A DNA stretch of 64,000 nt from Candidatus Aminicenantes bacterium (GCA_003648765.1 QMPV01000001.1:290-64289), one strand, 5' to 3'. Shown: positions 1-64,000, counted from the stretch's first letter. Program-made: numbers and translations. The notes: generated from the sequence alone by a model not told the origin.

Positions 1-755
1 CTAACTTTAAAGATATTATTCCCGTAAATGAGGAAGAATATCAGCAATATCTTCAGGAGGCAGCCCGGGTGTCTGTCGAAGAGTTGTTGCGCTATCTCAA
101 TGCTTTACTTAAAGAAGAACCAGCTTTGAAACGTTCTTTTCAACCGCGGATTTATTTAGAGACAGTCTTAATTAAATTGTGCCATTTTAATCAATTGGTA
201 TTTCTGGAAGAATTTTTGGCAGGGAAAAGGCAAGAAGGTGAAAAAGAAAAGATCAGATTAGTGGACCAGCTGGGGAAGAGGAAGCAGGAGACTCAGACAA
301 CTCCGCCTCAATTTGAGGAAAGCCTTAAGAGTGAGCAAGGGTTGAAGAAAACACCTCTCCAGAACAAAGCTATTTTTCCGCCCCAAGAGAAGATATTTCC
401 TCAAGGCGAAAGAGAGATAACCCCAAAAAATTTAAATGATGAGTCTAGCCAGAAAAGTAAAAGCGTGACTAACAATTTATCTCCGCCAGAAATACCTGAA
501 TTATCTTCCCCTGTTTCGACTTCGTCTCCGGTGAGGAAACAAAAAATTTCATCGGAGGCTCGGGGAGAAAAAGAATCTTCTTCTCCCAGTAGGTCACGGG
601 CGAAAGATAAACTTCTGGCTGAAGCTTTAGAAGAGCCCCAGGTCAGGGAATTTATGGAAATGTTTAAAGCTCAGGTCTTAGCCGTTCAACCTTTAGGGGG
701 AAGAAGCCAGGTGAAAGCCAACCCAGACAGAGAAAAAAATAATCAGGGAGAATAG
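1..755 (+). CDS. dnaX: DNA polymerase III subunit gamma/tau, C-terminal fragment (5' end lies outside the window; reading frame is open from nt 3)
   Basis: The frame is open from the window edge. The LLRYLNALL...KRSFQPRIYLETVLIKL stretch resembles the end of DnaX domain III and is followed by a low-complexity Ser/Pro/Lys/Glu tail typical of tau. It lies directly upstream of ybaB-recR, the conserved dnaX-ybaB-recR arrangement. Confidence 0.55.
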   Translation, partial: NFKDIIPVNEEEYQQYLQEAARVSVEELLRYLNALLKEEPALKRSFQPRIYLETVLIKLCHFNQLVFLEEFLAGKRQEGEKEKIRLVDQLGKRKQETQTTPPQFEESLKSEQGLKKTPLQNKAIFPPQEKIFPQGEREITPKNLNDESSQKSKSVTNNLSPPEIPELSSPVSTSSPVRKQKISSEARGEKESSSPSRSRAKDKLLAEALEEPQVREFMEMFKAQVLAVQPLGGRSQVKANPDREKNNQGE

Positions 756-757
756 CC

Positions 758-1069
758 ATGAAAGGTTTACCTAATATTCAAAAGATGCTTAAGGCTGCTC
801 AGGAGATGCAAGCTAAACTCCAACAAGAGCTGGCCGAATTGAGGGTCGAGGGTTCTAGCGGGGGTGGGATGGTCACTGTGGAGTTAGATGGGCATAAGAA
901 TATAATTTCACTGAAAATCGATCCGGAAGTGGTTAATCCTCAAGAAGTAGAGATGTTACAAGATTTAATCATTGCAGCTTATTCAGAGGCCGCGGCTCGG
1001 GTTAACGAGACTATTGCGGAAAAACTTCAAGCTCTGGGGCCAGGATTCAATTTGCCGGGGTTGTTCTAA
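758..1069 (+). CDS. ybaB: YbaB/EbfC family nucleoid-associated protein
   Basis: 103 aa. The N-terminus MKG..NIQKMLKQAQEMQ..LQ..L and a GGGMV.V...G motif match YbaB. It sits between dnaX and recR. Confidence 0.9.
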   Translation: MKGLPNIQKMLKAAQEMQAKLQQELAELRVEGSSGGGMVTVELDGHKNIISLKIDPEVVNPQEVEMLQDLIIAAYSEAAARVNETIAEKLQALGPGFNLPGLF

Positions 1070-1674
1070 TGGCTGAGCGGGAACATCCTATTGAACGTTT
1101 AATTGAAGAATTAAAAAGGATTCCTACAATTGGGGCGAAGACCGCCCAGAGAATAGCCTATTATTTATTTAATCGGCCTCAGGAAGAGCTGGATCGTTTG
1201 GCCGCGGCGATAAAAGAGGTTAAACAAGGCATCAAGGAGTGCTCTATTTGTCATAACTTAAGTCCCACTGATCCTTGTGCCTACTGTCAGGATGAGCAGC
1301 GGGATGATCGTCTTTTATGTGTGGTGGAGGAACCGTATAACATTGCTTCTATTGAGAAAAGTGGCGTTTATCAAGGTAGGTATCATGTATTAAGGGGAGC
1401 TCTTTCTCCTCTCAAGGGAATTGGTCCTGATGAGTTAAAAATTGATAGCTTAATTCGCAGGGTAGAAAAAGGTCAATTTGAAGAAGTCATCATTGCTACC
1501 AATACCACTTCTGAAGGTGAAGCTACGGCTGTTTATTTAGCCCGGAAGTTAAAACCTTTTCCAGTCAAAGTAACCCGCTTGGCTATGGGCTTGCCCGTGG
1601 GTACAGATATTGATTACGCCGATCAGGTTACTCTGAGAAAAGCTATTGAGGGACGCTTGGAAATAAAAGACTGA
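1069..1674 (+). CDS. recR: recombination protein RecR
   Basis: 201 aa with an HhH N-terminus, a C4 zinc finger (CSICHN...CAYC) and a Toprim region (LLCVVEEP...ATNTTSEGEATA). The start overlaps the ybaB stop (TAATG). Confidence 0.92.
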   Translation: MAEREHPIERLIEELKRIPTIGAKTAQRIAYYLFNRPQEELDRLAAAIKEVKQGIKECSICHNLSPTDPCAYCQDEQRDDRLLCVVEEPYNIASIEKSGVYQGRYHVLRGALSPLKGIGPDELKIDSLIRRVEKGQFEEVIIATNTTSEGEATAVYLARKLKPFPVKVTRLAMGLPVGTDIDYADQVTLRKAIEGRLEIKD

Positions 1675-2078
1675 AACAGCCTAAAAAATCCTTCAGCCGG
1701 GGGAAAAATTTTTCTATATGCATTCTGAGCTTTGGACGCTCTGACAATTTCACTTAGCTTGCCGGAAAGGATGACGGTAATTTTTGCAAAATTCCCTCAG
1801 GCTTAAATTCGGACGAGACAAGCTGATTTTTATGGTCTTTGTCCTAGAAGATGATTGTATCTTTTTGCCCAGCATTAATGGGGGCGCCTATGGCTCTCAT
1901 TGGGATTTATGGCTCAGGTTCTCTAAATTGACTCCATAAATAGCCTTCAGCTTTTGGTTATCTAGATTTATATTTTGGATGAGTTGGCCTGAAACTGGAG
2001 GAACTGGGGTCATTATCTCTTTTCCCTTCTCGCTAAAGAAAGTGAGCTACCTTTTCGTTTTCGAACGACGAAGAGGAT

Positions 2079-2106
2079 TTGCAAAAATATTTCAAACGTG
2101 TACAAT
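2079..2106 (+). promoter_or_regulatory. candidate sigma70 promoter for the PFOR gene (TTGCAA-16nt-TACAAT)
   Basis: TTGCAA at 2079-2084 and TACAAT at 2101-2106, about 65 nt upstream of the PFOR ATG at 2171. It lies inside the artefactual 5' extension of the long ORF. Confidence 0.3.
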
Positions 2107-2170
2107 AAAGAGTTTAATTTTTCCGACCGGTTTTTATAACCCTTCAACCCGGCCACAAAGGAGTCAAAAA

Positions 2171-5100
2171 ATGATTAAGAAGAATTACCAAACTATTGAT
2201 GGCAACACAGCTGCTACCCATGTTGCCTATGCTTTTAGTGAGGTAGCTGCTATCTATCCCATTACTCCTTCTTCCCCGATGGGGGAATTAGCTGATGAAT
2301 GGGCTTCTCAAGGACGGAAAAACATTTTTGGGCAGGTGGTTGAAGTTATGGAGATGCAATCAGAAGCAGGGGCTGCTGGAGCTGTCCATGGCAGTTTGTC
2401 AGCTGGAGCTCTGACGACCACTTTTACAGCTTCCCAAGGATTGATGTTGATGTTGCCCAATATGCATAAGATAGCCGGAGAAATGTTGCCGACAGTCTTT
2501 CATGTCTCGGCTCGCTCGTTAGCCTGCCAGTCTTTATCTATTTTTGGGGATCATTCCGATGTTATGTCAGCTCGGAACACCGGCTTTGCCTTAATGGCGG
2601 CCGGTTCAGTCCAGGAGACTTTGGATTTAGCCATTGTCTCGCATTTGGCCACTCTGAAAGCTAGCGTTCCCTTTTTAAACTTTTTTGATGGCTTTCGAAC
2701 ATCGCATGAAATTCAGAAGGTCGATGTGGTTCCTTATTCAGTTATGGCTGAGCTGGCAGAGTGGCAATATGTTAAAGAATTTAAAGAGAGGGCTCTCCGT
2801 CCAGATAAACCCAAAGCAAAAGTAGGGGCGGAGAATCCAGATGTTTATTTTCAAGGCAGGGAAACGGTTAATCCTTTTTATGCCCGGACTCCGGCTATAG
2901 TTCAGGAATATATGGATAAATTAGCGGAGAAGATAGGGCGTCAGTATCATTTGTTTGATTATGTTGGAGCTCCCGATGCTGATAAAGTCATAATCGCCAT
3001 GGGGAGTGCCGTGGAAACAATTGAGGAAGCAGTTAATTATTTAACTGCCCGAGGAGAAAAGGTAGGAGCAGTTAAAGTTCGTTTATTCCGGCCCTTTTCG
3101 GTCGAGGCTTTTCGGAAGGTTTTACCCGCCACGGTAAAGAAAATAGCTGTTCTTGACCGGACTAAGGAGCCTGGGGCCATTGGGGAGCCTCTTTATCTGG
3201 ATGTAGTCGCCGCCCTGGCGGAGACACCGATTAAAATTATCGGCGGTCGTTATGGCCTTTCTTCCAAGGAATTTACTCCCACTATGGTTAAAGCAGTCTT
3301 TGATCATTTGGATGGTTCTTGTACGCATGGCTTTACTGTAGGAATTGAGGATGATGTTAGCGGTACTTCTATTCCTTTGGGACCAGAAATTGATGCCGAG
3401 CCGAAAGGCGTTATCCGTTGTAAATTCTGGGGATATGGCTCTGATGGAACAGTGGGTGCCAGTAAAAATTCCATTAAGATAATTGGTGACCATACAGATT
3501 ATTATGTTCAGGGATACTTTCAGTACGATTCTAAAAAGTCTGGTGGGGTAACTATTTCCCATCTCCGTTTTGGCAAGGAAAAAATCCAGTCCCAATATCT
3601 CTTGAATCACGTTGATTTTGTGGCTCTTCACAAATCTTCTTATATTGGTCGCTATGATATCCTGGAGGGTATTACCGAAGGCGGGGTTTTCCTGTTGAAT
3701 TCTACTTGGAAAGCTGAGGAAGTTTTCGAGAATCTGACTGAAGATATGCAGAAGACGATTATTGAGAAGAAAATAAAAGTTTACAATATTGACGCTTTGA
3801 AAATTGCTCAGGAGGTTGGTCTAGGGACTAGAATTAATACGGTTATGCAGGCAGCCTTTTTTAAAGTTTCGGGCGTTCTCCCTGAGGATGAAGCCATTAA
3901 GTTAATTAAAGAAGCTATTAAAAAGACTTTTTTGGCCAAAGGAGAAGATATAGTTCAGAAAAACTGGGCCGCAGTTGATCGGGCAGTAGAAGCTTTGGAA
4001 GAGGTACCTATTCCGGACAAAATCACCAAATCTGCTTCACCTCCACAGTTGCTTCCTGAAGACGCAGATGATTTTGCCCGCCAGATTATTGAGCCGATTA
4101 TGCGCTTTAAGGGAGACACGATACCTGTTTCTCATATGCCTTACGATGGCCAGATTCCTACCGGAACTACTCGTTTAGAGAAACGAGGAGTAGCGCCTTT
4201 TGTGCCTGAATGGTTGCCAGAGAAATGTATTCAGTGTAATCAATGTGCTTTGGTTTGTTCGCACGCCGCTATTCGGCCTAAACAGATTGACCCCGCTGAT
4301 CTCAAAGATGCGCCGGCGAGTTTTACTACCGTTAAATCGCGCACCCGCAATGACCGCAACCTTCAATACCGCCTGCAGGTCTTTATTGAGGATTGTGTGG
4401 GTTGTGCTAGTTGTGTGGAGTCGTGTCCGCTCAAGGAAAAAGCCTTAAGAATGATTCCTTTGGAAGAAGCTAGAAAAGCTGGGGAGAGGGAAAACGAAAT
4501 TTTCTTTGAAACCTTGCCCTATGATGTTCTCGATGGAGTCAATCCAGCCACAGTTAAAGGAAGTCAGTTTCTCCGGCCCTATTTTGAGTTCAGTGGTGCC
4601 TGTGGCGGATGCGGTGAAACTCCCTATATTAAATTAGCCACTCAGCTTTTCGGCGACCGAATGATTATCGCCAATGCCACTGGCTGTTCCTCAATTTACG
4701 GTGGAACTTTTCCTACGATTCCTTATTGTAAAAATGAGCTGGGTCAGGGTCCCGCTTGGGCCAATTCTCTTTTTGAAGACAATGCCGAATATGGTTTCGG
4801 CATGCGCTTGGCTGTAGATGCCAATCGTCGCAAACTGAAAGCATTGCTGGAAGAAGCCTTGGAATTGGAACTGGCTGAAGCTTTAAAAGAGGCCTTTCAA
4901 CGCTGCCTCTCTCTCTGGAAGAGGACTGATGATGAAGCTAAACAAGCTGCTCGACAAGCCCGAGAAATCCTCGCGGCCAGGCTTTCTCAAGAGAAAGCTA
5001 CAGTCCAGCCTCTTCTTCGCCAAATTCAGTATTTACAGGATTACCTTGTGGATAAAAGCATCTGGTGTATCGGTGGAGACGGTTGGGCCTATGATATTGG

Positions 5101-5695
5101 CTATGGAGGCTTAGATCACGTTATTGCCACTAATCGTAATGTTAATCTCTTGGTTTTAGACACAGAAGTTTATTCCAATACGGGAGGTCAGGCTTCCAAA
5201 GCCACTCCTACTGGTTCAGTAGCTAAGTTCGCCGCGGCTGGCAAACGGACCAAAAAGAAGGACTTGGGCCTGATGGCCATGAGTTATGGTTATGTTTATG
5301 TGGCCAGTGTGGCTATGGGAGCTAATGCCAACCAGTGCTTGAAGGCTTTTATCGAAGCGGAAGCTTATGATGGACCTTCTTTGATCATCGCTTATTCTCC
5401 CTGCATCAATCATGGGATTGATATGGCCAAATCCCAGCAGGAGGAGAAATTAGCCGTTGAGTCAGGTTACTGGGTACTCTATCGCTATAATCCTCTCTTG
5501 GCCAAAGAAGGTAAAAATCCTCTTATTCTCGATTCCCGAGAGCCTAAATTTGATTATGAGGATTTCCTTAGAAATGAAATCAGATATCGCTCTCTCGCTC
5601 AGCAACATCCAGAAATTGCCCGAGAACTCTTTGCTCAGGCCGCCAAAGAGGCCCGTGAAAGATATGAATTTTATAAGAAACTCTCCCAGATGTAA
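2171..5695 (+). CDS. por: pyruvate:ferredoxin (flavodoxin) oxidoreductase, single-chain homodimeric type
   Basis: The N-terminus MIKKNYQTIDGNTAATHVAYAFSEVAAIYPITPSS is canonical. There are two 4Fe-4S ferredoxin motifs (CIQCNQCALVCSHAAI and CVGCASCVESCP) and a TPP-binding GDGWAYDIGYGGLDH motif, for about 1175 aa total. An AAAGGAG RBS sits at 2157-2163. The ORF-track start at 1979 is an in-frame upstream extension, not the real start. Confidence 0.93.
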   Translation: MIKKNYQTIDGNTAATHVAYAFSEVAAIYPITPSSPMGELADEWASQGRKNIFGQVVEVMEMQSEAGAAGAVHGSLSAGALTTTFTASQGLMLMLPNMHKIAGEMLPTVFHVSARSLACQSLSIFGDHSDVMSARNTGFALMAAGSVQETLDLAIVSHLATLKASVPFLNFFDGFRTSHEIQKVDVVPYSVMAELAEWQYVKEFKERALRPDKPKAKVGAENPDVYFQGRETVNPFYARTPAIVQEYMDKLAEKIGRQYHLFDYVGAPDADKVIIAMGSAVETIEEAVNYLTARGEKVGAVKVRLFRPFSVEAFRKVLPATVKKIAVLDRTKEPGAIGEPLYLDVVAALAETPIKIIGGRYGLSSKEFTPTMVKAVFDHLDGSCTHGFTVGIEDDVSGTSIPLGPEIDAEPKGVIRCKFWGYGSDGTVGASKNSIKIIGDHTDYYVQGYFQYDSKKSGGVTISHLRFGKEKIQSQYLLNHVDFVALHKSSYIGRYDILEGITEGGVFLLNSTWKAEEVFENLTEDMQKTIIEKKIKVYNIDALKIAQEVGLGTRINTVMQAAFFKVSGVLPEDEAIKLIKEAIKKTFLAKGEDIVQKNWAAVDRAVEALEEVPIPDKITKSASPPQLLPEDADDFARQIIEPIMRFKGDTIPVSHMPYDGQIPTGTTRLEKRGVAPFVPEWLPEKCIQCNQCALVCSHAAIRPKQIDPADLKDAPASFTTVKSRTRNDRNLQYRLQVFIEDCVGCASCVESCPLKEKALRMIPLEEARKAGERENEIFFETLPYDVLDGVNPATVKGSQFLRPYFEFSGACGGCGETPYIKLATQLFGDRMIIANATGCSSIYGGTFPTIPYCKNELGQGPAWANSLFEDNAEYGFGMRLAVDANRRKLKALLEEALELELAEALKEAFQRCLSLWKRTDDEAKQAARQAREILAARLSQEKATVQPLLRQIQYLQDYLVDKSIWCIGGDGWAYDIGYGGLDHVIATNRNVNLLVLDTEVYSNTGGQASKATPTGSVAKFAAAGKRTKKKDLGLMAMSYGYVYVASVAMGANANQCLKAFIEAEAYDGPSLIIAYSPCINHGIDMAKSQQEEKLAVESGYWVLYRYNPLLAKEGKNPLILDSREPKFDYEDFLRNEIRYRSLAQQHPEIARELFAQAAKEARERYEFYKKLSQM

Positions 5696-6295
5696 CCAGA
5701 AGTTTATTGTTGTTGTTGAATCTCAGTTTTGACGAGGTGGTTTCTTCTTAAAAAAGTGGCCAATATTCTGAGCGGATATGAGCTGATAATAAAATTTCCA
5801 GGTAAGTGTGGTGTCCAACAATTGAATACCCAAGGGAGTGAAATGAGTTTTTGAAGGAGAGCCATTTTTGGACTTCTGGGGAAGAGAGAGCCTCTTTGGC
5901 TTTAATTTTGTCAGTCAGGAAGTAGATTATCTCCGCAATAATTTATTTTTTCCATAGCTCTTTCAAGACCCTCCTCTCACTCTGGCTGGAGGCGAGTTGG
6001 CTTACTTACTATGAGTCCTAGAAGAAAGCCTTTAAATCGTCCCGAGCCAACTTCTAAAAAGTACTGAAGAGTCATCTTCTCCTGAGGAGAACAGAGACTT
6101 AAAGAAGTGAGTCTAGAACTCTAGAAAAAACCTTTATTTTCGTTGCAATAAAAAACAAATTGTCTTACTATTTTACCTTATGAGCTTGAGGGGAATTAAA
6201 TCAGAATTCTTGGTGAAACAAGAAAAATTCTCTCTTTAAATTTAAATTAAATTTAAAGAAGTCCAACTCCATTTTTCGTATTAAAAGGAGGTGCA

Positions 6296-6871
6296 ATGAA
6301 GGAAACGATTGAAATAAGATGGCATGGTCGAGCCGGCCAAGGGGTAGTGACCGCAGCGGCTACTTTAGCGGATGTGGTGGCCTCGGTTGAGGGGATGTTT
6401 GTTCAGGCTTTTCCTGAATTTGGCGCAGAAAAGCGAGGAGCTCCAATTATGGCCTTTAATCGGATCAGCCGTCGGCCTATCAGGATTCATAGTCAGGTCT
6501 ATGAACCAGATATTGTGGTTGTGACTGATCCCTCCTTGATTGGAATGGTCGATTTAACCAGTGGGGCCAAACCTGACGCTCTCTATTTATTCAACACAGT
6601 CTTTGATCTCCAGGCTATTAGAAAGAAACTCAAGATCGCCGATGGTCGTGTCTTTGGCCTGGATGCTTATACTATTGCTGAAGCTGAATTAGGCCGGCCG
6701 ATTCCTAATGTCCCCATGGTCGCTGCTCTGATCAAAATAACGAATCTCATGGATTTGGATCTTTTCAAGGAGAAAATTAGAGTTTCTTTAAGCAAAAAAT
6801 TGAGACCAGAAATAGTTGAAATGAATATGAAAACCATTGATCGAGCTTTTGAGGAGGTGAAGGAAGGATGA
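6296..6871 (+). CDS. 2-oxoacid:ferredoxin oxidoreductase gamma subunit (Por/Vor/Kor family)
   Basis: 191 aa with the GRAGQGVVTAA motif typical of POR gamma. It is the first gene of a four-gene gamma-delta-alpha-beta operon and has an AAAGGAGG RBS. Confidence 0.85.
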   Translation: MKETIEIRWHGRAGQGVVTAAATLADVVASVEGMFVQAFPEFGAEKRGAPIMAFNRISRRPIRIHSQVYEPDIVVVTDPSLIGMVDLTSGAKPDALYLFNTVFDLQAIRKKLKIADGRVFGLDAYTIAEAELGRPIPNVPMVAALIKITNLMDLDLFKEKIRVSLSKKLRPEIVEMNMKTIDRAFEEVKEG

Positions 6872-7182
6872 AAAAAGAAAGCTGGCGGGAATTACCCATA
6901 GGAGGTTTGAACGTTCATCCGGGAAATTCCGTGAGCAATTTAACCGGCACTTGGCGCTCCGGGAAGCGTCCGGAATTTATTCCGGAGAACTGTATTCAAT
7001 GTTTATTTTGTTGGTTATATTGCCCCCATTTAGCCATTCAGGTTAAGGATGGCGAGGTGGTAGGAATTAATTATGATTATTGTACCGGCTGCGGTTTATG
7101 TGCTGAAGAATGTCCAGCCAAGAAGAAGGCCATCGTAATGGTTAAAGAAGAAATAGCTCTCCAAGAGGGAGGTGGACAATGA
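6868..7182 (+). CDS. 2-oxoacid:ferredoxin oxidoreductase delta subunit (2x[4Fe-4S] ferredoxin)
   Basis: 104 aa with two CxxCxxCxxxCP-type motifs (CIQCLFCWLYCP and CTGCGLCAEECP). Its start overlaps the gamma stop by 4 nt. Confidence 0.85.
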   Translation: MKKESWRELPIGGLNVHPGNSVSNLTGTWRSGKRPEFIPENCIQCLFCWLYCPHLAIQVKDGEVVGINYDYCTGCGLCAEECPAKKKAIVMVKEEIALQEGGGQ

Positions 7183-8360
7183 GGACTAAGAAAATACTCA
7201 GCGGTAATGAAGCTATCGCTGAAGCAGTCCGTCAGGTTGATCCAGACGTAATGGCTGCTTATCCCATTACGCCTTCAACTAAAATTGTCGAGACAATCGC
7301 CCAGTTTGTAGCTGACGGTCTCTTAAGTGGAGAATTCGTTTGTCCTGAGAGTGAACATAGTGCTATGAGTGTTTGTATTGGGGCAGCCGCTGCTGGAGGT
7401 CGAGTTATGACGGCCACGGCTTCCCAGGGATTAGCCCTGATGTGGGAAATGCTTTATATTGCCGCCGCCCTGCGCTTACCTATTGTCGCTGCCATTGCTA
7501 ATCGAGCTTTAAGTGCGCCGATTAATATTCATGGTGACCATTCTGATATGATGGGGGCTCGTGATTCGGGCTGGATTCAGATTTATTCTGAAAATTGTCA
7601 GGAAGCTTATGATAACTTTATTCAGGCCTTCCGGATTGCGGAACATCCTGAAGTGGCTACTCCAGTGATGGTTGGGCTGGACGGCTTTATAATCAGTCAT
7701 TCTATGGAGCCGGTCTGGGTGGAGGATGACGCCGCAGTTAAAGAATTTCTGGGTGAATATCAGCCGCATTATTCTTTGTTGGATACCAGTCGTCAGATTA
7801 CTATCGGTTCACTGGATTTTACTGATTATTATTTTGAGCATAAACGTAGTCAATTGGCAGGAATAGAGAAAGCTCCCCAAGTTATATTAGAAGTTGGCCG
7901 GGAATTTGGTCAGAAGTTTGGTCGTACCTATGGTTTTTTTGAGGAATATCGGTTAGAAGACGCCGAGGTGGCTATAATTGTTCTGAGTTCGGCCGCTGGC
8001 ACAGGCAAAGAGGCTGTAGATCGTCTCCGAGAAGAAGGCCTGCCTGTGGGTCTACTTAAGCTCCGGGTTTTCCGTCCTTTTCCCTTTAAAGAACTGGCGG
8101 AGGTTCTTAAAGATAAAAAAGCAGTAGCGGTTTTGGATCGGTGTGTCACTCCAGGGGCTGAAACTGCACCCGTAGCCACCGAAGTTAAAGCAGCTTTATT
8201 TGCTTACGAGAAACGGCCTTTCGTGGTCAATTATGTCTATGGCTTGGGAGGTCGGGACATCAAGATAGAACATTTTCAGGAAGTAGCTCGGAAGCTAATG
8301 GAGATAGCTGAAACAAACCGGGTTGAACAGCCTTTTGGCTATTTGAACCTGCGCGAGTAA
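7179..8360 (+). CDS. 2-oxoacid:ferredoxin oxidoreductase alpha subunit
   Basis: 393 aa. The N-terminus (GNEAIAEAV...AAYPITPST...) is POR-alpha domain I. Its start overlaps the delta stop by 4 nt. Confidence 0.88.
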   Translation: MRTKKILSGNEAIAEAVRQVDPDVMAAYPITPSTKIVETIAQFVADGLLSGEFVCPESEHSAMSVCIGAAAAGGRVMTATASQGLALMWEMLYIAAALRLPIVAAIANRALSAPINIHGDHSDMMGARDSGWIQIYSENCQEAYDNFIQAFRIAEHPEVATPVMVGLDGFIISHSMEPVWVEDDAAVKEFLGEYQPHYSLLDTSRQITIGSLDFTDYYFEHKRSQLAGIEKAPQVILEVGREFGQKFGRTYGFFEEYRLEDAEVAIIVLSSAAGTGKEAVDRLREEGLPVGLLKLRVFRPFPFKELAEVLKDKKAVAVLDRCVTPGAETAPVATEVKAALFAYEKRPFVVNYVYGLGGRDIKIEHFQEVARKLMEIAETNRVEQPFGYLNLRE

Positions 8361-8381
8361 GCTGGCTAAAGGAGGTAAATT

Positions 8382-9311
8382 ATGGCTCGTTTGAAAGATT
8401 TGGCCCAACAAGAAGATAGATTAGCAGCCGGACATGGGATGTGTTTGGGCTGCGGAATTCCCATAATTTTAAGAATTGTTTTGCGAGCCACCACTGACCC
8501 CTTGGTGGTGGCCAATGCCACCGGTTGCTTGGAAGTCTGTACCACCATCTTTCCCCGCACAGCCTGGAAAGTTAATTGGATTCATAGTGCTTTTGAAAAT
8601 GCGGCGGCCACTATTGCTGGAGTAGAAGCGATGTATAAAGCCTTAAAGAGAAGAGGGAAGATTCCCGCTGACCGAAAAATAAAGTTTTTAGCTATTGGTG
8701 GTGATGGGGGTACTTACGATATCGGACTCCAGTCATTATCCGGAGCTATGGAAAGAGGTCATGATATTGTCTATCTCTGTTATGATAACAATGCCTACGC
8801 CAATACAGGTGGGCAGCGTTCCTCAGCCACACCTCTGGGAGCCTCGGCTACGACTTCGCCGGCGGGCCGAGCCATTCCCGGGAAACTCCAATGGCGTAAG
8901 GATCTCACCCGAATCATGGCGGCCCATGGCCTTCCTTATGTTGCCCAGGGAAGTATTCACCGCTGGCAGGATTTATTTAAGAAAGCCCAAAAGGCCTTTG
9001 CTATTGAAGGTCCAGCTTTCCTTAATGTACTCTGTCCTTGCCCCACGGAGTGGAAATATCCTGAGTCACAAGGAGTTAAATTGGCTCGTTTGGCGGTGGA
9101 GACCTGTGCCTGGCCGCTTTATGAAGTTGAGCAGGGGAAATATCGAATTACCTATAAACCTAAGGAAAAATTGCCGGTGACTGAATGGTTGAAGCCTCAA
9201 GGAAGATTTCGTCACCTGTTTAAAGAAGAAAACGCCTGGATGTTGGAGGAAATCCAGAAAAGGATTGATGCCGAGTGGGCAGAACTCTTGCGATTGAGCC
9301 AGATAGAGTAG
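8382..9311 (+). CDS. 2-oxoacid:ferredoxin oxidoreductase beta subunit (TPP-binding)
   Basis: 309 aa with CLGCG near the N-terminus and the TPP motif GGDGGTYDIGLQSL...NNAYANTGGQ. It is the last gene of the operon. Confidence 0.88.
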   Translation: MARLKDLAQQEDRLAAGHGMCLGCGIPIILRIVLRATTDPLVVANATGCLEVCTTIFPRTAWKVNWIHSAFENAAATIAGVEAMYKALKRRGKIPADRKIKFLAIGGDGGTYDIGLQSLSGAMERGHDIVYLCYDNNAYANTGGQRSSATPLGASATTSPAGRAIPGKLQWRKDLTRIMAAHGLPYVAQGSIHRWQDLFKKAQKAFAIEGPAFLNVLCPCPTEWKYPESQGVKLARLAVETCAWPLYEVEQGKYRITYKPKEKLPVTEWLKPQGRFRHLFKEENAWMLEEIQKRIDAEWAELLRLSQIE

Positions 9312-9839
9312 GGTAGAGGAGTCTTAATCTTGGTTGAATTTTAAAATTCAATATAAGATTTATTGGTCGAGAAAGAGCGATAATCTGGAGACCCAAGAAT
9401 TCTAATTTAGGCAAAGGCGGATAGCGAAAATTCAGTTAGAAGAATTTCTTCAAATTTAGCTTTTATTTACCTGGTTTATTCATAAATTAAAAATTTGATC
9501 TAAGAACAGCCAAAAATCTTAGCGGGTGATTGGTCCAATCTTTTCTGGTTGTTTTTTCTCCCTTCTTTTTCTAACGTATTATATATCATTACTTTACGAA
9601 GGAAAAGATCTTTTTTTATGAATTATTTAGGATTTAAAAAATTCCAAGAATTTTCTCCAGACGATTTTTTAATTATTTTTTTTTCAAAAAATGTAGAAAA
9701 AAATTTGCTTTGAAATGATATCTGATATAAAATATATTAGTAATTTATTTTTAGTTAAAATGTTATTAAAAAATTACAAAAAATCCTTGAACCACCCAAT
9801 GGTGTTTGATACATTAAACAACAGAAAGGGTGGTTTGCA

Positions 9840-10541
9840 ATGAGAGAAAAGTCTATTCTAAATCTTAAGTCACTTAAGGATCAGGTTTATGAGTATCTCC
9901 GGATTCAGATGGAGAAGGGAGAATTACGACCGGGCTCTTTCGTCAATATGGAAGAGACCAGCCGTAAATTGGGCATAAGTAAAACTCCTTTAAGGGATGC
10001 CCTTCTTCAACTGGAGATGGAAAATTTTGTGACCATCATTCCCCGTCGAGGCGTGGTGGTTAACCCTTTAACTTTAAAGGACATCAAGAATTACTATGAG
10101 ATTATCGGCTCTTTGGAAAGTCAAGCTCTTTTATCTGCTTTCCGGCGCTTGAAGAAAAAAGATGTTGAAAGGATGTTGCGTTTAAATCAAGAAATGGCTG
10201 AAGCGATAGAAGAAGGAAATTTCAATCTTTATTACCAGAAAAATCTAAAATTTCATGATGTTTTTCTGAGTAAATGTGGTAACGAGATGCTTGTCCGAAT
10301 TGTGACTAATTTAAAGAAAAGACTATATGATTTTCCTCGGCAAGAAGGTTTTGTGAAAGAATGGGAGGAAACCTCCATTAAAGAGCACGCCCAGTTACTG
10401 GAACTGATTGACCAGGGTAAAAAGACCGAAGCCGTTAATTTCATTCGTGATGTCCACTGGTCATTTGATGTCCAAGAGAAGTTCATTAAGAAATACTATA
10501 AGCAAGCTTCTATATATGCGGAAAGGAGCTTTGAACGGTAG
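9840..10541 (+). CDS. GntR family transcriptional regulator (FadR/FCD-type C-terminal domain)
   Basis: 233 aa with an N-terminal winged HTH (...EETSRKLGISKTPLRDAL..LE..NFV...RRG..V) and an all-helical C-terminal domain. It is the first gene of the GRE operon. Confidence 0.8.
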   Translation: MREKSILNLKSLKDQVYEYLRIQMEKGELRPGSFVNMEETSRKLGISKTPLRDALLQLEMENFVTIIPRRGVVVNPLTLKDIKNYYEIIGSLESQALLSAFRRLKKKDVERMLRLNQEMAEAIEEGNFNLYYQKNLKFHDVFLSKCGNEMLVRIVTNLKKRLYDFPRQEGFVKEWEETSIKEHAQLLELIDQGKKTEAVNFIRDVHWSFDVQEKFIKKYYKQASIYAERSFER

Positions 10542-10546
10542 TTTAG

Positions 10547-11449
10547 ATGAAGGGTATTATTTTTGATGTCAAACGCTATGCTCTTCATGATGGCCCAGGA
10601 ATAAGAACTACAGTTTTTTTAAAAGGCTGTCCTCTCCATTGTGCTTGGTGTCACAATCCTGAAGGTATTAATCCGGCTCCGGAAATTTTTTTCCGGGAAG
10701 AAAAATGTCTTCCTGAGTGTCAGAAATGTGTGGCTGTGTGTCCTCAAAAGGCCTTACAAAAAATTTCAGGCAGATTAAATATTGACCGGGCTGCTTGTGA
10801 TGGCTGTGGTCGTTGTGGGGAGGTTTGTGTTTATGAAGCTATTGAGGTGGTTGGCCGAGAGGTGAGCTTAGAGGAACTAATGGTTGATCTAAGCAAGGAC
10901 AGTCTTTTTTTTCAAGAATCAGGGGGAGGAGTTACTTTTTCTGGTGGCGAACCTTTTTTTCAACCTGTTTTTCTCCATGAGTTACTGGTAGGGGCTAAAA
11001 AGCAGGGATGGACGACGATTGTAGATACCTCAGGTTACGTGGATTTTGCTGTCATTGAGCCGGAGTTACCTTTTATTGATTGTTTCTACTATGACTTAAA
11101 GATTATGGATGAAGAGAAACATCTTCATTGGACAGGCGTTTCCAATAAGGTAATTCTGGATAATCTGGTCAGGTTAAGCCAAAAAGGCCAGCCAGTGGTT
11201 GTCCGAGTGCCGTTAATTAAAGGCGTCAATGATGATGAGTCAAATATCCTCAATATGGTTAATTTTTTACAGAACAGGACGAAGGTCAGCGAAGTCCATC
11301 TCTTAATTTATCATTCAAATTGGACAAGTAAAGTAATTCGGCTAGGGAAGGTTATTCAGGAAGAATTTGAGTCACCGGCCCCGCCCAGAATTCAGGAGAT
11401 CAGAACCCTCCTCGAAAGGGAAGGTTTTACTGTCAAAGTCGGAGGTTAA
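10547..11449 (+). CDS. glycyl-radical enzyme activating enzyme (radical SAM, with two extra ferredoxin-like clusters)
   Basis: A radical SAM CPLHCAWC (Cx3Cx2C) motif lies near the N-terminus, plus the inserted CQKCVAVCP and CDGCGRCGEVC cluster motifs typical of the ~300-aa activases of the dehydratase/lyase class of GREs. It lies 5 nt after gntR. Confidence 0.88.
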   Translation: MKGIIFDVKRYALHDGPGIRTTVFLKGCPLHCAWCHNPEGINPAPEIFFREEKCLPECQKCVAVCPQKALQKISGRLNIDRAACDGCGRCGEVCVYEAIEVVGREVSLEELMVDLSKDSLFFQESGGGVTFSGGEPFFQPVFLHELLVGAKKQGWTTIVDTSGYVDFAVIEPELPFIDCFYYDLKIMDEEKHLHWTGVSNKVILDNLVRLSQKGQPVVVRVPLIKGVNDDESNILNMVNFLQNRTKVSEVHLLIYHSNWTSKVIRLGKVIQEEFESPAPPRIQEIRTLLEREGFTVKVGG

Positions 11450-11451
11450 GC

Positions 11452-13815
11452 ATGAAAGACCGGATAAAAAAATTGCGAGCCAAGAGTCTTCAAATTCGCC
11501 CTTACATTACCCCCGAGAGAGCTAAACTTTTAACTGAATTTTATCGACAGCCCTCAGTTTATCAGTATTCTATTCCGGTTCAACGGGCCTTGGCTTTTAA
11601 ATGTATTTTGGAGAACAAAGAAATCTTTATTGATGAGGGGGAACTTATTGTTGGTGAACGGGGACCCGCCCCCAAGGCTACTCCCACTTATCCCGAAGTA
11701 ACTTGTCATTCTCTGGAGGACTTGGATGTGCTCAATAACCGAGAAAAATTGCCTTATCGAGTCGATGAATCTACCCGGCGGCTTTACCAGGAAGAAATAA
11801 TTCCTTTCTGGCGAGGTCGAGCCATTCGGGATATCATTTTTCGAGAAATGGACCCAGAGTGGGTGGCTGCTTATGAGGCTGGGGTGTTTACAGAATTTAT
11901 GGAACAGCGAGCTCCTGGGCACACGGTGCTGGGAGATAAAATCTATCGCCAAGGATTATTGGATTTTAAAAAAGAGATAGAAGCCACCATAGCTCGATTG
12001 GATTTTCTTCGGGATCCCGAAGCTTACGCCAAGAGAGAAGAATTAAAAGCGATGTCCATTTGTGCTGAGGCTCTAATGATTTATGCCCAGCGTCATGCCC
12101 AAAAGGCTCGGGAAATGGCGGCCCAAGAGAGTAATCCTGAACGACGGAAGGAGTTGCTCCAAATAGCCGCCATTTGTGAGCATGTTCCCGCCCGGGCTCC
12201 TCGTAATTTCTGGGAGGCGCTTCAGTATTACTGGTTTGTTCATTTAGGAGTAATTATTGAGTTTAATACTTGGGATTCCTTTAATCCAGGTCGATTAGAC
12301 CAGCACCTTTATCCTTTCTATCAGCAGGGACTGGCCAGTGGTGAGTTAACTAGGGAAAGAGCTAAGGAACTTCTTCAAGCTTTCTGGATAAAATTTAATA
12401 ATCAACCGGCTCCTCCCAAAGTGGGAGTAACTGCCCAAGAGAGCGGCACTTATACAGACTTTGCCTTGATTAATACAGGAGGAGTAAAAGTCGATGGTTC
12501 AGATGCGGTGAACGAACTCTCATTTCTGATACTGGATGTGGTTGAGGAGATGAGGCTAGTGCAGCCTAGTTCAATGGTCCAAATCAGTCAAAAAACACCA
12601 GATGCTTTTCTGAAAAGAGCCTTAAAAATTATCCGGACTGGTTTTGGTCAGCCCTCGGTGTTTAATACCGATGCTATTATTCAGGAATTGGTCCGTCAAG
12701 GTAAAAGCTTGGAAGACGCCCGTCTAGGTGGAGCCAGTGGTTGTGTGGAAGCCGGGGCCTTTGGAAAAGAAGCCTATATATTAACCGGCTATTTTAATCT
12801 GACCAAAGTGCTGGAGATAACTCTGAACAATGGGCTTGATCCTCGAACTGGTCGGAAGATTGGTTTATCCACAGGAGATCCTACTAGCTGGCGGACGTTT
12901 GATGATCTTTATCAAGCTTTTGAGCGGCAATTGAATTATTTTGTTGAGATTAAAATAAAGGGAAATAATATTATCGAGAGACTTTATGCCCATTATCTAC
13001 CAGCCCCCTTTCTCTCCCTCTTTATCGATGATTGCTTACAACGCGGTCGAGACTATCATAATGGAGGAGCTCGGTATAATACTTCTTATATTCAAGGAGT
13101 AGGCATTGGGACCATAACTGATTCACTGGCCTCCATCAAGTACAATGTTTTTGACCAAAAGCTGGTCACGATGAAGGAGTTACTCGCTGCTCTTGAACAT
13201 AATTATGAGGGGTATGAGGAATTACGGCAGCGTTTTCTTAATAAGACACCTAAATACGGTAATGATGATGATTATGCAGATTCGATAACTCGACAGGTTT
13301 TCGAGTCCTATTTTCGGGCGGTGGACGGTCGTCCCAATACTCGCGGAGGGGCCCATCGTATTAATCTTTTACCCACCACCGTGCATATTTACTTCGGACA
13401 GGTGTGTCAGGCGACACCCGATGGACGACGAGCTGGCGAGCCTCTTTCTGAGGGAATATCGCCGGTTCAGGGAGCTGACCGTCATGGCCCCACGGCTGTG
13501 ATCAAATCAGCGGCCAAGATTGATCATTTGAGAACCGGAGGCACCTTGCTTAATCAGAAATTTACTCCTTCTTTATTGGCTGAAGATGAAGGGCTGGACA
13601 AACTGGCTAAGCTCATCAGAACTTACTTTAGACTCGATGGACACCATGTGCAATTTAATGTAGTGACAGCCAAAATCTTGCGTGAAGCTCAACGGCATCC
13701 CGAAAAATATCGAGACCTCATTGTTCGGGTGGCTGGTTACAGCGATTATTTTGTTGACTTGCCCAAAAAACTTCAGGATGAAATAATTAAGCGAACCGAA
13801 CATCAGTCTTTTTAG
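11452..13815 (+). CDS. glycyl radical enzyme, Cys/Glu eliminase class (glycerol dehydratase / hydroxyproline dehydratase / CutC-like); substrate not determinable by eye
   Basis: 787 aa. The C-terminal glycyl radical motif IVRVAGYSDYF is present. The active-site loop GGASGCVEAG is of Cys-x-Glu type, not the Cys-Cys of pyruvate formate-lyase. The start is 2 nt after the activase stop. Confidence 0.88.
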   Translation: MKDRIKKLRAKSLQIRPYITPERAKLLTEFYRQPSVYQYSIPVQRALAFKCILENKEIFIDEGELIVGERGPAPKATPTYPEVTCHSLEDLDVLNNREKLPYRVDESTRRLYQEEIIPFWRGRAIRDIIFREMDPEWVAAYEAGVFTEFMEQRAPGHTVLGDKIYRQGLLDFKKEIEATIARLDFLRDPEAYAKREELKAMSICAEALMIYAQRHAQKAREMAAQESNPERRKELLQIAAICEHVPARAPRNFWEALQYYWFVHLGVIIEFNTWDSFNPGRLDQHLYPFYQQGLASGELTRERAKELLQAFWIKFNNQPAPPKVGVTAQESGTYTDFALINTGGVKVDGSDAVNELSFLILDVVEEMRLVQPSSMVQISQKTPDAFLKRALKIIRTGFGQPSVFNTDAIIQELVRQGKSLEDARLGGASGCVEAGAFGKEAYILTGYFNLTKVLEITLNNGLDPRTGRKIGLSTGDPTSWRTFDDLYQAFERQLNYFVEIKIKGNNIIERLYAHYLPAPFLSLFIDDCLQRGRDYHNGGARYNTSYIQGVGIGTITDSLASIKYNVFDQKLVTMKELLAALEHNYEGYEELRQRFLNKTPKYGNDDDYADSITRQVFESYFRAVDGRPNTRGGAHRINLLPTTVHIYFGQVCQATPDGRRAGEPLSEGISPVQGADRHGPTAVIKSAAKIDHLRTGGTLLNQKFTPSLLAEDEGLDKLAKLIRTYFRLDGHHVQFNVVTAKILREAQRHPEKYRDLIVRVAGYSDYFVDLPKKLQDEIIKRTEHQSF

Positions 13816-13866
13816 CTGAATTTATTGAAAAAATTTATTATGATTTAATTTTAAAAGAAAGGAGTC

Positions 13867-15261
13867 ATGATGTTTAGTGATAAGATTTATCAACAGAGAA
13901 GGCAAAGATTGAAAGAGTTATTACCCGGAGGAATAGCTCTCTTTCTGGGTAATGAAGAGAGTGCGATGAATTATCCGGCCAATCCGTATCCTTTCCGCCA
14001 GGACAGCTCGTTTCTTTATTTTTTCGGTCTAGATAGTCCTTCATTAGTGGGGGTGGTGGATGTTGATGAAGGTCAGGATGTCCTTTTTGGTCATGAAGTC
14101 ACGATGGAAGATATTATCTGGATGGGAGATCTTCCCTCTTTGAGCGACCGCGGCCGGCAGGTGGGTATCGACACTACTTATTCTTTAACTGAACTGCCTT
14201 CTTTTCTCGACAAGGCTATCAAGGCTGGGCGGCGAATTCATTTTCTGCCTCCTTATCGGGCAGAGACCACTCAGAAATTAAGTGAATTATTGGGTCTTCA
14301 CCCCTCTTTTGTCCAGAAGTATGTTTCGACAGATTTAATAAAAGCTGTGGTGGCTTTAAGATCGATTAAAGGACCCGAAGAAATAGCCGAAATGGAGAAA
14401 GCTCATGAGATTACCTATCGCATGTATGAGGAGGCGATGGCTTTGGCTCGGCCAGGAAGATATGAGAGAGATTTGGCCGGTCGCATGGAAGGAATTTGTG
14501 CTGAAGCAGGCTGTCTCCTGGCTTTTCCCATTATTTTAACAATTAATGGACAGATACTTCATAATCATTACCACGGTAATGAGCTTGTGGAGAATCGACT
14601 TCTGGTGATTGATGCGGGAGCAGAATCACCAGCTCATTATGCGGCTGACATCACCCGAACTGTGCCTGTTGGAGGTCGATTTACCCCGCGCCAAAGGGAA
14701 ATTTATTCGATCGTCCTCCGAGCTCAGGAAGAGGCGATAGCTATGATGAAGCCGGGAATATACTTTCGGGATGTTCACCTCCAGGCAGCTCAGGTGATTG
14801 CCGAGGGATTGAAAGAGTTGGGGCTAATGAAGGGCTCGCCCACGGCAGCGGTTGAGGCAGGAGCCCATGCGCTTTTCTTTCCTCATGGTTTAGGACACAT
14901 GATTGGCCTGGATGTCCACGATATGGAGGGATTAGGCGAAGATTTCGTCGGGTATGATGAAAGAGTTAAACGCAGTGATCAATTCGGTCTGGCCTATCTG
15001 CGTATGGCTAAAAAACTAGAGCCCAATTATGTTTTAACTGTTGAGCCTGGTATTTACTTTATTCCGGCTTTGATTGAACAGTGGGCCGAAGAAAAGAAAC
15101 ATCTGGATTTTATTGATTATGATCGGGTCAGAGAATATATGGATTTTGGCGGAGTCCGGATTGAGGATGATGTTCAGATTACGGAAAATGGCCACCGAGT
15201 TCTGGGAAAATCGATCCCCAAAAAAATTGAAGAAGTCGAAGCAGTGACAGCCACCAAATAA
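13867..15261 (+). CDS. Xaa-Pro aminopeptidase / prolidase-type M24B metallopeptidase
   Basis: 464 aa. It has an N-terminal creatinase/prolidase domain and a C-terminal pita-bread fold with metal ligands (DITRT, HGLGHMIGLDVHD, VEPGIYF). It lies 51 nt after the GRE gene, with an RBS and no intervening terminator. Confidence 0.85.
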   Translation: MMFSDKIYQQRRQRLKELLPGGIALFLGNEESAMNYPANPYPFRQDSSFLYFFGLDSPSLVGVVDVDEGQDVLFGHEVTMEDIIWMGDLPSLSDRGRQVGIDTTYSLTELPSFLDKAIKAGRRIHFLPPYRAETTQKLSELLGLHPSFVQKYVSTDLIKAVVALRSIKGPEEIAEMEKAHEITYRMYEEAMALARPGRYERDLAGRMEGICAEAGCLLAFPIILTINGQILHNHYHGNELVENRLLVIDAGAESPAHYAADITRTVPVGGRFTPRQREIYSIVLRAQEEAIAMMKPGIYFRDVHLQAAQVIAEGLKELGLMKGSPTAAVEAGAHALFFPHGLGHMIGLDVHDMEGLGEDFVGYDERVKRSDQFGLAYLRMAKKLEPNYVLTVEPGIYFIPALIEQWAEEKKHLDFIDYDRVREYMDFGGVRIEDDVQITENGHRVLGKSIPKKIEEVEAVTATK

Positions 15262-15355
15262 TTAGCGAGGTGAGTTAGCAGCGTTTTCTTTTCTTCTGGG
15301 CTTTTATCCTGCGCGAGGAAAATTGCCTTTAGTTGGGAAAAAAATCACCCATATG

Positions 15356-15384
15356 GAAAGTGAAGCCAGGTCTTCACTTTTCAC
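15356..15384 (+). terminator. candidate intrinsic terminator downstream of the GRE-pepP operon
   Basis: An AAGTGAAG-ccaggt-CTTCACTT hairpin is followed by TTTTCAC, about 95 nt after the pepP stop. Confidence 0.3.
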
Positions 15385-15742
15385 AAATCAACTAACCTCT
15401 ATCGTCATCGAGGGGGAGCAAGTCTTCATATTCACTTTTGAGAAAAAACTTTTTGTGCCTTCCCCCATGGGCTGCTCTCGAAACACATTCCCTCCATTAG
15501 GGGCTTCGCTTTATCCCCTAAAATAGTCAACAAGAAAGGGGAAGAAGAACAAATTTCAAGCAAACCAAAAATTACTTCGGTCAGCTTTCCCTAAATTCAG
15601 GTCAAAGGTAAAAGGTGAAGTTTCTGACCCCAAATATGAACAAATTTCAAATTTCTGGTTATTCTTGATTATTTATTAATCCAAATAATCTCAAATAAAG
15701 AGACTTTCTCTCTTGGAAAAAGGGAGGCTTTCCCAATGGGAA

Positions 15743-17065
15743 TCAATCAGAAGAAGGGAGGGGGCCAATTTCTAGGCGGAACCGGTTGCCGGGGGAAAGA
15801 ACTTTCTGGATGAATGCGTTAAAATCGCCAAGGTTAAGCTCATCAAAATAGATCAATAATTCTTCAAGAAATTCAGCTCCCAGACCGGTCGCTTCAAAAG
15901 TCGCGAGATAAGTGGCCCGAGAGTTTTTCTCTTGGCATTGGCGAAGAAGGGAAGCTTTAGTGTAAGCTTTTGTCATGGCCAACTCGGCTTCGCTCAAAGG
16001 TTGCTTCAGCAGATGGTCGATTTCCCTTTCCAGAGACTGCCAGGCGATGTCTCTTTTCTTCGGAGATGTTTCTAGGTAGATCTCCAGTATTCCTCCTGCC
16101 TGGTAAAGATGTACTTCTGACTGAATATCATAGGCTAATTTTTCATATTCTCTTAATTTCCAAAGACGTGAAGCCACTCCCTTACCCAGAAGGTTATCCA
16201 GGAGAAGACTGAAGGCGGTAATTTTTGGCGTGAGAGGAGGTAAGCGATAAGCTAGGTAGAGAAGCAGTTCTTGGCTTTTGCGGGTCAGCTTTTTTTCTTG
16301 TTCTTCCAAGGGAGGGAAGGTTAAAGGCGTCAACTCCAGGGGTTTTCCCGGAGGAAATTTACCCAATTGTTCTTCTAAAAGGGGTAGTAATGACCCCAGG
16401 TCTTTGTCGGAGATGACCACAGCTACCATATTCGCGGCCGTGAAAAAAGATTTATAATATTTCTCAATATCTTTTTTGCTGATATTTTTCAGAGTTTTCT
16501 CTGAGCCGAAACTGGAAGTGCCGTAACCAGTGGAACCGAAGAGAAAGGCGTGGGCTTCTTCTCGAGCCAGATTGGAGGCTTGGTCGGACAGTCTTTTCTT
16601 GGAGCGAAGCATACTTTTTTTTATTCGGTTAATGCGGAGTCCGGAGAAAAGAGGTTTTCTCATGAGATTAATTATGAGTTTGAGAGTCTCAGCGAAATGA
16701 GGTGAAAGACTAGCGAGTCGGATAAGATTGTAGTCGGGAAGGGTGGAGAAAGTTAATTGAGAAGCTTGAGTCATTAGCTGTCTAAGCTTATTTTGATCAG
16801 TGATTTCTAAACTAAGACGAGTAGTCAAATAGCCCAGGCCAGCTTTACCCTGAGGTTCTCCTCGCCGACCACCTTTAATCGTTAGAATAAGAATAGTTAA
16901 GGGAGAAGAAGAATCCTGTTGATAAATGAGCGGCAGACCATTTTTTAAAACTCGTCTTTGGAGAGGGGGAAAAAAAGATTGAGCGGCAAGCCAGTTCCCA
17001 GTGCCTATTAGCCAACTGAGATTTAATCCGAGCCATAGGGCCAAATGTTTTTTTAAAGAGCGCAT
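15743..17065 (-). CDS. M16 (pitrilysin) family peptidase, probable non-catalytic partner subunit, secreted
   Basis: 440 aa with an N-terminal signal peptide and the M16 fold, but no HxxEH motif. It lies immediately downstream of the HxxEH-containing M16 gene, as in the two-subunit PqqL/YmxG arrangement. Confidence 0.7.
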   Translation of the reverse strand: MRSLKKHLALWLGLNLSWLIGTGNWLAAQSFFPPLQRRVLKNGLPLIYQQDSSSPLTILILTIKGGRRGEPQGKAGLGYLTTRLSLEITDQNKLRQLMTQASQLTFSTLPDYNLIRLASLSPHFAETLKLIINLMRKPLFSGLRINRIKKSMLRSKKRLSDQASNLAREEAHAFLFGSTGYGTSSFGSEKTLKNISKKDIEKYYKSFFTAANMVAVVISDKDLGSLLPLLEEQLGKFPPGKPLELTPLTFPPLEEQEKKLTRKSQELLLYLAYRLPPLTPKITAFSLLLDNLLGKGVASRLWKLREYEKLAYDIQSEVHLYQAGGILEIYLETSPKKRDIAWQSLEREIDHLLKQPLSEAELAMTKAYTKASLLRQCQEKNSRATYLATFEATGLGAEFLEELLIYFDELNLGDFNAFIQKVLSPGNRFRLEIGPLPSSD

Positions 17066-17066
17066 T

Positions 17067-18449
17067 TTATTTTTCTTTGTTTAAAGGAGTAATTCTGACC
17101 ACAACATATTTGCCCTTGCTTAGATATTTCCCGGCTGCTCCCCGTAAATCAGAGGAGCTGATCTTTTTTATTAACTCTAAATAATTCCCTCTTTCTTTTT
17201 GCTGATTGAGGAGGTAATAGCGGACTAAAGCTCTGGCCAGAGTTAAGCCGTTTTCCTGAGCTTGATAAGTGCGAAAGCAAATTTGATTCTTTGCCTGCTG
17301 AAGGAAATCAAAAACAAAGAGTTGAGCTTCACCGTAATAGTCATCTGGGGAGAAATTCTGGCGGCGAAGTGTTTTTAGAAACCGGATTGTCTCTCGTTCA
17401 GCTCTTTTAGTATTTTTAGGGTCGAGAGTGAGGGTGATAATCATAGCCCCGCCGTAATAAAGTGAGGTATAGGTCATCGTAACTGTATAGGCTAATTCTC
17501 GACGTCCCCGGAGAACCTGATTGAGGAGCGGATTAAGACCGCGCCCGAGAATTTCAGTCAGAACGTCAATGGCATATTGGTCAGGATGGTTGAAATCGGG
17601 AGCTGAAAATCCCAAAAAAAGATAAGCCTGATTGACATCCAAGCTATGGCTGACCTCGATTTTTTCCTTCAAGGGAGGGGCAGGGGCAAGAGAAGGCGGC
17701 GAAAAGTGAGCATTACTGAGGGATGAAAATATTTGAGTTATTTTTTCTTGACTCCAGTTGAGATCGATTGGGCCAACTACAGCTAAAGCTGCATTTTGCG
17801 GGCAAAAAAAACGCTGGTAAAAGGCAGTTATTTTTTCTACAGTTATTTGAGCCAGGCTTTCTGGCGTTCCATAAATAGGCTGGCTGTAAGGATGGGAAGG
17901 AAAGAGATGTTGGAAAGTAAGGGAAGTTCCGTAGCGGAGAGGGTCGTCTTGGATAAAACTGATTTCTTCTAGGATAACCTGTTTTTCTTTTTCCAAGGAG
18001 GCCGGGTCAAAGGTTAACTCGAAAGCCAAGGCTTTAAGACACTTTAGAGCGAACAAGTAATTACCCGCCGGGAGGGTGATTTCAATAAGCATTAAATCCC
18101 GGCCGGTGTGAGCGTTATAATAGCCGCCTTTTTCTCGAATAGCTAAACTCAGATTTTTCCCGTTGAGTCGATGGGGATTGCGGAAAAGGAGGTAATGCTC
18201 TAAGAGATGCGTTAATCCAGAAGTTTCCCTGGTTTCATTTTTAGAACCTACATTGAAGCCCAGCACGAGATGAATTAAAGGTAGGTGGTTTTGCTGGAGG
18301 AGAGCTACCTGCAACCCATTTTCCAAAGTGAATTTCTCGGATTGGGTCGGGGCTGAAGTAGGCTTAATTGAAGAGAGAGAAAGAAGGGTTAAAACGCCAC
18401 TCACAACTAACAAGAAAAACAATTGATTATGATTTGAGGATTTAATCAT
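17067..18449 (-). CDS. M16 family zinc peptidase (catalytic, inverted zincin HxxEH)
   Basis: An HLLEH zinc-binding motif (GLTHLLEHYLLF). The likely start is the ATG at 18449 (MIKSS... with a hydrophobic signal/anchor), which overlaps the upstream K+ channel stop by 8 nt. The ORF-track start at 18596 is an upstream extension into the channel gene. Confidence 0.8.
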   Translation of the reverse strand: MIKSSNHNQLFFLLVVSGVLTLLSLSSIKPTSAPTQSEKFTLENGLQVALLQQNHLPLIHLVLGFNVGSKNETRETSGLTHLLEHYLLFRNPHRLNGKNLSLAIREKGGYYNAHTGRDLMLIEITLPAGNYLFALKCLKALAFELTFDPASLEKEKQVILEEISFIQDDPLRYGTSLTFQHLFPSHPYSQPIYGTPESLAQITVEKITAFYQRFFCPQNAALAVVGPIDLNWSQEKITQIFSSLSNAHFSPPSLAPAPPLKEKIEVSHSLDVNQAYLFLGFSAPDFNHPDQYAIDVLTEILGRGLNPLLNQVLRGRRELAYTVTMTYTSLYYGGAMIITLTLDPKNTKRAERETIRFLKTLRRQNFSPDDYYGEAQLFVFDFLQQAKNQICFRTYQAQENGLTLARALVRYYLLNQQKERGNYLELIKKISSSDLRGAAGKYLSKGKYVVVRITPLNKEK

Positions 18450-19443
18450 TATGTTCCGGATTAAGATAATTTTTTTGGAAAAGGTCGATTGATTGGGTAT
18501 CCCCCATGACCAACAGGGTGTCGCCGGGGTGGATCTTTGTTCCAGGATCGGGATTAAAGACAATATCTTGGCCGGGTTTTTTGATGGCCACGACAATTAC
18601 ATTCGCTTTCTTCCTTAAATCGCATTCGACAATTGTTTTATTGTTAATCCGGGCTTTTTTGCTAACCACAAATTCATCCATATAAAGAGATAATTCTTTT
18701 CGGCGAATAATCAGGTCCATAAAGTCAACTAAAGTTGGTCGGATTAATCCTTGGGCGATCTTTAAACCACTAAGTTTATAAGGATTAACTACACGGTTGG
18801 CTCCTATTTGGAGAATTTTTTTCTCACCTTCTTCATCTAAGGCTTTAGAGAGAACAAAAATAGATGGATTAAGGAGTTTGGCGGTGAAACTCAGGTAGAG
18901 ATTATTCGCATCACTGGGTAGAAGAGCGGCCAAAGCCTTAGCTTTTTTTACTTTGGCTTTAAGGAGGACTTCTTCTTGAGTGGCGTCACCCAGAATATAA
19001 AGACAGTTGTTTTGGTTAGCCAAGTCTTTTAGGGATTCTTCATTTTTTTCAATAACTACATAGGGCAGATTTTCTTCCTCTAGTCTTTCGCGGACAATTT
19101 TCCCCATGCGGCCATGGCCGCAAATTATATAATGATCCTTTAAATTCTGGATGTCTTTTTGCATTTTTTTTCTCCGAAAATATTGATGGAAGCCTCCTTC
19201 ATAAACGGCTTCGCCGATCTTTGTTAAGGCGAAGATAGCTGTGCCCACTCCACCGAGGATGATGAAGATAGTAAAGATTTGTCCTCCAGGGGTTAGAGGT
19301 TCTTTAACTTCCCGGAAACCCACCGTGGTAATGGTGATGATGGTCATATAAAGAGAATCGAGGAAAGCCAAGTTTTCAATGAGGTGATAGCCGATAGTAC
19401 CAATTAGAATCACCAGGAGGATTAAGACAATTGGCTTCCACAT
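18442..19443 (-). CDS. potassium channel with two-TM pore and RCK/TrkA-N plus TrkA-C domains
   Basis: 333 aa with an N-terminal TM-pore-TM containing a TTVGF selectivity-filter-like motif, then a Rossmann GHGRMG (GxGxxG) RCK domain and a TrkA-C-like C-terminus. Confidence 0.8.
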   Translation of the reverse strand: MWKPIVLILLVILIGTIGYHLIENLAFLDSLYMTIITITTVGFREVKEPLTPGGQIFTIFIILGGVGTAIFALTKIGEAVYEGGFHQYFRRKKMQKDIQNLKDHYIICGHGRMGKIVRERLEEENLPYVVIEKNEESLKDLANQNNCLYILGDATQEEVLLKAKVKKAKALAALLPSDANNLYLSFTAKLLNPSIFVLSKALDEEGEKKILQIGANRVVNPYKLSGLKIAQGLIRPTLVDFMDLIIRRKELSLYMDEFVVSKKARINNKTIVECDLRKKANVIVVAIKKPGQDIVFNPDPGTKIHPGDTLLVMGDTQSIDLFQKNYLNPEHND

Positions 19444-20003
19444 AGAAAATTGCTTAATGCTTCATTTTTATGTGGCCGATGATGGAAACCCCGAACGGTT
19501 TAATAATCAGGAAATCTGATCGACATCATAATCAGCCACCTCTGATTTCTTTTTAATATTACCGAAAAAAAAACCAACCGACAAGCGGTTATTACTTAAC
19601 CCAAAATTTCCCTAATAAATTAAATTAATTACAAGAAAGTCATTCTTTCTTAGAAAGGTAAGGGACTTTAAGGTAAAGCTGTAATTTTTATCGGCTTCAG
19701 TCTCCGGAGCAGTGGGGGAGGATAATTTTTTAGTGGCTTAATTTGGAGGAGAAAAGTTGGCTTAATTTGAGATTGTTTTGGGCAAGGCCAAAATTTTCCT
19801 GGAAGATTTTTATTTGATCCGAAAGTTGTTATCCAGCCCCTTTTAGTTAAGGCCGCTGTTTTGATGTTTTGGCTTTTCCAGGATCACCAGTCTTGATTTC
19901 TTAACCTTGAATCTCCAGCTTATTGAATTACCTTTTTCCCCTCAGTGAAATTATGTTAAAATCAAAAAGCAGTCTTTATAATCTTTATAATCAGAAGGGA
20001 GAT

Positions 20004-21461
20004 ATGAAAAAATTACCTCAAGCAAAGATTTTGATTGTTGATGATGAAGAGAACATCAGAAAAACACTTCGTATGGTTTTGGAATACGAGAATTTTGAGG
20101 TTTACGAGGCTTCTTCTGGAGAAGAAGCCTTGGAGAAAAGTGATGAGATTGTAGGTTTGGATTTGATTCTTTTGGATATTCGACTGCCCGGCAAAGATGG
20201 CTTGGAAGTGCTGGCCGAATTACAAGAAAGGCCCTACCGGCCGGAAGTGATTATGATTTCAGGCCATGGCACGATTCAATCAGCGGTTGAGGCCACCAAA
20301 CTGGGCGCCTACGATTTCTTAGAAAAGCCTCTCCACCGGGAAAGAATTCTACTGGCTATTCGCAATGCTCTGGACCATAAACGTTTAAAAAGAGAATATA
20401 TTGATTTAAGTCAAAAAGCAGCCAAACGCTATGAGCTAGTTGGGCGACATCCCTTAATGAAGAAATTGTGGGACCAAATCAAGAGAATTGCTCCAACTAA
20501 TTCAACTGTGCTTATTCAGGGAGAGAGCGGTACAGGGAAAGAATTGATTGCCCGGGCGATTCATCAACACAGCCATCGGGCTCAGAGGCCTTTTGTTCAA
20601 GTTAATTGTGCCGCTATTCCTGAGGAGTTAATTGAAAGTGAACTTTTTGGCCATGTTAAGGGAGCTTTCACTGGGGCCACGGAAAAAAAACTGGGCAAAT
20701 TTGAACTGGCTGACGGCGGAACTATTTTTCTTGATGAGGTGGGAGATATGAGTCTGAAGACCCAAGCTAAAGTTCTACGGGTCTTGGAAGAAGGTGAAGT
20801 GCAGAAAGTCGGCTCAACCAAGATTCAGAAAGTAGATGTTCGAGTCATCGCGGCCACCAACAAAGATTTATCTCAAGAAATAAAAGCAGGGCGTTTCCGG
20901 GAGGACCTTTATTTTCGTTTGAATGTAGTGCCTTTACAAGCGCCGCCTCTTCGGGAACACAAAGAAGATATTCCTTTATTGATTGATTATTTTATTCGTC
21001 TCTACGCCGAGGAGAATAATTTTAAACCCAAGAAATTTTCTCCCGAAGCGCTTGAAGTCATGATGAGATATCCGTGGAAAGGCAATGTCCGGGAGTTAAA
21101 GAATGTGGTGGAACGATTGCTTATCATGACTGAAGGGGATATAATAGAAAAAAGAGATTTGCCCGAACACATTCGGCAAGATGAGGAAGTTTTTCTGCCG
21201 GAAATAAGTCAGGTTAAGTCACTTAAAGAATTTCGGGAAGTTGCTGAGAAGATGTTCATTTTGGCTAAGCTGGAAGAGAATGAGTGGAATATTAGTCGAA
21301 CAGCTCGAGCTATTGGAACTCCACGGAGTAATCTTTACAAAAAGCTGGAACAATATCATATTAAGATAAAGGCTGGAGTAGGCGAGGCGGTTGCTCCACC
21401 GGAGCCCAAGGCTGACGGTGGGGAGGAAAGTCCGAACTCCACAGAGCAGGATGGTCGCTAA
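20004..21461 (+). CDS. sigma-54-dependent response regulator (NtrC family: receiver + AAA+ + Fis-type HTH)
   Basis: The receiver domain (KILIVDDEENIRKTL...LDIRLPGKDG), Walker A GESGTGKE, the sigma-54 contact motif GAFTGA and a C-terminal HTH are all present. The preferred start is the ATG at 20004, with a GAAGGGAG RBS. The last ~30 codons read through into rnpB. Confidence 0.9.
   Translation: MKKLPQAKILIVDDEENIRKTLRMVLEYENFEVYEASSGEEALEKSDEIVGLDLILLDIRLPGKDGLEVLAELQERPYRPEVIMISGHGTIQSAVEATKLGAYDFLEKPLHRERILLAIRNALDHKRLKREYIDLSQKAAKRYELVGRHPLMKKLWDQIKRIAPTNSTVLIQGESGTGKELIARAIHQHSHRAQRPFVQVNCAAIPEELIESELFGHVKGAFTGATEKKLGKFELADGGTIFLDEVGDMSLKTQAKVLRVLEEGEVQKVGSTKIQKVDVRVIAATNKDLSQEIKAGRFREDLYFRLNVVPLQAPPLREHKEDIPLLIDYFIRLYAEENNFKPKKFSPEALEVMMRYPWKGNVRELKNVVERLLIMTEGDIIEKRDLPEHIRQDEEVFLPEISQVKSLKEFREVAEKMFILAKLEENEWNISRTARAIGTPRSNLYKKLEQYHIKIKAGVGEAVAPPEPKADGGEESPNSTEQDGR
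21334..21362 (+). promoter_or_regulatory. candidate rnpB promoter embedded in the regulator 3' coding region (TTTACA-17nt-CATATT)
   Basis: TTTACA at 21334-21339 and CATATT at 21357-21362 place +1 at about 21369-21371. This coincides with the predicted 5' end of the RNase P RNA P1 stem. Confidence 0.3.
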
Positions 21462-21757
21462 CAGCGACTCCGAGCAATCGGAGGAAAGTGCCACAGAGAG
21501 TAGACCGCCCTGTGGGTGTGGTCAAGACCCACTCACGGAGCAAGGGTGAAAGGGTGAGGTAAGAGCTCACCGCTCTGGTGGTGACACCAGAGGCAGGGCA
21601 AACCCCATCCGGAGCAAGGCCAAATCGGCCCCCGAAGAGATAGCTCGTCTCAGGGGGCGGGTAGGCCGCTTGACCCCTTGAGTAATCAAGGGGCGAGATA
21701 AATAACCGCCCCTGCCCTCGGGCAGGAACAGAATTCGGCTTACGTCCTGCTCCAGCC
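21371..21757 (+). ncRNA. rnpB: RNase P RNA (bacterial type A)
   Basis: Universally conserved blocks are all present: GGAGGAAAGTCCGAACTCCACAGAGCA (P4 5' strand), AAGGGTGAAAGGGTGAGGTAAGAGCTCACC (P10-P11/J11-12), CCGGAGCAAGGCCAAATCGG, GGGTAGGCCGCTTGA and ACAGAATTCGGCTTA (P4 3' strand). The P1 stem pairs 5' GGCTGGAGTAGGCG with 3' CGTCCTGCTCCAGCC. Confidence 0.85.
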
Positions 21758-21771
21758 TTTTCTTTTTCTTT

Positions 21772-21801
21772 CTTCTTCTTCTTCTTCTTCTTCTTCTTCT
21801 T
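21772..21801. repeat. (CTT)10 trinucleotide microsatellite, with imperfect CTT units extending back to 21761
   Basis: Ten perfect tandem CTT units are read directly, immediately 3' of rnpB and convergent with the nuoN 3' end. Confidence 0.9.
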
Positions 21802-21949
21802 CTTCCTTCAATTAGGCCTAGGGGTTGGCCAGACTGTTTTTGGGAAGAGGTGGAGCTTTCCCTAATTCAGCTGGAAGGAGAAGCTTAGAGGATAATCAAT
21901 TGAGAAAATATTTTAATTCGGGGGAGGAAAAGAAGATGATGTGGCTCAA

Positions 21950-23401
21950 TTAAGGTAAAAGGCTAAGGAGAGTGGGAAGAGAAGCCACTGCTTGGCGGAT
22001 CCAGATAAGGATATTTCCTGGGAAAAGCCCCAGTTGAAGGACTCCATAGAGACAAAGAAAAAGAACTAAATAAAGAGCTGGATTGTCGCTTCGAATGATC
22101 ACGGCTGAAGTAGGTTCGCGCATATACATATACACCACAACTCGGAGATAGTAATAAACTGAGATAAGGCTGGCTAAGACAGCGATAATGACTAAGGAAG
22201 TTAATCCTCGTTGGACAGCTGAGGCAAAAACATAGAATTTAGCTAAGAAGCCCCCTGTGGGAGGAAAACCAGCCAGAGAGATTAAGAAGATGGTCATCAT
22301 AGCCCCAATCCAGGGGTATTGGAAACCTATACCTTTAAAGTCTTCCAACTGGAGATATTCTTGTCTCTCCCGGCTGAGGGCAATCACTGCGGCAAAAGCA
22401 CCAATGTTCATAAAAAGATACACAGCTAAATAAAAAAGCAGGCTACCATAATCCTGGGCGAGGATGGCCACTAGTAGATAACCGGCGTGGGCGATGCTGG
22501 AATAAGCGAGAAGACGCTTAATGTTGGTTTGCCGAAGGGCCACCAGATTAGCCACGACCATAGTAGCGACGGCTAGGACCCAGAGAGCCCAGAAAATGGT
22601 GGTCCGGTTAAAGGCGGTTGGCCAAAAGAGGTAAAAGACCCGAATAAGCACGGCAAAGCCCACAGCTTTAGGGCCGATGGAGAAAAAGGCGGTGATAGGA
22701 GTTGGTGAGCCTTCATAAACATCAGGCGTCCACATATGAAAAGGCACAATGGCAATCTTAAAACCGAAACCCACCAGGAGTAATCCCAGACCCACCCAAC
22801 CTAGGACCAGTGAAGGAGAATCGGCTTTAAATCCTTGAATAATTCCGTGGATTTGGGTGGTGTGGGCAAAGCCGAAAAGAAAAGCCAGACCCAGCACTAG
22901 CAGGGCGGAAGCAAAACTCCCCAGGAGGAAATATTTAGCCGCTGCTTCTGAAGATTTCTGATCACGAATTTTCAATCCGGCCAGAGCATAGCTGGAGGTG
23001 GACAGCACTTCTAGGCCGAGAAAGATGACGATTAAATCATAAGAAGAAACCATAATCAACAGGCCAGAGAGAGCAAAAAGAAGCAGCCCGTAATATTCCC
23101 CAAAGTTCATTTCCTGGAATTCGATGTACTTGAGGGAGATTAAAATAACTAAGGCTGTGGCCACCAGAAAGATATAGTGAAAAGCTACGGCTAAATTGTC
23201 AAAAATTAGGAAATTATGAAAAGAAGTTAAATTTTGATTCCAGAGCCGGGAGTTAAAAAAACCGCAAGCAATGAGGGCTATTAAACTCAAATATCCCAAA
23301 TAATTTCGGTTAGAACGTCGGAAAAATACCTCCAGCAGGATAACTACCAGGGCGGCTCCGACGATAGTCAACAAGGGTAGTAGAGGTCGGAGAATGGTCA
23401 T
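21950..23401 (-). CDS. nuoN: NADH-quinone oxidoreductase subunit N
   Basis: 483 aa and polytopic. It is the last gene of the nuoJKLMN block, and the antiporter-like NuoN/ND2 pattern is present. Confidence 0.88.
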   Translation of the reverse strand: MTILRPLLPLLTIVGAALVVILLEVFFRRSNRNYLGYLSLIALIACGFFNSRLWNQNLTSFHNFLIFDNLAVAFHYIFLVATALVILISLKYIEFQEMNFGEYYGLLLFALSGLLIMVSSYDLIVIFLGLEVLSTSSYALAGLKIRDQKSSEAAAKYFLLGSFASALLVLGLAFLFGFAHTTQIHGIIQGFKADSPSLVLGWVGLGLLLVGFGFKIAIVPFHMWTPDVYEGSPTPITAFFSIGPKAVGFAVLIRVFYLFWPTAFNRTTIFWALWVLAVATMVVANLVALRQTNIKRLLAYSSIAHAGYLLVAILAQDYGSLLFYLAVYLFMNIGAFAAVIALSRERQEYLQLEDFKGIGFQYPWIGAMMTIFLISLAGFPPTGGFLAKFYVFASAVQRGLTSLVIIAVLASLISVYYYLRVVVYMYMREPTSAVIIRSDNPALYLVLFLCLYGVLQLGLFPGNILIWIRQAVASLPTLLSLLP

Positions 23402-24990
23402 GGCTGCTTTGCCTCCTGGGTTTCTTCAGAAGCCTTCTCGGCCGGCAACATTTTGACCACAAATTGTTTTGAAGTGGCAGAGATAAGGTCTGGTCGTTGA
23501 AAATAGCCTTCATGTTTTTCAATCTGAGTCAGGAGTAATTCGACTGAAGGTTTCATTTTAGCTAGAAAGGTTCGTGGATAGACCCCCATCCAGACCATCA
23601 TAATGACAATTGGTGTTAGGTAGAGGATTTCTCGCAGATTTAGGTCAGGGAAAGTTTTTATTTTTTTCTGGGTTATCGGTCCCTGCATGACTCGCTGGAA
23701 CATCCAGAGGAGGTAACCAGCGGCTAAAATAACGGTGCTTACCGCCAAGATGGCGTACAGAGAATTGGATTGAAAAACACCATAAAGACAGAGAATTTCG
23801 CCAATAAAGCCATTTAGTCCTGGTAACCCTACTGAAGATAAAACACAGACAAGGAAAAAGGCGGCGAAGATAGGCATTTGTCGGCTGACTCCCCCGTAGT
23901 CTTTAATGAGTCGGGTATGGGCTCGCTCATAAAGAATGCCCACACACAAGAAGAGAGCGCCGGTGCTTAAGCCGTGGTTAAGCATTTGATAAATGGCTCC
24001 CTCAATCGAAGTCTGATTGAGAGCAAAAACGGCCAGCATGATCAGGCCCATATGGCTGACACTGGAATAGGCCACCAGAGATTTAACATCTTTTTGAATG
24101 AGAGCCATCAGGCCTCCATAAATGATGCCGATGATAGCCAGCACAGAAAGCAAGGGAATAAATTTGACTACTGCCTGGGGAAAAAGCGGCAGGGCAAAGC
24201 GGAGAAAACCATAAGTCCCCATTTTTAAAAGGACGGCCGCCAGGATGACTGACCCAGCTGTGGGTGCTTCGACATGAGCATCAGGGAGCCAGGTATGGAA
24301 GGGAAACATGGGGACTTTAATGGCAAAAGCCAGAGCAAAGGCCAAGAACAGCCATATTTGAAGCTGGGGATTTAAGACGATTTTATACATATCGAAGATT
24401 TCAAATGAAGCTGTGCCTGTAGCCTTGAGATGAAGAGAGTAAAGCATAAAAATAGCCACCAGCATTAACAGGCTGCCAAACATAGTAAAAAGGACGAATT
24501 TGACGGTGGCGTAAATCCGGCGAGGGCCTCCCCAGACACCGATCAGGAAATACATCGGGATAAGCATAGCTTCCCAGAAGACATAAAAAAGAAAAAGATT
24601 TAAGGAGACAAAAACACCGATGATGCCCGTTTCCAACAGCAGGAGAAAAAAGAGATATTCTTTATGGCGCTTTTGAATATAGTTCCAGGAGGAAAGCACG
24701 GCGATGGGCATCAGGAAAGTGGTTAAAATCACCAGAAACAGACTTATGCCATCAACTCCCAGATGGTAATTAATGCCTCTCCCCAGCCAAGCTGATTTTT
24801 CCACAAATTGCGGTAAGCCCGTGCTCTCATCGAAGCGGAAATAGAGAATTAAGGAAAGGAAAAAATTAAGCAGCGTAAAAATCAAGGCGGTTAGGAATAA
24901 TAATTGTTTTCTTTCCCGAGGGAGAAAGATAATTAACAAGGCACCAACTAAGGGCAGGAAGGTTAAGATGCTTAAAATTTGTCCACTCAT
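23398..24990 (-). CDS. nuoM: NADH-quinone oxidoreductase subunit M
   Basis: 530 aa with antiporter-like NuoM/ND4 conservation (WLPDAHVEAPTAGSVILA). It overlaps nuoN by 4 nt. Confidence 0.9.
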   Translation of the reverse strand: MSGQILSILTFLPLVGALLIIFLPRERKQLLFLTALIFTLLNFFLSLILYFRFDESTGLPQFVEKSAWLGRGINYHLGVDGISLFLVILTTFLMPIAVLSSWNYIQKRHKEYLFFLLLLETGIIGVFVSLNLFLFYVFWEAMLIPMYFLIGVWGGPRRIYATVKFVLFTMFGSLLMLVAIFMLYSLHLKATGTASFEIFDMYKIVLNPQLQIWLFLAFALAFAIKVPMFPFHTWLPDAHVEAPTAGSVILAAVLLKMGTYGFLRFALPLFPQAVVKFIPLLSVLAIIGIIYGGLMALIQKDVKSLVAYSSVSHMGLIMLAVFALNQTSIEGAIYQMLNHGLSTGALFLCVGILYERAHTRLIKDYGGVSRQMPIFAAFFLVCVLSSVGLPGLNGFIGEILCLYGVFQSNSLYAILAVSTVILAAGYLLWMFQRVMQGPITQKKIKTFPDLNLREILYLTPIVIMMVWMGVYPRTFLAKMKPSVELLLTQIEKHEGYFQRPDLISATSKQFVVKMLPAEKASEETQEAKQP

Positions 24991-24991
24991 T

Positions 24992-26893
24992 TTAAAACAA
25001 TAAATATCCCAGTAAAATTACAGCGCCTAGAATAATGGCCAAAGCATAATCTTTAATCAAACCGGTCTGGAGAAGACTAAGAATTTTGCCCAAGAAACCC
25101 GCGGTAGAGGCTGTGCCGTTTACCGCTCCGTCGATAACTTTCAGGTCGAAATGCTGATAGACCAATTCCGAACCCTTAATTGTCGATTGGACAAAAAGAG
25201 TATTGTAAGCCTCATCCACATAGTACTTATTGACTAAGATGCGATAAGGACCGGGAAAACGGGCAACCAGGTTATGAGGTAAAGATGGTTTTTTAATATA
25301 AAAGATGTAAGCGATGAAAATGCCGGTTAAGGCCACGACTGTCGAGGTTAGAATAAGCAACCACTCGGTGCTCAAACTCAGATGCGCTTCTTCATGATGA
25401 GCTATGATCGGGGAAAGGAAACGGAAGAACCAGTTGACATCTTTCCCTAGGACAACTGGGAGTCCGATATAACCGCCAACAATGGAGAGAAAAGCCAGAA
25501 TCATTAAAGGAATGGTCATGACTGGGGGGGATTCATGGATATGTTTTTTAACTTCTTCGGACATCCGCTCTTGACCGTGGAAGGTTAAAAAGATTAACCG
25601 GAACATGTAAAAAGCCGTTAACACTGCGCCGAAAATACCCAGGGTCCAGACTAAATAGTTACCCTGGGCGAAGGCGCTGGTCAGAATAGCATCTTTGGAG
25701 AAAAATCCTGAAAAGAAGGGGATGCCGGAAATGGCGATGGCGCCAATTAAAAAAGTCGGATAGGTAATAGGTAGATATTTTTTAAGCCCGCCCATTTTTT
25801 GCATATTCAATTCACCCGAAAGAGCATGCATGACACTGCCGGCGGCCAAAAAGAGAAGGCTTTTAAAGAAGGCGTGAGTCACTAGGTGGAACATCCCGGC
25901 AGCGTAAGCACCTACGCCACAACCCATAAACATATAACCTATCTGAGAGATAGTCGAGTAAGCCAGGACTCTTTTAATATCATTTTGGGTGAGAGCAATC
26001 GTGGCGGCGAAAACGGCCGTGACCGCTCCGATAAGGGCCACAATTTGAGCCGCGGTTGGAGTAAAGGAATAGAGGGGATTCAGGCGGGAGACCATGTAGA
26101 CGCCAGCAGTGACCATGGTGGCGGCGTGAATTAAAGCTGAGACAGGGGTGGGGCCTTCCATAGCATCCGGCAGCCAAACATAGAGAGGAATTTGGGCGGA
26201 TTTGCCGGTGGCCCCCACGAAAAAGAGGATAGCCATTAGAGTAGCTAGAGGCAGAGCCACCTCATGATGGCTAAAGGCTTGATTGATGATTCTGAATTCG
26301 CCGGTACCTAAATGAAAGAAAACCAGGAAGATTCCCAGGAGAAAAGCCGCATCCCCAATCCGGTTGACAATAAAAGCCTTTTTGCCGGCAGTGGCGGCTG
26401 AATGTTTTTCAAACCAGAACCCGATTAATAGATAAGAACAGAGACCGACTCCCTCCCAACCCACGAACATAAGGACAATGTTTGAGGCCATCACCAGGAG
26501 AAGCATAGCGAAGGTGAACAGATTGAGGTAAGTGAAATAACGGGTGTAGCTTCTGTCTTCGGCCATGTAGCCAACAGAGTAGACATGAATAAGGAAGCCT
26601 ACCCCGGTGACTACCAAGGCCATGATCGAGGAGAGGGGGTCGAGTTGAAAGGCCAGGTCAACCTGGAAGTTACCCGAGGAAATCCAGGTGAAGAGTTTTT
26701 TAATCAAGGGGAAGCTGGAACTGGGGAGTTGAAGGAGATGAATAAAAGCAAGAAGAGATAAAACGAAAGAGAGAAAAACTGAGAAGCAGGCTTGCCAAGA
26801 GACATATTTTTTGGGCATGAGCCGGCCGAACAGAAGGAATAAAATTACACTTAGAGCCGGAAAAAAAGGAATGAGCCAGAAGTATTCGACCAT
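24992..26893 (-). CDS. nuoL: NADH-quinone oxidoreductase subunit L
   Basis: 633 aa with NuoL/ND5 motifs (WLPDAMEGPTPVSALIHAATMVTAGVY) and the long C-terminal extension typical of NuoL. Confidence 0.9.
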   Translation of the reverse strand: MVEYFWLIPFFPALSVILFLLFGRLMPKKYVSWQACFSVFLSFVLSLLAFIHLLQLPSSSFPLIKKLFTWISSGNFQVDLAFQLDPLSSIMALVVTGVGFLIHVYSVGYMAEDRSYTRYFTYLNLFTFAMLLLVMASNIVLMFVGWEGVGLCSYLLIGFWFEKHSAATAGKKAFIVNRIGDAAFLLGIFLVFFHLGTGEFRIINQAFSHHEVALPLATLMAILFFVGATGKSAQIPLYVWLPDAMEGPTPVSALIHAATMVTAGVYMVSRLNPLYSFTPTAAQIVALIGAVTAVFAATIALTQNDIKRVLAYSTISQIGYMFMGCGVGAYAAGMFHLVTHAFFKSLLFLAAGSVMHALSGELNMQKMGGLKKYLPITYPTFLIGAIAISGIPFFSGFFSKDAILTSAFAQGNYLVWTLGIFGAVLTAFYMFRLIFLTFHGQERMSEEVKKHIHESPPVMTIPLMILAFLSIVGGYIGLPVVLGKDVNWFFRFLSPIIAHHEEAHLSLSTEWLLILTSTVVALTGIFIAYIFYIKKPSLPHNLVARFPGPYRILVNKYYVDEAYNTLFVQSTIKGSELVYQHFDLKVIDGAVNGTASTAGFLGKILSLLQTGLIKDYALAIILGAVILLGYLLF

Positions 26894-26894
26894 C

Positions 26895-27197
26895 TTACCC
26901 TTTCATCAAATTTAAATCTTCGGTTTTGATAGTTTTTTTCTGGCGGAAGATAAGCATAACAATGGCCAAGCCAATGGCTGCTTCGGCCGCAGCCACAGTG
27001 ATGACAAAGAAAACAATTATTTGGCCTTCCAGGGAGGCGAAAGCTTGGGCGAAACCAATAAAAGTTAGGTTGGCGGCATTGAGCATCAGTTCAACCGCCA
27101 TAAACATAGTGATCAAATCCCGCTTTACAAAAAAGGCAATCAATCCGATAGCAAAGAGAATTAAACTTAAAATAAACACTAAATTTAAAGGAATCAT
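26895..27197 (-). CDS. nuoK: NADH-quinone oxidoreductase subunit K
   Basis: 100 aa with three TM helices and the ND4L pattern. Confidence 0.88.
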   Translation of the reverse strand: MIPLNLVFILSLILFAIGLIAFFVKRDLITMFMAVELMLNAANLTFIGFAQAFASLEGQIIVFFVITVAAAEAAIGLAIVMLIFRQKKTIKTEDLNLMKG

Positions 27198-27688
27198 TCC
27201 TGGTCCCTTTTTTTCCCCAAAACCACGGCTCCCACCAGGGCCGCTACGATGAGTACAGAGGTGATTTCGAAGGGATAAATAAAAGTGGAAAAAAGAAGTT
27301 CGCCTAAATTCTCAGGCGTGCCCGGCTGGGCGGGTAAAGGCGAGACTACTCCTTTGAACTTGAGAATAGCCCAAAGCAGCTCTAGAAAGAGGATAAACCC
27401 GATAACCACAGCCAGACGAACCGGCCATTTTCTCTTTTCCGGCGGCCAGCCCTGTTTGAGATTAATGGTCATAATCACAAAAATGAAAAGGACCATGATG
27501 GCGCCGGCATAAATAATTATCTGCACGACAGCAATGAAGGGTGCCTCGAGAAGGGCAAAAATACCGCCCAAAGAGGAGAGGGTGACAATAAGGCAAAGAG
27601 CGTTGTAAACTTGATTTCTGAAGAAGATTAAACCGAGAGAAAAAATAATAGCAATTAAAGCGAGCAGGATAAAAAGGAATAAACCCAT
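27194..27688 (-). CDS. nuoJ: NADH-quinone oxidoreductase subunit J
   Basis: 164 aa with the ND6-like TM pattern. It is the first gene of the block. No nuoA-I genes lie upstream. Confidence 0.8.
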   Translation of the reverse strand: MGLFLFILLALIAIIFSLGLIFFRNQVYNALCLIVTLSSLGGIFALLEAPFIAVVQIIIYAGAIMVLFIFVIMTINLKQGWPPEKRKWPVRLAVVIGFILFLELLWAILKFKGVVSPLPAQPGTPENLGELLFSTFIYPFEITSVLIVAALVGAVVLGKKRDQE

Positions 27689-28250
27689 TTTTTGAGTTTC
27701 CCATTATATTTTTTGCTCCAAAGGTATGTCAAGATTTTTTTTGAGTTAAATTAATATTTTGGGTTAAATTGGTGAGTTCATCCTCTAAGACCGAAGAGAA
27801 ATCTATGTTAGTTGCGGAGGTAATCAAACCCACTGCCTTTGAACAGCCTTACAAAAAGCCAGAATTTCTGGTCGGTCAATCCATTGGGGGACAATCTTTA
27901 TTTTCCCCTAGGAGTCCAAGGGCAACAAAAGGAAGTAAAAAATAAATAATTTTTGTGAATTGATTTAATTAATTTAATTAATAAGTTCTAATCAAAGGAG
28001 AAAGCTAAAGATCTGCCCTCATTTTAGCTAACTTGATTAAGATCATCTTATCTAAACAAAAGAGAAGGGCAAAGATCCGACCCTAAATTTAAATTTATCT
28101 CCCTTTATTCGCAGAGAGGGCAGGACTAGACTTTCCGGGGTTAGCTAAAGCAGCAAATTAAAAGAGAAAATTTTTTCCAAGATGAGAACTAGAGACATTT
28201 ATTCTCTTTAGAGAAAATTTTAACTAGCCTGAATGACTGGCCTGAGTCAA

Positions 28251-28278
28251 TTGACATCTGTTATTAATTTGTTATAAT
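28251..28278 (+). promoter_or_regulatory. near-consensus sigma70 promoter (TTGACA-16nt-TATAAT) driving the tRNA-fMet gene
   Basis: TTGACA at 28251-28256 and TATAAT at 28273-28278. The tRNA 5' end is at 28292. Confidence 0.5.
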
Positions 28279-28291
28279 TATTAAACGGTAG

Positions 28292-28368
<77 letters not shown>

Positions 28369-28524
28369 ATTTTATTGAGGGGGGAAATAAAGTCTTAAGG
28401 GCCGAAAAAGGGGAATTTTTTATCAGGAATAGCTTTTGGTGAAAAGAAAACAGTAAAAAATTCAATTTTTCCCTTTTTTCTCCGACAAAATTAGTGAAAT
28501 CAAAAAAGGATAGGTCTACTTAAG

Positions 28525-28935
28525 ATGAGTTTTGCTAAAATCAAGCGCCGTTCCTTTAGTTCACCCCGGGTACTTATTGTCGAAGACGAGACCATTGTGG
28601 CTCTGGATTTACAATGTACCTTGGAGCAATTGGGGTGTTCAGTGATTCAAATTGTCTCTTCCGGGGAAGAATCCATTGAGGCCGCCCGGAAATATTCTCC
28701 GGATGTTATCTTGATGGATATAAAATTAAAGGGCAAGATAGATGGGATAAAAGCGGCAGAAATTATTTATCAACGTTGGAAAATTCCCATTATTTACATT
28801 TCTGCCTACAGTGATTTGCAGTCTTTACAAAGAATGAACAAAATCAAAAATTATGGCTATTTGAATAAGCCTTTTGCTGAATACGAATTAAAGAGTTTTT
28901 TAGATAAAGCCCTCGGTCAGAAGGGTCCTCTGTAA
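28525..28935 (+). CDS. single-domain response regulator (CheY-like receiver only)
   Basis: 136 aa with the phospho-acceptor Asp context VILMDIKL, the acidic pocket IVEDE and a conserved Lys region. There is no output domain and no adjacent histidine kinase. Confidence 0.8.
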   Translation: MSFAKIKRRSFSSPRVLIVEDETIVALDLQCTLEQLGCSVIQIVSSGEESIEAARKYSPDVILMDIKLKGKIDGIKAAEIIYQRWKIPIIYISAYSDLQSLQRMNKIKNYGYLNKPFAEYELKSFLDKALGQKGPL

Positions 28936-29430
28936 GTTCTGCCTCCTGGTTTTTTTCTCTTGTCTAATTTTTTTCTAAATGCTCTACGGGTTGTTGGATC
29001 ACTTCCCATCAGAAAAAGTGGGGTCAATAAGAATACTTTTTGAGACCAAAAATTAGAAAAGTAGAAAAATTGGAAGCGTAAAGTCGGGGTTTAGCTTTCA
29101 CCTTTCACTTTTGACTAACCAAATTTTTTATTTCTTAATATCTTTATTGGCTACTGACTCCATTTGCTGAAGATGAAAAACCAGATTTTTGATATACTGG
29201 GCAAAATTTATCTCTCCTTGGTAGAGCGATTGATACAACATTAATCTTATCTCCATTTCTTGGTTAATTTTATCTAAAAATTCTTTCTTTTAGTCCTGTA
29301 GCCGGTGCGCCTCAGGAGTGAAGGAGAGGGCTCAAAGAGGTAGCCAAGAGGAAGGTCAATTAATTTATTTACATTTCCAAGAGAAAGCGTTATATTGTCC
29401 TCTCTTAAAAGACAGGTCAAGGGGGAAAGA

Positions 29431-30258
29431 GTGAAAATAGCCCTTATCCAACAACATGCGGTTAGAGATAAAGCTGATAATCTCCGCCGTGGGGTAGAGG
29501 CTTTTCGACAGGCTGCTGAGGCTGGTGCCCGAGTAATTGCCTTTGCTGAGCTGGGTCTTTCTTATTTCTGGCCTCAATTCCAAGATAGTTCTCCTTATCT
29601 CCAAGAAGCCGAATCTATTCCTGGACCAACCACCGATGTTTTTACCCAGTTAGCTAAAGAATATGGAGTAGTCACGGTAATTAATCTATTTGAAAGAGAA
29701 GGGTCTCAGACCTATGATACTTCACCGGTAATTGATGCCGATGGTCGGATTTTAGGGGTGGTGAGAATGATCCATATCATGGAGGGACTTGGTTTCTGGG
29801 AAAAGGGCTATTATCATCCTGGGAATAGAGACCAACTGGTTTTTTCGACAGCTGTAGGGCGATTGGGCGTAGCTATTTGTTATGATCGCCATTTCCCTGA
29901 GTATATGCGAGCTCTGGCTCTTCAGCAAGCGGAATTAGTAGTCATCCCCCAAGCGGGGGCAGTCGGCGAATGGGCTCCAGGAATATTTGAAGCTGAAATT
30001 CAAGTAGCCGCTTTTCAAAATGGTTATTTTGCGGCCCTGGTGAATCGAGTGGGTCAGGAAGAACTTCTAAATTTTGCTGGGGGTTCTTTCGTGGTTGATC
30101 CAGCTGGTCAAGTGGTCGCTCGAGCCCCAGAAGGAGAGGACTTTATTCTTCTAGTAGAATGTGATTTATCTCAGGTGAAAGAAGCCACCGCTCGGCGTTT
30201 TTTTCTTCCCGATCGGCGACCGGATTTTTATCGTCACTTGAAGCTTATCCAAGACTAA
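29431..30258 (+). CDS. carbon-nitrogen hydrolase (nitrilase superfamily, amidase/N-carbamoyl-amidase-like)
   Basis: It has the characteristic CN-hydrolase layout with a catalytic Cys in GVAICYD, and the Glu/Lys positions are plausible. The preferred start is the GTG at 29431 behind a GGGGGAAAG RBS. The ORF-track TTG at 29395 is an alternative. Confidence 0.8.
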   Translation: MKIALIQQHAVRDKADNLRRGVEAFRQAAEAGARVIAFAELGLSYFWPQFQDSSPYLQEAESIPGPTTDVFTQLAKEYGVVTVINLFEREGSQTYDTSPVIDADGRILGVVRMIHIMEGLGFWEKGYYHPGNRDQLVFSTAVGRLGVAICYDRHFPEYMRALALQQAELVVIPQAGAVGEWAPGIFEAEIQVAAFQNGYFAALVNRVGQEELLNFAGGSFVVDPAGQVVARAPEGEDFILLVECDLSQVKEATARRFFLPDRRPDFYRHLKLIQD

Positions 30259-30281
30259 GTTTTCTCATTAATGGGGGGAGG

Positions 30282-30764
30282 ATGAAGAGCTGGTTTGTTG
30301 TTAATACTAAACCGAAAAAGGAATTTCAAGTGGAGAAAATTTTTATCGAGGCTTCTATTCCAGTTTACAATCCAAAATATTGTCATGAAGGTCAGATCAA
30401 GCCGTTTTTTCCCGGTTATGAGTTTGTTTATTTTGATTATCCTCATCAATATCGGTTGATTCGTTATACCCGGGGGGTCAAGAGAGTTGTCGGTAATTCG
30501 GAGGGGCCAATTCCCATTGAAGAGAAAGTGATTCATGAAATCAAAGCCAGGGAAATCAACGGTCTTATTGAGTTGAATAAGTATGGTCAGGAACCTCAAT
30601 TGGAAGATGAGATTGAAGTAATGGAGGGGCCTTTCAAAGGATTGAGAGGCATATTTAAAAAGGAGTTAAGTGATCAAGAACGTGTGCTGATTTTACTTAA
30701 TTATATTACTTATCAAGGGAAACTCATCATCGAAAAGAAAAAATTGAAAAAGGTGTTAAAATAA
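30282..30764 (+). CDS. NusG-family paralog (UpxY/LoaP-like specialised transcription antiterminator)
   Basis: 160 aa with an N-terminal NGN-like WFVVNTKPKKE...VYNP and a C-terminal KOW-like MEGPFKGLRGIFKKE. It is not in a secE-nusG-rplK ribosomal context. Instead it precedes a sugar aminotransferase. Confidence 0.6.
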   Translation: MKSWFVVNTKPKKEFQVEKIFIEASIPVYNPKYCHEGQIKPFFPGYEFVYFDYPHQYRLIRYTRGVKRVVGNSEGPIPIEEKVIHEIKAREINGLIELNKYGQEPQLEDEIEVMEGPFKGLRGIFKKELSDQERVLILLNYITYQGKLIIEKKKLKKVLK

Positions 30765-30823
30765 GTAAGATAAATTTGCTTCGGCGGTAATAGCTTCATT
30801 ATTACCCAAGAAAGGAAAAATTA

Positions 30824-31984
30824 ATGGAAGTGCCTTTTCTTGATTTGAAACCTCAGTATCGGTTAATTAGAGAAGAAATTGAAGAAAAATTAAAAAAGAT
30901 TTTTGAGTCCCAGCAGTTTATTCTAGGAGAAGAAGGCCGGCAATTAGAGGAAGAAATAGCTGAATACTGTCAGGTCCAATTTGCTATCGGTGTTTCTTCA
31001 GGAACTGATGCGCTCTTAGTTTCTCTGATGGCTTTGGATTTAGAGGCCGGGGCAGCCGTCGTGACCACCCCTTTTACTTTTATCGCCACGGCTGGAGCCC
31101 CAGCCCGCTTGGGTCTGAAAATTATTTTTGTGGATATTGAACCTTTAAGTTTTAACCTGGATGTGACTCAGCTTGCTGAGAAGCTCTCCCGAGAAATCAA
31201 TAAAGCCAAAATAAAGGCTATTATCCCCGTCCATCTCTTTGGGCAAATGGTGGAAATGAAACCATTGCTGGAGCTGGCCCAGGAGTATGATTTAAAAGTG
31301 ATTGAAGATGCCGCTCAGGCTATTGGGGCAGAATATCCGCACTCGAAGCAATTTTTGCGCGCTGGTTCTGGCGGAGAACTAGGAATTCTCTCCTTTTTTC
31401 CTTCTAAAAATTTAGGTGGAGCAGGAGATGGGGGGATGGTCCTCACCAGTGATTTAGGTCTTCGGGAAAAAATAATTTCTCTCCGGAATCATGGGGCTCA
31501 TCAGAAATATCTTCATCTTCGAGTAGGAGGAAATTTCCGCTTGGATGAGCTTCAGGCAGCTGTGCTCAGAGTGAAACTTAAATATCTACCGGAATGGATT
31601 AGTCAGAGGCAGGCGCGGGCGGAAAATTATGAACGCCTTTTTCAAGAAATGGGTTTGATAGAGGAATTTGTGAAGACACCTCCCGCGGTTTATAAGACCA
31701 AAGGAGTGAAAAATTATCATACTTATCATCAGTATGTCATTCGGGTTAAACAACGAGATGAGCTCCGTGAATTTTTGCTGGAAAAAGGGATTCAGACAGC
31801 AGTTTATTATCCAATTCCTCTCCATCTCCAGCCTTGTTTTCGTTATCTTGGTTATCAAAAAGGAGACTTTCCTCAGGCTGAACAAGCCAGTGCCGAAGTC
31901 TTGGCTTTACCGATTTATCCCGAGTTGCCTGAGTCACATCAGGAATATGTGGTGGCGGCTCTTCGGGAGTTTTTTTTGGGCTAA
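30824..31984 (+). CDS. DegT/DnrJ/EryC1/StrS family PLP-dependent sugar aminotransferase
   Basis: 386 aa. The N-terminus shows the family pattern and the conserved SFFPSKNLG and HQYVIR regions are present. Confidence 0.88.
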   Translation: MEVPFLDLKPQYRLIREEIEEKLKKIFESQQFILGEEGRQLEEEIAEYCQVQFAIGVSSGTDALLVSLMALDLEAGAAVVTTPFTFIATAGAPARLGLKIIFVDIEPLSFNLDVTQLAEKLSREINKAKIKAIIPVHLFGQMVEMKPLLELAQEYDLKVIEDAAQAIGAEYPHSKQFLRAGSGGELGILSFFPSKNLGGAGDGGMVLTSDLGLREKIISLRNHGAHQKYLHLRVGGNFRLDELQAAVLRVKLKYLPEWISQRQARAENYERLFQEMGLIEEFVKTPPAVYKTKGVKNYHTYHQYVIRVKQRDELREFLLEKGIQTAVYYPIPLHLQPCFRYLGYQKGDFPQAEQASAEVLALPIYPELPESHQEYVVAALREFFLG

Positions 31985-31990
31985 ATTTTC

Positions 31991-33178
31991 TTAATCAGCG
32001 AAGTACCCCGCCCGATGAATGACCCGAAGATGGGGTTTTTTCACTTTGACTTTCAAGCGATGAAAGGAGCCGTCGGGCTTATAATTGTTGGGGGTGTAGT
32101 AAAGGAGATAGTAATTTTCAGCGGCTTTAATCACCTGCTGAAAGGCAGCCGAAGCATTAGCTGAGCTAGTTACTAGACCCCCAGTGGCTTGAGCTATTTC
32201 CCGGAAAGCACTAAAGATATCTTCCGATTGTTCATTCATCACCAAACCAGAAGGCCGCATCGTGGTTACTTCTAGATCGGGTGAGGGGACTTTGGTTAGA
32301 AAAAGGAAATGAATAGAGATGGAAGAGTCGGCGTAATGTTGTTTAACTCGATTGATATTAAAGGCAATCTCCCGGCGGTAGAATTCGAACAATTCCATTA
32401 TTTGGAAAATAATATTGGGTTTATCCTGATTGACAGAAGTGAGTTGATTTAATTGTTGAGGGGTTATTTGAGGAATTCTTTCCTTTTGATAAAAAAGGAA
32501 AACATATTTCTGTCCTTCCTTTTTTTTCAGGAATTCAGCAAAACGGAGCAGGCTGTCTTCGTCAACCTGCCGGAGATCTTCTAGTTTTTGGAGATGTTGT
32601 TTAAAGAGAGGCAAAGTAGTCTCATCAATACCACCTCTTAGAGATTCTTCCAAGTCCCGGAGAATAGTTCGGTATTCAGATGAACCTATTTTGATATCTT
32701 TCTTTAAATGATTAATGAGTTGACTGGCCAATTTTTCTGGGGAAAGGCGATGGGAAGCAGTTGGTTTTATCCGGTACGTTTTAAGAGGAGTGATGACTAT
32801 TAATGAGTCACCGGGTTGAAAAACCTTTTCAAAGAAGAACTTGACGGCTTCAGCCAGTTTAGGCAAGTACTCGTGAACCTCGAAGAAAAGCACAAAGTGG
32901 CGGGCTACTCGGGGATGGAAAGCAGTTGACCCTTCTTGCTTGTCGATGGTAGTTTTCCGGATAAGATAGAGGGCTTCGATTTTTTGCTTAATCCCATTAT
33001 CATAAAGTTCAAAATCGTCTTTGGTCAGATTATCAATAAATTTATCGCCGCGAAAAACACGCAGGGGAACTTCTATGTTAAAAACCGACACTCGATGAGA
33101 AGGCCGCTGGCTAGAGAGAGGAGAGGCTATTAAAATCAGAAGGAGAGAGGAAATAATGATTTTAAGTGATTGTTTCAT
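31991..33178 (-). CDS. secreted protein, possibly a VWFA-related (TIGR03436-like) domain protein
   Basis: It has a signal peptide. The N-terminal pattern (V.V.V...D..G..I..L...DF.LYDNG..Q.I) recalled from the Acidobacteria-type VWFA-related family. This is a weak, memory-based assignment. Confidence 0.4.
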   Translation of the reverse strand: MKQSLKIIISSLLLILIASPLSSQRPSHRVSVFNIEVPLRVFRGDKFIDNLTKDDFELYDNGIKQKIEALYLIRKTTIDKQEGSTAFHPRVARHFVLFFEVHEYLPKLAEAVKFFFEKVFQPGDSLIVITPLKTYRIKPTASHRLSPEKLASQLINHLKKDIKIGSSEYRTILRDLEESLRGGIDETTLPLFKQHLQKLEDLRQVDEDSLLRFAEFLKKKEGQKYVFLFYQKERIPQITPQQLNQLTSVNQDKPNIIFQIMELFEFYRREIAFNINRVKQHYADSSISIHFLFLTKVPSPDLEVTTMRPSGLVMNEQSEDIFSAFREIAQATGGLVTSSANASAAFQQVIKAAENYYLLYYTPNNYKPDGSFHRLKVKVKKPHLRVIHRAGYFAD

Positions 33179-33209
33179 TTTTACGCCTCATCTTTTGTAA
33201 ATGATTGAT

Positions 33210-34340
33210 TCAATCTTGACTACGTGTGTTTTTCCTGTGGCGGATAAATTCACCGATTCTTTGCAGACCTTCTTGAAGTACACTTGTTTCCACACCCAAA
33301 CCAAGACGAAAGAACTTGTCTAATCCCAAACTCTCCCCAGGCACAACCAGCACACTCTTTTCATCTCTTAATTGCTCAACCAGTTGAGTAGAGTTAAGAG
33401 GGAGATGGTAATGAAGGAAAGCTACGCCGCCGGCTTGGGGAGGGATAAAATCCAAAACATCCGCGTGCTCTTCGACCCATGAAGTTAGGATTTGCAGGTT
33501 CCTCTGCAGGATTTGCCGCGACCGACTCAGGATTTTTGGCCTTATTTCGGGTTGAAGGGCCAAGAGAGCCAGATGGTTACTGAGAGTACCAGCAGTTATA
33601 CAGGTGTAATCATGCGCTTCCCAGGCCCTGGAGATGATAATTTCCGGGGCCACTAGCCACCCAAGACGCAGTCCAGCCAGACCATAAGCTTTGGAGAGGC
33701 CGGCTGTCACGATTACTCGCTCATATTTTCCCCAAAAGGAGGGAGTTTCCTTCTCGGTTAGTTCAGCTCCCCGATAAACTTCATCGGAGTGAAGCCAAAT
33801 TTGGTTGGCCTGGGCCAGAGAGATAATTTTCTCCATTTCCTCAGGCTGGAACACCATCCCGGTGGGGTTATTAGGATGACAGACAGAAATTAATTTTGTC
33901 CGCTCAGTAATCGAATCGGCTAACTTTTCCAGATCTGGCCGCCATTTATTTTCGGGTTGGAGATAAAATTCTTTAACTGTGACTTGAAGAGTCCGGGCAA
34001 TTCCCCAGATTTGAAGATAGTTCGGCATCATTATTATTATTTCATCACCGGGTTCAAGCAAACTCCAGGCCAGAACGAAATTAGCTTCTGAAGAACCATT
34101 GGTCACTAAAATATTTTCTGGGGAGGTTCCAGGGTAAAGGGATGATATAGTCTGGCGAAGTTCATCCAAACCGTTAGCTTGAGCATAACCTAAAGGCAGA
34201 TGAAACATTTTCTCCCAGGTAGAAGGAGCGAGAAACTCAGAAGGTGAGAGAGGCTGAAGACCACTTTCTGAGAGATTAATCTCGACCCGATTTTCCCAAA
34301 CGGAAAGAAGCCTTTCCAGAGCAAAAGGTTGGATATTCAT
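33210..34340 (-). CDS. class I/II PLP-dependent aminotransferase
   Basis: 376 aa with the PLP-lysine motif context SKAYGLAGLRLGW and fold-type I conservation. Confidence 0.8.
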   Translation of the reverse strand: MNIQPFALERLLSVWENRVEINLSESGLQPLSPSEFLAPSTWEKMFHLPLGYAQANGLDELRQTISSLYPGTSPENILVTNGSSEANFVLAWSLLEPGDEIIIMMPNYLQIWGIARTLQVTVKEFYLQPENKWRPDLEKLADSITERTKLISVCHPNNPTGMVFQPEEMEKIISLAQANQIWLHSDEVYRGAELTEKETPSFWGKYERVIVTAGLSKAYGLAGLRLGWLVAPEIIISRAWEAHDYTCITAGTLSNHLALLALQPEIRPKILSRSRQILQRNLQILTSWVEEHADVLDFIPPQAGGVAFLHYHLPLNSTQLVEQLRDEKSVLVVPGESLGLDKFFRLGLGVETSVLQEGLQRIGEFIRHRKNTRSQD

Positions 34341-34818
34341 ATAATTCCACTCCCTGAGGTTGATTTAATTGACTTATAAAGATAGCAGAATACTCTTTAA
34401 AAGTGTATGGGGTATTTAGGCTTAATTTTTAAGCGCTCGGGGAAGAGAATTACCTGGCTGGGTAGAGAAAGGTTAATTTAGGCCCACTTTAACTTTTCGA
34501 AAGAAATTTACAGCCTAATTTTTTGTCCAACTTTTTGGTTAAAATAATTTATCTCTGGACTAAATGAGCTGCCTTATCTAGGGAAGCCAAAGGGAGTCCC
34601 CTAGCTCAGAAATAAAAGGAGAAAAGAAAAAATCAATGGGTTTAGCCTTGGGCCGGGCTTGGTTTTATCCAAGAAAAATTCTAATGGCGGTTTCTTTCAG
34701 AGATGGAATTGAGATAAAAATCACTTTTGATTCACGTGGATTTTTTGGAGAGAGTTTGGTCTAACTTATTGACTGTGGTAGAATGCCTAAGAAGACCAGA
34801 GAAAAAATGGAGGCCGAG

Positions 34819-35511
34819 ATGAAAACCATTGGTATTTTGGGTGGCATGAGTTGGGAATCCACTTTGGAGTATTATCGCTTAATTAATGAAGAAGTAAAAT
34901 CCCGCTTGGGAGGTTTTCATTCTGCTAAAATTCTGCTTTATTCTTTTGATTTTGCTGAAATTGAATCTCTCCAACATCAGGGCCGCTGGGAAGAGATGGG
35001 GGTTCTTCTCAGTGAAGCTGCCCAGAGGCTGGAAAAGGCCGGAGCTGATTTTATTTTAATTGCAACCAATACGATGCACAAAGTTGCCCCGGCAGTAGAA
35101 GAAGCTATTTCTATTCCCTTGCTGCATATTGTGGATGCCACAGCAGCGGCCATAAAAGAAGCCAATTGCCATCGTGTGGGACTCCTAGGGACAAAATTCA
35201 CTATGGAGGAAGAATTTTATCGCCGGAGATTAAAAGAGAAACACCAAATTGAGGTTGTTGTGCCGCCAGTTGAACAGCGGGATTTAGTCCATCAGGTGAT
35301 TTTTAATGAATTGGTAATGGGGGAGATAAAGGAGAAATCTCGTCTTAATTTCATCCGAATTATTAATGATTTAAAGTCAGCCGGAGCTCAAGGAATAATT
35401 CTAGGTTGTACCGAGATTCCTCTTCTCATCAAGCCCGAACACAGCTCTTTGCCCTTATTTGATACTACCGCCATTCATGCCCGGAGCGCGGTTGATTGGG
35501 CTCTGGATTGA
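34819..35511 (+). CDS. aspartate/glutamate racemase family protein (aspartate racemase-like)
   Basis: MKTIGILGGMSWESTLEYY..., plus the two catalytic Cys/Thr regions (IATNTMH; GIILGCTEIPLLI). The preferred start is the ATG at 34819 behind a GGAGG RBS. Confidence 0.85.
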   Translation: MKTIGILGGMSWESTLEYYRLINEEVKSRLGGFHSAKILLYSFDFAEIESLQHQGRWEEMGVLLSEAAQRLEKAGADFILIATNTMHKVAPAVEEAISIPLLHIVDATAAAIKEANCHRVGLLGTKFTMEEEFYRRRLKEKHQIEVVVPPVEQRDLVHQVIFNELVMGEIKEKSRLNFIRIINDLKSAGAQGIILGCTEIPLLIKPEHSSLPLFDTTAIHARSAVDWALD

Positions 35512-35533
35512 GATAAGTTCTGCTTAGGAATCA

Positions 35534-36754
35534 TCATTTTTTAATAAAAAGCCGGATAATATTCCACAAACCCAGAATTGTCACCAGCAAGGCAATTAAA
35601 CCTCCCACTATATTCTGGAAGAGGTTGTTTTTTAAGCTTTTCATATAACGAGCTTGATTAAGCACCACCAAGAGAGTAATAGTGGCTACCGGGAGGATGA
35701 GGCCGTTGGCCATTTGAGCGAAGACGATAACGCCGATGGGTTCTAAGTTGAAAAGAGAAACTATCAAACCCGTGCCTAGAACTATCATCCAGACGGCTTT
35801 AAAGGAGCCTGGTTTTTTAACTGGATCTAATCCTAATACTCCAGTCGAGGCGAAGGCAGCCGCGTAGGGAGCGGTAATGGCAGAAGTCATTCCGGCTGCG
35901 AAAAAGCCCAAACCGAACATAATTTGAGCGAAAGAGCCAAAAAGAGGCTTAAGTTGCCAGGCCATTTGAGCCCCGCTTTCCAGGGGCAGTCCGCGGTCGA
36001 AAAAAGCGGCGGCGGAAGTGATAACAATAGCTGAGGAGATAAGTCCACCCAAACCTATGGACACTATGAGGTCTCGCTTAACCCGGCTTAAGTCAGCGGG
36101 GGAAGACCATTTTTTGCGGACAGCAGCCGAGTGGAGGAAGAGATTATAGGGAACAATAGTGGTCCCGATGAGAGCTAGGATGATAGGTAAAGAACCTTCC
36201 GGAATCGAGGGCCAATAGCCACGCCAGATATGGTTGAAATTCGGTTTAATGAGGACCAGAGTTAAGATAAAAGAGATACTCATGATAAATACCAGGGAAA
36301 TCAAAATAGTCTCAATCAGTTGATATTTTTTCCGGCTGAGAATCCAAAAGGCGGCTAAAGAAATGATAATTACCCAAATTTTTTGCGGGAGAGGGGTGAT
36401 CATTTTCAAGCCGAGTGCTCCCCCGACGATATTGCCGGCCTCGTAAGCTGCACACCCCAAAGTAATAGAAGAAATGGTAAGGATGATGAAAAACCAGCGA
36501 GTGAAATTATGTTGGGGAAATTCACGAAGAGCTTGAGCTAGATCATGGCCTGAACCCAGACTGAGCCGGCCGGTCATTTCTTTGAGAAGAATAGTGGCCA
36601 GGATGGCGAAAAGGAGAGTATAGAGAAGAGTATAGCCGAATTGAGCCCCAGCCAGCGAACAAGTGGTTACAGTTCCAGGCCCAATAAAAGCTGCTGTAAC
36701 CAAAAACCCAGGACCGAAGAGACCTTTTCTATTTTTTTTCTTTCGGCTGGCCAT
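35534..36754 (-). CDS. NRAMP family divalent metal (Mn2+/Fe2+) transporter
   Basis: 406 aa and polytopic. The conserved N-terminal GPGFLV.AAFIGPG motif (the DPGN-equivalent region) is present. It overlaps the hyuB stop by 26 nt. Confidence 0.75.
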   Translation of the reverse strand: MASRKKKNRKGLFGPGFLVTAAFIGPGTVTTCSLAGAQFGYTLLYTLLFAILATILLKEMTGRLSLGSGHDLAQALREFPQHNFTRWFFIILTISSITLGCAAYEAGNIVGGALGLKMITPLPQKIWVIIISLAAFWILSRKKYQLIETILISLVFIMSISFILTLVLIKPNFNHIWRGYWPSIPEGSLPIILALIGTTIVPYNLFLHSAAVRKKWSSPADLSRVKRDLIVSIGLGGLISSAIVITSAAAFFDRGLPLESGAQMAWQLKPLFGSFAQIMFGLGFFAAGMTSAITAPYAAAFASTGVLGLDPVKKPGSFKAVWMIVLGTGLIVSLFNLEPIGVIVFAQMANGLILPVATITLLVVLNQARYMKSLKNNLFQNIVGGLIALLVTILGLWNIIRLFIKK

Positions 36755-38300
36755 AGCCTCCCCCTCCCGGTGTTTCCAGGCGAAGTTTGTCCCCGGGATA
36801 AATTTTTAAATTAACTTTAGAGCCCAAGGTCAACCTTCTTTTCCCCCGAATAAGGATATTCCTACCTCGCCGGCCTGGCCGCCCACCCTGAAGACCATAA
36901 GGAGCAAATTTGCGTCTCTCAGAGATAATGGTCAACTGGACCGGAGTAGTGAATTCATATTCTCGAATCAGCCCATTGCCTCCCCGCCAACGACCTTGGC
37001 CTCCGGAGCGAGGCCGTAATCGATATTCGGTTATTTTGAGAGGGAGGTAATTTTCCAGAGCTTCGATGGGAGTGTTGAGCGAGTTAGTCATGTGGGTATG
37101 GACGCCACTTAACCCGGCTCGACCCTGAGCGGCTCCCATGCCTCCGCCAATGGTTTCATAATAGGCGTACCTTCGGCCTAGAGAAGGGTCAAAGCCGCCG
37201 AAAGCAATATTATTCATGGTGCCAGAACTAGCGGCTGGTATCTTTTCAGGAATAGCTTGGGCCAGAGCTCCCAGGAGGACATCCACAATCCGTTGAGAAG
37301 TTTCGACATTACCGCCAGCGGTAGCCGAAGGAAAGGTGGCGTTGAGTACCGAGCCTTGGGGAGCAATAATTTCTAAAGGACGCATTAAGCCCGTATTAAA
37401 AGGAATGTCCTCTTCCACTAAAGAACGGAAGACATAAAGTACAGCGGAAGTAGTCACCGCTAGGTTGGCATTGATGTTACCTGTTACTTGGGGAGAAGAG
37501 TGGCTAAAGTCAACAATGGCCCGGTCTTGCTTAATAGTTATAGTAACAGCGATCTTGACGGGTTGAGGCTCTAGGCCGTCATCATCCATAAAATCAGTAA
37601 AACTATAAGTCCCGTTCGGAATACGGGCAATTGTCTGGCGGAGGAATTTTTCGGTATAGTCTTGCAAGGCATCTGCATAAAAATTGACTTTGTCTGGGCC
37701 GTATTCAGCAATAATTTCTTGAAGACGCTGGAGACCCTTTTCATTGGCTGCCATCTGGGCCAACAGGTCACCCTTTCTTTCTTCTGGAGTGCGGACATTG
37801 GCCAAGATAAGAGAAAGCAGGGCCTTATCCAATTTTCCCTGGCGGATAAGTTTCACTGGGGGGAGGATTATTCCTTCTTGGTAAATTTCAGTAGCGAGGG
37901 GCATAGAACCAGGCGTTATTCCGCCAATATCAGCGTGGTGAGCCCGGTTAGCCACGAAAAAAATTAATTTCCCTTGATGAAAGAGAGGAGAAATACAGGT
38001 GATATCAGGCAAATGAGTTCCTCCCCGGTAGGGATCATTGAGAATGACCAAATCACCCTCATTGAAGTCCATCGATTGGAGAGCGGCTTGAACCGAGAGG
38101 GGCATAGCTCCCAGGTGAACAGGAATGTGGGAACCTTGAGCAAATGTTTCGCCGGTGCGGGTAAAAAGGGCACAGGAATAATCTTTCCTCTCCTTGATAT
38201 TCGGCGAGAGAGCTGTTCTGCCCAAAACAGCCCCCATTTCTTCTGAAATAGAAATAAATTTATTTTTAAATAATTCTAATTCGATAGGGTCAATCTTCAT
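36729..38300 (-). CDS. hydantoinase B / oxoprolinase family protein (HyuB)
   Basis: 523 aa. The N-terminus MKIDPIELELFKNKFISISEEMG is typical of HyuB/OplaH beta. Confidence 0.85.
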   Translation of the reverse strand: MKIDPIELELFKNKFISISEEMGAVLGRTALSPNIKERKDYSCALFTRTGETFAQGSHIPVHLGAMPLSVQAALQSMDFNEGDLVILNDPYRGGTHLPDITCISPLFHQGKLIFFVANRAHHADIGGITPGSMPLATEIYQEGIILPPVKLIRQGKLDKALLSLILANVRTPEERKGDLLAQMAANEKGLQRLQEIIAEYGPDKVNFYADALQDYTEKFLRQTIARIPNGTYSFTDFMDDDGLEPQPVKIAVTITIKQDRAIVDFSHSSPQVTGNINANLAVTTSAVLYVFRSLVEEDIPFNTGLMRPLEIIAPQGSVLNATFPSATAGGNVETSQRIVDVLLGALAQAIPEKIPAASSGTMNNIAFGGFDPSLGRRYAYYETIGGGMGAAQGRAGLSGVHTHMTNSLNTPIEALENYLPLKITEYRLRPRSGGQGRWRGGNGLIREYEFTTPVQLTIISERRKFAPYGLQGGRPGRRGRNILIRGKRRLTLGSKVNLKIYPGDKLRLETPGGGGYGQPKEKK

Positions 38301-38302
38301 TT

Positions 38303-40291
38303 TTAGTCTCTCCGCTCAAGGACAAGATTGAGATATTGATCCACCGAAGCCTGATAGACGGGTGGCACGAAAGTGGTGGATTCTACAGCGGATATTAAGG
38401 CTGGTCCCTGAATAATCATGCCTGGGCTAAGGTAAGACTGACGGTAGATTGGTACTTTTTGGTATTGTCCTCGATAATAGAGAAGCTGTTGACCCACCCG
38501 GGCTTCTTCGGGGGATTTACTAGATGGAGGGTAGGGCTTGAGCTTTAACCGGGGAAATGTGCCGACAGCTTTTACTTTGAGATTAACAATTTCGATCGGT
38601 TGCTCTGGATGATGGTAAGCATAAAGACGGTGATGTTGTTGGTGGAAAATCCGGGCCAATTCCGACCTAGATGAATAGGGTATCTCAATTTCATAAGATT
38701 GACCGTAATAGCGCATATCTAAGGAAGGAAAAAGTTTGATTTTGCTGGTAGTGAATCCTTCCCGTTGCATCTCCTGGAGGGCTTTTTCCTTTAATTTTTT
38801 GAACTGAGCGCTTAATTCAGCGGGAGAAACATCCTCGAGTCGAGTAAGATAGGAGAGAGAGAAATCTTTGACTGCCTCGGCGAGAAGGAGGCCCAGAGCC
38901 GAAAAGACTCCGGCAAGGTTAGGGATAACCACTCGGGCGATGTTTAAATGAACGGCCATTTCGGCTGCGTGGAGGCCGCCAGCTCCTCCAAAGGAGAAAA
39001 GGGTAAATTTTCTGAGGTCGTAACCTCTTTCGATGGAAATGACCCGGATGGCTTTTTCCATGTTAGCATTAGCTACCCGAATAATTCCTTCGGCAGTTTC
39101 TTCAATGGATTTATTCATCTGCCGGGCTAGTGGAGCGAGACTAGCCCGGCTTTTTTCGGGATAAATCTTGAGGCGCCCACCCAGAAAGTAATCGGGAACC
39201 AAGCGACCACAGATTAGGTTAGCATCGGTAACTGTGGGCTGGAGTGAATGTCCGTAGCAGGCTGGTCCAGGGTAAGCTCCGGCACTTTGAGGGCCGACTC
39301 GCAGAGCCTGCCCCTGATCGAGATAAGCCAGGGAGCCTCCGCCGGCGCCAATAGTATGAATATCAATCATAGGAATCCGGAGAGGAAAGTCCCCGATAAC
39401 TGTTTCTGTAGTGCGAGTTATGTGACCGTCAATAAGAGAAACGTCGGTGGAGGTGCCGCCCATATCGAAGGTAATAATTTGGTCAAGCCCCAAAATTTGA
39501 CCCAATTGGTCGGCCGCCACCACTCCAGCAGCTGGCCCTGAGAGGGCTGTCCGGATGGGTTCTCGTCTGACGGTTTGAGGAGAAATGAAACCTTCATTAG
39601 ACTGCATTATCCAGATTTTGGCTCCGCTCAAATTTTCTTCGAGATAAGTTAAATAGCGGTCCATAACCGGCATAAGATAGGCATTTAGCCCTGTCAGAGC
39701 CGTACGCTCGTATTCTCGGTATTCGGGGAGAATTTCATGGGAGACAGAGACCAAGAACCCGGCTTTCCGGAGATGGTGGGCCACCAGCTGTTCGTGGACA
39801 GGATTGATATAGGCATGGAGAAAACAAATGGCTACCGCTTCGATTTTGCTCTTTTTCAACCGGTTGACAAGAGGATAGATGTCTTTTTCTTCTAGAGCTT
39901 TTTCTATGTGGCCTCCGGCCAGAATTCTCTCTGCCAGACCGAAGCAAAGCCGCGGAGGAAGCAAAGGGTCTCTTTCCTCGGGTATCAAGCTATAAAGTTT
40001 TTTTCTGGTCTGGCGACCAATAAAAATTATATCTTCAAAACCTTGAGTGGTGACCAGAGCTATCCGGCCTCCTTTTCTTTCCAAAAGGGCATTGGTAGCC
40101 ACAGTAGTTCCGTGGATAAGGATAATTTGTTGGGGGTCGAGATTGAGGGTTTTAATTCCTTCTAAAATAGCTGCGGCTGGGTTGTGAGGAGTGCTGGGAA
40201 GTTTTAGGGTGCTTAGCTTCCCTCGGTGGAAAAGGACGAAGTCGGTAAAAGTGCCGCCCGTGTCTATGCCTAAACGAAATTCTTTCTGCAT
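38303..40291 (-). CDS. hydantoinase A / oxoprolinase family protein (HyuA)
   Basis: 662 aa. The N-terminus GIDTGGTFTDFVLF is the hallmark of HyuA/acetone carboxylase beta-type ATPases. Confidence 0.88.
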   Translation of the reverse strand: MQKEFRLGIDTGGTFTDFVLFHRGKLSTLKLPSTPHNPAAAILEGIKTLNLDPQQIILIHGTTVATNALLERKGGRIALVTTQGFEDIIFIGRQTRKKLYSLIPEERDPLLPPRLCFGLAERILAGGHIEKALEEKDIYPLVNRLKKSKIEAVAICFLHAYINPVHEQLVAHHLRKAGFLVSVSHEILPEYREYERTALTGLNAYLMPVMDRYLTYLEENLSGAKIWIMQSNEGFISPQTVRREPIRTALSGPAAGVVAADQLGQILGLDQIITFDMGGTSTDVSLIDGHITRTTETVIGDFPLRIPMIDIHTIGAGGGSLAYLDQGQALRVGPQSAGAYPGPACYGHSLQPTVTDANLICGRLVPDYFLGGRLKIYPEKSRASLAPLARQMNKSIEETAEGIIRVANANMEKAIRVISIERGYDLRKFTLFSFGGAGGLHAAEMAVHLNIARVVIPNLAGVFSALGLLLAEAVKDFSLSYLTRLEDVSPAELSAQFKKLKEKALQEMQREGFTTSKIKLFPSLDMRYYGQSYEIEIPYSSRSELARIFHQQHHRLYAYHHPEQPIEIVNLKVKAVGTFPRLKLKPYPPSSKSPEEARVGQQLLYYRGQYQKVPIYRQSYLSPGMIIQGPALISAVESTTFVPPVYQASVDQYLNLVLERRD

Positions 40292-40473
40292 GGATTAATT
40301 ATTAAACGATTAATACCTGGAAGAAGTCAAGGGAGAGAGGTGTGGTCCGTTGGGAATGAAGCTGGTTTAAGGGGAAAGGCTGAGTGGATTTAAGCCCATG
40401 ATTAGATTATTTAGTTTTTAATTAAGCTGACCAATAAGCTGAAATTGGCGGAAGAACTCTCCCTAGAAAAAAC

Positions 40474-40695
40474 TCATGATTTACAAGTACTACATGATTT
40501 ACTAGTGCAGCTCTGACAGGCGCTGGAGCTAGTTTGTAAGCGGTTGCTGTTACCCCCAATGCCAAAAGATGACCAGAGTTTTTTTAGTTTCTTGCCTTGG
40601 CAGTGAGGACAGGTCAGATCGTTTTCCTGCCCCGGCTGGACCAGGAGTTCAAACTTCTGACGGCAAGACTCACAGAGATATTCATAAAGAGGCAT
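40474..40695 (-). CDS. FmdB-family zinc-ribbon protein
   Basis: 73 aa. MPLYEYLCESCRQKFE....LTCPHCQG gives two CxxC pairs, and the tail is Cys/Ser rich. It is the first gene of the hyu operon. Confidence 0.7.
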   Translation of the reverse strand: MPLYEYLCESCRQKFELLVQPGQENDLTCPHCQGKKLKKLWSSFGIGGNSNRLQTSSSACQSCTSKSCSTCKS

Positions 40696-40790
40696 GGGCT
40701 TTTATTTTAGAAAAAAATTTCTCTGGGGGCAACTGGGGACTAAGGAGGAAACCAAGTTCTTTACTCGTGAAATTTATTTTGTTAAATTAG

Positions 40791-41276
40791 TTGTCAAGGA
40801 AGTTCAAGATGACGAGACGTTTTTTTCTGACGTTTCTCTCTCTGGCGACCTTTTTCGGAAATATTTTCGGCTTGAACAAAAAAAAGGAGTTGATTGAAAT
40901 GAAACAAGAAGTCAAAACCAAAAAGGCCCCGGAGGCGATTGGCCCTTATTCTCAAGCGATTGTTACTCAAGGGCTAGTTTTTGCTTCAGGCCAGATTGCC
41001 ATCGACCCTCAAACCGGAGAATTAGTGGCAGGTGATATAGAAAAGCAAACCCGTCAGGTTTTGACCAATTTGAAAGCTGTTTTAGAAGCAGCTGGCAGTT
41101 CATTGGATAAGGTGGTTAAATGTACCGTTTTCCTTCAAGATATGAATGATTTTGCCCGGATGAATGCCGTTTATGCTGAATTTTTCCGGCCCCCTTATCC
41201 GGCTCGAGCCGCGGTTCAGGTGGCCCGCCTTCCCAAGGATGTTAAAGTTGAAATAGAGGCAATTGCCGAGGTTTAG
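40791..41276 (+). CDS. ridA: RidA/YjgF family reactive-intermediate deaminase. It may have an N-terminal Tat-like signal if the 40791 start is used; the alternative start is 40899.
   Basis: The core [13 protein letters not shown]...[14 protein letters not shown]...[10 protein letters not shown] is canonical RidA. Both candidate starts have RBS-like sequences. The N-terminal extension contains [16 protein letters not shown]. Confidence 0.8.
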
Positions 41277-41518
41277 TGAAGTTAAATCAGAATGATTCCG
41301 CCAATCAGCTCACTTTTCAGGGGTAAGGTTGTTATTTGCTGATTGGCCAGAAAAAAAAATAAAAGAATAACTATAAGGAGCCAGAGTGGCTGGTTATCAA
41401 AGGGAGAGTTTCCCTTAAGATTAGAGTGAGGTAAATTATTTTATTTTTTTATTTAATTAAGTTTTATTAGAAGGAGGGGTAATATTTTGGTGTTTTTTAT
41501 TTTTTTTAAAGGAGTAGC

Positions 41519-41896
41519 GTGAAATTTAAAATTTTAATAGTCGAAGACGAAAGTATTGTGGCTTTAGATATAGCCAGTTTAGTTAAAGAAATGGGTTATG
41601 AAGTCTGTGGCCTGGTCTATTCGGGAGAAGAGGCCTTAAAGGTAGCTGAAAGGACTTCCCCTGATATTATTTTGCTGGATATTGGTCTTCCAGGAGAGGT
41701 TGATGGTTTAACTGTAGCTGAGCAGCTGAAGGAGAAACATCAAGTGGCTATTGTCTTTTTGACTGGATATACAGATGAAACCATTGAAACTCGCCTCCGA
41801 TCTCTTCAGCCGCTGGGGATATTAACCAAACCTGTAGATGATATAGCGATGAAGGAGATTTTAACCAAATATAATCAGGCAAAAATAAAAATATAA
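41519..41896 (+). CDS. single-domain response regulator (CheY-like receiver), paralog of 28525..28935
   Basis: 125 aa with a GTG start behind AAAGGAG. The ILIVEDESIVALD and ILLDIGLPG motifs closely match the other receiver-only gene. Confidence 0.8.
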   Translation: MKFKILIVEDESIVALDIASLVKEMGYEVCGLVYSGEEALKVAERTSPDIILLDIGLPGEVDGLTVAEQLKEKHQVAIVFLTGYTDETIETRLRSLQPLGILTKPVDDIAMKEILTKYNQAKIKI

Positions 41897-41947
41897 AAAT
41901 ATAAGACCTGGTCTGACTATCCAGGTAATAAAAAAGGAGGTTAACTC

Positions 41948-44900
41948 ATGAAACAGCGTGGGCGATGGATATTTAGTTGTTTCGGTTTAATTGTGTTATT
42001 GGTGCTGCCCCTGGCTGGGATTAACGTTCATGATACCAAGATGATGGCTCAACCAACTATTACTCAAGGAAAAATTGCTTTTGTTTACGCCAATGACCTT
42101 TGGATATGTGATTGGCAAGGCCACAATGTTCGCCGTTTGACTTCCCATCCCGGAATTGAATCAGTGCCGGTGTTTTCACCGGATGGACGCTGGGTAGCTT
42201 TCAGCGGTGAATATGATGGGAACGTTGATGTGTATCTGGTTCCGGCTGAAGGTGGCCTTCCCCGCCGTTTAACCTGGCATCCCGGAGCAGATATAGTCCG
42301 TGGTTTTACTCCAGACGGTCAGAAAGTTATCTTTATTTCTACCAGGAATTCATTTACCAGAGCTCATAATAAATTATTTGCTGTCCCTCTCTCGGGAGGA
42401 ATGCCCGAAGAGCTGCCTCTGCCTTATGTTTTCAAAGCTACTTTTTCACCGGACGGACAGAAAATAGCTTACGTGCCTTTACGGGAAGCGTTTCATCAGT
42501 GGAAACATTATCGAGGAGGTACAGTTTCCACCATTTGGATAATTCGCTTAAGCGATCTCTCAGTGGAAAAAATTCCTCAGCCCGAAGGTCGCTGCAACGA
42601 TACCGATCCTATGTGGGTTGGCGATAAGATTTACTTCCGTTCCGATCGAGCTGGCGAATTCAATCTTTTTGTCTATGAAACCACCACCGGGAAGATTACC
42701 CAATTGACTCATTATGATGATTTTCCGGTACTTAGTGCTTCGGCTGGAGCCGGACGGATTGTTTTTGAAAGAGCCGGTCACCTATTTCTTTTTAATCCAG
42801 ACACGAGAAAAGCGGAACGATTGACCATTGGTGTAGCGGCGGATTTATTAGAACTTCGTCCCCGCTATGTCCAGGGCGAGAAATATATCCGCAGTGGTGA
42901 CCTGTCTCCTTCCGGAGCCAGAGCGGTCTTTGGTTTTCGGGGTGAAATTATTACTGTTCCAGCTAAAAAAGGTGATTTTCGCAATTTAACCAATTCCCCA
43001 GGAGCGCATGATCGCTTTCCAGTCTGGTCACCAGATGGTTCTAAAATCGCTTATTTCTCTGATGCTTCCGGGGAATATAAGCTTTATGTGATTGACCAGA
43101 AGGGCCAGGGTTCACCCCAATCATTTGCTTTACCCGGGGCCGGTTTTTATGATTCCCCTGTCTGGTCTCCTGATAGTCAGAAGATTACTTTTACCGACAA
43201 TTCCTGGAGTTTGTTCTGGATTGATCTGGCCACCGGCCGGGTCAAAAAGATTGCCTCGGAATATTTATATGGCCCAGCCGGTCTGAAAACTATAAGAGGA
43301 GTCTGGTCACCAGATTCCCGCTGGATTGCTTATACTCTTAACACCAAAGCCTATATTCAGAAAGTCTATGTTTACTCTTTGGAAGAAGACAAGTCTTATC
43401 CTATCACCGACGGCCTGAGTGAGGTAAGTGAACCGGTTTTTGACCCAAGTGGTAAGTATCTCTACTTTTTTGCTTCCACTGATGCCGGCCCAGTGAAACA
43501 TTGGTTTGCTATGTCCAACGCAGACATGCGAATGACTAAGGCGATTTATCTGGCAGTTTTAGCCAAAGATGTGCCTTCTCCTCTAGCCAAGGAAAGTGAT
43601 GAAGAACCTTTGGCTCAAAAAGAGAAGAAAGATAAAAAAGAAAAACCTAGTTCGGCCAAAACCACTTCCAGTAAAAATAAAGGAGCGGTCAGAATTGACT
43701 TTGCCGGTTTGAATCACCGTATTCTTGCCTTGCCTTTACCTGTAGGGAATTATTTTAATTTGAGAGTCGGGGGTGAGGGTCAGATTTATTATTTAGAAGC
43801 TCCGGCCACGGCCCGAGGTCCTTATCAGCCCGGAACCAAATTACATTATTTTAATCTGAAAAAGCGGCAGGACCAAGTGTTGGCTGAAAATATAAGAGGG
43901 TTCATTATTTCGGCTAACGGGAAAAAAATTCTTTATATGGCCCGGAATCAATGGGGTATTGTGGAGGCTGGTAAGAAGTTTAGAGTAGGTGAAGGGAAGT
44001 TGAATACGGCTTCGATAAAGGTCCGCATTGAGCCTCAGGCTGAATGGCGGCAGATTTTTTATGAAGCCTGGCGGATCAACCGGGATTATTTTTATGACCC
44101 CTTTATGCACGGCATTGATTGGCCCCAGATGAAGAAAAAATATGAAGTTTTTCTCGAGCATCTGGCTTGTCGAGCTGATTTGAATCGGGTGATCCAGTGG
44201 ATGTGCAGCGAATTGGGAGTGGGGCACCATCGAGTAGCCGGAGGGGATACGTTGGCTCGAGCCGAAAGGATTCCGGGAGGTTTACTGGGAGCTGATTATG
44301 AAATAGCCCACGGCCGTTACCGCTTCAAAAAAGTCTATGGGGGTCTAAATTGGAACCCCGAATTGCGTTCTCCTTTGACTGAGCCTGGAGTTGATGTTCA
44401 AGCCGGGGAATATCTCCTGGCGGTTAATGGCCGGGAAGTTGTGCCTCCGGATAACCTCTACAAATATTTCGAGAATACAGCTGGTAAGATTGTTGAAATA
44501 ACTGTAGGGCCCAATCCTGATGGTACTCAGTCCCGGACGGTCAAGGTAGTCCCGATAGCTAGTGAATATGCTTTAAGAAACAGAGATTGGGTGGAGGCTA
44601 ATATCAGAAAAGTGGATAAAGCCACCAACGGTCGGGTCGCCTATGTCTACGTGCCCAACACTACTACCCTGGGCCACACTTATTTTAAGCGTTATTTCTT
44701 TCCCCAATCTCATAAGGAGGCCATTATTGTTGATGAACGCTTTAATGGCGGAGGGCAGGTAGCTGATTACTATATTGACATTCTCCGCCGTCCCTTTCTC
44801 TGTATGTGGGCCATGCGTTACGGAGCTGACTTAAAAACTCCTAGTGCCTCCATTCAGGGACCCAAAGTAATGCTGATCAATGAGTCAGCGGGCAGTGGTG

Positions 44901-45232
44901 GCGACCTTTTACCTTGGATGTTTCGCCAATTGAAGCTAGGTAAATTAATCGGCAAGAGAACTTGGGGAGGTCTGGTAGGTATTCTAGGATTTCCTGTGTT
45001 AATGGATGGAGGTTATGTCACGGCTCCCAATTTGGCTATTTGGACAGAAGAAGGTTGGGTGGTGGAAAACGAAGGAGTCCCTCCAGATATAGAAGTGGAG
45101 CAGTGGCCAGCCGAGGTAGCCCAAGGTCATGACCCTCAGCTGGAGAAGGCAATTGAAGTCATTTTGGAAGAATTAAGACGGAATCCGCCGAAAAAGTTGA
45201 CCAGACCCCCTTATAAGAAAATAAAACGTTAA
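41948..45232 (+). CDS. tricorn protease homolog (beta-propellers + PDZ + S41-like C-terminal peptidase)
   Basis: 1094 aa. It has an N-terminal signal/TM and TolB-like repeats (FSPDGRWVAFSGEYDGNVDVY). The C-terminal S41/tricorn catalytic region carries the Ser in MLINESAGSGGD. A Lys/Glu/Ser-rich low-complexity insert lies at about 43590-43690. Confidence 0.8.
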   Translation: MKQRGRWIFSCFGLIVLLVLPLAGINVHDTKMMAQPTITQGKIAFVYANDLWICDWQGHNVRRLTSHPGIESVPVFSPDGRWVAFSGEYDGNVDVYLVPAEGGLPRRLTWHPGADIVRGFTPDGQKVIFISTRNSFTRAHNKLFAVPLSGGMPEELPLPYVFKATFSPDGQKIAYVPLREAFHQWKHYRGGTVSTIWIIRLSDLSVEKIPQPEGRCNDTDPMWVGDKIYFRSDRAGEFNLFVYETTTGKITQLTHYDDFPVLSASAGAGRIVFERAGHLFLFNPDTRKAERLTIGVAADLLELRPRYVQGEKYIRSGDLSPSGARAVFGFRGEIITVPAKKGDFRNLTNSPGAHDRFPVWSPDGSKIAYFSDASGEYKLYVIDQKGQGSPQSFALPGAGFYDSPVWSPDSQKITFTDNSWSLFWIDLATGRVKKIASEYLYGPAGLKTIRGVWSPDSRWIAYTLNTKAYIQKVYVYSLEEDKSYPITDGLSEVSEPVFDPSGKYLYFFASTDAGPVKHWFAMSNADMRMTKAIYLAVLAKDVPSPLAKESDEEPLAQKEKKDKKEKPSSAKTTSSKNKGAVRIDFAGLNHRILALPLPVGNYFNLRVGGEGQIYYLEAPATARGPYQPGTKLHYFNLKKRQDQVLAENIRGFIISANGKKILYMARNQWGIVEAGKKFRVGEGKLNTASIKVRIEPQAEWRQIFYEAWRINRDYFYDPFMHGIDWPQMKKKYEVFLEHLACRADLNRVIQWMCSELGVGHHRVAGGDTLARAERIPGGLLGADYEIAHGRYRFKKVYGGLNWNPELRSPLTEPGVDVQAGEYLLAVNGREVVPPDNLYKYFENTAGKIVEITVGPNPDGTQSRTVKVVPIASEYALRNRDWVEANIRKVDKATNGRVAYVYVPNTTTLGHTYFKRYFFPQSHKEAIIVDERFNGGGQVADYYIDILRRPFLCMWAMRYGADLKTPSASIQGPKVMLINESAGSGGDLLPWMFRQLKLGKLIGKRTWGGLVGILGFPVLMDGGYVTAPNLAIWTEEGWVVENEGVPPDIEVEQWPAEVAQGHDPQLEKAIEVILEELRRNPPKKLTRPPYKKIKR

Positions 45233-45299
45233 TTAGAGAAAAAAGCTCACCCAGTGACTGGGTTAGCCAAAAAGCTCTTGAAGGAAGCCAGAAGGATTA

Positions 45300-46625
45300 T
45301 TAGCTAGGTGGCTGGCTAACTTGGCGGGCAGGATGAAGCGCCTGTTTAATGGTGATTTCTTCTGTGGCAGCCAAATCAATAAGTCCTGCTTTCTCGGGTG
45401 GATTGATGACTTGGACAGAAGGCTTCTCTGGGGCAGAGGGATTGATCTTTTTTACTTGAGCTATCCACCCTGTGGATAATTTTACCTGACACCCCAAGGG
45501 CCAATAGCCCATAATTTGGATGAATCTCTCTAGCAGTTGAGGTTCGTATTTTTTCTCTTTGTCTTGGCGAAGAGATTTAATGATTTTATCAGGAGAGAAT
45601 TTTTTTTGAGTGAGTTGGAGATGGAAAAGCTCGTCATAAGCATCGCATAAAGCCACCACTTGAGAAATTTGATGAGGCCGGCGCAGATGATATTTCTTGT
45701 TAATGAGGGGTTCGAAGTTATAAGGAAGATGGCTTTCGAAGGCGATAACCAAAGGAATTTCACCTAATTCTTGAACGTAATTTAAGAGAGGGCGGGCCCC
45801 GTAGTAAGCGGACCGAAGTTCAGCCGGTAGAGAGGCAAGGAGGCTGGGTTTCTTTTCTGCCCGCTGTTTTTCTAAAAGAGTTCCCAAATCGTGGAAGAGA
45901 GCTCCCACGCCCAAATCGATTAAGACTTTTTTAGGCCAGCCAATTTGGGAGCCAACATACATGCTTAAGACAGCCACATTGAGCACATGCAAAGTCCGGG
46001 CAGGAGTTTTCTCTTGGTGTTTCGCTAGAGAGATTAAGTCAAGGTAACTCCCGGAAAAACTTTCTAAAAGAGTTAAAGCTGCGAACTGAAGGTCAACAAC
46101 TTCCAGTTCCTCTTTAATCATTATTTTTTCAATAATGGAGTTGACCAGCTGGAGGGCAGAAAAATATTGAGGAATAAATTTGGCTTTTTTTTCGATGAGA
46201 GAGAGGGCTGTTTCAGAGGCCGCTTGAAGTTTGCCGACACCAATGTGTTCTAAGCCGAGAAGCTTTAATTGGCGGGCGATATCCAAGCCGGTTTTTGTCT
46301 GGGGATCAAGCAGGAACTCAATGAATTTTTGGAGTTCTTCAAGTTGTAAGCCGAGAGAAAAGATGATTTTTTCAATCCCCCGCTCTTTTAAAAAATGGAC
46401 AAATGATTGAGCTTTTTCACTGAGCTCAAAGAAGATCTGGTCTTCTAGACAAAGTTCTTGTCCCACCACCCCCAAGATAATTTCGTTCTTTTCCTGAAGA
46501 TAACGAGTTAATGTTTCCCAAAGAGAATTAATAGATTCGGCGAATTGAGGGTGGCTGGGCGAGTAAATTTTGGCGGTTTGAATGGTGTTGATCAAAGCCA
46601 ATAAAAGTTGTTCTTTAGATTCCAT
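45300..46625 (-). CDS. HD-domain protein with a degenerate HD-GYP-like C-terminal domain and a novel N-terminal domain
   Basis: 441 aa. HVLNVAVLS...GALFHDLG...DAYDEL resembles the HD-GYP scaffold, but the HHExxDGxGYP stretch is replaced (ESHLPYNF). The N-terminal ~110 aa are paralogous to the N-terminus of the upstream 640-aa protein. Confidence 0.55.
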   Translation of the reverse strand: MESKEQLLLALINTIQTAKIYSPSHPQFAESINSLWETLTRYLQEKNEIILGVVGQELCLEDQIFFELSEKAQSFVHFLKERGIEKIIFSLGLQLEELQKFIEFLLDPQTKTGLDIARQLKLLGLEHIGVGKLQAASETALSLIEKKAKFIPQYFSALQLVNSIIEKIMIKEELEVVDLQFAALTLLESFSGSYLDLISLAKHQEKTPARTLHVLNVAVLSMYVGSQIGWPKKVLIDLGVGALFHDLGTLLEKQRAEKKPSLLASLPAELRSAYYGARPLLNYVQELGEIPLVIAFESHLPYNFEPLINKKYHLRRPHQISQVVALCDAYDELFHLQLTQKKFSPDKIIKSLRQDKEKKYEPQLLERFIQIMGYWPLGCQVKLSTGWIAQVKKINPSAPEKPSVQVINPPEKAGLIDLAATEEITIKQALHPARQVSQPPS

Positions 46626-48537
46626 GGGTCAACCTTTCCAGAGCCTGATGGGCTTCTTCTCGGAGTTTTTTATTCCAGAAAAATTTTCTTTGGCTGAGTT
46701 CCTGAAGATAGGGTTGGGCTTCAGGGACACCAATTTCAGTTATGATTTGAATATTAGCCCGGAGGAATCTATTTCTCAATCCGAAAGGAGAAGGAACGAG
46801 GAGTAATTCCTGGAGAATTTTTTCCCGAGATTGAGGATTTTGCACCAGGACTCGAATGGCTTCTTTGCGGAGAGCCAGATTTTTGTGTTTAATTAGAGGT
46901 TGAAGAAAAGAGTGCTCAATCAGGCTGAGTTTTTGGAAGGCTTGAATGATTTTTACCTGAAGTGAGGGGCTTACTAAGGGGAAAATGTGTTTGAGAATGG
47001 TCGCTATTTGGGGAGAATCAATGGTTTGTAAATTGGTAATAATATTTTCCACTAGAACTTCATCATGAGTGACCCTTTCCAGGTTTAGCAGAAAGTAAAA
47101 AAGATGATCGCTGAAGAAATGAAGAAAAGCCTGGAGGAGATAAGGTGTGACAATCTTTTTATCAAAGATGATTTCCAAATAAACGTTTTCGTTGTAGTAA
47201 GAAGCATCAAAAAGATTAATTAATTCTTGGAAATAAAGGTTCTTTTCCCCTTCAAGAATCAATTGTTCGACTTGTTTAGTAATTATTTTTTTGATTTGAC
47301 TGATGGCCTCGCCTACCAGATGGGGAGGGAGGTTTTGGAGGGAAGAGTAGAGATACTTGATGAATTCGAAATCTTTTTCTTCCAGAGCCACGCTGACTTC
47401 TTCTCCTAACAATTGAGTAATTTTCTGACGCTCAGCCGTTTTTTCTTCCCAGTGGAAAAGATTGAGAAGTATGAAACGGAAATTTCTCTTGAGTTCTTTG
47501 GAGTCAAAAGGTAATGTTTCCACTTCGGGGCGAGTACTGAGCTCTTCCAGAACTGATTTGTAAGTTTCAGCAAGGGGATAATCAACTGACGATAGAATTT
47601 TTTTGATTTTATTTTGGAGTTTACCCTGAGCCAGGAGACTGGCTTGTTGGCTTAAAATATCTTTCATTAAAGCTGATATTTTTTCGTTTTTTTCTTCAGG
47701 AATTATTCTGGTAATGAGTTGCCAGCGGAGAGAATCAAAATCATCCCGATGGATCAATTCCTCGCTTAGAAAGAGAGCAAGATCTTCTTCACTTAGCTGA
47801 GTCAGAATCTTTTTGTATTTTTCCAAAGGGAAATCAGCGCCAAGATTAGGCCGATGGAGAAGTGAGCGGAGAAATTCCTTGACCCGGAGCGGATAAGCGG
47901 GCGCATTGACTTCCTGAAGCCGGGCAAAGAATTTTTCTAGGGAAAGATTTATTTCTTCATCATTAATCAATTTTTCCAAGTCAAGTGAGGAAATAAATTT
48001 AACAAAGCTTTCTTCAACCTCACGAAAGAGTTGGTTGTCTTCTTTCTTTATTGATTCATCCAGCAAATAACCCCAGACATCCTTAATTTCTTCCCCTTCT
48101 CCTTTGAGAAGTTGAGAATAATCGAGTTCTTCTATTTGAATATGGGGGAAGGCACCTGATGCCAAGAGAGGCATTAATCCTTCCTGGCGATAGTAATCTC
48201 GAAGAGGTAAACTGAGGGTGGTGATTAATTGAGAGAGTTCCTTGGGCTCTATTCCTGGAATAAAGGTGAGGCTTTTTATTTTTCTTAAATGGAGAAAACA
48301 AGCTAACTCTTGATAGAGGGTATCTCCCTCCAGGCTGAAGTCATTGACACGAAGAGAAGTAGGGCTGATTTTAATAATTAGAGGAGAAAAAAATCGACTT
48401 ACCTCTTGAAGACGTTGAGTAAGATTTTGAATTGAATGTTGAAAGCCAGGGTGATGGTGAGGATACATGAGAGCGTTCTTAAGAGAAATTTTAAAGGCTT
48501 GGAAAAAAAGTTTGAGAGTTTCAATTTGAGTTTTCAA
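46615..48537 (-). CDS. hypothetical protein: N-terminal domain shared with the downstream HD protein, C-terminal HEAT/PBS-lyase-like repeats
   Basis: 640 aa. Its N-terminal MYPHHHPGFQHSIQNLTQRLQE...FLHLRKIKSLTF aligns with IYSPSHPQFAESINSLWETLTRYLQE...FLKERGIEKIIF of the next gene. The C-terminus has repeated LRKEAIRVL-like helical repeats. It overlaps the downstream gene by 11 nt. Confidence 0.5.
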   Translation of the reverse strand: MKTQIETLKLFFQAFKISLKNALMYPHHHPGFQHSIQNLTQRLQEVSRFFSPLIIKISPTSLRVNDFSLEGDTLYQELACFLHLRKIKSLTFIPGIEPKELSQLITTLSLPLRDYYRQEGLMPLLASGAFPHIQIEELDYSQLLKGEGEEIKDVWGYLLDESIKKEDNQLFREVEESFVKFISSLDLEKLINDEEINLSLEKFFARLQEVNAPAYPLRVKEFLRSLLHRPNLGADFPLEKYKKILTQLSEEDLALFLSEELIHRDDFDSLRWQLITRIIPEEKNEKISALMKDILSQQASLLAQGKLQNKIKKILSSVDYPLAETYKSVLEELSTRPEVETLPFDSKELKRNFRFILLNLFHWEEKTAERQKITQLLGEEVSVALEEKDFEFIKYLYSSLQNLPPHLVGEAISQIKKIITKQVEQLILEGEKNLYFQELINLFDASYYNENVYLEIIFDKKIVTPYLLQAFLHFFSDHLFYFLLNLERVTHDEVLVENIITNLQTIDSPQIATILKHIFPLVSPSLQVKIIQAFQKLSLIEHSFLQPLIKHKNLALRKEAIRVLVQNPQSREKILQELLLVPSPFGLRNRFLRANIQIITEIGVPEAQPYLQELSQRKFFWNKKLREEAHQALERLTHGI

Positions 48538-48821
48538 AGTCCACCTACTAGAGGTAATTGAATCAAAGTGAGCAAATTATGCCTCTCCTCTTTCCCTAGC
48601 AAAGAATATTAATCCTGACTTTCTCTGTCAAGTAGAATGGGCCCAATTGTCTAATTAAAACAGTGCTTTTGGTCAAGACAAAAGGGTTGGCCAGGGATTA
48701 AGAAAGAGAAGGGGCCGGAAGCCATGGATTGAGATAAAAAGAATTAGTCTGTTGGCTGTGGACTATTAAAAAGAGGATGTGATTAATTAAAGCTCTTTTT
48801 CCTTGCTGGCAGCGGCCCGCC

Positions 48822-48852
48822 AAAAAAAAGAGACTGGACTGGGAATGAGTCC
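48822..48852 (-). terminator. candidate intrinsic terminator for the PAS-GGDEF gene
   Basis: On the minus strand a GGACT-cattccc-AGTCC hairpin is followed by agtctcTTTTTTTT, about 30 nt after the stop. Confidence 0.4.
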
Positions 48853-48883
48853 TTCTGAATTGGAATTTAGAAAAAAGTTGGAC

Positions 48884-49870
48884 TTATTTCTCTTCTTCTT
48901 TTCGGGGTAATTCCAGAGTAAAGGCGACCCGATTACGGCCGAGCCATTTAGCGTGGTTCATTAATTTCTGGGCCCGATTTATTAAACTCTCCACAGTGTC
49001 CTTTTTTTGAGCCAGAGTAGCTCCAATGGAGACGGTTGTGCTGACAATTTCATTTTCAATCATAATGCTAGCTTGAGTAATTAATAATCTGAGTTTATTG
49101 GCAATCATGTCCAGTTTTGGTTCAGTGATATTAAGAATAACTACAATAAATTCATCTTCCTTCCAGCGACCCACAATATCAAAAAAGCGAATATTATTTT
49201 GAAGAGTTTGGCCCACGCTCCGCAGAACTTTATCCCCTCCCTCTGGGCCAAAAGCTTCGTTGATATTAACCATTTTGTCAATGTCTAAATAAAGAATGCC
49301 TGAGGTGAGTTTGAATTTTCTCAGTTCCTCCAGACGAGAGAGGAGTTGAATTTCTAGATAACGCTGATTGCCTACCTCGGTTAAGGGATCCAGAAGGGCC
49401 ATGCGACGAAGTTCTTCCGTTTTCTGGGGCATAAGCACTTTGGGCGACATATCGGAAAAAATTTCAGCTGCCCCGATAATATGGCCTTTTTCATCGCTAA
49501 GGGGCAGTAGATGAATTTCCACCGGTAAGAGATAGCCTTCTTTATGATGGATGTAAACTTCAAGATGACGAGGCTGGCCGTCTTCCATAACTTTAATGGC
49601 GGGACAAAGGTCATCACAGAGTTTAGTGCCGTAGGCATTCACATGAACCAAGACCTGGTCCCAACATTTTTTACCGATAACCTCTTCTGGGGAATGGCCG
49701 GCGATTCTTTCTGCGCCTTTATTCCAAAAGAAAATTTCTCTTTCTCGATTGACAGCGCAAATACCATCCTGAGTGTTGTCTAGAATGATTTTGAGGATAG
49801 ATGGTGACAGATACTCGATAAAATTGTTATTTGTCAACTTAACCAATCTTACCCCCCACTTATTTTTCAA
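48884..49870 (-). CDS. PAS domain + degenerate GGDEF domain protein (GG(D/E)EF replaced by KEDEF)
   Basis: 328 aa with an N-terminal PAS domain (NTQDGICAVNREREIFFWNKGAERIAGHS) and a C-terminal GGDEF fold (DPLTEV.NQRYL... I-site region ...). The signature reads DIVGRWKEDEFIVV. Confidence 0.8.
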   Translation of the reverse strand: MKNKWGVRLVKLTNNNFIEYLSPSILKIILDNTQDGICAVNREREIFFWNKGAERIAGHSPEEVIGKKCWDQVLVHVNAYGTKLCDDLCPAIKVMEDGQPRHLEVYIHHKEGYLLPVEIHLLPLSDEKGHIIGAAEIFSDMSPKVLMPQKTEELRRMALLDPLTEVGNQRYLEIQLLSRLEELRKFKLTSGILYLDIDKMVNINEAFGPEGGDKVLRSVGQTLQNNIRFFDIVGRWKEDEFIVVILNITEPKLDMIANKLRLLITQASIMIENEIVSTTVSIGATLAQKKDTVESLINRAQKLMNHAKWLGRNRVAFTLELPRKEEEK

Positions 49871-50055
49871 ACTTCTCAGTCATAATTGGTCTTATTAGTT
49901 GTATAACCTATTTTGCTTTAGTTTGTCAAAATATTTTGTAACAAGATTAGGAGAACCACTCTCAAGAGCCAGCCGGGGTTTTTTTAAAATAGTGGGGTCG
50001 AGAGAAATAGTTTGTTTTTGACAAGGGAAGGTAAATCGTCAAAAATATTCTTGAA

Positions 50056-51138
50056 GTGAGCATGATTAAGATTTTGCATACGGCTGATTTACATCTGCAG
50101 AAGAAGGGAGATGAGCGTTGGGCCACTTTAGTAAAAATTTTGCAATTAGCTCGGGCCGAGAAAGTAGCTTTTTTAATTATTGCCGGAGATCTTTTTGATG
50201 CCAATAGTCAGGCTGAAAATTTGAAGAGGGAATTAAGACCTCTTTTTTCTCAAAATGAATTTGAAATTTTGATTCTGCCCGGTAATCATGATGCCCGGTG
50301 GTGGCAAACATCTCCATTTCTTGGGAATAATGTCAAGATTTTTACTGAATTGACTCAGCCTTTTCTTTACTCTGAAGGAAAAATTGCTTTTTATGGACTG
50401 CCTTTTGAATTTATGAGTCGGGATGAATTACTCCAAAAGTGGCAACTACTCAAACCAGCTTTGGAGACTAAAAGAACTAACTTCCTGGTTTTCCATGGAG
50501 AATTACTTGATGCTTTTTATCTCCCTACTGATTTTGGGGACGAAGGTCGAGAGCGTTATTTACCCGTGAAACTCGTGGATTTTAGTGAGTTGGCTTTTGA
50601 TTATATTTTAGCTGGACATTTCCACACTCGTTTTGAAGTTTTCTCGATGAAAAATGGTGGATATTTTATTTATCCCGGCTCGCCTATTTCTATTACCCGC
50701 AAAGAATTAGGACCTCGGCGGGTAAATTTATTTAAAATCGGACAGCCCCCAAGTGAAGTAATTTTGGCCACCCCTTTCTATCAGGAAATTGAAGTTTTTC
50801 TTGATCCTACCCAAAAATCTTCTCCTCTGGAGGTAGTTGAGGCCGCTTTAAGTAACTTACCCCAAGAAGCTCGGGTTATTCTCCGGGTCAAAGGATTTTT
50901 TGACGGCCGACGCCATAACCTCACCGAACAATCCTTCCAGGAAAAGCTCGAGCAACTCACTGCCAAATACAACGTAGAGGATATTCAACCCGAATATTAT
51001 GATTTCCAGCGGGTAGCTCAAGAGAGGCTTTTTCAGGAAGTTATGGATAGGTTAAATCAGCGGAGTGACCTCGAAGAAGCAGAACGAACCAAAATGAGAG
51101 AAATAGTCATTCGGGCTATGGTCGAGGCTTTAGCATGA
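50056..51138 (+). CDS. SbcD/Mre11-family metallophosphoesterase (YhaO-like nuclease subunit)
   Basis: 360 aa with calcineurin-like motifs (ILHTADLHL, GDLFD, LPGNHD, GHFH). The start is GTG or the ATG two codons in. Confidence 0.85.
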   Translation: MSMIKILHTADLHLQKKGDERWATLVKILQLARAEKVAFLIIAGDLFDANSQAENLKRELRPLFSQNEFEILILPGNHDARWWQTSPFLGNNVKIFTELTQPFLYSEGKIAFYGLPFEFMSRDELLQKWQLLKPALETKRTNFLVFHGELLDAFYLPTDFGDEGRERYLPVKLVDFSELAFDYILAGHFHTRFEVFSMKNGGYFIYPGSPISITRKELGPRRVNLFKIGQPPSEVILATPFYQEIEVFLDPTQKSSPLEVVEAALSNLPQEARVILRVKGFFDGRRHNLTEQSFQEKLEQLTAKYNVEDIQPEYYDFQRVAQERLFQEVMDRLNQRSDLEEAERTKMREIVIRAMVEALA

Positions 51139-53459
51139 AAATCAAAGAGATAAACTTGCCAAGATACGGCCCTTTGAGAGAACGCTATTTTAAGAATTTG
51201 GGGAGTTTTAATCTTTTTTGGGGAGAGAACGAGGAGGGCAAAACGCTCCTCATCGAAGCTCTGCTGAAAATGCTTTTTGGCAAAAAAGCCCGGGGATTGC
51301 CGGGCATTGATCGCGTTGAGGAATTTCCTGAAGGTTTTGTGATTCTGGAACTAGCTGGCGGTGAAGAAATTAAATTACCCCAAGATGGAGATTTAAATAG
51401 CCTCTTTGATTTACCTGTGTCTGAAGGAGAAAATATTTTTATTATTCGTAACAGCGAACTGGCTCTTTCGCGGCAGAAAGAAGGAGAGTTTCGCTTTTAT
51501 ACTGAATTTACAGATCGTCTTTTAGGTTTGCAGACCCAAAAAATCAAAAAATTAAAGAGCGTCCTCCAAAAAATGGGTCGGTTGACCCGCCCTGAATCAG
51601 ACGCCCCTCTCTCGGGAAGTAAAGAAGTGGAGTTTATGGCTCGAAGGGTGAAGGTGGCTGAAGAATTAATTAAGGAGATGGAAGAGTTGCAAGAGCAAAT
51701 TGAAGAAAAAGGTTGGGCTGATTTAGAAAGAGCCTTAGCCTTTGACCAAGAAAAATATCGGCTAATTAATAATCAACTGGATCTTCTGGAAAAAGCCCGG
51801 CTTCGCGATTTATACCAACAGGGGAAGCAAGCCTTAAGAGAGCTCCGAGAAAGCTGGCAAGTTTGGCCTGAATTAGCCAAGTTTCAACCTGATTTAAAAG
51901 TGAGCTGGCTCAGAGCCCAAGATGGTCTTCAGATTCACCAGAAAGAATTAGACCGAGAATTACAAGCTCTTGAAAAAAAGAAACAAGCTCTTCAACAAAA
52001 GGAAGAAGAATGGCGGAAAAAACAAGAGGAGAAAGCTGCTCTGGAGGAAAAGAGACTTCAAGCCAGAGGACAACTGCAGGATTTAGTCCGCGAATACCAG
52101 GAGAGATTGGCCCACCAGAGCCAAGAGTCTTCCGGTCTTTCTTTTTGGCAAAAGTTTTTCTGGGGTAGTCTGGTTCTGGTTATTTTGCCGGCTTTAGCTT
52201 GGCTAATCCAGCCCCATTTTATTTTGGCGGTCGTGGCCGCTGGTGGCTTCTTGGGTTTTATTTTTTCTAGTGTGAAAATTATTTCCCTCCGTCGCCAGCA
52301 AGGTCAGCTTGAATCTCTTTGGGTTAGATTGGCTAACCGAGCAGCAGCTTTAGGGTTGAGAGCCACTTCTTTTCAGGAACTTTTAGCCCAATTGGCTCGC
52401 CTAGAAGAAGCAGGCAGTCGGCTGGAAAAAGAAATAGGTGGGTTAGAGGAGGCCAGGAGGCAATTGAGAGTGGATCTGGCTGAAATCGAAGCCAAGGTGG
52501 AGGAACGCCGCCAGACGATGGCCAGTGATACGGAAACTCTCAACCAGCTTCGTCAATCCACTGGAGTCACCTCTCTTAAAGAATTAGAAGAGAAAATTGC
52601 TCAGGCGGCTCATCATAAAAGTGTCTTAGATCGGACTCAGGCTTTTCTTGAACAAAATTTTCAGAGGATAAGTGAGGACTTAGCGGCTAACCTGGAGTAT
52701 TGGCAACAAAAATTGTCTGCTCTGGTCTCTTTTCAAGAAGTACCAGCTGAAGTAGTTTACTCGGAAGAAGAGAAAATCAGGTCGGAGAGTGAGCTTCAAA
52801 TTTTAAAAGAGAAAATAGAGGAGACTAGCCAGAGTTTAGCTGCCCTGCGCCAACGCCTAGCTCATCTAGAAGATAAGATAAATCGAGAAGTCCAATTGCC
52901 CGAGTATTATCGGTGTGGAACCATCGAAGAGATGGTGGTGGTCAAAGAAAAGCTGGAAGAATTTATTAACCAGATTTTAGAAGAAAAATACTTGGTTAGC
53001 CGAGTGCTGGAAATCTTGGAAGAAATAGAAGCTGAAGAAAGAGATAAAATTACTTTTCTTTTTGGCGATGAAAGTCAGGTTTCGGAATATTTTAGAAAAA
53101 TCACGGGCAACCGCTATCATTCTGTAGCTTACGACGGGGAAGAGATGAGTTTGGTGGTCCAGTCAGAGGAAGGTAAGCCATTAAAAGCTACTCAACTTTC
53201 GGCTGGTACTTACGACCAGCTTTATTTTGCGGTTCGCTTGGCTTTGGGAGAGAAAAGATTTCCCCAAGAGAAAGCGTTTTTCATTTTAGATGACCCCTTG
53301 GTCAAAGCTGACCCTCGGCGGCTGCTTGCTCAATTAGAACTCCTCCAGGAGATTGTGGAGATGGGCTGGCAAATCTTTTATTTTTCGGCTAAAGGCGAGA
53401 TCAAGGAGGCCCTGCAAAATGACATTCAGGCTGGTCGGGTGACTTATATATCTTTTTAA
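51135..53459 (+). CDS. SbcC/Rad50-like AAA ATPase with long coiled coil and two internal transmembrane helices (YhaN-like)
   Basis: 774 aa with an N-terminal P-loop GENEEGKT, long heptad-rich Glu/Lys/Leu/Gln segments, a hydrophobic pair (FWQKFFWGSLVLVILPALAWLIQPHFILAVVAAGGFLGFIFSSV) and a C-terminal signature/Walker B (QLSAGTYDQLYFAVRLAL...FFILDDP). It overlaps the SbcD-like stop by 4 nt. Confidence 0.75.
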   Translation: MKIKEINLPRYGPLRERYFKNLGSFNLFWGENEEGKTLLIEALLKMLFGKKARGLPGIDRVEEFPEGFVILELAGGEEIKLPQDGDLNSLFDLPVSEGENIFIIRNSELALSRQKEGEFRFYTEFTDRLLGLQTQKIKKLKSVLQKMGRLTRPESDAPLSGSKEVEFMARRVKVAEELIKEMEELQEQIEEKGWADLERALAFDQEKYRLINNQLDLLEKARLRDLYQQGKQALRELRESWQVWPELAKFQPDLKVSWLRAQDGLQIHQKELDRELQALEKKKQALQQKEEEWRKKQEEKAALEEKRLQARGQLQDLVREYQERLAHQSQESSGLSFWQKFFWGSLVLVILPALAWLIQPHFILAVVAAGGFLGFIFSSVKIISLRRQQGQLESLWVRLANRAAALGLRATSFQELLAQLARLEEAGSRLEKEIGGLEEARRQLRVDLAEIEAKVEERRQTMASDTETLNQLRQSTGVTSLKELEEKIAQAAHHKSVLDRTQAFLEQNFQRISEDLAANLEYWQQKLSALVSFQEVPAEVVYSEEEKIRSESELQILKEKIEETSQSLAALRQRLAHLEDKINREVQLPEYYRCGTIEEMVVVKEKLEEFINQILEEKYLVSRVLEILEEIEAEERDKITFLFGDESQVSEYFRKITGNRYHSVAYDGEEMSLVVQSEEGKPLKATQLSAGTYDQLYFAVRLALGEKRFPQEKAFFILDDPLVKADPRRLLAQLELLQEIVEMGWQIFYFSAKGEIKEALQNDIQAGRVTYISF

Positions 53460-53542
53460 TTTGGCCCTACTTCAGGGTAGAGCTGAGCTGAGATTATTGA
53501 GTTTTGACAGCTTAAAACTTCTTTGCTATAAGCATTCATGAA

Positions 53543-55015
53543 ATGAAAAGGAGAAAACTGGGTTTTATTAAAGTAGTGCTTTTGGTCAGCCTTGTGCTGA
53601 ATTTTATTCAGTGTGAAACTCAAGAAAGTCTAACGAAAAAAAGAATCAAGAGTGTTGAGCAGGGTTTGCTAAGAGGAGTTTATTTGAAAGGTACCCGGCC
53701 AGAGAAACTATCTCTCTTTGATCGACTGCAGTTTTACCGTGTTCCGGGCGTGAGTCTGGCTGTCATGGATGGGTTTCAGATAGAGTGGGCCCGGGGGTAT
53801 GGCACTAAGAACATTGCCCAAGCCGAACCGGTTGATGAAAACACCCTTTTTCAAGCTGGAGCTCTGAGCCAGGTTTTGGCCACCTTGGCGACCCTTTCCC
53901 TAGTGGACGAAGGCTTGATTGAATTAGATCAGCCTGTAAATACTTATCTTTGTCGCTGGAAGATGCCGATCTATTCGGTTAATCGTCAACGTCGGCTCAC
54001 TATCAGAGATATCCTGACTCATAGTGCAGGCTTTTACGAAATTGAGTTTCAAGGATATACCCCAGGGGATTCCCTGCCTACTTTGGTCGACATTCTTGAG
54101 GGCAAAAGTCCGGCCCGTAATCCTAAACTTTATCCTGTTTATCCACCTGGGACGCAGCGGGTTTATTCAGAAGCGGGTTTTGTGCTTCTCCAGCTTCTCC
54201 TAGAGGATGTCACAGGTCAGGATTTTGCTCAATTAGTTAAAGAAAGGGTAATTCAGCCTCTTCATTTGGCCAACACAACTTTCGAGTGTCCTTTGCCACC
54301 GGCTCTGCAGGCGCGGGCAGCTCAAGGTTATGACCGGCAAGGGCAACCTTTACCTGGAGGAGCTCGCATCTTTCCTCAGCAGGCAGCGGCTGGCTTATGG
54401 ACAACGCCCACGGATCTACTCCACCTCTCTTTGGCTTTGATCAAAATGGCGCGGGGAGAAGAAAGGGACGTTATTTCTCCTCTGTTAATCAGAGAGATGT
54501 TGACCCCTCGTTTAGGCTTGCAGGCGATGGCTTTTTTAGTAGAGGGTAGTGGAGATGACCTTCGGTTCTATCTGGAAGGTTATAACCCTGGTTTTAGTGC
54601 CTTTCTGGTGGTTTATCCTTCTCGAGGTCAAGGTGTGGCTATTATGGCCAATAGTGATAACGGCCTTTATTTGAGTGAGGAGATATTGCGGGCGGTGGCG
54701 GCTAATTATAATTGGCCTCATTTTCAGCCCGAGGAAAAAACTCCTTATCGGCTGCCAGTAGAAATTTATCAGGAGTATGTAGGTCGCTACGAAGTCAATC
54801 CGCAATATCATCTAGACGTTCGCTATGAGGATTATTATTTGATCATTCATCCTACTGGACAGGTGCCCACCCGTTTCTATGCCGAAAGTAAATCAACCTT
54901 TTTTGCCGTTGATCCCTACATTCAAATTCAATTTCTCAGAGATCGGCAAGGTCGGGTGACTGGCTTGGTCCTTCGTCAGAAAAGGACTCGGGTTGAAGCC
55001 AAGAAGGTCAGTTAA
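53543..55015 (+). CDS. secreted serine hydrolase of the beta-lactamase/transpeptidase-like superfamily (class C-like; nucleophile motif atypical)
   Basis: 490 aa with a signal peptide. The overall pattern (ENTLFQAGALSQ..., THSAGF, YSEAGFVLL) fits the AmpC/PBP4-like family, but the usual SxxK lysine is not obvious. Confidence 0.65.
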   Translation: MKRRKLGFIKVVLLVSLVLNFIQCETQESLTKKRIKSVEQGLLRGVYLKGTRPEKLSLFDRLQFYRVPGVSLAVMDGFQIEWARGYGTKNIAQAEPVDENTLFQAGALSQVLATLATLSLVDEGLIELDQPVNTYLCRWKMPIYSVNRQRRLTIRDILTHSAGFYEIEFQGYTPGDSLPTLVDILEGKSPARNPKLYPVYPPGTQRVYSEAGFVLLQLLLEDVTGQDFAQLVKERVIQPLHLANTTFECPLPPALQARAAQGYDRQGQPLPGGARIFPQQAAAGLWTTPTDLLHLSLALIKMARGEERDVISPLLIREMLTPRLGLQAMAFLVEGSGDDLRFYLEGYNPGFSAFLVVYPSRGQGVAIMANSDNGLYLSEEILRAVAANYNWPHFQPEEKTPYRLPVEIYQEYVGRYEVNPQYHLDVRYEDYYLIIHPTGQVPTRFYAESKSTFFAVDPYIQIQFLRDRQGRVTGLVLRQKRTRVEAKKVS

Positions 55016-57129
55016 ACTTGTTCAGCAATCTTTTTAAAATTAATCACATCTAGAGTTCGACCATAAATTATCAAATGATCATCGCGGTGCAAGACATAAT
55101 CCTTATCCGGCATAACCTGCTTTTTCCTCTCTTCACGTCCAGAAAAAACACTCTGGGCGCCTTCTTCGACCATTAGGACATCAATTCGATATTTATTTCT
55201 TAGTTGGAGTTCACCGATTGACTTGCCAGCGAATTCTTCTGGCACATCGACCTCCGCCAAGGAGAATCCAGGAATTACTTCTTGGAGAGCGTCTTCTTGA
55301 AGGGTTTTGAATTCAGAAGCCAGGCCTTCCGCCAGATTGAGTCGGTTCAGCAGTTGATTGTAGGCATTGAGGACGTCCTGGTAGTGAAGGGTGCCAATGA
55401 TTTGGCGGGGATTGGCGCTATCAAGGACAGGGATTTCTTCTACCCGGTGGTGAGCAAAAATTTTCATAGCTTCTTCCAGGGTATCATCAGAGCGTAAAAA
55501 GACTACATCTGGATCAGCTATATCGGAAGCTAAAAGAAGATGGTGGAGTTGTTCATATTCAGCCAGAACGTAACGGAGAGTGTTGGACTTAATAACCCCA
55601 GTGATTTGATTGTTTGGGTTAACCACATAAATAGTGTCGTGCTGACTATCCAAGAATTTTTTGATGACTTCGGAAGAAGGAGCTGATTCAGGCAGGAGAA
55701 GGATATCGGGTCGGGTAACTTCTTTGACTCGGATAGAGCGGAGAATATGTAGATCGCGGCCGAAGGCGTAGGTATAGCCCTCTCGTCTTAATTCCCGCAG
55801 GTAAATCGAGCCCCGCAAGGCGATGTGGGTGACTACATGGCTGCCCACTGTGCCTAACATCAGCGGCAGGATGAAGTGATAATTGTTGGTCATCTCGAAT
55901 AAGATGAGAATGGCGGTGATGGGGACGGAATTTATCCCGGCGAGCATGGCGCCCATCCCCACCAGGGTATAAGTTGTGGGGTCGAGATGAAGATGAAAAA
56001 GAATATTCAATCCTTGGGAAAAAATGAAGCCATAGCAGGCCCCGAGGAACATAGAAGGAGCGAATATCCCTCCGAAACCGCCGGAACGGAGAATAAAGAT
56101 AACCAAGAAGAATTTCAATAAGAAAAGGATGAGGATGGTCTGGCCGGTGAAACTATGAGCTAGCATTTTATTAATGCTGGTATAGCCAATGCCCAAAATT
56201 TGAGGTTTCCACCAGCCGGCAGCCCCCATGAGCAACCCGATACTGATCATTACTAGCAAGGGAGAAACTTGCCGCTGGTAGAGACGGGCAAAAGTTTTCT
56301 GAAAAAATTCACTAGTTTGGATAAAAGCTATGGAGAGTAATCCGGCTCCCAAACCTAAAAGAAGATAAAAAACAAAGGTGGAATAGGAGCCTAAGACTAG
56401 TTCACCGAAAATAAATTTGGGTTGATTTCCCAAAAAGGCCCGGGAAACAGCACTGGCGGAGACGGAGGAGAGAATAAAAGCGGTCAGAGCCGAAGCATGG
56501 AGGTCGTTAAGAAGAATGACTTCGATGCCGAAAAACACACCAGCTAAAGGCGTGTTGAAAACTCCGGCTATAGCTGCTCCAGCTCCTGCCGCAGTGAAGA
56601 TTCGGAGTTTATCTCCTTTCAAGCGAAAAAGCTGGCCCAGAGCCGAAACTACGCCGGCTCCACTTTGGGCAGCGGGAGCTTCCGGCCCCACTGTTCCCCC
56701 GGTGCCCATACAGATAGCCGGAGCTAGGAAATGAAAGAGAGTTGATTTAAGAGGAATGAAGCCGTTGCGGAAAGAGACTGATTTAATTACATCAACCACT
56801 CCTTTCTGCTTGGCCTGTTGCGGGAAGCGGTGAGCCATCAACCACTGGATAAGCATTCCCACCGCTGGGATAAGGATTATCCAGTAGGGCAGACGGCCAG
56901 GAAAGGCGGCTTCGAAATCAGCCGGCAGAAAGAAAGTGTTCATCCAATGAATAAATTCGTGGAGACCGACAGCGGTTAAACCGGCGGCCATTCCTAAAAT
57001 TACGGAGAAAAAAATCAAACTGGTATAGTCAGAAAGTTGATGAGGGGGACTTTTGGAGACCTTTCGTCCTGGCCACCAATTTTTTACCGAACGGAGCTGA
57101 AATTTTTTCATCGCAGACTTGATCGACAA
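55012..57129 (-). CDS. ClC family voltage-gated chloride channel/transporter with C-terminal CBS domain pair
   Basis: 705 aa with ClC motifs (GTGGTVGPEAP, GGFGGIFAPSMFLGA) and C-terminal CBS-like repeats. It overlaps the upstream gene's stop by 4 nt. Confidence 0.85.
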   Translation of the reverse strand: MSIKSAMKKFQLRSVKNWWPGRKVSKSPPHQLSDYTSLIFFSVILGMAAGLTAVGLHEFIHWMNTFFLPADFEAAFPGRLPYWIILIPAVGMLIQWLMAHRFPQQAKQKGVVDVIKSVSFRNGFIPLKSTLFHFLAPAICMGTGGTVGPEAPAAQSGAGVVSALGQLFRLKGDKLRIFTAAGAGAAIAGVFNTPLAGVFFGIEVILLNDLHASALTAFILSSVSASAVSRAFLGNQPKFIFGELVLGSYSTFVFYLLLGLGAGLLSIAFIQTSEFFQKTFARLYQRQVSPLLVMISIGLLMGAAGWWKPQILGIGYTSINKMLAHSFTGQTILILFLLKFFLVIFILRSGGFGGIFAPSMFLGACYGFIFSQGLNILFHLHLDPTTYTLVGMGAMLAGINSVPITAILILFEMTNNYHFILPLMLGTVGSHVVTHIALRGSIYLRELRREGYTYAFGRDLHILRSIRVKEVTRPDILLLPESAPSSEVIKKFLDSQHDTIYVVNPNNQITGVIKSNTLRYVLAEYEQLHHLLLASDIADPDVVFLRSDDTLEEAMKIFAHHRVEEIPVLDSANPRQIIGTLHYQDVLNAYNQLLNRLNLAEGLASEFKTLQEDALQEVIPGFSLAEVDVPEEFAGKSIGELQLRNKYRIDVLMVEEGAQSVFSGREERKKQVMPDKDYVLHRDDHLIIYGRTLDVINFKKIAEQV

Positions 57130-57407
57130 TGGACTAAGTTTTATTCTGATGAAAGAATAATAAAAGATAATTCCCGGAGATTCAACTGGTAAAGTTCTTT
57201 ATTAGTTCCGTGAACCTGATGGAAATATGTTTCAAAATGTAATTATGTTAATTTAGAGGGGGGTGACTAACCCAGCAGATTAAACTCAGGCGGGCTTTCT
57301 CTTGCAGACTTTCTGGCTACTTCTTGCCCGGTTGGCCAGGGGAAGGTATAATTGACATCGGGTGAAAGCTTTAGTAAGTTGAGATTGACCAAAAGAAGGC
57401 CAAAGGA

Positions 57408-57827
57408 ATGAAGATCCCAGCTCGAATTAGATATGCTGTCAGAATACTGATTGAATTAGGCAAGAAAAAGCGAGAGCCCCTGCCTCTTCACGAAATAGAA
57501 AAGACACAACGAGTTTCTTCCAAATTTGCCAAGCAAATTCTTCAGCCATTGGAGCGCTTCGGGCTGGTAGAAGGACGGCGGGGTCGAGGGGGAGGATATT
57601 GCTTGCGTCTCGAGCCGGACAAAATCACTCTTATGGATATTTTCCAGGCAATGGGAGAGAGTATGCACCCAGCACCTTGTTTGGAAGCTGTTGGCCTCTG
57701 CCCTCGGGAGAATTATTGTGGAGCGCGGGATGTCTGGGAGTCATTGGAGAGGATATTAACTGATTATTTTGGTCGGACCACAATTAGAGATTTAATCAAC
57801 AAAGAGCAAGCCACCGGTCCAGATTAA
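57408..57827 (+). CDS. Rrf2 family transcriptional regulator (IscR/NsrR-like, Cys-containing)
   Basis: 139 aa with an N-terminal wHTH (RYAVRILIELG...PL.L.EI) and three Cys (C..E..C....YC) consistent with an Fe-S-binding Rrf2. Confidence 0.8.
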   Translation: MKIPARIRYAVRILIELGKKKREPLPLHEIEKTQRVSSKFAKQILQPLERFGLVEGRRGRGGGYCLRLEPDKITLMDIFQAMGESMHPAPCLEAVGLCPRENYCGARDVWESLERILTDYFGRTTIRDLINKEQATGPD

Positions 57828-57866
57828 TTTCTTATTAATCGCCTATTAATCTGTTATTAATCTCTT
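57823..57866. repeat. four phased copies of ATTAAT(C) at exact 11-bp spacing
   Basis: ATTAAT occurs at 57823, 57834, 57845 and 57856. The units are attaatttctt / attaatcgcct / attaatctgtt / attaatctctt. The first copy contains the Rrf2 stop codon. Confidence 0.8.
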
Positions 57867-57933
57867 TAAGCTGCTATGACTAAGGATGTCTTTTTTTAAG
57901 CGGAGGGCGATAATTCTCTTAAGATAACCCTGA

Positions 57934-58761
57934 TTAGACCTCAGTTTGAGGAAGCTCTCTTTCTTCAAGTATTTTTTCTAGGGAGATTCCCTTTTTGGCC
58001 AAATATTCGGAGATCAACTTGGGTCCGAGGCTCTCCAACTTCGGTTGCAGGGAGGCCACGACCTTCTCGGGAGTGACATCTTCTTGGATATTGAAGAAAT
58101 TTCTTTTCCAATGGATAAAATAACCGGAGAGACAGATAGGTTGCACCCGGCGATAAAAATCCCGCCGAAAGATATCTAAGATGGACTTTTTCTGTCGGTC
58201 GAGGCTGTTAAAGTCAATCTTGGCGCCCAGCTTGAGCAGCACATCTCTTCTTTCCTGCCGAGTGTTGAGATCATAGAGAATAGGTAGGTATTGGACTTTA
58301 TACCGGCGGGCGAAATTTTTGATTATTTCCAAAAATTCTGGAAAATTATCGGCGGTTACCAAGAGTTTAGCCCCATTAGGAGCCTGTTCCCAGTTGGCCC
58401 CGTCAGTGAAAAAAGGGATATTGTGTTCCAAGGCATAAACAATGCTTCCTAAAGCCATACTGGCCCGACAGGGGATACACCAGGCGGTTTCGTTCCCGTA
58501 TTTTTTCTTAGTTTCTCGATAAGTTTTGACTCCTAATTCTTTAAAAAAATTTTTGATGTCCATAATTTTGTGGACAAACTTTTCTGGGCCATGGATTTTT
58601 TGGAGAAGTTCCACATTGATCCGATTAGCTTTCAGAGCCAGATGTAGATAACCCTTATTGAAAGTCAGCAGGTGAATTTTATCATATCGGGAGGCCAAAT
58701 AATGAGCGGCGTAGAGAGAGTCGATTCCACCGGAGAATTGAAGAATAACTTCCTTTTTCAT
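57934..58761 (-). CDS. PP-loop (adenine nucleotide alpha-hydrolase) family ATP pyrophosphatase, QueC/ExsB-like
   Basis: 275 aa with the N-terminal PP-loop LQFSGGIDSL (SGGxDS) and Cys-rich CIPCR. The exact subfamily is uncertain. Confidence 0.6.
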   Translation of the reverse strand: MKKEVILQFSGGIDSLYAAHYLASRYDKIHLLTFNKGYLHLALKANRINVELLQKIHGPEKFVHKIMDIKNFFKELGVKTYRETKKKYGNETAWCIPCRASMALGSIVYALEHNIPFFTDGANWEQAPNGAKLLVTADNFPEFLEIIKNFARRYKVQYLPILYDLNTRQERRDVLLKLGAKIDFNSLDRQKKSILDIFRRDFYRRVQPICLSGYFIHWKRNFFNIQEDVTPEKVVASLQPKLESLGPKLISEYLAKKGISLEKILEERELPQTEV

Positions 58762-59227
58762 ACGGGTCTCCTTAATTAAAGATTTGTTTCTTAATTGATT
58801 TAATCAAAAAAAGCAAGGGCTAATTCTCCCTTCTTTTGAGGAGCCCCCGCTCAGGGATTTTTACTCGAGTTTCTTCCCAAGTCAAGAGGCCACTCCTTTA
58901 TTATCAGCTGAAATGAAGCTCATTATATCATATTTATCAAAAATGTAATCTAATTAGTTACCATTTATCTTTAAATTTTTTTTCGTTGGTTTGGGAGAAG
59001 GCAGGCAGCTGCCAAAGGGCAAAACTCTTAACTTGCTTGGAGACTTGATTTCATTCAGCTAGGAATAGATTTTCTTTTTGGGCCGGCCATTAATTGAAAA
59101 TTCTTTGGCCGGAGAGTTTCCCTGAAATTTTCGGAGGCCTTGTTTGGCGGATGATTTATTTTCCCTTAGTTGTTTTATAGAATAAAACCTTTCCTCAACT
59201 AGAAGATAATTGACGAGGAGGCTGGAG

Positions 59228-59782
59228 ATGAATGATTTTAGCTTGATGAAACCAGAGATACATCCCCGAAGTTTTGTCGCTGAGCAAGCAGTGGTGTTAG
59301 GAAAGGTGGTGCTTCAAGAGGGAGCGAGTATCTGGTTCAATGCTGTGGTGAGAGCTGACCTGGCCGAGATAATTATCGGTCGTAATTCCAATGTTCAAGA
59401 TAATTGTATTATTCATGTAGAAAGTGGGGCTGGTACGTATATCGGAGAAGGGGTCACCATTGGTCATGGAGCCATCCTGCATGCCTGTCGGGTAGGGGAT
59501 AATTGTTTAATCGGGATGGGGGCCATTATTCTCGATGGGGCCTCTATTGGTCCTAATTCTATAGTGGCGGCCGGTTCAGTTGTCCCCCCGGGCAAGACTT
59601 ATCCCGAAGGTTCTCTTATTCTGGGGGCGCCGGCTACAGTGCGGCGGGCCTTAACTCCAGAAGAGATCCAACAGAATAAGGCCAGTGCCCATCGTTATCG
59701 ACGCTACTGGGAAATCTATCAGAAGCAAGGCATCTATCTCTTTCGTCCAGGAGAAGGAATAATTCGAAAAAAGTCCGATTAA
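59228..59782 (+). CDS. gamma-class carbonic anhydrase-like / hexapeptide-repeat (LbH) protein (YrdA/PaaY/CaiE family)
   Basis: Left-handed beta-helix hexapeptide repeats with the His ligand pattern (IHVESGAGTYIGEGVTIGHGAILHAC). The preferred start is the ATG at 59228 behind a GAGGAGG RBS. Confidence 0.85.
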   Translation: MNDFSLMKPEIHPRSFVAEQAVVLGKVVLQEGASIWFNAVVRADLAEIIIGRNSNVQDNCIIHVESGAGTYIGEGVTIGHGAILHACRVGDNCLIGMGAIILDGASIGPNSIVAAGSVVPPGKTYPEGSLILGAPATVRRALTPEEIQQNKASAHRYRRYWEIYQKQGIYLFRPGEGIIRKKSD

Positions 59783-59905
59783 ATTAGATTAATTAATGAG
59801 TGGGGCCAGAAGTTTTTTCCACCATCTTCTTGAATCCTGGGGCTCTTTGTGTCAATATTCAAAGTAAGCCATAATTAAGATTAATTCGTTAATGGGAGGA
59901 ATTAA

Positions 59906-61357
59906 ATGAACGATGCTTTTAAAGATTTGAAACCGGCCTTACTTTGGCAACATTTTGCTAAAATTTTGGAGATTCCTCATTGTTCGGGTCATGAAGAGGC
60001 TTTAGGTGATTATATAATTTCAGTGGCCAAAGCCAACGGCTTGGAATGGCAGCGGGATGCTGTGGGTAACGTGGTGGTCAGGAAAAAAGCTTCGCCCGGT
60101 CATGAGCAGGCCACCGGAGTGATTCTTCAAGGTCATCTGGATATGGTGTGTGAGAAAAATTCCGATGTCGAGCATGATTTTAGTCGGGATGCTATTCAAC
60201 CGGTAAGACAAGGAGAATGGATTCAGGCAAAGGGGACAACCCTGGGGGCGGATAATGGCATCGGGGTGGCCGCTGCTTTAGCTGTTATGGAGGATGATTC
60301 TCTAGTTCATGGCCCCTTAGAATTCTTATTCACAGTGGATGAAGAAACGGGTTTGACCGGAGCCACTCGTCTTGAACCCGGTTTTCTTCAGGGGAAGATG
60401 TTACTTAATCTAGATAGTGAAGAAGAAGGTTCTTTTACCATCGGGTGCGCCGGAGGAGCTGATACAGAAATAATTTATCCTTTAGCTCGGCAAGAGAAAC
60501 AGAATCATTCCTTCTGGCAGGTCAAAGTCTCCGGTTTAAGAGGCGGCCATTCTGGTCTGGATATTAATCAGGGTCGAGGCAACGCTATAAAAATTCTGGC
60601 TCGTCTTCTGTGGGAAGTTTATCAAGAGTTGGACTTTTCTCTGGTCAGTTTTACGGGTGGAAATAAACGTAATGCTATTCCTCGGGAAGCTTGGGCCGAA
60701 ATAGCTCTACCGCCCGAAAAAGAGAATGAATTTAAGACAAAGATTGAGCAGTTATTTCAAGACGTCCAGTTTGAATTGAGAGTCGTAGATGGAGGTGTTC
60801 GGCTGAGTTTGGAGCAGACTTCTAGCGATTTTATCCCCTTAACAGCAAGTTGCCAGCGGACATTATTCAATTTTCTCTTAGCTTTACCTCATGGAGTTAT
60901 TTCTATGCATCCAGAAATAGAGGGGTTGGTGGAAACCAGCACTAATTTGGCTATCATCAAGACTCATGAGAAAGAGGCGGAAATAGTTTGCAGTTCCCGT
61001 TCTTCAGTGGCCTCAGCCCTACGGAGTGTTCGGGAAGTTATCCGCGCTTGTGCCCAGTTGGCCGGGGCGGAAGTGACTCAGCCCGAAGGTTATCCCGCTT
61101 GGACTCCCAATTTGGATTCGCCTTTGCTGAAGACAATGAAAGAAGTATATAAGAAAACTTTTGGACAAGAACCTGAAGTGGGGGCTGTTCACGCTGGACT
61201 GGAGTGTGGCATTATCGGGGAAAAGTACCCAGGAATGGATATGATTTCTTTCGGTCCCACCATTGAACATCCTCATTCTCCAGAAGAACGAGTTCATATT
61301 GGTTCAGTGGAAAAATTCTGGAAATTTTTAACCGCCGTTTTAGCCACTTTGGCCTGA
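59906..61357 (+). CDS. pepD: aminoacyl-histidine dipeptidase (M20C, PepD-like Xaa-His dipeptidase)
   Basis: 483 aa. The N-terminus (LWQHFAKILEIPHCSGHEEAL) and the overall M20 metal-ligand pattern match PepD. Confidence 0.8.
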   Translation: MNDAFKDLKPALLWQHFAKILEIPHCSGHEEALGDYIISVAKANGLEWQRDAVGNVVVRKKASPGHEQATGVILQGHLDMVCEKNSDVEHDFSRDAIQPVRQGEWIQAKGTTLGADNGIGVAAALAVMEDDSLVHGPLEFLFTVDEETGLTGATRLEPGFLQGKMLLNLDSEEEGSFTIGCAGGADTEIIYPLARQEKQNHSFWQVKVSGLRGGHSGLDINQGRGNAIKILARLLWEVYQELDFSLVSFTGGNKRNAIPREAWAEIALPPEKENEFKTKIEQLFQDVQFELRVVDGGVRLSLEQTSSDFIPLTASCQRTLFNFLLALPHGVISMHPEIEGLVETSTNLAIIKTHEKEAEIVCSSRSSVASALRSVREVIRACAQLAGAEVTQPEGYPAWTPNLDSPLLKTMKEVYKKTFGQEPEVGAVHAGLECGIIGEKYPGMDMISFGPTIEHPHSPEERVHIGSVEKFWKFLTAVLATLA

Positions 61358-61358
61358 G

Positions 61359-62309
61359 ATGAAAGGGATATTTCTGATTGAACGTTGGAGACGAGTTGGG
61401 TTTTTTGTCTTTTTTCTCTTATTGCTGAGTTTATCTCTCCAACCTAGCGACAACTCTGCTGCCTCAGCCCCAACCAAACTCCGGGTGGTGACGACTATCC
61501 TGCCTTTGCAGGAGTTTGCCCGGGCGGTTTGTGGAGAAAGAGGTGAGGTAGACTTGCTGATTCCTCCTGGAGTAGATATCCATTCTTGGAGTCCGCGACC
61601 TTCCGATATTCACCGATTAGCTAGAGCTGATTGTCTGGTTTATATTGGCCGTCATCTGGAGCCCTGGGTCAAGGATATCACGGGAAGCTTGTCCACCAGC
61701 CGACTTCGCCTCATAGAAGCGGCCCAAGTGATTGATGATTCTTCCGGACGTTTTTCGTCCTCTGGAAAAGCTGAGGCTCAGGCTGATCCTCACCTGTGGC
61801 TTGATTTGGAATTAGACCAGCGAATAGTTGATCTCCTGGTGCGGGTTTTTTCAGAATTACTGCCTCAAGAAGCCGATTATTTTCGCCAAAATGGAACGAT
61901 TTATCAGCATCGGTTGGCTGAGTTGGATCAACTTTATTTCCAAAGTCTCAAAGATTGTCAGAGCCGAACCTTTATTGTGGGTGGACATGCCGCCTATGGC
62001 TTTTTGGCCCGACGTTACGGTTTGACTCAACTGGCTTTGACTGGGGTTAATCCTGAGGCTCAGCCCTCGTCTCTTTCTTTTTTGAAAATAGTGAAGCGGT
62101 TGAAGAAGGAAAAGGTCAGGGTTATTTTTGTCGAACCTTTTTCTTCACCTCGGATGGCTCAAACATTGGCGCGGGAAACTGGGGCGGAGATTATTCCTCT
62201 TAATCCCGGGGTTTTTCTTCCACCTGAGGAAAAAACTGGGCCCTGGCCTTTTTTGTCCATTATGAAAGATAATCTGGAGAAATTGAAATATGCCCTCGGC
62301 TGCCGTTGA
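61359..62309 (+). CDS. metal (Zn/Mn) ABC transporter substrate-binding protein, TroA/ZnuA cluster 9 family
   Basis: Signal peptide, the His-rich metal site pattern (DIHSW, DPHLWLD) and the SBP fold. The start is 2 nt after the pepD stop. Confidence 0.85.
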   Translation: MKGIFLIERWRRVGFFVFFLLLLSLSLQPSDNSAASAPTKLRVVTTILPLQEFARAVCGERGEVDLLIPPGVDIHSWSPRPSDIHRLARADCLVYIGRHLEPWVKDITGSLSTSRLRLIEAAQVIDDSSGRFSSSGKAEAQADPHLWLDLELDQRIVDLLVRVFSELLPQEADYFRQNGTIYQHRLAELDQLYFQSLKDCQSRTFIVGGHAAYGFLARRYGLTQLALTGVNPEAQPSSLSFLKIVKRLKKEKVRVIFVEPFSSPRMAQTLARETGAEIIPLNPGVFLPPEEKTGPWPFLSIMKDNLEKLKYALGCR

Positions 62310-63069
62310 TAAAGGACGCTTAGATGTTCCTTTGATTGAAGTTAAGGGAGTCTATTATAGTTACAATCATCTGGAAGTGTTGACTGATGTTCATCTCAAC
62401 GTCTACAGTGGTGATTTTTTGGCCCTAATCGGACCAAACGGTGCCGGAAAAACGACCTTAATAAAGATCATTCTTAAGCTCCTTAAGCCTAAAAGGGGGG
62501 AAATCAGACTTTTCCAACAAAAACTCAAAGATTTTAAAGATTGGTCTCTTATTGGTTACATTCCGCAGAAAGCCACTCATTTTGACCCCCTGTTTCCTGT
62601 TTCGGTGAGAGAAGTGGTGGCCATGAATTTACCACAAGCGCGATGGTATGATTTCTGGACCAAAAAAATGAAGGAAGAAGATGTCATCCAGGCTCTTAAA
62701 GTGGTGGGTATGGAAAATTACATCGATGAGAGGATCGGTTATTTATCTGGAGGTCAACAGCAACGGGTCTTTATAGCTCGGGCCTTAGTTAGTCAACCCA
62801 AGGTCCTCATTTTGGATGAGCCGACTACCGGTGTGGATGCCCTTACTCAGGAGAAATTTTACGATTTACTGGCCAAGCTGAATAAAGAAAAAGGCTTAGC
62901 CATCATTCTGGTGACTCATGAAATTGGGATTATTAATCGCCACATAAATAGAGTTGCTTGTATAAACCGCCGTCTGGTTTATCATGGCAGTCATGCAGAG
63001 TTCTGCCAGTCTGATTTTTTCAGACAAATGCTCGCCGAAGGTCATCATATGATTTGGCATAAACACTAA
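62290..63069 (+). CDS. metal ABC transporter ATP-binding protein (ZnuC-like)
   Basis: Walker A GPNGAGKTT, signature LSGGQQQRV and Walker B ILDEP. It overlaps the SBP gene by 20 nt. Confidence 0.9.
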   Translation: MPSAAVDKGRLDVPLIEVKGVYYSYNHLEVLTDVHLNVYSGDFLALIGPNGAGKTTLIKIILKLLKPKRGEIRLFQQKLKDFKDWSLIGYIPQKATHFDPLFPVSVREVVAMNLPQARWYDFWTKKMKEEDVIQALKVVGMENYIDERIGYLSGGQQQRVFIARALVSQPKVLILDEPTTGVDALTQEKFYDLLAKLNKEKGLAIILVTHEIGIINRHINRVACINRRLVYHGSHAEFCQSDFFRQMLAEGHHMIWHKH

Positions 63070-63081
63070 GGCGAGTCAAGA

Positions 63082-63903
63082 ATGCAGGTTCTTTGGTCAA
63101 GCTTCCAATATGGCTTCTTCCAACGGGCCTTGCTGGCCGGTCTGGGGGTGGGTCTGGCCTGTGCTTTGCTGGGAGTTTTTTTAGTTTTACGCAAAGATGC
63201 CATGATTGGACATGGCCTGGCTCATATCTCCTTCGCGGGAGTAGCGGTGGGTCTTTTCTTTGGATGGTTGCCTCTCTTTTCAGCTTTAGGGTTGACGGTG
63301 GTGACCGCGGGTATTTTAGTAAAAATTCGTCAGCGAGCTGGGGTCTACGGAGATACAGCTATAGCTCTGGTGAGTAGCTTTGGCTTTGCTTTAGGAATTC
63401 TCCTGGTCAGCATGAGTGAAGGGCTGAATGTCAATCTGTTTGCTTATCTTTTCGGAGATATTTTGACCATTTCCACTTTGGAAGTTGAAATTTCCTTGAT
63501 TTTGGCGGCGGTAGTGGTTCTGGTAATTATTTTCTCTTTTCGTGATTTTCTTTTTGCTACTTTTGATCCAGAGGCGGCTCAAGTGGCCGGGATCCCAGAG
63601 AAAAGAGTTGAATTTTTGTTGACCATCCTGGCTGGGGTGACGGTAGTTCTTGGGATGAAAGTAGTGGGGCTCTTACTCGTCGTCGCCTTAATGGTTATTC
63701 CAGCCGCTTCGGCTTTGCGGGTGGCCCGGAACTTTCGCCAGGCGCTTCTACTAGCCGTTGTTTTTTCTTTAAGTGAGATCATGGTGGGACTTTGTCTTTC
63801 TTTTCTACTGGATATTCCAGCTTCAGCAGGAATTGTGCTCTTAGGGTTTACTGTGTATTTAGTGGTTCTCTTTTCCGGGATCCGCTGGCCCCGGAGAATT
63901 TAG
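63082..63903 (+). CDS. metal ABC transporter permease (ZnuB-like)
   Basis: 273 aa and polytopic with the ABC-3 family pattern. It is the last gene before the window end. Confidence 0.88.
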   Translation: MQVLWSSFQYGFFQRALLAGLGVGLACALLGVFLVLRKDAMIGHGLAHISFAGVAVGLFFGWLPLFSALGLTVVTAGILVKIRQRAGVYGDTAIALVSSFGFALGILLVSMSEGLNVNLFAYLFGDILTISTLEVEISLILAAVVVLVIIFSFRDFLFATFDPEAAQVAGIPEKRVEFLLTILAGVTVVLGMKVVGLLLVVALMVIPAASALRVARNFRQALLLAVVFSLSEIMVGLCLSFLLDIPASAGIVLLGFTVYLVVLFSGIRWPRRI

Positions 63904-64000
63904 TCAGAAGAAGAGGCAGTTTCCTCTTGAACTAATTTAGCTAGCGTTTGTTGAAAGACAGAGTAAGCTTCCTGACCGTAGAGACAGAAGATTATTTCCT

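Follow-up and report, generated by a model that had tools for sequence, protein, structure and literature searches.

A window of 64,000 nucleotides from Candidatus Aminicenantes bacterium (GCA_003648765.1 QMPV01000001.1:290-64289) holds two overlapping genes, the products of which a first-pass annotation had read as an SbcD/Mre11-like metallophosphoesterase and a P-loop coiled-coil ATPase with two predicted transmembrane helices where SbcC/Rad50 has its zinc hook. The question raised by this locus is whether the pair is a variant of the housekeeping SbcCD nuclease or a machine tethered to the membrane and, if the latter, what it would do to DNA.

The two genes were found where the first-pass annotation had placed them, with the overlap that it had described. 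The upstream ORF (50056-51138, + strand) encodes 360 aa from a GTG codon or 358 aa from an ATG at 50062. The ATG is the likelier start, because MKILHTADLHL is the beginning of every nuclease homolog, and a database protein of 99% identity has been called at 358 aa. The ATPase ORF of 774 aa shares exactly 4 nt with the nuclease ORF (ATGA, 51135-51138), and a Shine-Dalgarno-like GAGG (51124-51127) lies 7 nt 5' of its ATG. The nuclease and ATPase genes are translationally coupled and always together: the 4-nt overlap recurs in 61 of 77 related loci, and the nuclease gene was directly upstream of the ATPase gene in all 77 loci with upstream DNA. The sigma-70-like site listed in the table is situated 10-16 nt 5' of the nuclease start codon and, if used, would give a very short leader; it is a promoter candidate only, since the consensus scan returned 8 such sites against 5.1 ± 2.5 expected.

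Coordinates of the features of the gene pair, counted from the first nucleotide of the window
Feature	Position	Strand	Basis
Sigma-70-like promoter candidate, TTGACA-17 nt-AAAAAT, 10/12 matches	50018..50046	+	Consensus scan
Mre11/SbcD-like (YhaO/SbcF-like) metallophosphoesterase nuclease gene	50062..51138	+	ORF, Pfam, motifs, homologs, AF2
Translational-coupling junction, GAGG followed by ATGA start/stop overlap	51124..51138	+	Sequence
Rad50-like, YhaN/SbcE-family ABC ATPase gene, 774 aa	51135..53459	+	
N-terminal head lobe, residues 1-160	51135..51614	+	Pfam AAA_27 (residues 1-52), invariant residues, hhalign
Ascending coiled-coil arm, residues about 163-330	51621..52124	+	AF2 helices, heptad score
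Apical membrane hairpin (predicted), residues 341-385	52155..52289	+	Hydropathy, insertion scale, AF2, family conservation
Descending coiled-coil arm, residues about 416-642	52380..53060	+	AF2 helices, heptad peaks, invariant columns
C-terminal head lobe, residues 643-774	53061..53456	+	Motifs, invariant columns, P. furiosus Rad50 alignment, hhalign

In the upstream protein, the Mre11/SbcD fold is combined with an intact di-metal site. It matches Metallophos (PF00149) at 65.6 bits and carries motifs I-V (D-x-H with D11/H13, GDLFD, GNHD, H147, and GHFH, in ORF numbering from GTG 50056), the residues of which are invariant across 36 homologs. Like Mre11/SbcD, it combines the nuclease fold and these metal motifs with a capping domain and two C-terminal helices. 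When the AF2 model (pLDDT 89.6) was compared with the PDB by Foldseek, the best 50 matches were all Mre11/SbcD, and they included full-length chains with the Rad50-binding C-terminus.

The second protein has an ABC head of the Rad50 type, split into two lobes that an antiparallel coiled coil connects, and the pair resembles SbcCD both in this architecture and in its two-gene operon. The best PDB fold match of the ATPase (Foldseek; AF2 model pLDDT 81.6) was Rad50 7zr1_C with an E-value of 1.5e-10. A profile was made of the clade to which the protein belongs, where the ATPases are 760-800 aa and typically about 775 aa long; among ATPases in the PDB it found Rad50 C-lobes only (E 1.4e-11), the other matches being weak (E above 0.002) and to unrelated helical proteins.

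Inspection of the active site showed that Walker A (GENEEGKT, residues 30-37, nt 51222-51245) is invariant at G30, N32, E33, G35, K36, and T37. The signature LSAGTYDQLYFAVRL begins at residue 688, Walker B is FFILDD (715-720), and the D-loop Asp is D726. Unlike Rad50, the protein has Asp for the catalytic Glu of Walker B and Ala for the His of the H-loop: in a residue-level alignment with P. furiosus Rad50, ILDD is placed against ILDE and FSA against VSH, so that Ala752 of GWQIFYFSAK (744-753) aligns to the H-loop His. By hhalign, Asn100 occupies the place of the Gln in the YhaN motif FRQLF, the presumed Q-loop Gln. The Asp-Asp Walker B is present in 171 of 175 relatives and x-K at the H-loop position in 158 of 175, with His in none of the tallied motif variants. 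Since three canonical catalytic residues deviate, ATP hydrolysis is not assured, and the site suggests a slow or differently catalysed ATP turnover.

The two arms of the coiled coil are about 170 and about 225 residues long in the AF2 model, shorter than those of E. coli SbcC, a protein of about 1048 aa. The ascending arm was modeled as helices 163-192, 194-247, and 252-304, and over residues 160-193 and 265-306 its rough heptad score exceeded the 99th percentile of shuffled sequences. The descending arm (416-476, 481-509, 544-586, and 597-642) breaks near residues 510-545 and has L505 and W523 as invariant residues. Between the arms, at the place of the Rad50/SbcC zinc hook, the tip of the coiled coil is formed by a hydrophobic helical hairpin of 45 residues. 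No CxxC is present in the ATPase, which has one cysteine in the whole protein. Residues 341-385 read FFWGSLVLVILPALAWLI-QPH-FILAVVAAGGFLGFIFSSVKIISL and comprise helix 1 (F341-I358), the turn Q359-P360-H361 (nt 52209-52217), and helix 2 (F362-L385). Prolines are found at P352 and P360, K340 and R386-R387 flank the hairpin, and one of the 45 residues is charged, as against 31.5% of the residues in the whole protein. The Kyte-Doolittle mean of the best 45-aa stretch was 1.86 as compared with 0.73 ± 0.22 in shuffled sequences, a value reached in 0 of 5000 shuffles. The Hessa-type sums were +1.78 kcal/mol for helix 1, which taken alone is only marginally insertion-competent, and -0.28 kcal/mol. 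AF2 places helices at 337-355 and 363-375 with modest confidence (pLDDT 55-65).

The transmembrane call combines hydropathy and the Hessa-type insertion scale with the distribution of charges and with conservation across the family, and it has to be weighed against the possibility that the pair is simply a variant cytoplasmic SbcCD, in which the segment would be buried and serve as a soluble hook for dimerisation. The position at the apex, where Rad50 dimerises, would suit such a hook, as would the modest AF2 confidence and the insertion value of helix 1, and SbcE-YFP, made with the YhaN protein of B. subtilis, has been described as forming foci on nucleoids. The relatives argue otherwise. The hairpin lies at a relative position of about 0.43 in all 175, CxxC is lacking in 173 of them, and two adjacent insertion-competent windows were found in 171 of 172. 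In 168 of the 175, the hydrophobic block spans 40-58 residues and has 0-2 charges, in proteins that are about 34% charged. The prevailing residues of the blocks are L, A, F, I, S, V, and G, and within the blocks the hydrophobicity is kept while the sequence varies; 108 of 163 have a central Pro. The flanks contain 3.3 and 3.5 Lys+Arg per 12 residues (1.9 expected) and are depleted in Asp/Glu, in agreement with the positive-inside rule. The central domain of B. subtilis SbcE is likewise hydrophobic and was insoluble on expression (PMC2811018). With the NCBIfam SbcC and SbcD models also far under their cut-offs, we consider a soluble hook very improbable. All these properties behave as those of a membrane hairpin, which may be re-entrant (monotopic) or fully spanning, as both forms fit the predictions.

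A second possibility is that the pair is an ordinary housekeeping SbcCD in which the hydrophobic stretch is incidental. Homologs are indeed auto-annotated as 'exonuclease SbcC' or 'SbcD', and weak NCBIfam matches to SbcD and Mre11 exist. However, none of the NCBIfam SbcC, SbcD, Rad50, or Mre11 models reached its cut-off: the SbcD subfamily model scored 45.2 bits against 77.65, the equivalog models 22-41 bits against 450-750, and the best of the Rad50 models, the cut-offs of which range from 700 to 1087, scored 29.4 bits against 1000. The pair thus does not group with housekeeping SbcCD. In addition, CxxC is missing, profile comparison places YhaN and not SbcC nearest among the named families, and the hairpin is universal in the clade and hence not incidental. 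We regard this explanation as the least probable of all, with hardly any chance of being correct.

The first-pass annotation had also pointed to a resemblance to the Bacillus YhaO/YhaN (SbcF/SbcE) pair, and this turned out to be true homology. AAA_27 (PF13514), members of which are named 'YhaN AAA domain-containing protein' in the sources, matches residues 1-52 of the ATPase at 25.7 bits, above the gathering score of 22, and is matched by 20 of 24 clade members. Paenibacillaceae proteins named YhaN, standing in for the B. subtilis sequence, were aligned by hhalign to the C-lobe with a probability of 99.9% (E 2.3e-34, 288 columns) and to the N-lobe with 98.4% (E 7.7e-15). The similarity is limited to the head lobes, and a single-sequence search reaches YhaN proteins marginally (E 4.5e-4). 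By these profile comparisons, the pair is a short, divergent clade of the YhaO/YhaN family. It is therefore not a new kind of system, since it is a relative of the little-studied Bacillus one.

Several features are shared with that family. An SbcD-like nuclease gene lies immediately upstream, as in B. subtilis (PMC2811018) and as also seen in Cohnella. The C-lobe has the signature LSxGxx(D/E)QLYLAxRL, an hhhhDD Walker B, and the D-loop Asp. Two heptad arms surround a central domain that is hydrophobic, contains a conserved Pro, and lacks CxxC (PMC2811018), the YhaN homologs having a central double hydrophobic segment together with the DD Walker B, and the genes are chromosomal. The differences are also clear. 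The ATPase has 774 aa, whereas a size of about 960-1100 aa is typical of the family, the YhaN homologs used have 1033-1147 aa, and B. subtilis SbcE is about 106 kDa (PMC2811018), and the arms are therefore shorter, by about a third; the heptad regions of SbcE are about 300 aa in B. subtilis (PMC2811018). The H-loop His (TCH/SH in YhaN homologs) is replaced by Ala-Lys and the Gln of FRQLF by Asn, the nuclease has about 355 aa as against about 427 aa in YhaO, and unlike the Bacillus locus, neither the window nor the related loci have a yhaM-like gene downstream. The hosts are uncultivated lineages, largely of sediment and subsurface, and archaea, whereas YhaO/YhaN belongs to Bacilli.

We therefore favor, with a probability of roughly 70%, the reading that the pair forms a membrane-tethered Mre11/Rad50-type DNA nuclease complex of a short, divergent YhaO/YhaN clade. 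Such a machine, as the first-pass annotation had proposed it, is supported by fold, motifs, and hairpin; its function is inferred. The hairpin would insert into the cytoplasmic membrane with both of its ends cytoplasmic, and two hairpins would probably pack within the membrane, dimerising the complex as the zinc hook does elsewhere. In this arrangement the nuclease dimer and the heads of the ATPase would be suspended as far as roughly 20-25 nm beneath the membrane, where nucleotide-dependent engagement of the heads could clamp DNA ends, hairpins, or blocked ends and present them to the nuclease, the ATPase acting as a nucleotide-gated clamp more than as a motor. Mutants of B. subtilis sbcE are sensitive to double-strand breaks and are slightly reduced in transformation, and SbcE and SbcF were found at the poles of competent cells (PMC2811018). 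By analogy with the sbcE/sbcF mutants, the role of the pair is likely to be the processing of DNA breaks or ends near the membrane ahead of recombination.

The same mutants could be taken to mean that the pair is an accessory of DNA uptake, processing incoming transforming or conjugative DNA for recombination and not chromosomal breaks. Membrane anchoring is the feature that this model explains best, and the B. subtilis defect is stronger when recN or sbcC is deleted as well (PMC2811018). On the other hand, the transformation defect is described as mild and the sensitivity to damage is general (PMC2811018), the pair has no conserved neighbours of the competence, pilus, or ComEC type in 88 loci, and competence is not known in most of the host lineages, archaea included. 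An uptake function is thus quite unlikely.

To a defence-type role, which had also been suggested for this locus, the gene context of the homologs gave no support. Here the pair would act against phages or plasmids, with a membrane-tethered nuclease intercepting and cutting foreign linear DNA on entry. The combination of an SMC-like ATPase with a nuclease is a recurrent design in defence: Lamassu LmuB, Wadjet JetC, Gabija GajA, and PARIS AriA all have an ABC/SMC-type head with a coiled-coil insertion together with a nuclease, and structures of Wadjet (JetC), Lamassu (LmuB), and Gabija are among the weaker fold matches of the ATPase. Placement at the membrane would suit the sites of DNA entry, and an HNH endonuclease gene adjoins the pair in 5-6 of 80 loci. 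However, PADLOC gave no full-length match to a defence-protein model, with Lamassu, Wadjet, Gabija, PARIS, and Dnd considered, the best ones (HEC-02A and LmuB) scoring 25 bits over residues 1-49 only, that is, the P-loop region. The 128 immediate neighbours in the 80 loci kept, all from MAGs, carry 127 different Pfam families, and the one clear case of a defence gene among them encodes a type I restriction enzyme. No third conserved gene was found in the related loci, and no copy of the pair was present among 72,556 plasmids or 50,697 phage records. The pair thus differs from the SMC-like defence systems in that it lacks extra subunits, does not have the context of a defence island, and is absent from the plasmid and phage records. 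We also know of no Lamassu, Wadjet, Gabija, or PARIS system with a membrane hairpin at the apex. In the window the flanking genes are metabolic, and synteny of the locus is kept among Aminicenantes down to 36% protein identity, while the flanks vary elsewhere. We judge a defence role unlikely; by analogy with B. subtilis, the membrane-tethered complex likely serves chromosomal maintenance rather than being a mobile immune system.

One observation fits this less easily and speaks for a defence-type function. Members of the clade of about 775 aa turned up in 471 species genomes, which cover archaea and more than 15 bacterial phyla, and its archaeal and Aerophobetes members are 72-74% identical, as compared with a family median of 38%. 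Bacterial-archaeal identity of up to 74% points to horizontal mobility or mis-binning, a pattern seen more with accessory functions than with core repair. A tentative extension, to which we give a low probability, is that the clade is more than a short YhaN and represents a distinct, horizontally mobile bacterial-archaeal module that surveys DNA in contact with the membrane or passing through it, such as that of phages or plasmids or transforming DNA, with a Rad50-like clamp, a remodelled and possibly non-hydrolysing ATP site, and the hairpin in place of the zinc hook. If this were true, the pair would represent an unrecognised and widespread membrane-level DNA-surveillance nuclease. Matches to HIT and UvrD among the neighbours are generic.

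The first-pass annotation had described an SbcD/Mre11-like metallophosphoesterase gene overlapping by 4 nt with the gene for a 774-aa Rad50-like P-loop coiled-coil ATPase, in which a hydrophobic segment of about 45 residues, predicted as two transmembrane helices, was said to occupy the place of the zinc hook. All of these features were recovered in our analysis. The overlap consists of the ATGA at 51135-51138; upstream of the ATPase start codon, at a distance of 7 nt, is a GAGG motif. Every nuclease homolog starts with MKILHTADLHL, and a database entry with 99% identity has 358 aa; the true nuclease start is therefore probably the ATG at 50062. The ATPase is 100% identical to the NCBI entry 'hypothetical protein DRJ11_00220 [Candidatus Aminicenantes bacterium]'. 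The remaining window is ordinary chromosome and encodes pyruvate:ferredoxin oxidoreductase, pyruvate formate-lyase, complex I subunits, hydantoinases, a tricorn-like protease, a CLC channel, an Rrf2 regulator and a PAS-GGDEF protein.

Positions of the nuclease-ATPase pair and of other genes discussed in the text (window numbering)
Feature	Position	Strand	Length	Remarks
Nuclease ORF	50056-51138	+	360 aa from GTG	
ATPase ORF	51135-53459	+	774 aa	
Serine beta-lactamase/PBP-fold protein	53543-55015	+	490 aa	PF00144 and weak DUF3471 match; signal-peptide-like N-terminus
PAS-GGDEF diguanylate cyclase	48884-49870	-		in three-gene block 45300-49870
Protein without Pfam match	46615-48537	-	640 aa	in three-gene block 45300-49870
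Protein with sub-threshold HD-domain match only	45300-46625	-	441 aa	in three-gene block 45300-49870
Protein with sub-threshold matches only, to QueC and ThiI PP-loop ATPase families	57934-58761	-	275 aa	

The nuclease contains the Metallophos domain PF00149 (65.6 bits), and the NCBIfam SbcD and Mre11 models match it weakly, all under their cut-offs. Its best PDB matches by sequence were SbcD and Mre11. Mre11 motifs I-V are present as D11-x-H13, GDLFD, GNHD, H147 and GHFH (numbered from the GTG), and 36 homologs drawn from many phyla show no variation at the metal-binding residues. The AlphaFold2 model (mean pLDDT 89.6, pTM 0.82) comprises a phosphoesterase core, a beta-rich capping domain and two C-terminal helices, and all 50 best Foldseek matches in PDB were Mre11 or SbcD chains. 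The C-terminal helices would bind the arm of the ATPase, as in Mre11.

For the ATPase, AAA_27 was the sole Pfam family above the gathering score (25.7 bits vs 22, residues 1-52); its members carry the source name 'YhaN AAA domain-containing protein'. The AlphaFold2 model (mean pLDDT 81.6) leads from an N-terminal lobe through long helices (163-304) to two short helices (337-355 and 363-375) and on through long helices (416-642) to the C-terminal lobe. The top Foldseek match of this model was Rad50 of the C. thermophilum MRN complex (E 1.5e-10), followed by Smc5/6, condensin, MukB and JetC, and a profile of 24 clade members (relatives of about 775 aa) matched only Rad50 C-lobes among the ATPases in PDB (E 1.4e-11). 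Either side of the hydrophobic segment, a rough heptad score rose above the 99th percentile of shuffled sequences: at 160-193 and 265-306 before it, and at 437-478 and 539-634 after it. Residue-level alignment to Rad50 paired LSGGAYDQLY with LSGGERIALG, ILDDP with ILDEP and YFSAK with LVSHD (ATPase and Rad50, respectively); thus, the Walker B glutamate is aspartate and the H-loop histidine is alanine in the ATPase. The lysine next to this alanine is conserved in 158/175 sequences. Four residues in the middle of the coiled-coil arms, distant from heads and hairpin, are invariant or near-invariant (A221, R224, L505 and W523), and the descending arm exceeds the ascending one by ~55-60 residues and has breaks in its helices at 510-545. 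These features could mark an elbow or a joint, or else a site for docking.

The hydrophobic segment, residues 341-385, reads FFWGSLVLVILPALAWLI-QPH-FILAVVAAGGFLGFIFSSVKIISL and is preceded by K340 and followed by R386-R387. Its best 45-residue mean hydropathy was 1.86, compared with 0.73 +/- 0.22 for shuffled sequences, and none of 5000 shuffles attained this value. On the Hessa scale, insertion energies sum to -0.28 kcal/mol in helix 2 and +1.78 kcal/mol in helix 1; in helical hairpins, a marginal value such as the latter is common for one of the two helices. The ATPase has one cysteine and no CxxC.

The survey of 175 relatives, each of at least 600 aa, showed in every one a 40-residue window whose hydropathy averaged 1.22 or more (median 1.96), at a relative position of 0.30-0.53 (median 0.43). 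This window held at most two charges in 168 relatives, and 173 lacked CxxC. The two best insertion windows were at most 35 residues apart in 171/172 relatives, and the uncharged block was 40-58 residues long (median 45), with a proline no more than 6 residues from its centre in 108/163 sequences. The 12-residue flanks of the block contained 3.3 and 3.5 Lys+Arg (1.9 expected) and 1.5 and 1.1 Asp+Glu (2.2 expected). The hydrophobicity of the block is kept across the clade, though its sequence is poorly conserved. In its hydropathy, insertion windows, charge-poor block, Lys/Arg-rich flanks and family-wide conservation, the segment has the properties of a predicted membrane helical hairpin with both ends cytoplasmic, fully spanning or re-entrant, and not those of a soluble hook.

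A word-indexed search returned 27 strong full-length relatives (760-800 aa) and then weak matches to ~1100-aa proteins named YhaN, and an exhaustive profile search gave 733 cluster representatives at E <= 1e-30, the best 150 of which were nearly all full-length (~770-790 aa). The resemblance to YhaO/YhaN proposed in the first-pass annotation was borne out by the AAA_27 match and by profile-profile comparison of the clade with Paenibacillaceae homologs carrying the source names 'uncharacterized protein YhaN' or 'YhaN AAA domain-containing protein': the C-terminal 288 columns matched at 99.9% (E 2.3e-34) and the N-terminal lobe at 98.4% (E 7.7e-15). Both groups lack CxxC and share the Asp-Asp (DD) Walker B, the signature motif and two hydrophobic segments at the centre. 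They differ in that the YhaN homologs retain the H-loop histidine (TCH/SH), which the clade does not, and have glutamine in FRQLF where the clade has Asn100. Assignment of the pair to housekeeping SbcCD was rejected on the NCBIfam cut-offs, the absent CxxC and the closer YhaN profile.

In B. subtilis, the central domain of SbcE (YhaN) is unique: it contains a conserved proline, its first half is hydrophobic, and the domain was insoluble when expressed; the label 'transmembrane' was not applied to it (PMC2811018). The same work on SbcE/SbcF reported double-strand-break sensitivity, a mild impairment of transformation that recN or sbcC deletion aggravated, and polar localisation in competent cells (PMC2811018), and it is the sole functional study of YhaN/YhaO found in our literature search. 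Within the incomplete coverage of that search, no description of a membrane-anchored Rad50-like protein was found, and the YhaN central domain was nowhere called a membrane anchor. UniProt presumably predicts transmembrane helices for YhaN, and automated databases may already annotate them.

Folds, motifs, hairpin, gene coupling and the relation to the family were all demonstrated by computation. In the mechanism that we propose, the hairpin would insert into the cytoplasmic membrane and two hairpins would associate in place of the zinc hook. Since the arms have ~170 residues at ~0.15 nm per residue, the ATPase heads and the nuclease dimer could be held up to ~20-25 nm from the membrane, where nucleotide-driven head engagement would clamp DNA ends for cleavage, as in SbcCD. 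By analogy with the B. subtilis phenotypes, and given the stable chromosomal context, the pair would probably process breaks or ends close to the membrane. The changes of Walker B Glu to Asp, H-loop His to Ala and, presumably, Q-loop Gln to Asn suggest slow or unconventional ATP hydrolysis; it may be speculated that the conserved lysine after the alanine could compensate for the altered catalytic residues.

In a scan of one genome per GTDB species, 471 stretches encoded a relative. The best 80, all from metagenome-assembled or uncultured genomes, included bacterial loci from Bacillota, Desulfobacterota, Chloroflexota, Calditrichota, Aminicenantes, Aerophobetes, Planctomycetota, Spirochaetota and several candidate phyla, and five archaeal loci (Thermoplasmatota, Methanobacteriota, Bathyarchaeia and Methanoperedens). 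A same-strand nuclease gene was directly 5' of the ATPase gene in all 77 loci with upstream DNA, the overlap being exactly 4 nt in 61. The two archaeal ATPase copies at loci L014 and L018, in MAGs assigned to Thermoplasmatota and Methanobacteriota, are 72-74% identical to that of an Aerophobetes MAG (L015), the family median being 38%, which reflects either recent inter-domain transfer or contig mis-binning.

Clustering of neighbour ORFs from the 80 loci revealed no third conserved gene: the best real neighbour families occurred in 6/80, and the next apparent clusters were antisense shadow ORFs within the two genes. The possibility that the pair belongs to a defence system, raised in the first-pass annotation, was not supported by the neighbourhoods, as Pfam and PADLOC scans of the 128 immediate neighbours found nothing recurrent in more than six loci (127 different Pfam families) and a single clear defence gene, a type I restriction enzyme. 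Carriage on mobile elements was rejected, since tblastn against the plasmid and phage collections found no record encoding a relative. An Aminicenantes locus was syntenic at 57% identity. The downstream beta-lactamase-fold gene, present behind the pair in Aminicenantes relatives at 57% and still at 36% ATPase identity, was rejected as a third component because it is kept only there and in a few related MAGs (5/128 neighbours). A yhaM-like gene was not seen. At one Bacillota-like locus, uracil-DNA glycosylase and 3-methyladenine glycosylase genes adjoin the pair. A small HNH endonuclease gene (~175-205 aa) adjoins it in 5-6 of ~88 loci from different phyla (L005, 9350-9970, minus strand; L065, 4179-4703, plus strand; and four others), which is too rare for a part of the module, although it is the most DNA-related recurrent neighbour.

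Thus, the earlier observation was accurate and its interpretation is supported. The pair is a divergent new subfamily member of a known, barely studied family and not a new kind of system, and the analysis gave no pointer to a specific new function. Rad50/SbcC complexes are regarded as soluble machines with arms joined by a zinc hook; in this clade, found in 471 species genomes of bacteria and archaea, a predicted membrane hairpin substitutes for the hook in 175/175 relatives. This architecture is striking and unexplained, yet common to YhaN proteins long in databases. If shown, the reason and place for a membrane-fixed Mre11/Rad50-type nuclease would extend models of break repair or DNA entry in bacteria and archaea by a spatial dimension, and the deviant ATP site lends itself to testing how far such clamps depend on hydrolysis. 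The genes, currently labelled 'hypothetical', 'AAA family ATPase' or 'SbcC/SbcD', could be named consistently.

Around the pair, 83 nt without a detectable terminator-like site separate the ATPase gene from the beta-lactamase/PBP-fold gene. The three-gene block is transcribed divergently from the pair, its 441-aa and 640-aa genes overlap by 11 nt, and its synteny is conserved in a relative with 57% identity (locus L001). The block may act in c-di-GMP signalling, as a module that includes an uncharacterised partner. Locus L001 also keeps the 275-aa protein in synteny, with no Pfam hit on record there. GC skew is positive in all 2-kb bins of the window 1-64000 (0.05-0.21), independent of gene strand, and the cumulative skew therefore climbs steadily. 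AT skew leaps to ~0.22 between 22 and 28 kb, where the minus-strand genes for complex I membrane subunits lie.
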